DNA of 27,378 nt from Piedraia hortae CBS 480.64 (taxonomy: Eukaryota). The stretch spans positions 62,001 through 89,378 of the forward strand of contig MU006016.1 in assembly GCA_010093745.1 (NCBI GenBank). The letters run 5' to 3'. This document shows, piece after piece, positions 1 to 27,378 of the stretch (the first letter of the stretch is position 1; every line of letters starts with the position of its first letter). The position numbers and the translations under genes were made by a program. The notes under the pieces are model-generated. The model was not told the origin of the DNA, did not search any database, and saw nothing but the letters and a program-made list of their open reading frames with translations.

Positions 1-1
1 A

Positions 2-976
2 TCCACTGTTTTCCCTAATGACTTTGAAGAGGAAGCTCAGTACAAATGGATCAGTCCAACCGGCCGCACGGCATTCGTTGCGGACGAACATGGCAATAGC
101 ATTGCCGTGCCAGGTCCCTATGTTGTCAATAAGGCTATGCCATGGGCGACACAGATGCCTCAGTTCCCGACCGGCTATGATCGTGAGCGGTTCTTATCAG
201 AGCCGATGCCTCAAACGCCCTTTTCTGGGTTTTATGCTCCCTACACCACTGCTCGTGCCGGTTCAATGCCCCGTGATGCTACGAACGGTCTTGCTTTTGC
301 AGGAAATGCCTCCACATTCGGCACCCACGCGGAACCGCAGACCGTTGATACGATGAAGATTGCCCAAGGTCAAGATTGTCGTACGACTATCATGCTTCGC
401 AACATTCCCAACCGCATGACCTGCCATGAGCTGAAGCATGTTCTCGACCAGTCGTCGCATGGACGTTACGACTTTTCCTACCTTCGGATCGACTTCAAGA
501 AGGGAACCAACGTCGGCTACGCTTTTGTCAATTTCGCAAACCCGGTGGACATCATCCCTTTCGTCAGTATGTGGTATGGTGTACCATGGCAGCCCCATGG
601 CAAACGCCAGGTCGAGCTGTCTTATGCAACCGTGCAGGGCTACGACTGTCTGGTCGAGAAATTTCGCAATTCAGCCGTCATGTCTGAGGCCCCGGATTAC
701 CGCCCTAAGTTATGGTACACGGTAGACACGGCCCCTTCGCCTGAACTCATCGGTCAAGAGGCGCCCTTTCCGCCGTCAAATAATGCGTCGAAGCGTCAGC
801 GCTCCCACGACAATGCAGGGCAAATCGGCCTCTACACGCCGAACTCCGGGAATCATGGACGTGACCGCGGTCGTCACTCTCACTTTGATCGTGGTACCCC
901 GGCGCAGCTTCAGGAAGAAGCCATGTTCTATGGTCAAGCCACTCAGGCCATTAAATTCGCTCAGCCGTGGTACTGA
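2..976 (+). CDS. mei2: Mei2-like RNA-binding protein, C-terminal RRM3 (RRM_2) region; 5' end lies outside the window
   Basis: Frame 2 is open from base 2 to TGA at 974-976. It contains the Mei2 RRM3 signature DCRTTIMLRNIPN...YDFSYLRIDF...NVGYAFVNF...ELSYATVQGYDCLVEKFRNSAVM...YRPKLWYT. Confidence 0.9.
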   Translation, partial: STVFPNDFEEEAQYKWISPTGRTAFVADEHGNSIAVPGPYVVNKAMPWATQMPQFPTGYDRERFLSEPMPQTPFSGFYAPYTTARAGSMPRDATNGLAFAGNASTFGTHAEPQTVDTMKIAQGQDCRTTIMLRNIPNRMTCHELKHVLDQSSHGRYDFSYLRIDFKKGTNVGYAFVNFANPVDIIPFVSMWYGVPWQPHGKRQVELSYATVQGYDCLVEKFRNSAVMSEAPDYRPKLWYTVDTAPSPELIGQEAPFPPSNNASKRQRSHDNAGQIGLYTPNSGNHGRDRGRHSHFDRGTPAQLQEEAMFYGQATQAIKFAQPWY

Positions 977-1299
977 CTGTGGAATGACAAGTACGTCATT
1001 CTTCATATGAAGGGCAGCAGCTTATCTGTGGTCCCGTGAAAAGTATCCGTAGATATGCGTATATATTGCTATGTCGTTTTGATGCGTTTCATTCGTTTTT
1101 AATGCTGTTAAATCTCGCTTGATCGCATTGTTTTGGTGTAGGCGCGTGCAAGTGTGATGGAAAACAAAATGATCAGTGTAGAAGGAAGCACGAAGCAGTA
1201 TTCAGCATTACAGCTCCGCATTTACATCGGTATAGTCATTGATTCAGGTCAATCACCCGAAACGAAACTTTTGAGTGTCCAGTGGCACTTAGGTGGAAG

Positions 1300-2330
1300 T
1301 GTTAGTGTGTCCGATCAACCTACTCTGACAAAACCAAAGCGATGTCCAAGGGAATGAGGATTTTGGCACGATGTTTGCAAGATTGAAAGTTATATGTGCG
1401 TTGATAGGAACACAATCACATTACAAAGTTCTAGCTAATTGTGATGAATCGGATCTACCTCAAGAGAAATGGCAAAGATATCAAGACCATGGCTCATACC
1501 TGCGTATATTATACGTATTACCTTTGAACGATGTACTACGGGCAAGCATGGGCCGATGCCCACTTGCTTGACCCAAGATCTTACTTCAGTCAAGGTTTAC
1601 AATTTTGGAAAACCAAACATTCAACGGATTCAATTATTGGGTTTTGTGCGAACAGCACAACACGACTCTGGCTGGAAGGTGTGCCATCATATATCCTCTG
1701 TGCAAAGCTTTGTAAAAGCCTGCGTAGTCCTGCATATTTTAGCTCAAAAGTGCTCCGTTCAGGACTTACCTCATCTCCAGTTCTGAGTTTTCGATGAAAG
1801 TTTACTGCACTCAAACTCTTTATATTGTAGATCAGCCGTTACTCAATAGCTTGTGCATTATTAAAGCTAGTCGCCAGTTGAAGGACTTAGTAAGTTTTAA
1901 TGATTCGTTCCAAAACGACTCCATCCTCAGTTTAGATATGTATTGTGATAAAGGTCCATTGCATTCAGCCTGTTCACATGCTGTAAATTAGTTGAAGCTT
2001 AATTGTTTGCATAAATCATGCAACTGCCTAACCATGCCGAGAAAAAGCGTTACCTTCCAGTGGGAAAAAAAATTCCAACTGGCAACCAACTGTTCCCAGA
2101 TGACTCCATTACCACATGAGATCACCATTTATACGTATTCCAAGCAATGAACCAACTACTCGGTTGCTATTTCACCTTAGTTGTACGTGTACCTTGCACA
2201 GCCTCACCAAGAACTACCACTTCGTGATACGGTTCTCATCCCCTGCTTAATGGAGCTTCACTTAACTCGATAACAAGAAATTTTGCTTGAAAGAGATAAT
2301 AAGTTTGCGAATATCTCCATCCAGTTTGAT
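1300..2330 (-). pseudogene. Possible decayed intron-containing gene remnant in AT-rich DNA; boundaries approximate
   Basis: The minus strand has two intron-like segments: GTAACG..CTAAT..CAG (2053-1981) and GTAAGT..GCTAA..CAG (1769-1730). Between them is a protein-like frame (CEQAECNGPLSQYISKLRMESFWNESLKLTKSFNWRLALIMHKLL) broken by stops. No family recognised. Confidence 0.3.
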
Positions 2331-2353
2331 TGTCAGGGTACGCGCTGGAACTA
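2331..2353 (+). repeat. Dispersed repeat, copy 1 (LTR-terminus-like TGTCAGGGTACGCGCTGGAACTA)
   Basis: 22/23 identical to 27209-27231 (TGTCAGGGTACGCGTTGGAACTA), same orientation. Confidence 0.8.
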
Positions 2354-2467
2354 CTCATCCTTATTATTTTCCCCACACATTTTATCCCTCCCACCCATCT
2401 TTCTCTCTCAACTCCTTCATCCTTGACATTCACTCTTCAGCTAGCAAGACGACCCCAACGAGCGGGC

Positions 2468-3860
2468 TGGATTTGATTAGCTCTCGATAGGGGCATGGCG
2501 GCGTTAGGTTTGATGTTGACAGGCACAGACCTCTCCTACGATGACCTATATGTAGGCCACACTCCGGGGCCGCGGGCCAAGCCCAGGATGGATGATTGGA
2601 TGAACTTTGCCCCAGTACCAAGCCGTACTGGGCGAGCCATGCCACCGGGTGTCGGCATAAAGAATAGAATACAGAACCTCCGCTGAGGAGGGCGGGGGTG
2701 GTGCGGGGCGTTGAAGAATGGGAGAGGATTATTGTCGTCGTCGTCGTCGTCGTCATCGTCGTCGTCGTCGCTGCCACCGTAGTGGCTTGCATTGTCGATA
2801 TGGTCCGCCAGGCCTCGGTTTAGCGAGAAAAAGAAGACCCAGATTTTGCCTCTGTGCTCGCTTGGTTTGATTCGTTCCGGGTTGGGGCGGGATAGCGTGG
2901 GCAGCAGCGACCGCTGTGGCTGTGGCGATGGTAGCTGCACTGGTGGCGAGTGCAAACCTGCTTTGCTATGACCTATATGTAGGCTGCACACATTAGGGCG
3001 CTGGCCAGGGTGCGAAGTTGGCTCCTGTCTCAAACGCGTACTGAGTGGACCAAATGGGGATGAATGCAGGCATTGGTTGCCAGGCGCCCCAGTGCCAGGC
3101 AAAACGCTCTCACTGACGAGACAACAGCGCTAAAGACCAAAGAGGGTATACCTCTTTGATCTTTCCCCATTAATGGGGTCACGTTGAGGACTTAGGCAAC
3201 TGGGATCCAGCCCTAAGATGAGCGATTGACTGTTCTAACGTCTCCCAGTTAACTCTCAGGGCATGTCCTACCCAAAATAGTACTGTCTGGGATGATCGAA
3301 CTCGCGCGAACTGTGGGTTCAAAATCCTGTCTCATAAATTGACAGCTCCTTGTAGCCACCAAACTCGATGCGCTGGCAAAGCTCGCCACGCTCAGACAAG
3401 AGCTTTTGGGCAGACGTGAGTGTCCGAATTCCTCCGCCACCGGAAACTGGTTTAGAGACACAGATACATTTTATGTTCCAGCGTGGCCCTTTTCCTCCCT
3501 TGCACCTTGTCGTCTCTTAGGTCTTGAGGAAGCGGGGGTTGCAGGTGGTGCAGGGCGGCGAGCTGTCTCATACCACCCAGCGTGATGGCACGGGGATGCC
3601 GCTCTTGCTGTAGGCGAGAATGGTTGAGAAATTCGGCAAGGTTGCAATCGTTGCAATTGTTGTTATCACCATCCTTGCCTATATCCCTGGCGTTGTCTGC
3701 CATGGACTGGTGTGAGAAGGAATGAAAAAACCACCAGACAATTGCAGTTGGGCTATCTTGGTTTGATTTGCTCCTCAATGGGTAGTGCAGCGATAATGGC
3801 GGCAGCGGCTGCAGCGGCATTGGTGGCAGTACTTGTGGCAGGAGACACTGTCTAATGACA
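2468..3860. repeat. Degenerate tandem repeat of 2-3 diverged units
   Basis: Exact 17-mer ATGACCTATATGTAGGC at 2541 and 2968. Exact 12-mer CTTGGTTTGATT at 2861 and 3757, with variant TGGATTTGATT at 2468. Similar G-rich blocks at 2684-2710 and 3525-3557. Landmarks occur in the same order. Confidence 0.6.
2734..2769. repeat. (GTC)n microsatellite, 12 units with one ATC interruption
   Basis: Directly visible: (GTC)7 ATC (GTC)4. Confidence 0.95.
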
Positions 3861-4773
3861 GAAATAGCAGATAGGCTACATGTCCGACGCCAGGTGCAAA
3901 GCGGACAAATGAGGGCAGGCTATGTGCCGGCACCGAAGAATTTCTGGTTTGTCCACTATTGATGATAAAGTATTAGTCTTTGAGGGGATATGGTGTGTTG
4001 TGAAGGATAGAAAACATTGTGTGAAGTCTGGTCCTTAGGGGTTTCAGTTCTTTCTGGCAATCCACCCACAGTAGGGCAGCCACAGCTCAGCGGTTAGGTG
4101 AATCCATGTTAGCTGAGGTTGTTAACTACCCCGGAAAACACGAGTTAGTAAGTCTATTCATTGGAGTGTCAGTTATCTCATTAAATAATTTGGTATCACG
4201 TATTCTGTGTTGATAAATGCACAAACTTGAGATTTCAATAGTTCAACTACCCTGGCGAGTTTTCGTCCACGGCGTGCATTAGTGGGCTTGGCATCGGCCC
4301 GGCCCGAACTAGCACTGGTCCACCCCGGACGTTGAAGAAATGTGAAGTTCGTAGGTATGGGAGCGAAGCGGTTTGAGCGGCAAGGAAGTACCAAGAGATG
4401 AGAACAGAAATGTGTGAACAAGTGAATACAAGTGTATTTACGAGAGAACATATGTACTGGACCAGTAGGCCAGTGCGCAGCCTCGTATGAAGAGTCATCC
4501 ATCGTATGACCGTAAGCAAGTGGTCGGATTTTTGACTCACCTCTAACAGTAACAGGGCGCATTCACCATGTCACATGCGACATGACCCTGAGGGAAATCT
4601 CTGTGAGGACAAAACCTAGGGTACAGCCGCTGGTGTAGGTGTTGCTGACGTGCTGCTCAAGTACCCCGCATATGCGCTAGCGACGACGCTTGACTCCAAA
4701 CAGACGTCAGACGTGGTTTCATCCAGCACAAATCGACTTCGTCGAGCAAGCTCGCGGCGCAAAGTGGTCCGCA

Positions 4774-7674
4774 ATGCCGCCCAGTCAGACTATGAGAATT
4801 CTGATCCTGCTGGCAGCCAATCTACTGGCTGTTGGTGCAGTTCTGATCTTCGCTGTGGGCTTCTTCCCTTATAAACCTCTTCTGCCTGGCCTCGCAAGCT
4901 TTCCCGAAGGACACAGCGGTGGGCCAGACGCTATTTTCGACCGTGTTATATTCATGGTTATTGACGCCCTGCGTAGCGACTTCGTCTATGGACACAACAG
5001 CGGCTTCGCTTGGACCCAGAGGTGTGGATGACTGGGCGGCATTGCTTAGCTATTACTGACGAGCAATAGCTTAGTCCGTGATGGGGTCGCAATCCCTTTC
5101 ACAGCGTACTCAACCCCGCCTACGGTCACCATGCCACGGGTCAAAGCATTGACAACCGGCTCCGTTCCTTCATTCGCAGATCTCATATTCAACCTCGATG
5201 AAAGCGGGACTGGACCGGCTTTGGCAATGCAGGATACCTGGCTGGCCCAGATCAAAGCGCGTGGAGGCCGACTAGTCTTTTACGGCGACGACACCTGGCT
5301 GCGCCTCTTTCCAAATGACTTCTTTGCCCGCCGAGATGGCACGAGCAGCTTCTTTGTTTCGGTCAGTAGAACTGGCCCTGGTAGGCCTGCCGTCTGTATA
5401 GATCAAATAGCTGAGTACATGTTTTGGTTTTTACAGGATTTCACCGAAGTGGATTACAACGTGACCCGTCATCTCCCAGAAGAGTTGGCGAGAACTGATT
5501 GGGACGCCATGATCCTGCATTATCTCGGACTGGATCATATTGGGCATAAGACTGGACCAGAGGGCCCTATGATGTTGCCTAAACAGAGGGAAATGGACCA
5601 GGTAGTGGAGCAAATTTGGAAAGCTATTGAAACGGAGAATCACCATGCCAATACCTTGTTTGTTCTCCTGGGTGACCACGGGATGAACGCGGGTGGTAAT
5701 CATGGAGGAAGCGGACCAGGTGAAACCGAGCCAGCGCTGCTATTTGCAAGTCCCAAGTTGAAGCATCGACACGGCAGGTTCGAATATCAATGTCCGACAG
5801 ATGCTCGAAACCAGGGCTATCAGTACTACCGCACAGTGCAACAAAGTGATATCGTGCCTACATTGGCCGGCCTCATGCGGTTTCCCATCCCAAAGAACAG
5901 CTTGGGGGTCTTCATCGATGAACTTAAAGGTTGTTGGCCTGGCAAGGAAGGCGCAAAAATTCTTTACGAAAATAGCAGGCAGCTTAAGCACATCGTGGAG
6001 GTCACATATGAGAGATTTTCGACGAAAGTAACGAACAATCTTTCAGGGGCATCAGATTGCGAATTGGAAAGGTTGGATGGAGCGGAAGACGAGCTTGCGT
6101 GCAAGTGGGCGGCAGTCGAGAAGTCGTTTGGTCAGAGGACTGGCAAGGACTACGATGAGATTGGCAGGAAGATATTCGCCTTCTTGCGCTCAGGCCAAGA
6201 TGCTCTCAGTGGAGTTGCCAGCACCTATGATATCTCGAAAATGGTTGTTGGAACAGCATGCAGCGCCCTTGGTCTTCTTCTAGCGACCTTTATGCTGCCA
6301 TCACTAGAACGAAACACAGCTGCATCGGCATTCTGTGCTTTGGTCACTGTGCTGCATGGACTAATCATGTTTGCCAGCAGCTTCGTGGAAGAAGAGCAAC
6401 AGCTTTGGTATTGGCTGACGCCTGCATGGTTCACCATGCTTACATTAAGTCGCATTCGTAGTGCTCCAAAAGGGAAAGCTAGGTCCAGAACAGCCATGGC
6501 TGGTGCGGTGATTCTGACTGTCCACCGGTTGTCCCAAAGATGGAACCAGACCGGACAGAAGCACTCTGGCGACGCCGACATAGTGCATGGATGTTTTCCT
6601 GGACATCACGTCTTGATGTGGCTGCTCATCTTGGCCACTTATTTCTACGCAGGCATTATGATTGCCCGGAAATCATTCACTGGTCTCCTAGCCCCAGAAC
6701 TAGCTGCGGCGATAGCCTTTTCAACAACAATGGCGGCTCTCATCTTCAAGCTAAACTTCACCCAAGCTGGCGCACCTGAGCTTGTGCAAGGCCTTGCCCA
6801 TCGAATAAGGGAATGGACGCAAGCTTTGAGCCTTGTTCATCAGGCACGATTTACGTTTGTACTCATCACAGCATCTGCAATCACAGTGACCACACTAGCC
6901 GTTGTTCTATCCCGAGGCACGGTTGTATCTCGTCCAGACAGTCCGGCGGTCAATGTCACTCTCAGCGAGAGATTGCATCACCTTCTCACCCTGTTTCTTA
7001 TGACCCAGTCTCGAGCACCCAACATCCCGCTATTCCTGGGCATGGAGGTCCAGAGCAGGATGTTTCGCAAATTGATTTCGCCGCCCTCACCTGGGCGAAG
7101 GAACAGTCGACGAAACGCGGCCATCTCTCCAATCGAGCTGGCAACGAGCATCCTCCTCCTTTCACATACCTATTTCTTCTGTGTCGGCGGATCCAACTCC
7201 ATTTCGAGCATAGATTTGAGTCAAGCATACAACGGAATAGGAGAGTACAACGTCCTTGGCGTGGGAATCTTGCTCTTCTTTTCGAACTGGCAAGGGCCAA
7301 TTTGGTGGACCAGTACCGCAGTGCTGCTCACGTTCTCCAAGCCTTCGCGATCTGACCAGGCCAAACAGCAAGGCCAACATCGTGCATGGGTAGAAGAAGA
7401 GCATTACAAACTCGAGCGGGACGCCAGAGTTGGAACAAAAACTGGAGAAAGTATTGGTGGAACCTGGACAAATTATCTTGCCGTCATGACTGTTTTCAAC
7501 TCGACAGGTGTCTTGGCAACAATGGTGGCGTGCACAATTTTAAGAACTCATCTGTTCATTTGGACCGTTTTCAGTCCAAAGTACCTATACATGCTAGCAT
7601 GGACGATCGGCTGGCATTTGTTGATCGGATTTGGACTGGGTAGTGTGTTGAAAGGACTGGGCCAGATTGCGTGA
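4774..7674 (+). CDS. GPI7: GPI ethanolamine phosphate transferase 2 (Gpi7/PIG-G), 3 exons
   Basis: Exons 4774-5021, 5070-5361 and 5437-7674 total 2778 nt in frame. Introns are GTGTGG..TACTGAC..TAG (5022-5069) and GTCAGT..GCTGAG..CAG (5362-5436). Motifs: FDRVIFMVIDALRSDF, PTVTMPRVKALTTGS, LHYLGLDHIGH, GDHGM...GNHGGS, GGSNSISSIDL, LRTHLFIWTVFSPKYLY. Multi-TM C-terminal half. Alternative start ATG at 4792. Confidence 0.92.
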
Positions 7675-7830
7675 GCTAATTAGAATGGGCGAGGAGAGGT
7701 TTGCGAATAAGAAAAACATCAGAAATAGGTAGATTTTGCGTTCCTGAAGTGCGCTTAATGTTGCCTTGGTCGCTAGTAGTATTCAGAGCAACTTCCACAT
7801 TCGCCTGTTAGCAAACAAGCCTAGTGGTAT

Positions 7831-8364
7831 CTAACTAGTCCTCCCTGGTGAGGAATCGTATGTTTCTCGAGCAACAGCTTCACCCAGGTCCTCATCCTCT
7901 GCAGACGTAGTTGTCCGTGTCTTTTGAGAGAACTGGTCCATCACCTTTTTACTTTCGGCATGGTTTAGTTTGGCAGTGATTCCACAGGTGCGACATGACT
8001 CTGCCAAGGAAGCTAACAGTACAAGTCCAATCGAGGAAAAGCGTATATCAGCTACAATCTGCGAGAAGGCGCGTTCCCACTTTGGCACTTGTATATCCTG
8101 CCAGAACACGATTCTTTGGTCAATCTGGCGAGCCAAATCGGCACTCCTAGCTTTCTTCCTTTGCCTTTCGACGTGCGTCGTTGGTGATTCTAGTAAGAAC
8201 GCAGCTTCCTTGCGGAGCCGTTCCAGTTCTTTGCGGAATGTGGAAAAATGCCGCCACCAAACACTACGTCGGTGTTGGTTTTTATTGCGATGATTAATAT
8301 GACGAAGCAGCTGTGAAATATTTTGAAGGCCATCAAGACCCTTTTGACTGATTACAAGTTGCAT
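7831..8364 (-). CDS. RMP1: RNase MRP protein subunit Rmp1-like
   Basis: 177-aa ORF with HRNKNQHRRSVWW, AFSQIVADIRFSSIGLVLLASLA and C-terminal EDLGEAVAR, motifs typical of fungal Rmp1. Confidence 0.8.
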   Translation of the reverse strand: MQLVISQKGLDGLQNISQLLRHINHRNKNQHRRSVWWRHFSTFRKELERLRKEAAFLLESPTTHVERQRKKARSADLARQIDQRIVFWQDIQVPKWERAFSQIVADIRFSSIGLVLLASLAESCRTCGITAKLNHAESKKVMDQFSQKTRTTTSAEDEDLGEAVARETYDSSPGRTS

Positions 8365-8620
8365 GTTTCTGGCCGAGTGTTGTGGAGTTCACCGGGAGCG
8401 GGACGTTAGGTCGGGCCGACGGGCCGTTCCATCTAACGGTTTAATGCCTGAGGCAGCAGCCCCTGGTCGGCAGTTTTGTAGTGACATGAGCGTTTGGGTT
8501 TGGCGCTGTTGGACGACTTTCACAGAGAGCTCTTTGCTGTTTACGTTCTCACATGTGTATGTAATGCAGGCAAATATCTCCTGGGTTTGCTGAGCCGCTC
8601 GGCGGCAAATATAAGAAATC

Positions 8621-11600
8621 ATGTCTGTAGCGCCACCCCAGTCTATGGCAGATGTGGAGTCGTTGGTCCAAAGATTATACCAACCAGGCGATCCGCAACT
8701 TATTAGCAGAATTGACGAGCAACTCAAGCAAATCCAATTGTCTCCTGAAGGCTGGCAGGTGGGTGATGCGTTGCTAGGCAGCAGCGACAGCCATGTAAGG
8801 TTCTACGCAGCTCTCACCTTTACGGTCAAGCTTAACAAGGACGGGTTAGTATAGGTCTTGCATTGGGGTTCCTCGCTTACGTATATGCGTAGAGCTTTCC
8901 TAGACGCCGACACTGCGCAGTCGATCCAGAATCGTTTGATATCTTGGCTTGTGCGGTTATCACGACAAGGAGAGAACCCTCTTGTGCTGAGGAAGCTTTG
9001 TTCAACCCTGACCACCTACTTTGTACGCACACCTGTCCTATGGAAGCGACCGTTGCTCCATGTCGCTGCTGCACTGCAAAGTGGCACTGCTATGGCGGAA
9101 GGCGACTTGAGTCCTTCCATCGACTTTCTTTCAATCATTCGACAACTCCCGCTCACAGACGTTGCAACTTTGCTGGAATTCTCTGGCACAATGGCCACCG
9201 AAGTTGGGCGGGTTGAAAATTGCACCCCTGCCCACGTGCATCTGCATGGACAAATGGAAGTGATTGTGAAAGACGCCAGTGTATTGATGGCGCATGCCTT
9301 CACGGGGCATGATAGCAGTGACTCGATCAAAACCGATGCGTTGCGCGCGTTTGTAAACTGGATTGATTACGCACAGCCTATTTGGCAAAATAATTTGGAA
9401 TACTTGGGCCTCTTGCGCGACCTTGTGCCCAGCGCCATCCAATGTGTGTCTGATCCTGTGATTCGAGAAGACGCACTTTCCAGTTTTCGCAGCATTCTCG
9501 AGACTTACACCACCTTCTTTCTACCCCAGCACACGCTTCTCTTGGCACAAATAATTACCGTTTACGTCCAACCAGCGCTTATCCAGGCGTTGGAAGAGGG
9601 AGACCCAGCCGGTATGCCGTACGGTCAGTTTGCTATTGCTTTTGGAAATGCAGACACACAACGTCTGGTCAAGAACTCGCAGGATGAGGGACCGGCCACG
9701 TTCCTGCGGCTGCTTCTGGATGTGTTCAGGGCTCCAGGTTATCCAGGAGTTGATGACGAATTGTCAAATCTTTGCCTGGATTTCTGGGATCGCTACGCTG
9801 ACATTCTCAACGAATCTTTCAATGGCCTCAAAGAGGATGCGGAGCTTGGTGATAACGATGGCGCTCCGTGGATTGTCTCTGCCAAAAGAATTCTTCCAGA
9901 GCTGGTTGAGCTTGTTTGGCGGAAGATGTGGCCGCCGCCAAAGGAAACAGGGAAGCAGTGGACTGACGACGAAACGGAAGGGTTTGTTGAATTTCGATCA
10001 AACGTTGACGACCTCATGCTCTCCCTTTACATATGCTTAGGGTCAGAACTGATACAGCAGCTCATCGGTTTCACGCTGCAGTGCATGGACGCGGGCTTGT
10101 GGAGTGGTGTCGAGGCTGCTCTGCGCATTATCAATCACCTTGCCGAGAACATTCTCGAAGACGATTCCAATACCACTCCCTTGGATGTGCTCTTTCATTC
10201 AAGCTTGTTTCGTGACTTGACCGACTTCGCGCAGGACATTCCTGTGCACGTTCGTAAGGCTGCAATTGATACCCTGGGATCCTTTGGGCCCTACATTGAG
10301 CGGCACGTAGAGTATCTGCCTGATACGATACGCTTCCTGCTTGCATGCCTTGACAAAGCCCCTCTAGCCAACGCCGCAGCTAAGGCGATGGAATCGTTGT
10401 GCTCAGCTTGCCGTTCCAGCTTAACAGGGGATCTTAATGGCTTCATAGAACAGTACCATCGACTGATCAGTAGCGCAGACTGCGAAACTTACACAAAGGA
10501 AAGGGTCATCACGGGAATCGCAGCCATCATCCAAGCTCTGCAATCGGACAGTGCCAAAGTGCAGCCGCTTCTGACACTGCTGGGTACCGTGGAAGTGGAC
10601 ATTCAAGCTGCCAAAAACTTTGCGGCCTCCGGAGCAGTAGACATGGCCGAAACCGCGGGCTTATCAGCCCTTAAGTGCCTCGCGGGCATTGGCAAGGGCA
10701 TGCAAATGCCAGAGGAGATTCCTATTACCGTTGACGATGACGATGAGGCCGTAGGACAACCTAGCTTCTGGGACGGCCCGGGAAACGTCGTACAAGCGCG
10801 CATCATGTCATGCTTTTCTGTCTTGGCCGTTGTTGGTTCGAGCGGTGATGCAATCGCGGCAGCATGTCAAGTACTACGGAACGGCGTTACAGAGACGGTC
10901 CCGGGGCCGTTTGTCCTGCCAGCCTCAGTTACGGCAGATTTCCTGCAGAACTGCAATATTCATACCCCCCAGCTCGAGGCTGTACTTTCGCTGTGCTGCG
11001 CTTTTATATCTCGCTGCTCCAAACCCAATGCTCCTCGCCCGTCTGCCGAAGTTGGCTCCATCCTTCAGCAAGTAGTGGCGTTTATGCGAGAGCTGGGCCA
11101 TCCATCACAAGATCCAGCCCTGGCATTCAGCTGCATCGAGCTCATCCGCAACTGCATACCAAACTATATCGACCTTTTGTTCCATCCAGCCTCTCCACTT
11201 GCCGGTCAGCTGCCCTTTGTCCTCGATTTCACACTTGCCTCTTTGGGTGGAAACGAGCCATTCCCCAAACGCGTTGCAGCCACACTCTGGGCGCGCTTAA
11301 TCAAACCTGCCTCGATGGTTTCCGACCAAGACGTGCGACAAAACCTGAATGCCGTCATAGACGCGTACGGCCCGCCGCTGTCCGAGGTACTCATAAACCA
11401 AATCAGCGGAAATGCCGCACGCTCCGAGCTCGATAATCTGTGCGAACCGCTAAAAGCCCTAATCACAAACAAACCGGCTGCCAGGCTTTGGCTTGAGAAT
11501 GCGTTAATGGGACCATCGTTTGTTCAGGACAATCAGGCCGTTGTCGGTGAACAGGGGAGACATCGCTTCTTGCAGCAGCTCGTTACTTTGCGTGGTGACA

Positions 11601-11668
11601 GCAGGAAAACAAAGGAGGTCGTGAAAAATTTATGGGCTACTTGCAGGGGTACCGTTGATAGCTTTTAG
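8621..11668 (+). CDS. Importin-beta family karyopherin, importin-13/Kap122-like, 2 exons
   Basis: Exons 8621-8844 and 8893-11668 give 999 aa. Intron GTTAGT..GCTTAC..TAG at 8845-8892. N-terminal IBN_N-like segment (EQLKQIQLSPEGWQVGDALL...VRFYAALTFTVKLN), LVLRKLCSTL, helical HEAT-like body, RSELDNLCEPL near the C-terminus. Confidence 0.85.
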
Positions 11669-12014
11669 GTAGCGTTGTCTTGTTGACAGAATAGAAAAAT
11701 TCAAATGACAATGTCGCCGAACTGTGCCATTGCAGGATGTGGTGTCTACATCGAGGTCGAAAGTCGTTGTGATCTTTTTTGATTGGTGCTGAACTTTTGT
11801 GCGTGTGGCGATCAAGGGTTTCACAGAAGTCAAATTCGAATATGGCAAACCTAGGTTGGTCCGTGTCATGTCCGTTGTTGAACGACAACGACTAACACCG
11901 TGCTCATGATCCTTTCGGACAAGGACAGATCAAGATCTCAACCCCAAATCGCACGAGAGCCACTAAATTTGTACATCCCAATCCTTACCGACCCCAGTAT
12001 GACCACCATACCAT

Positions 12015-13450
12015 CTACTCCACCTTCCTCCTCCCACCCCTCCACCCCAATCTCTTCATAAGCAACGGAAGCACCACAATCGCAAACCCCACCAGCACCA
12101 ACAAGAATGTCACAATCCCCACCCACGGCTTATCCTCCAGCACCGGAACTCGCACTCTCTCAACCAACTCCGTTCCCTCCGGGGTAAGATGATAAAACAC
12201 CCCATCCCCCAAGATCCCATCATACCCCAAATTAACCCTATCAAAAGGATTCTCCAAACTCCCGTTCGCAGGACAAGAGTAGAATACAATCGGCCAGGGG
12301 ATGTCTATGGTTTTATAGCCGCTTTCGCTGTCGGTGGAGTTGGCTTGTAGGTATCGTAGGTGGGTTTTTATCGTGATGTGATTTGATTGGGGATTGAGTT
12401 TGAATAAAGCCGCCGAGCCCCAGGAGTTTTGAACGGCCCAGTCGGGCGCTTCGAGGTTGGTTTCGCCTTTGAGGTTGATGAGAGAATCGAGGCCTTGGGA
12501 TGAGAGGACTAGAGGGTCGGAGAAGGAGTATTGGTCTAGGAAGAGGAAGGTGGGGAGGGTGAGATAGGTGTAAAGGGGGCATTTCATTTGATGGGTGTTG
12601 AGGAAGATTGATAGTTCGGGGTGGAGGCCAGTGGGGTGGTTGAAGGAGACGGTGTATGTCCCGTTGGGGTGGGTGAAATGGCGGGACGGGAAGGAAAATA
12701 GCGTCCCTTCTTTATGGATGGTGTTAGGTGGGCATTGTAATGGGCTGGAGGGGCTTACTGGGTTTCTTGTCTTCTCCTAGAACGGTGAGATAGCCACCTA
12801 GCTTGGTTTTCTGGGGGTCGTTGGATTCTTCTTCTTGCAGCACGCCCACTTCGCATCGTTCACCGTACTTTGTAACTAGATGATTGGAGGTGGGTGTGGG
12901 CCAATATGCGGCAAGACGGAGTTTGTCATGGGTAAGGTCAATGTCGATGTACCCAGCTTGTGTAAGAGCGGCAATCTCCTCTACGCATTGGCCTTTGGTG
13001 GAAGCACAAAACGTGCGAGCAAGCCAGGTTTGGAAAGGGACAATTTTGGGAAGGTACCAATACGCCTGGGAATCGATTTCGGGAGTGTTGCATTTCAAGG
13101 GTCCAAACATTGTCTTAAGCAGTGGACAGACATTTGCTGGCTGTGGAGTGAAGACGTGTAAGCCTGGGACAAGTCGTGCAAGTATGGATGGACTATTCGC
13201 GTGATTCCAACGGGAAACCCACTTGAGATGGATTTCTCCAATTTCTACGAGGGCCGTACGCAACTATAAACGCTCAGATACAGAATGGACAGCAAGAGGG
13301 CCTTGATACCTCGGTCGGTAACTCGTCTAATCTCAAAGTGAGAACCTTTTCAACAGCAGCATCGCCATTGTATCTAAGTGAATCAATCCCGGTATTGATC
13401 TGCCCAATCTCAGTTCTTTTTGGCACGAAATACGTCACTCTCTGCTTCAT
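12015..13450 (-). CDS. PBN1: Pbn1/PIG-X, subunit of GPI mannosyltransferase I, 3 exons
   Basis: Exons 13450-13310, 13263-12759 and 12709-12015 total 1341 nt in frame. Introns are GTATCA..TCTGAG..TAG (13309-13264) and GTAAGC..CCTAAC..AAG (12758-12710). Motifs: [70 protein letters not shown]. One C-terminal TM helix. Confidence 0.9.
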
Positions 13451-13559
13451 TGTGGTCACCAAAGACCTTGATGAAGCTGCCAGCGGGCTAGTGTTCGGAA
13501 GACGGACCGGGCCGAACACCTACACCGCAACCTCCGCTCTCCACATCTGCCAAACACCA

Positions 13560-14665
13560 ATGGCTCACTCCCTCCGTCAACTGAGTCGCGGCGTCGCAGC
13601 CGCGCGCAGCTACTCGTCTCTTATTCCGTCAAGCGGGTACGGTTCGACGGCTAAGAACCTGCGCATCACGGACCAGACTAAGGTCCTGTTCCAAGGCTTT
13701 ACGGGCAAGCAGGGCACCTTTCACGCCGAGCAGGCGATTGGATATGGTACAAGGGTAGTGGGCGGAACAAATCCGAAGAAAGCCGGCTCCGAGCATCTCG
13801 GGCTGCCGGTGTTCAAGGACGTTGCAGAGGGAGTCAAGGCCACGGGCGCAGATGCGAGTGTCATCTTTGTGCCGCCGCCGGTCGCGGCTGGCGGAATCGA
13901 AGAGGCCATCAAGGCTGAAGTTCCGCTCGTGGTTTGCATCACAGAAGGCATCCCGCAGCACGATATGGTGCGCATTACAGACATGTTGAAAACGCAGAGC
14001 AAGACGCGGCTCGTCGGGCCCAACTGCCCCGGAATTATTGCGCCGGTAAGTGGAACTGATGAGTTTCTTTATATGATAGGAAGAGTCTGAATTTCGGATG
14101 ACACTTCATTTACACACCTCTGATCCTTTACTCAGCCATGTTGCTGACATATATCTGCGTCTAGGGCCAATGCAAGATTGGCATCATGCCGGGCTTTATC
14201 CACAAGCGCGGTCGCGTCGGAATCGTGTCCCGCTCCGGCACGCTGACGTACGAGGCAGTAAACCAGACCACGCAAGCAGGGCTGGGCCAATCTCTCGTTG
14301 TGGGCATTGGCGGAGACCCGTTCTCGGGCACCAACTTCATCGACTGTCTGCGCGTCTTCCTCAACGATCCTGACACGGAGGGAATTATCATGATTGGTGA
14401 GATCGGAGGTAGTGCCGAAGAAGATGCAGCCGACTTCTTGAAGGCGGAAAACAAAAACAATACGCCTGTCGTGAGCTTCATTGCTGGAATCTCAGCACCA
14501 CCGGGACGACGAATGGGTCACGCTGGTGCCATTGTCAGCGGCGGTAAGGGTGGTGCGGACAGCAAGATCTCGGCACTGGAGTCAGCCGGCGTTGTGGTGG
14601 AGCGGAGCCCAGCTGCTCTTGGCAAAACTCTCCGCGAAGAATTCGTCAAGCGAGATCTTATCTAG
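13560..14665 (+). CDS. LSC1: Succinyl-CoA ligase alpha subunit, mitochondrial, 2 exons
   Basis: Exons 13560-14045 and 14165-14665 give 328 aa. Intron GTAAGT..GCTGAC..TAG at 14046-14164. Motifs: [29 protein letters not shown], phospho-His motif [10 protein letters not shown]. Arg/Ser-rich N-terminal presequence. Confidence 0.97.
14052..14126 (+). ncRNA. Intronic box C/D snoRNA (2'-O-methylation guide for 25S rRNA)
   Basis: Box C CTGATGA 14056-14062, D' CTGA 14087-14090, C' CGGATGA 14095-14101, D CTGA 14120-14123, terminal stem GGA/TCC. Guide TATGATAGGAAGAG (14072-14085) is the reverse complement of conserved LSU rRNA CUCUUCCUAUCAUA. Confidence 0.85.
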
Positions 14666-14765
14666 TGTGTACAATGTTCGTTTCTGTCTGTCAATGGTCA
14701 AATTTCAATCATCTCTTAAAACATTAGGGTGGGAAGGTTAATGAACGGTAGCGTCTACATCAAAT

Positions 14766-15611
14766 TCATTCCCCAAGCCTTCTTCCGGGTCCTCGTTGAC
14801 TCCAACTCCCTGCAAGTCCAGATGTCCAGCCTCGTCCCGGCTGCTGCTGCTGCTGCTGCCGGCCCGGCTGGGCTGCGGGGATTGCTGTTCCAAATCCACG
14901 CTGCCGCGGTGCAGTCCCCCCGAACCAATTTTTTACAAAAGTCGGTGTGGTGATGTATTGGCGTCCGCCACCGTGCTCAGGCCAGACCTTTGTGAGGAAC
15001 TCGTACCCATGGGCGGCAATGAGGCCTGGAAGCTGGTTCAAGGCATCTTCGGGTGAGCCCATGACAAAAGCCATTGCCAGCATGACGAGCGGAAGGAACT
15101 TGGCTGAGAAGCTGACGACGAAGTAAGTAATCTGGCGGTTGGGGTTTTCCTGGGCCCAGGTGTAGGCCAAAGCAAGGTTCAGAGGCCCAAGCAGCATCAC
15201 ACCGCCGAGGTAAACCCCGCTGAGAAGCTGAACAGTGTCAACATTCAGCAGCATTCATCTGTGACAACCTCGTTCGAGAGGCCCACGGTTGAGACTCACC
15301 ACAATGATGCTGCATACAAATGCCAGATACACAACAAAGTCAGCAGGATCAGCAAACTTGGACTGTTCTAGCTGGCTACTGTAAGTGTAGAGGAAGTATG
15401 GATCTAATACGATCGACAGCTTGGGACCTGTGATGAGAAACGCAGTAGCTAAACGCCATACCTGAGGGAAATGGCTCAAGGTAAAGACGCGGCGAGTGAT
15501 CCACACATAGCGGTAAAGACTAACCAGTCCAGCCCAGGCCGGAGCAGAGACCAGAACAGCAGCAGCCGTCAGTGTGCGGGAAACGGGGGGGGCGGCGTAG
15601 AAGGCGTCCAT
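14766..15611 (-). CDS. Derlin (Der1/Dfm1-like ERAD rhomboid pseudoprotease), 2 exons
   Basis: Exons 15611-15300 and 15227-14766 give 257 aa. Intron GTGAGT..CAG at 15299-15228. Motifs: PPVSRTL, QVWRL (WR motif), YSSQLE, YTWAQENP, GLIAAH.YEFL, C-terminal SHP-box-like RGPGRRLG and a short poly-Q. Confidence 0.9.
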
Positions 15612-15693
15612 GTTTGAGTGTGTGACGACAACAAAGCCCCACACCCACGATGGCCCCGCCTGAACAAAAACCTTTCGGTCTTCATTGTTCATC

Positions 15694-17070
15694 ATGGATG
15701 CCATGCTGCCCTCTGCGGGCACCTCCAACAAGGTGCTCCTGCTTGGTGCCGGCTTCGTCACTCGACCGACCATTGTCGAGCTTGACAAGGCCGACATCCA
15801 CGTAACCGTCGCTTGTAGGACGTTGGAGAGCGCCCAGAAGCTCTGCGATGGCCTCCAACATGCCAGCGCCATCTCGTTGGACGTCAACGATGCCGAGGCG
15901 CTGGAGGGGAACATTGAGAAGAACGGGCTCGTCATCTCATTGATTCCCTATACCTTCCATGCCCAAGTCATTAAAGCGGCCATCAAGGCCAAGAAGCATG
16001 TCGTCACTACGTCGTATGTGTCTGATGCCATGAAGGAACTCGACCAGGAGGCCAAGGATGCCGGAATCACCGTCTTGAACGAGATTGGGCTCGATCCTGG
16101 TATCGACCACTTATATGCCGTCAAGACAATCACCGAGGTCCACAACGAGGGCGGCAGGATCGTCAGCTTCTTGTCCTACTGCGGTGGCCTTCCGGCTCCC
16201 GAGTGTTCTGACAACCCGCTGGGCTACAAGTTCTCGTGGTCGCCACGAGGAGTCCTTTTGGCTGCCCGCAATACGGCACAATTCTATGTGGACGGCAAGC
16301 AGGAGACGACACCCGGCGAGAAGCTCATGAGCACCGCCCGTCCGTACTTGATCTACCCCGGCTTTGCCTTTGAAGCTTATCCCAATCGTGACAGCACGCC
16401 TTACCGCGCTCGCTACAGCATCCCCGAAGCCGAGACGCTTATCCGCGGCACGTTGCGCTACCAGGGCAATCCGGCTTTTATCCAGACGCTCCGTGACCTC
16501 AACCTCTTGAGCGAAGAGCGTCAGGACTACCTCGAATCGCATACGGTGTGGAAGGAGGCATTCGCTCGCATCATTGGGTCAGGCACGGCCACCGAGAAGG
16601 ACCTAACATGGGCCATCAGTTCCAAGGTTAAATTTACAAATACCGAGGAAAAGGAACGCATTCTTGCCGGTCTTCGGTGGATCGGTCTTTTCTCTGACGA
16701 ACCCATTACGCCTCGTGGCACTCCCCTCGACTGCCTTTGCGCCGCGCTGGAGAACAAGATGAAGTATGAAAAGGGTGAGAGGGATCTCGTCATGCTTCAG
16801 CACAAGTTCGGGATCGAATGGTCTGACGGCAAGCGTGAGACTCGTACCAGCACTCTGTGCGCGTACGGCGATCCGGAAGGCAGCGATGGATACAGCGCAA
16901 TGGCCAGGCTTGTGGGCGTGCCCTGTGCCGTTGCTGTTCGCATGGTGCTCAACGGAGACATTAAGCAAAAAGGCGTCATTGCTCCTGTCACGCCAGACAT
17001 TGCTGAGCCAATTCGCCTTCGTCTCAAGGAAGAGTACGGCATCGAACTAAAGGAGAAGACTCTGGCGTGA
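15694..17070 (+). CDS. LYS9: Saccharopine dehydrogenase (NADP+, L-glutamate-forming), intronless
   Basis: Motifs KVLLLGAGFV, VISLIPYTFH, VVTTSYVS, NEIGLDPGIDH, SYCGGLPAPE..DNPLGYKFSWS, RGTLRY, GYSAMARLVG. Start at 15694 or 15703. Confidence 0.97.
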   Translation: MDAMLPSAGTSNKVLLLGAGFVTRPTIVELDKADIHVTVACRTLESAQKLCDGLQHASAISLDVNDAEALEGNIEKNGLVISLIPYTFHAQVIKAAIKAKKHVVTTSYVSDAMKELDQEAKDAGITVLNEIGLDPGIDHLYAVKTITEVHNEGGRIVSFLSYCGGLPAPECSDNPLGYKFSWSPRGVLLAARNTAQFYVDGKQETTPGEKLMSTARPYLIYPGFAFEAYPNRDSTPYRARYSIPEAETLIRGTLRYQGNPAFIQTLRDLNLLSEERQDYLESHTVWKEAFARIIGSGTATEKDLTWAISSKVKFTNTEEKERILAGLRWIGLFSDEPITPRGTPLDCLCAALENKMKYEKGERDLVMLQHKFGIEWSDGKRETRTSTLCAYGDPEGSDGYSAMARLVGVPCAVAVRMVLNGDIKQKGVIAPVTPDIAEPIRLRLKEEYGIELKEKTLA

Positions 17071-17199
17071 AAAGTAAAAATTCTACGTGTTTTATCGAGT
17101 TCACTTGCTGTCCGAGTCTCGTCTATGAAAAAATTTGCTCAATCTTTCCCGATTAGGAAGTTATACCCCGTGACGACCAGGCTGCAGATGATGTACATC

Positions 17200-18114
17200 T
17201 TAGACATGAAGCTTGCTCATACCCATCCTGACCGGGTACGCTTTTGCTGCCTTTTGCTTCACAATTGCATCCAACCAAGCCGCAAGGCGATATCCAGCCT
17301 TTGCAATCTGCAACTCAACCGCGGGAGCAGCCTTCTCATAGTAACCAGGATAAAGCTCTGTGTTGGTCATGCTGTCCGGCTCTCCGGTGAAGACAACCTC
17401 GCAGTTAAGCTTGTTAGCATCACTCGCCCAAGAGAGAGCAGTTCCCTGAGCATCCGTGATATCCAGACCCTCCAACCAATCAGCCGCTTCGCTCTCAAAC
17501 TTGCCTGATCGGATCTCCTTCTCAAGCATGTCGGCCCATTTCGACGCGCCGACGAGCGAAGACGACGAGTCAGACGTATTGGCCAAGAGGTCGACAATGC
17601 TGGTGTCCCACACATGGTGGAGGTTGGTGGAGCTTCCCTGGAACATGACGGCAATGTTGTTGCCGCCTTTATCAATGGCCTCGTCGTGGAGAGGCTGCGC
17701 GACGTCGCCGACGAAATGGATGATAAACCGCAAGGCGTCGGTGTATTGGTACTTGTCGCCGTTGGGAGAGGCGGAAACGCGTTGGGTGTAGTTGGCAATA
17801 GCGCCCACGACACAGGCGTCGCTGCCGCAGTCGCGGGAGAAGTTGACATTGCATGTGTCGGGCGGGTTGTCTTCGGCGTCAATGTAGTGCAATGGGGCGC
17901 TGTACGCTCCGGCTTTGGTGTTGCGGAAACTATCGGCCCAGGTGGCTACGTTCGCGAGGTAGGATGTGGATGTATCGTTTAGGATCCCCTGTGCCCAGGT
18001 CTTTGTTTCAGTGGCCACGAAGCGCTGGGCTAGGTACGCTACGGTTTCGTGGCCGACGGTGCCCCAGGCTTTGGCGCCGGAAATGGCGAGTGCGAGGGGG
18101 AGGAGGACGTTCAT
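17200..18114 (-). CDS. Secreted S1/P1 nuclease
   Basis: Signal peptide ending AKA, mature N-terminus WGTVGH. Zn-ligand motifs TWAD, LHYID, HFVGDVAQPLH, NLHHVWD, and C-terminal QIAKAGYRLAAWL. Confidence 0.95.
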   Translation of the reverse strand: MNVLLPLALAISGAKAWGTVGHETVAYLAQRFVATETKTWAQGILNDTSTSYLANVATWADSFRNTKAGAYSAPLHYIDAEDNPPDTCNVNFSRDCGSDACVVGAIANYTQRVSASPNGDKYQYTDALRFIIHFVGDVAQPLHDEAIDKGGNNIAVMFQGSSTNLHHVWDTSIVDLLANTSDSSSSLVGASKWADMLEKEIRSGKFESEAADWLEGLDITDAQGTALSWASDANKLNCEVVFTGEPDSMTNTELYPGYYEKAAPAVELQIAKAGYRLAAWLDAIVKQKAAKAYPVRMGMSKLHV

Positions 18115-18248
18115 GGTGAGTAGGGAGATGGAATGGAGGGAAATGAAAGGGAAATAAGGTCTGTTGAATAAGAAGCATAGGAAACCAGGAACTCTTTATA
18201 ATCTACAGCACCTTTGGCGCACATGGCCAGGTCCCAAGATGTGATTGG

Positions 18249-18830
18249 CTAACAGGCGCCTCTGAACACGGTCACTAGCCGTTCCGCCTCATTGGCGTCA
18301 CGCAGACGTTGCTCGAGATAACCCCGGAGGTCGGTCCAAAACTGGTCGTCAAGCGCCGTCTTCTTTCCGGTTGCTTCTTCGTGCGCCTTTTCACTTTCGG
18401 GAGCGGCCGACGAGTATTGTTCGGCTCCTCCCATGACCATTACGCCAAACTCGACGTCCCCATCGACGCCCAGATCGCGCAGAGTCTTGAGCTCGTTCGC
18501 CGGCTTTTTCTTGTAGAGCACCTTGACCCTTTCTGCTCCGGTCTTGGTGGCGTAGAGGCTTTTGACGTCATGGACGGTTGCGTCGAGTGAGAAGTCACCC
18601 GTGACCGTTTGCCCGCCTCTCATAGGCTTGATCGTGACTGAGACATGTTTCTTGGCTTTTGCATCATCTTTGCCAGCTGCTCTCGTGGGAAATGCATGTG
18701 CCTGTTTGGATAAGATGTAGGGCGCCTGAGCGGCGTAAGTTTTCGGATCACCCGCGTAGTCGGCCGCAAGCTTGACGGGCTTCTTGTCTACAGTGGCCAG
18801 AAATCCCTTGGCAAATGTCACTTCCGACAT
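18249..18830 (-). CDS. GET5: Get5/Mdy2 ubiquitin-like protein of the GET (tail-anchored protein) pathway
   Basis: N-terminal MSEVTFAKGFLATVDKKPVKLAADY (Get4-binding-like), central UBL domain (TVHDVKSLY...VKVLYKKKP...KTLRDL), C-terminal dimerisation-like FWTDLRGYLEQRL. Confidence 0.85.
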   Translation of the reverse strand: MSEVTFAKGFLATVDKKPVKLAADYAGDPKTYAAQAPYILSKQAHAFPTRAAGKDDAKAKKHVSVTIKPMRGGQTVTGDFSLDATVHDVKSLYATKTGAERVKVLYKKKPANELKTLRDLGVDGDVEFGVMVMGGAEQYSSAAPESEKAHEEATGKKTALDDQFWTDLRGYLEQRLRDANEAERLVTVFRGAC

Positions 18831-19260
18831 GATAGTGCGCTGGAACCCGGCGAATAACGTGTCGTTGGACTGACGCGCCAGTTTGGGGAGTGGGGCGGGT
18901 TTGACTTTGGTAGGTTTTGTAACGGAAATGACGCAGCGGCAACAGCTGTATCTTTATGTGTGTTCTATGTAGCCATGCATCCTGTATGGCTGTATTAAAC
19001 TGGTAGTCTATGCCGTCATGCGCCCCTACACTGTCCACATGGACGAGTTTTTATATCGCGCTTAAACTAAAGATAAATCTACGTTTCCACATAACTATTT
19101 TTCGACGCTTACAATTCGACTGCCCACATGCCATACAGTATCAGTGACAGAGAGTGTCAAGTCTGCTGCGAATCTGAATTTGCCCATCCGCGCGAGTCAT
19201 TAGCGCCACACTAGCGCGACCTTCTTTGCGTTGCCCAACCAGCTAAACACCTACCCAAAA

Positions 19261-20559
19261 ATGACTCTCGAGCCGCATCCCACAGCAAAGGCCATCATCG
19301 TCACATCCAGCGGTGATCTAGAGTTATCCCTATTCGGAAAGCAGGCTCCTCTGGCAACACAAAATTTCCTCCAGCACTGTCTCGATGGGTATTACAATGG
19401 AACTGTCTTCCACCGGTTAGTACCGGGGTTTATCCTCCAAGGTGGGGATCCTACGGGTACGGGGTCGGGAGGAGTCTCTGCCCTCGACGAGGGAGACGAC
19501 TTCGATGTGGAAATTCATTCTAGACTCAAGTTTAACCGAAGAGGACTCCTAGGTATGGTGGAAAAGGATGGGAAGAATGGGAGTCAATTCTTCTTCACCC
19601 TAGCCCCCACTCCGGAGCTGCAGGGAAAGTGTACCTTGTTTGGACGTGTGGAAGGAGATACTGTTTTCAATCTGGTCCACATGGGAGAGGCAGAGGTTGA
19701 TGGGGAGCGACCGCTTTGGCCGGTCAAAATAATCAGAACCGAGGTTGTTGTCGACCCGTTCAATCTTCGGAAGAGGGCCAAGGCCGCTGCTGAGCCAGAT
19801 GCCGATGACAAGGCGAAGAAGAGGAAGAGGGATCGAGGGAAAAAGGTTGGTGGACTGTCTTTCGAAGATGACGAGAACGAGGTGGTGGTTTTGAAAAAGA
19901 ACAAAGTTAACCACAAGGCTGAGAAATCCGTTGCAATCAATAAAATTGAAACCCAGTTGCCTGTGCGGAAAACCCCCCCAATCCAAGACGCTCCCGACGA
20001 GCCCGCCAAGGAACGCTCACCGTCAGTGGAAAGGGATCCCTCGTCCTCCCCCGAAAGGGAAACAGAGCTTGAGAAAACCAAGGCCGAGATTGCTGCGTTG
20101 AAAGCCAGCATGAAACGAGCTGATCCTACAAAGGAACAGCCCAAGACGAATACGTCCTCTGCAAGAATGGCTCTGAAAGACATGGTACCCGCAAAAAGCA
20201 CACGTGGGCGAAGGAGAGGAAAAGACAAAGGTACAGATGAGCCTGGCGCTGCCGAGTCTCTGTTGAAGTTCATGAATGAGCTCAACAAGAAGTCGAGTAA
20301 TGACGAGAGTAAGAAGCCTGCAAACGCAAACAAAGATGCAAAAGAAGAGGGTGAGGCGGAGGAGGAAGACGTACTTTGCGATCTGCACCTTGTAGTAAAC
20401 TGCGCAAGCTGTCAACGTTTGGAAGAGCAAGAACGTACTTTTACAAATGGTATGGACTGGACAAATCACAAGCTGACATGTGAGGAAGATGTCAAAGGGC
20501 GAGAAAGAAAATGGAGGGAGAACATGGAGGATGTCAGGGTCGAGGATGTGAGAAAGTGA
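19261..20559 (+). CDS. CWC27: Spliceosomal cyclophilin-type protein Cwc27
   Basis: LEPHPTAK...FLQHCLDGYYNGTVFHRLVPGFILQGGDPTGTGSGG, EIHSRLKFNRRGLLGM, NGSQFFFTL, LFGRVEGDTVFN, then a long charged tail with LSFEDDE. First ATG is 19261; the ORF track starts at an upstream TTG. Confidence 0.9.
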   Translation: MTLEPHPTAKAIIVTSSGDLELSLFGKQAPLATQNFLQHCLDGYYNGTVFHRLVPGFILQGGDPTGTGSGGVSALDEGDDFDVEIHSRLKFNRRGLLGMVEKDGKNGSQFFFTLAPTPELQGKCTLFGRVEGDTVFNLVHMGEAEVDGERPLWPVKIIRTEVVVDPFNLRKRAKAAAEPDADDKAKKRKRDRGKKVGGLSFEDDENEVVVLKKNKVNHKAEKSVAINKIETQLPVRKTPPIQDAPDEPAKERSPSVERDPSSSPERETELEKTKAEIAALKASMKRADPTKEQPKTNTSSARMALKDMVPAKSTRGRRRGKDKGTDEPGAAESLLKFMNELNKKSSNDESKKPANANKDAKEEGEAEEEDVLCDLHLVVNCASCQRLEEQERTFTNGMDWTNHKLTCEEDVKGRERKWRENMEDVRVEDVRK

Positions 20560-20785
20560 GAGCAGGATATAAGTCCGCGATTCATGACGGTTTGAACATG
20601 TCATTGGTGGACTGCCAGCAGACAAGGCAACCAGGCAAGAATGACGTCTAGTAGGGCGGGGTAATTTGCTGACGTTTGCATTGTCATGGCCGAATCGGGT
20701 CAGGGCCCCACCTTGACCCCGCCAAGAAAACACCCATCACCTCCATCACCCTGTTCCTACCCTCTTCTAATCGCTTGTCTGCATC

Positions 20786-21288
20786 ATGGCTCAGTCCGGA
20801 GTTGGCGTTGCGCCCGAGTGCGTCGAGGCTTTCAATGAGCTGAAGTTGGGCAAGAGCACAAAATGGATCATCTACAAGATCAGCGACGACTGGAAGGAGA
20901 TTGTGGTGGAAGAGAAGTCGACGGACCCGAACTTTGACGTGTTCCGGGAGAAGCTTCTGAACGCAAAGAGCAAGAATAAGCGCGGCGAGGAGGGCGTTGG
21001 AGGGCGCTACGCCGTGTTTGACGTTGACTACGACGCTCCCGGCGGCGAGGGCAAGCGGTCCAAGATCACCTTTATTTCGTGGGTGCCCGACAATGCGCCG
21101 CAATACGTGAGTAATGCAAAACATCAGTGGGGCCGGAAACTGACAGTTGACAGCCGCGCATGATGTATTCCTCTTCCAAAGACGCCCTTAAGCGCGCCCT
21201 CAACGGCCTCGCGGCCGACATTCAAGCAAACGACATTGACGATATTGAGCACTCAAGCATCGTCAGCCGCGTCTCTACGGGCCGTTAA
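20786..21288 (+). CDS. COF1: Cofilin/actin-depolymerising factor, 2 exons
   Basis: Exons 20786-21106 and 21154-21288 give 151 aa. Intron GTGAGT..ACTGAC..CAG at 21107-21153. Motifs: MAQSGVGV..ECVEAFNELKLGK, RYAVFD, GKRSKITFISWVPD, RMMYSSSKDALKRALNG. Confidence 0.96.
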
Positions 21289-21432
21289 GGGATCGCCAGG
21301 GAGGTTTTGTAGTGCACTGGACGAACCTAGCCAGGCAGATAGGACGTATGCTTTACGATTTCTTTTCCCCCTTTCCATTTCCCACCCTTTCTTTAAGCGC
21401 GTTAATCAATGACATACAGAACAAAATGAAGT

Positions 21433-23334
21433 CTACTTTCCGCCCGGATCTAATAACAGGTGCGGCTTGAGATAGTTCTCGTCTAGTTTTTGGAAGAGGC
21501 TCCCGGCATCTTCGCCCGTAGCGTTAAGCAGAGAATCTATGGCTCCTCGGGCCGTCATGGTCGATGTGGAGGCCTCTGACGTCGTTGTGTCTGCGGATAA
21601 TGTGCGGGAAGTCCGCGTCTGGCCGGCTGCGGGCGGGAGGTCAAGATCGTCGTCATCGTCCAAGGGAAGGCCGTTGTCTAGCAGCCCGCGTTCAGCTGCC
21701 GACTGCACGTCGCCGTTGCCGAGGCGTGACGAGTTTCTCCGCGCCATCTTGGGGGTTGATTTAGGCGTCGACTGGTTGGAATGGCCGGTGGAGTAGCCAG
21801 AGCCATCGACGTGGTTGAGGTCAATGCCGCGTGGGCGATTGCCAAAGCCTCCCTTGCGTGAGAATTGCCTGACGGATCTCGACGGCTCAATGTCGAACTC
21901 GTCGTCGCTGTCGATCTCATCGACGACACCAGTGCGAATGTGCAAAATCTCCAGCATTCGCGCCGTCGTACCGCCAAAGATGATGACCGTCAGCACCACC
22001 ACCACCAAAACTGTTGCGCGCAGTGCAAAGCCATGCGGCCCTGTGAGACCCGCCGCCAGGGCCACGCCGACCGCCCCGCGCAGCCCGGCCCAGAAGATCA
22101 TGACCTTCCAGTTGGTCGGAATCTCCTCAACCACGTCCAGCCCACGTCGTCGTGCGCGTGCGCGTATGAACCAGTTTATGGCGCCTGAGAGAGAGAAGAC
22201 GGCGCAATAGCGAGCCACGCAGATGCCAACGACGGTTACCAGAATAAACAGCGGCTTGTACTCGAGCCCCGGCTCAGTGAATAGCGAGAGACCGAGATAT
22301 ATGAAGATGAAGTTCTCCGAGAGGTGCGACAGGACTCCAAACGTGAATTTTGTCGTCAGCTGCGTGCGCCGCGACATGTTGTGATAAGCGTAGTGCTTGA
22401 GGCAGATGCCGCAGAAAAGCAGCGACACGATGCCGCTCATGTGGATGGCATTGGCGAAGAAATACGAGGCATACGCAATCAGGATGACTAGACAACTCTC
22501 AATTTTGGGCTCGCGCCGTACGTGGGTAAACTTCAGCAACAAGCTCGTTGCCAGTCCAATCACCAGACCCAGAGCCAGAGAACCAAAGAAGACCAGCAAG
22601 AAGATTCCAATCGATTCAAACAGGCTCAGCAGCGTCAGCTTGCCGGCTGTAGCACCTTCACGGTACTTTTGCGCCGTCTCAAACAGCACAATGGCAATAG
22701 CATCGTTGAGGATGCTCTCGCCAAAGATGACCGTGTACAGCTTCGGGTCAACCTTGTACGTGTTGAAGATGGCCAGGATCGTGACAGGATCCGTAGCCGA
22801 GAGAGTCGCTCCCACAGCCATGGCATCGACAAATGACAAGTCAAGGCCCTCGATTGGAATGCGCGTCCAGAGATACAAAATGCAGCCCAGCACCAGAGCC
22901 GAGATGAAGGTGCCAGCAAAAGCAAATGTGATTATGGTGCCAATGTTGCGGAAGAAGTTGCCCTGGTGGAGCTCATAGCCACTGGCAAGGATGATGGGTG
23001 GAAGCAGAAGGTTGAAGAAGAACTGGTAGTCGAATGAGACGGCGTCCAGCACCGATGTGACGGCCGTCAGCCGCAGCGTCAGGCCGATCACCATCCCGGC
23101 AAAGATGCTGATGACCGTCTCGTGCACCGCCTGGATTTTCTTTGATTGCAACACATAGCTGGTGAAGAAGGCGATGATCAGCAGCACAATGAGGATCAAC
23201 AGCGCCCATGACGAGTAGATTTCCTTCTGACCGGCCTCGGGATCCTCCTCTGGGTCGGAGTCGCTGGCTTTGCGTACTGCCAGCCGGACACCTAGCCCGA
23301 GGCCATCCTGGGCAAGTGTCCGTACACTCGTCAT
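21433..23334 (-). CDS. NHX1: Endosomal Na+(K+)/H+ antiporter Nhx1, intronless
   Basis: Motifs EIYSSWAL, FFNLLLPPII, LSATDPVTILAIF, FGESILNDAIAIV, WAGLRGAVGVALA; acidic/Ser-rich C-terminal tail. Confidence 0.96.
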   Translation of the reverse strand: MTSVRTLAQDGLGLGVRLAVRKASDSDPEEDPEAGQKEIYSSWALLILIVLLIIAFFTSYVLQSKKIQAVHETVISIFAGMVIGLTLRLTAVTSVLDAVSFDYQFFFNLLLPPIILASGYELHQGNFFRNIGTIITFAFAGTFISALVLGCILYLWTRIPIEGLDLSFVDAMAVGATLSATDPVTILAIFNTYKVDPKLYTVIFGESILNDAIAIVLFETAQKYREGATAGKLTLLSLFESIGIFLLVFFGSLALGLVIGLATSLLLKFTHVRREPKIESCLVILIAYASYFFANAIHMSGIVSLLFCGICLKHYAYHNMSRRTQLTTKFTFGVLSHLSENFIFIYLGLSLFTEPGLEYKPLFILVTVVGICVARYCAVFSLSGAINWFIRARARRRGLDVVEEIPTNWKVMIFWAGLRGAVGVALAAGLTGPHGFALRATVLVVVVLTVIIFGGTTARMLEILHIRTGVVDEIDSDDEFDIEPSRSVRQFSRKGGFGNRPRGIDLNHVDGSGYSTGHSNQSTPKSTPKMARRNSSRLGNGDVQSAAERGLLDNGLPLDDDDDLDLPPAAGQTRTSRTLSADTTTSEASTSTMTARGAIDSLLNATGEDAGSLFQKLDENYLKPHLLLDPGGK

Positions 23335-23589
23335 CTTATCTCAAGCTCTGCTCAGCGGTATTGGCGCTCATGGTCGTCGTCGATGTAAAGTTGGTTCGGT
23401 CCGCTGCGGTTGTTCCCGTCCGCATCTGCCCTGGCATGGATGTTGCAGATCGCGCTAGCGTGTAACAACTGACGACCGCATCCGGACTAGCGTATGTAGC
23501 CTTACCCAAGACACCGTGTGAACAGTGAACAATGAGAGGCGCGCGATCAGCATAGAGAACACCATGTGAGCCATTTTCTCAAATCTGCA

Positions 23590-25284
23590 ATGGAAGATCC
23601 GCGATCCAGCCATACACCGACTCCAACTCCCCCGCTCCCTTTTTCAGCTCCCACACCACCCCCCGAACCCTCTACAAACCATTCACAATTGGAGCCGTCC
23701 GAAGCACACGATCGCGGCAACGAGCAGAGCCCTCTCCTCGGTCCATATGGAGAGGAGCTGAACCGCGTGCCGTCGCTGCAGAACCTGGAAGGAGAGTGCC
23801 GGGAAGAATCCAAAAGTAGCATATATCTCTTTCTCCTGACCGTTTCCATGGGAGGTCTGCAACTTGCCTGGTCGGTTGAACTTTCAAATGGGTCTCCCTA
23901 TCTCCTCGGCCTCGGTATATCAAAATCCCTGTTAGCTTTGGTCTGGATTGCTGGGCCTCTCTCCGGCACCCTGGTGCAGCCATATGTTGGCCTCAAATCT
24001 GACCAGTTTCGTTCTCGCTTCGGCAGACGTCGGCCTTTTATGGTCGGGGGAGCTCTTGCGACGACCCTGTCGTTTTTGGTCCTTGCCTGGGCTCGGGAAA
24101 TAGTCTCCTGTGTCTTGTCTATATTCGGTATGGCGCCTGACTCTCATGTTGCTGCCAAAACAGCCATCATTCTGGCTGTCACCATGATCTACATCTTGGA
24201 CTTTTCAATCAACGTTGTCCAGGCTGCTATCAGGGCTTTCATCGTTGACAATGCGCCTCAGCATCAGCAGGATAGTGCCAACGCATGGGCATCGCGATTG
24301 AGCGGCGTGGGGAACATCGTAGGCTACCTATTCGGTTACACTAACCTCCCAAAGTACCTCTGGTTTTTTGGCAACACTCAGTTCAAAGTGCTGTCTATCA
24401 TAGCCTGCGTGGCACTCTTTCTTACCCTCAGCGTATCATGCCTCAGCATTCAAGAGGCCGATTCCCGTCGCGGTGACATTATCAGAGAGTCGGGAAGTGT
24501 TTCTGGGTTCTTCAAAGACCTCATACGTTCTGTTCGCAAGCTGCCACCCCAAGTCCGCAAAGTCTGTCTGGTACAACTTGCCGCTTGGATTGGCTGGTTT
24601 CCTTTTCTATTCTACATCACTACCTACGTTGGCGAGATCTATGTCGACCCCATTTTCAAAAAGAATCCGCACTTACCGTCTGAAGATATCGACCGTACAT
24701 GGGAGCATGCCACGCGCATCGGCACCTTTTCCCTGCTCATCTTCTCCCTCACCACATTCGCTGCCAGCGTTTTCCTGCCGCTCATGGTGGCACAGCAGAC
24801 CTCGCCAGAGCAGAAATTGGTAAAGAGCAAGCTCGGTCGTGTTTTCTCACTGGAAATTCCCTGGTTGACGCTTCGTCGGACATGGATGCTTTCCCACATC
24901 CTGTTCTTTATCCTTACCTGGCTCACCTTTGCTGTCAGCTCCGTTCCAGGCGCGACCGTGCTCGTGGCATTCATCGGCATCCCCTGGGCTGTGACGAATT
25001 GGGCCCCATTTGCCCTAATTGCAGCGGAAATATCAAGAGAGCCAAATGGTGGGGAAGCTGGTCCAGGTAATTCACCAAGCCAGACAGGTGTAGTATTGGG
25101 CATTCACAATGTCGCCATTGCGGCTCCACAGGTCATTGCGACGCTGGTCAGCTCAGCAATCTTCAAGGCGCTTCAGAAGCCCAGGGGGTCCCCTGGAGAT
25201 GATAGTGTGGCCTGGGTACTACGATTTGGCGGTCTTGCAGCCCTAGTGGCCGCACTTTTGACCACTCAAGTCGAGAAATCTTGA
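23590..25284 (+). CDS. MFS sucrose/alpha-glucoside:H+ symporter (Sut1-like, GPH family), intronless
   Basis: Motifs GGLQLAWSVELSNGSPYL, WIAGPLSGTLVQPYVG..SD..RSRFGRRRPF, LDFSINVVQAAIRAFIVD, WIGWFPFLFY, LGIHNVAIAAPQ; about 12 TM segments. First in-frame ATG is 23590. Confidence 0.92.
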   Translation: MEDPRSSHTPTPTPPLPFSAPTPPPEPSTNHSQLEPSEAHDRGNEQSPLLGPYGEELNRVPSLQNLEGECREESKSSIYLFLLTVSMGGLQLAWSVELSNGSPYLLGLGISKSLLALVWIAGPLSGTLVQPYVGLKSDQFRSRFGRRRPFMVGGALATTLSFLVLAWAREIVSCVLSIFGMAPDSHVAAKTAIILAVTMIYILDFSINVVQAAIRAFIVDNAPQHQQDSANAWASRLSGVGNIVGYLFGYTNLPKYLWFFGNTQFKVLSIIACVALFLTLSVSCLSIQEADSRRGDIIRESGSVSGFFKDLIRSVRKLPPQVRKVCLVQLAAWIGWFPFLFYITTYVGEIYVDPIFKKNPHLPSEDIDRTWEHATRIGTFSLLIFSLTTFAASVFLPLMVAQQTSPEQKLVKSKLGRVFSLEIPWLTLRRTWMLSHILFFILTWLTFAVSSVPGATVLVAFIGIPWAVTNWAPFALIAAEISREPNGGEAGPGNSPSQTGVVLGIHNVAIAAPQVIATLVSSAIFKALQKPRGSPGDDSVAWVLRFGGLAALVAALLTTQVEKS

Positions 25285-25649
25285 TGATTGACGGTCGCGT
25301 TAGGTAGAATTAATGTGTACACTAAAATTTCGAGTTTGAACTTCATTCTATATTGCTGCCTTTATTGAATCATGAACATTATATTACTTCAAAGGCCTCT
25401 TGTAGAGCCTCATCTGATTATGCCCAATCATCGCTACCGATTTCGTGATGACCTCCAAACTATCCCCTATGGTGTCGAAGCTAAAAAGGGCATCTCTCGA
25501 CGATTATGTGTACTGGTGCACTGTCATAAACGGCCTCTAATACTACTTATCGGTGCAGGTAGAGCGATCAGGCTATGTCACTTCGTCACATAATTCTATA
25601 TCTGGCAATCGCAGCAAAACTAGCTCTCACTACAAAAATTTCCTCTTTT

Positions 25650-27030
25650 ACCAAAAACTCACATCACAGCGCCCACACTTCACACACTGTTCGAAGTTCA
25701 CCACCCCAACCACCAAGACTCTTTGATAAGTAAGGCCACACAACCACTTTCATCACGCAAAAATCCTGACCAATCTCTCCCAAGCCTTCATAAAAACGAC
25801 ATCCATGTTTTCCTGGGCCCGCAAGACCGACATGGAAGTCATAGAACTCGGCGAACATCGCGAGAACAACAAGGCCGTTTTCAGTCATCAAAGATAAATA
25901 TGACGCCTACGCCGAGTCATCAAGTGTTTATGGATTGCTGGGGGAGACTCTGTATAAGATGACGTTCTGCTTTTTCGGACTTACAGGCCAGTGCATGATG
26001 AGGAATGTTGCTGTTTGTGTCTTCATTTTGCCATGCAAAGGGACTTCAATTCGGATGGATCCGTACATGGCAAGGGGGGTTTGTAGCTAGCGGAGTAGCA
26101 TGATGCACTTTTTCAATACGGTATAGCATTTGAATTATTGAATCGTTATTGCTTCACTTCATGAGAATACATACGAGGAGGACACCAGCTCATGTATGAA
26201 TTTTCCTTTGCATCCAATTGACACAGAGTGTAGATGCAGGATTACACGCTGAGAGTGAGAATCCTCCCCACCTATACTGTAAAAACAACAACCCGTGGAT
26301 GTCGAAGATCTGCTTTGACTGACTCAGCCTTGCCTACCTGTACTAAAATCCACACGTAACAAATGTGACTCATCGACCACCAAAAACTGGAAATCGCAGG
26401 TTCAGTCTGGACTGAATTATCGCCTATAAGACCCCACCACCTTCACAGCAACCTCCAACTCCTCAATACTCACAACAAGGTCAAAGCAAGAGCTCAAGGC
26501 GCGCAAAGATAATAAGCTCCCTCACCATATCCCATGATCAGCCCTCAGGTTCAAGACCTCAACAACATCAATATCAATTATCTAGGCCCGATATCAACCC
26601 ACGGGTTCGAGGTTCGCCAGAACCAACAGCTCCAGTCATTAAGCCCCAAAGCGCCCGTGCACTCTGGACTCCATAGCCAAACCCTCTTGGCGCTACTTCA
26701 CCGACAGCTGCATCTCAACAATCGACCCTGAGATCTCAACCCAGTCCTCAAACCATCCCCACCCAAAGGATCAACCCACCACCCCCACCAATCAAACAAA
26801 GACATTCCCCCGCCTCAGCCCCTCCAATCTCTAACCGCGGCCGATCCCACTACAGATCCCCAGGAGGATCATTTCTCAAGATATTAGAATGGACGATCGC
26901 AACCGCGACAATCCTCGCGTACGGAATATCCCTCCTCTTTGCGTGGTGCTCTGTCTTAATCTGGCTATTTAGGGTTGATGAGTGGTTGTTTCCTGATGTG
27001 TTTGGGGAGTCGAATAAGGGAAGGGGGTGA
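25650..27030 (+). pseudogene. Decayed gene for a Pro/Gln/Ser-rich protein with a C-terminal transmembrane segment
   Basis: Two intron-like segments (25730-25784 GTAAGG..CCTGAC..AAG; 26194-26233 GTATGA..TTGAC..TAG) join frames into one reading ending ILEWTIATATILAYGISLLFAWCSVLIWLFRVDEWLFPDVFGESNKGRG* at 27030. The reading needs one frameshift near 25883 and contains 7 internal stops. 5' limit approximate. Confidence 0.6.
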
Positions 27031-27208
27031 TGGCATTGTTTTGTTACGGTGCTCAGAGGAAAAGATTCAAAAAGTCCCAACAGCAAGGACAATCCGGACT
27101 GTTATCTATTGGGAAGCTAGGATACTATAAACCAATCCAGAGCCGCCGTCCATTCGCGCGTGGTGGCGAGCGTAGCTATGAATAACTAGCAGGGCGCGTC
27201 GGTGTATT

Positions 27209-27311
27209 TGTCAGGGTACGCGTTGGAACTATGTTGTCGCGCGAGGAGATGACTCCAGGCGCGCTACCTCTACTACAGTGAGCACGGACCCTGTCGGCAT
27301 TAGCCGTGACA
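27209..27311 (+). mobile_element. Short solo-LTR-like or MITE-like element (103 bp)
   Basis: Begins TGTCAGGG and ends CCGTGACA (7/8 terminal inverted repeat, TG...CA ends). The 5-bp flanks GTATT and GCATC differ only by two C/T transitions. The first 23 bp recur at 2331. Confidence 0.55.
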
Positions 27312-27378
27312 GCATCAAATTCCCTGTGCGCTTAGGCGGCGCGGTGTTGTGAATATGCGGTATATTACGCGCATTATT

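Follow-up and report, generated by a model that had tools for sequence, protein, structure and literature searches.

A predicted box C/D snoRNA in an intron of a presumed succinyl-CoA ligase alpha gene of Piedraia hortae, with a guide for an LSU rRNA site already predicted in other fungi

Described guides for the same rRNA stretch

The closest described systems come from two Pezizomycotina species. In Neurospora crassa, the box C/D snoRNA CD3 (Nc CD3) is a 90-nt RNA encoded on chromosome I that was cloned and is northern-positive according to Table 1 of Liu 2009 (PMC2780460). The entry for Nc CD3 in that paper assigns it 26S-Um2840 as its only target, selected through a D' guide at a match of 14/0, and gives no homologue for either S. 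cerevisiae or S. pombe (PMC2780460). By the naming rule of PMC5824354, Nc CD3 is the snoStrip family CD_3. In Aspergillus fumigatus, Table 1 of Jochl 2008 (PMC2377427) lists Afu-198 (accession AM921922), a 130-nt RNA represented by 8 clones that maps to an intergenic position (Afu1g02700/Afu1g02680) and for which Cm2856 and Um2859 in 26S are the tabulated predictions.

Guides for the same LSU stretch have also been described in animals and plants. Drosophila snoMe28S-U3344 (RF00526) is described as intron-encoded in Stt3A and as yielding a processed RNA. SNORD49, the plant U49 (RF00277), pairs with this stretch, and Arabidopsis SnoR64 guides Um2884, a site supported by RiboMeth-seq (PMC8053127 Table 1). 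As the Arabidopsis homologue of Nc CD3, the entry of Liu 2009 gives snoR29 (PMC2780460), whereas PMC8053127 assigns SnoR29 to G2392/G2410/U2411 and Um2884 to SnoR64. Because these RiboMeth-seq assignments disagree with it, we set the snoR29 label aside; it looks outdated or wrong.

The locus considered here lies in a 27,378-nt stretch of Piedraia hortae CBS 480.64 (contig MU006016.1, positions 62,001 to 89,378 of the forward strand), which is referred to below as the window. Judged from the sequence, the intron at 14046-14164 of the window very probably encodes a single-guide box C/D methylation-guide snoRNA. Like Nc CD3, the predicted RNA carries a D' guide that selects the nucleotide corresponding to Um2840; on the target-table entries by which the two were likened, Nc CD3 is the longer RNA, with ~75-80 nt predicted for the window unit. 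The window snoRNA would be a functional counterpart of Nc CD3 and probably its orthologue. It also shares its predicted nucleotide with Afu-198, for which the tabulated Um2859 is the same position, but Afu-198 as tabulated is longer, intergenic and also predicted for Cm2856, the U49 site. In the Drosophila consensus, UGAUAGGAAGAGU precedes a D'-like AUGA, and the two stand in the register of the window unit; unlike a full counterpart it aligns over the 5' half only, and the identity of U3344 with the same nucleotide would follow from this register. SNORD49 differs in targeting the C three bases upstream, and SnoR64 differs in guiding the neighbouring U of the same UU pair.

No Rfam family reached its gathering score anywhere in the window. 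On the intron, RF01185 (snR75) scored 20.0 bits against a gathering score of 40, with the boxes and AU-rich spacers aligned and a different guide; RF00526 (snoMe28S-U3344) scored 18.9 bits against 50, with an E-value of 0.47; and RF00277 (SNORD49) scored 10.7 bits against 37, with alignment of boxes and spacers only and a register that selects the U three bases downstream. The eight Rfam matches to the intron at E up to 10 included no Afu family.

Host intron and box anatomy

The following features were assigned, with positions numbered from the first nucleotide of the window.

13560..14045, + strand: host exon 5' of the intron, from the ATG at 13560; an ORF whose start was located by script
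14046..14164, + strand: intron, 119 nt, GT..AG, read from the sequence; it separates two in-frame ORFs and an X2 contig joins across it
14046..14054, + strand: 5' arm of a possible terminal stem, GTAAG(T)GGA, including the 5' splice site; duplex with 14124-14131
14051..14128, + strand: predicted mature box C/D snoRNA, ~75-80 nt, with ends placed from the box positions
14056..14062, + strand: box C, CTGATGA, with C at the consensus R position of RUGAUGA, from sequence
14072..14086, + strand: D' antisense element TATGATAGGAAGAGT, in which A14082 is the fifth nucleotide upstream of D'; 15-bp LSU pairing
14087..14090, + strand: box D', CTGA, from sequence, in the register of the Rfam snoMe28S-U3344 consensus
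14096..14101, + strand: box C', GGATGA, matching 5/6 of UGAUGA with one mismatch, from sequence
14102..14119, + strand: D spacer CACTTCATTTACACACCT, 18 nt, for which no rRNA target was found in the proxy rDNA
14120..14123, + strand: box D, CTGA, from sequence, invariant in alignment A1
14124..14131, + strand: 3' arm of the possible terminal stem, TCCTTTAC; duplex with 14046-14054
14144..14148, + strand: candidate branch-point motif CTGAC, 17 nt upstream of the 3' splice site, from sequence
14165..14665, + strand: host exon 3' of the intron, including the stop codon; an ORF covered by X2 contigs

We take the host protein to be succinyl-CoA ligase alpha, a reading of the translation that relies on familiar motifs such as the GHAGA loop. 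The intron has a GC content of 0.39, compared with 0.52 for the window, and is therefore AT-rich. Toward its 3' end we presume CTGAC 14144-14148 to be the branch point, going by the motif consensus as we know it, and box D lies ~24 nt from this motif. In the public run X2, one contig connects 14044/45 directly with 14164/65 and so leaves out 119 nt that have GT..AG ends. As X2 is labelled RNA by guess only, this contig establishes the existence of a joined form compatible with splicing, and nothing beyond. Gaps in the X2 contig coverage of the intron carry no information on the small RNA. In the DNA run X1, which may be the source of the window, the intron region is covered without a break. 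The sequence-only reading had described a 119-nt intron within the host ORF that contains a C-D'-C'-D unit. The GT..AG ends, the split in-frame ORFs and the X2 join all agree with the former, and the latter holds as well, since the four boxes occur in canonical order on the sense strand.

The arrangement within the intron is that of a box C/D snoRNA. Box C lies near the 5' end of the predicted RNA and box D near its 3' end, D' and C' are internal, and both order and spacing are canonical. The spacer from box C to box D' is 24 nt and the loop from box D' to box C' is 5 nt. The ends of C/D snoRNAs usually fall 4-5 nt ahead of box C and 2-5 nt past box D. On this basis the 5' end of the predicted snoRNA would lie ~5 nt from the 5' splice site. 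Box C starts 10 nt past the 5' splice site (14046-14055), far nearer than the 41-60 nt given as typical for Neurospora intronic snoRNAs in Liu 2009 (PMC2780460). Our literature search found no fungal snoRNA tied to a succinyl-CoA gene, and the word "succinyl" is absent from the main text of two fungal snoRNA surveys.

The terminal stem is the weak point of the snoRNA call. Contiguous Watson-Crick pairing is confined to three pairs, GGA 14052-54 with TCC 14124-26. With U14051 bulged, the duplex extends to 8 bp (-6.4 kcal/mol) by using the GUAAG of the 5' splice site; an equally good stem arose in 95/1000 shuffled 3' flanks, which is not better than chance. When the intron was folded at minimum free energy (MFE), the stem did not form. 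Nor did the intron as a whole fold better than its shuffles (z +1.04), 167 of the 200 folding at least as well. Poor folding is usual for C/D snoRNAs, in which the guides stay open.

Pairing with a proxy LSU rRNA and the predicted target nucleotide

The rRNA partner of the guide was analysed on a proxy. Scanning prokaryote assemblies with the 22-mer named in the sequence-only reading returned 23 loci (L120-L142); viral contigs contained 0 loci with this LSU 22-mer. All 13 of those 23 loci that were scanned are pieces of eukaryotic LSU rRNA (Rfam LSU_rRNA_eukarya), some beside a 5S gene, and these 13 are therefore contaminants of prokaryote assemblies. The proxy rDNA unit was taken from one contig, with the LSU at positions 706-4503 of L127, including a group I intron at 3043-3385, and the SSU at 128-1927 of L146. 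L126 and L127 belong to a contig of 24076 nt (CBDCAQ010000004.1) that is deposited under a Bryobacteraceae MAG and contains two eukaryotic rDNA units in tandem (SSU, 5.8S, LSU). This contig is a eukaryotic contaminant of the bacterial bin, probably of fungal origin.

The D' guide at 14072-14086 pairs with GCTCTTCCTATCATA of the complete eukaryotic LSU in L127 over 15 bp, with one terminal G·U. On this rRNA, which is a proxy and not the organism's own, pairing begins at the first nucleotide before D', leaving a gap of 0 nt. The complementarity of a 14-nt D' guide to a conserved LSU segment, as first noticed in the sequence, is thus borne out on L127 at a length of 15 bp with one G·U. The likelihood of such an arrangement by chance was assessed with a scan for any CTGA that lies at most 120 nt after a C box and is preceded, at a distance of 0-2 nt, by an rRNA-antisense k-mer; the scan was repeated on mononucleotide shuffles. 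The real window contains exactly one such site (14057/14087). The shuffled windows yielded a site in 0/200 cases at k=14, 2/200 at k=12, 1/200 at k=11 and 17/200 at k=10; a separate shuffle run at k=11 gave 5/300.

In box C/D guides the methylated nucleotide pairs with the fifth nucleotide upstream of box D or D'. Read away from D', the guide begins with T14086, G, A, G and A14082 (positions 1 to 5), and the partner of A14082 is the second U of CUCUUCC, the first of its UU pair, at position 4012 of L127. The D'+5 rule therefore predicts as target the LSU uridine equivalent to yeast U2882, beside the peptidyl-transferase centre.

The equivalence of this position among species was established by matching the nucleotide identities in published site tables to L127. 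Seven Neurospora sites (Gm2773, Um2840, Am2858, Gm2875, Am2904, Cm2906 and Cm2917) fit at 7/7 only with Um2840 on 4012; the next best of the 16 positions tested gave 4/7. All five A. fumigatus sites fit at one offset only (next best, 3), which places Um2859 on 4012 and Cm2856 on 4009. The Arabidopsis sites likewise fit at a single offset (14/14), with C2880, the U49 target, on 4009 and Um2884, the SnoR64 target, on 4013. Yeast G2791/G2793 correspond to Arabidopsis G2792/G2794, and yeast Um2921 to Arabidopsis Um2922 (PMC8053127). From the Arabidopsis offset together with these equivalences, 4012 is Arabidopsis U2883 and yeast U2882. Trichophyton rubrum TRnc_3573 (accession KC353276, predicted 25S Um2867) was considered as a guide for the same site and rejected as unmappable, as the offsets derived from other rows of its table disagree (-13 or -16).

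These results change part of what had been concluded from the sequence. The target had been placed at the first U of CUCUUCC, about U2882; the number stands, but it is the second U that pairs with A14082. The statement that U49 targets the C three bases upstream is correct, as C2880 falls on 4009 and the present target on 4012. The statement that no budding-yeast methylation is known at this U agrees with Liu 2009, whose entry gives no S. cerevisiae or S. pombe guide homologue (PMC2780460). The proposal of a shifted-register or filamentous-fungus-specific guide does not survive: the same nucleotide is the predicted target of Nc CD3 and Afu-198, and the Drosophila guide has the same register. 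The Rfam search suggested for the intron did lead to a described relative, RF00526, whose guide stands in the same register and would select the same nucleotide, although at a score below gathering. As the Neurospora, Aspergillus and Drosophila guides share the site, the target already has published predicted guides, and the window guide is a further member of this set, not a shifted U49. Site and guide have already been predicted in two other Pezizomycotina species and have a counterpart in the fly, and there is no support for calling the target new.

The mechanism that we propose follows general knowledge of intronic snoRNAs. The host pre-mRNA would be spliced and the lariat debranched, after which exonucleases would trim the intron to a particle assembled on the C/D and C'/D' motifs with Snu13, Nop56, Nop58 and fibrillarin. 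In this particle the 15-nt element upstream of D' would pair with the conserved LSU stretch GCUCUUCCUAUCAUA, a pairing computed on the proxy rRNA. Fibrillarin would then 2'-O-methylate the nucleotide opposite guide position 5, which under the D'+5 rule is yeast U2882, Neurospora U2840 and A. fumigatus U2859. The main mechanistic uncertainty is whether position 6 is modified as well, or instead. The +5 rule itself gives U2882, and both fungal predictions, Nc Um2840 and Afu Um2859, are the +5 nucleotide. It is therefore unlikely that the same snoRNA directs methylation to the yeast U2883 equivalent, the neighbouring U opposite guide position 6, either alone or together with U2882. In favour of that reading, the neighbouring U has A14081 as its partner, D' guides active at both position 5 and position 6 have been validated in Arabidopsis (PMC8053127), and Arabidopsis Um2884, attributed to SnoR64 by RiboMeth-seq (PMC8053127), adjoins the +5 target at L127 4013.

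Nanopore signals (pseudouridine-model/U-to-C) have been tabulated for this part of the 26S rRNA of C. thermophilum (PMC12723226 Supplementary File 2). They amount to 0.355 at U2838, 0.143 at U2840 and 0.247 at U2841, with the next three U's below 0.035; U2840 in the numbering of that table is the nucleotide targeted by the window guide. Neighbour effects of a pseudouridine at U2838 could explain the raised signals at U2840 and U2841.

Metagenome relatives, the D spacer and significance

A metagenome scan with a 17-mer from the window, comprising the end of the guide and D', matched at least 119 loci. Among the 119 matches listed, 20 have a TGATGA within 45 nt upstream and represent 15 distinct sequences plus 5 duplicates; the other 99 have no TGATGA within that distance and were set aside as probable chance matches to the 17-mer. 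A CTGA follows 25-90 nt past D' in 11 of the 15 distinct sequences among these matches. Three of the loci (L007, L010 and L090) have the C box and no CTGA 25-90 nt downstream, and L016 ends at the contig end. Ten of the distinct metagenome units among the matches listed can be aligned to the window along their full length, giving alignment A1 (the window plus these ten). The search pattern accounts for the invariance of the 17-mer in A1, but neither for the C box, always 9-13 nt upstream, nor for the C' and D boxes. The TGATGA of box C is invariant in this alignment.

A tblastn search with the spliced host protein against the 119 metagenome loci listed found no match, so no orthologous host intron was recovered. 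The unit in L062 (799-2271) lies between two same-strand ORFs that read by eye as a mitochondrial carrier, and is probably intronic. This carrier-like host, together with the lack of a relative of the host protein in the 119 listed loci, indicates that the hosts of the guide differ between lineages.

Seven of the metagenome units form a tight group (L019:575-668, L105:275-367, L062:1475-1567, L021:432-525, L074:1451-1544 on the minus strand, L081:251-344 on the minus strand and L096:4-94). In all seven the D' guide is that of the window unit and the D spacer is conserved (GATTTAGACAT). The latter pairs weakly with positions 53-64 of the proxy SSU (12 bp, 3 G·U), and on sequence grounds a second target near the 5' end of 18S is possible for GATTTAGACAT.

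The D spacer of the window unit was compared with the proxy SSU, ITS1, 5.8S, ITS2 and LSU. The best pairings were 9-11 bp long and contained 2-4 G·U; in no case did the pairing start beside box D. The window, which is without a tRNA, offered no pairing partner for it either. The D spacer is probably not a methylation guide. By our own count on A1, the 28 nt spanning C' to D agree with the L019-type group at 19/28 positions, including an ATTTA-ACA core. This likeness would be accounted for if the snoRNA had a double function, the D spacer pairing with a non-rRNA target (snRNA, tRNA or mRNA) or giving accessory pairing, and Neurospora C/D snoRNAs with snRNA and tRNA targets are among those reported in Liu 2009 (PMC2780460). 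We hold such a function to be improbable: the spacer has no target in the proxy SSU, ITS, 5.8S, LSU or the window, the single target in the entry for Nc CD3 (PMC2780460) speaks against it, and likeness within an AT-rich spacer of fixed length may equally reflect shared ancestry or chance.

Several of these observations could be joined into one scenario, in which a CD3-type guide moved into the succinyl-CoA ligase alpha intron flush with the 5' splice site, the GUAAG would serve as the outer half of the terminal stem and so couple snoRNP assembly to the splicing of a TCA-cycle mRNA, and the ATTTA-ACA core would mark a second target. Taken jointly, we consider this very improbable. Finally, an ordinary intron whose box C/D features are decayed or have arisen by chance, with no stable RNP and no methylation, would fit Rfam scores that are all below threshold, the weak terminal stem, the imperfect boxes C and C' and a D spacer without a target in the proxy rDNA, but it is very unlikely given that a perfect 14-15-nt antisense element directly before CTGA and behind a C box arose in none of 200 shuffles, that guides for this site have been published from two further Pezizomycotina species, and that all four boxes stand at canonical spacing.

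The preferred reading is thus a single-guide snoRNA of the Nc CD3 type that is predicted to act through its D' element. As both site and guide have already been predicted in Neurospora and Aspergillus, with a counterpart in Drosophila, this reading makes no open question newly testable, and it is only mildly new in the host gene and in the unusual placement ~5 nt from the 5' splice site. The annotation of the P. hortae genome gains one well-supported snoRNA gene from it, and it predicts a 2'-O-methyl group on a uridine of the LSU next to the peptidyl-transferase centre, a position for which budding and fission yeast have no listed guide.
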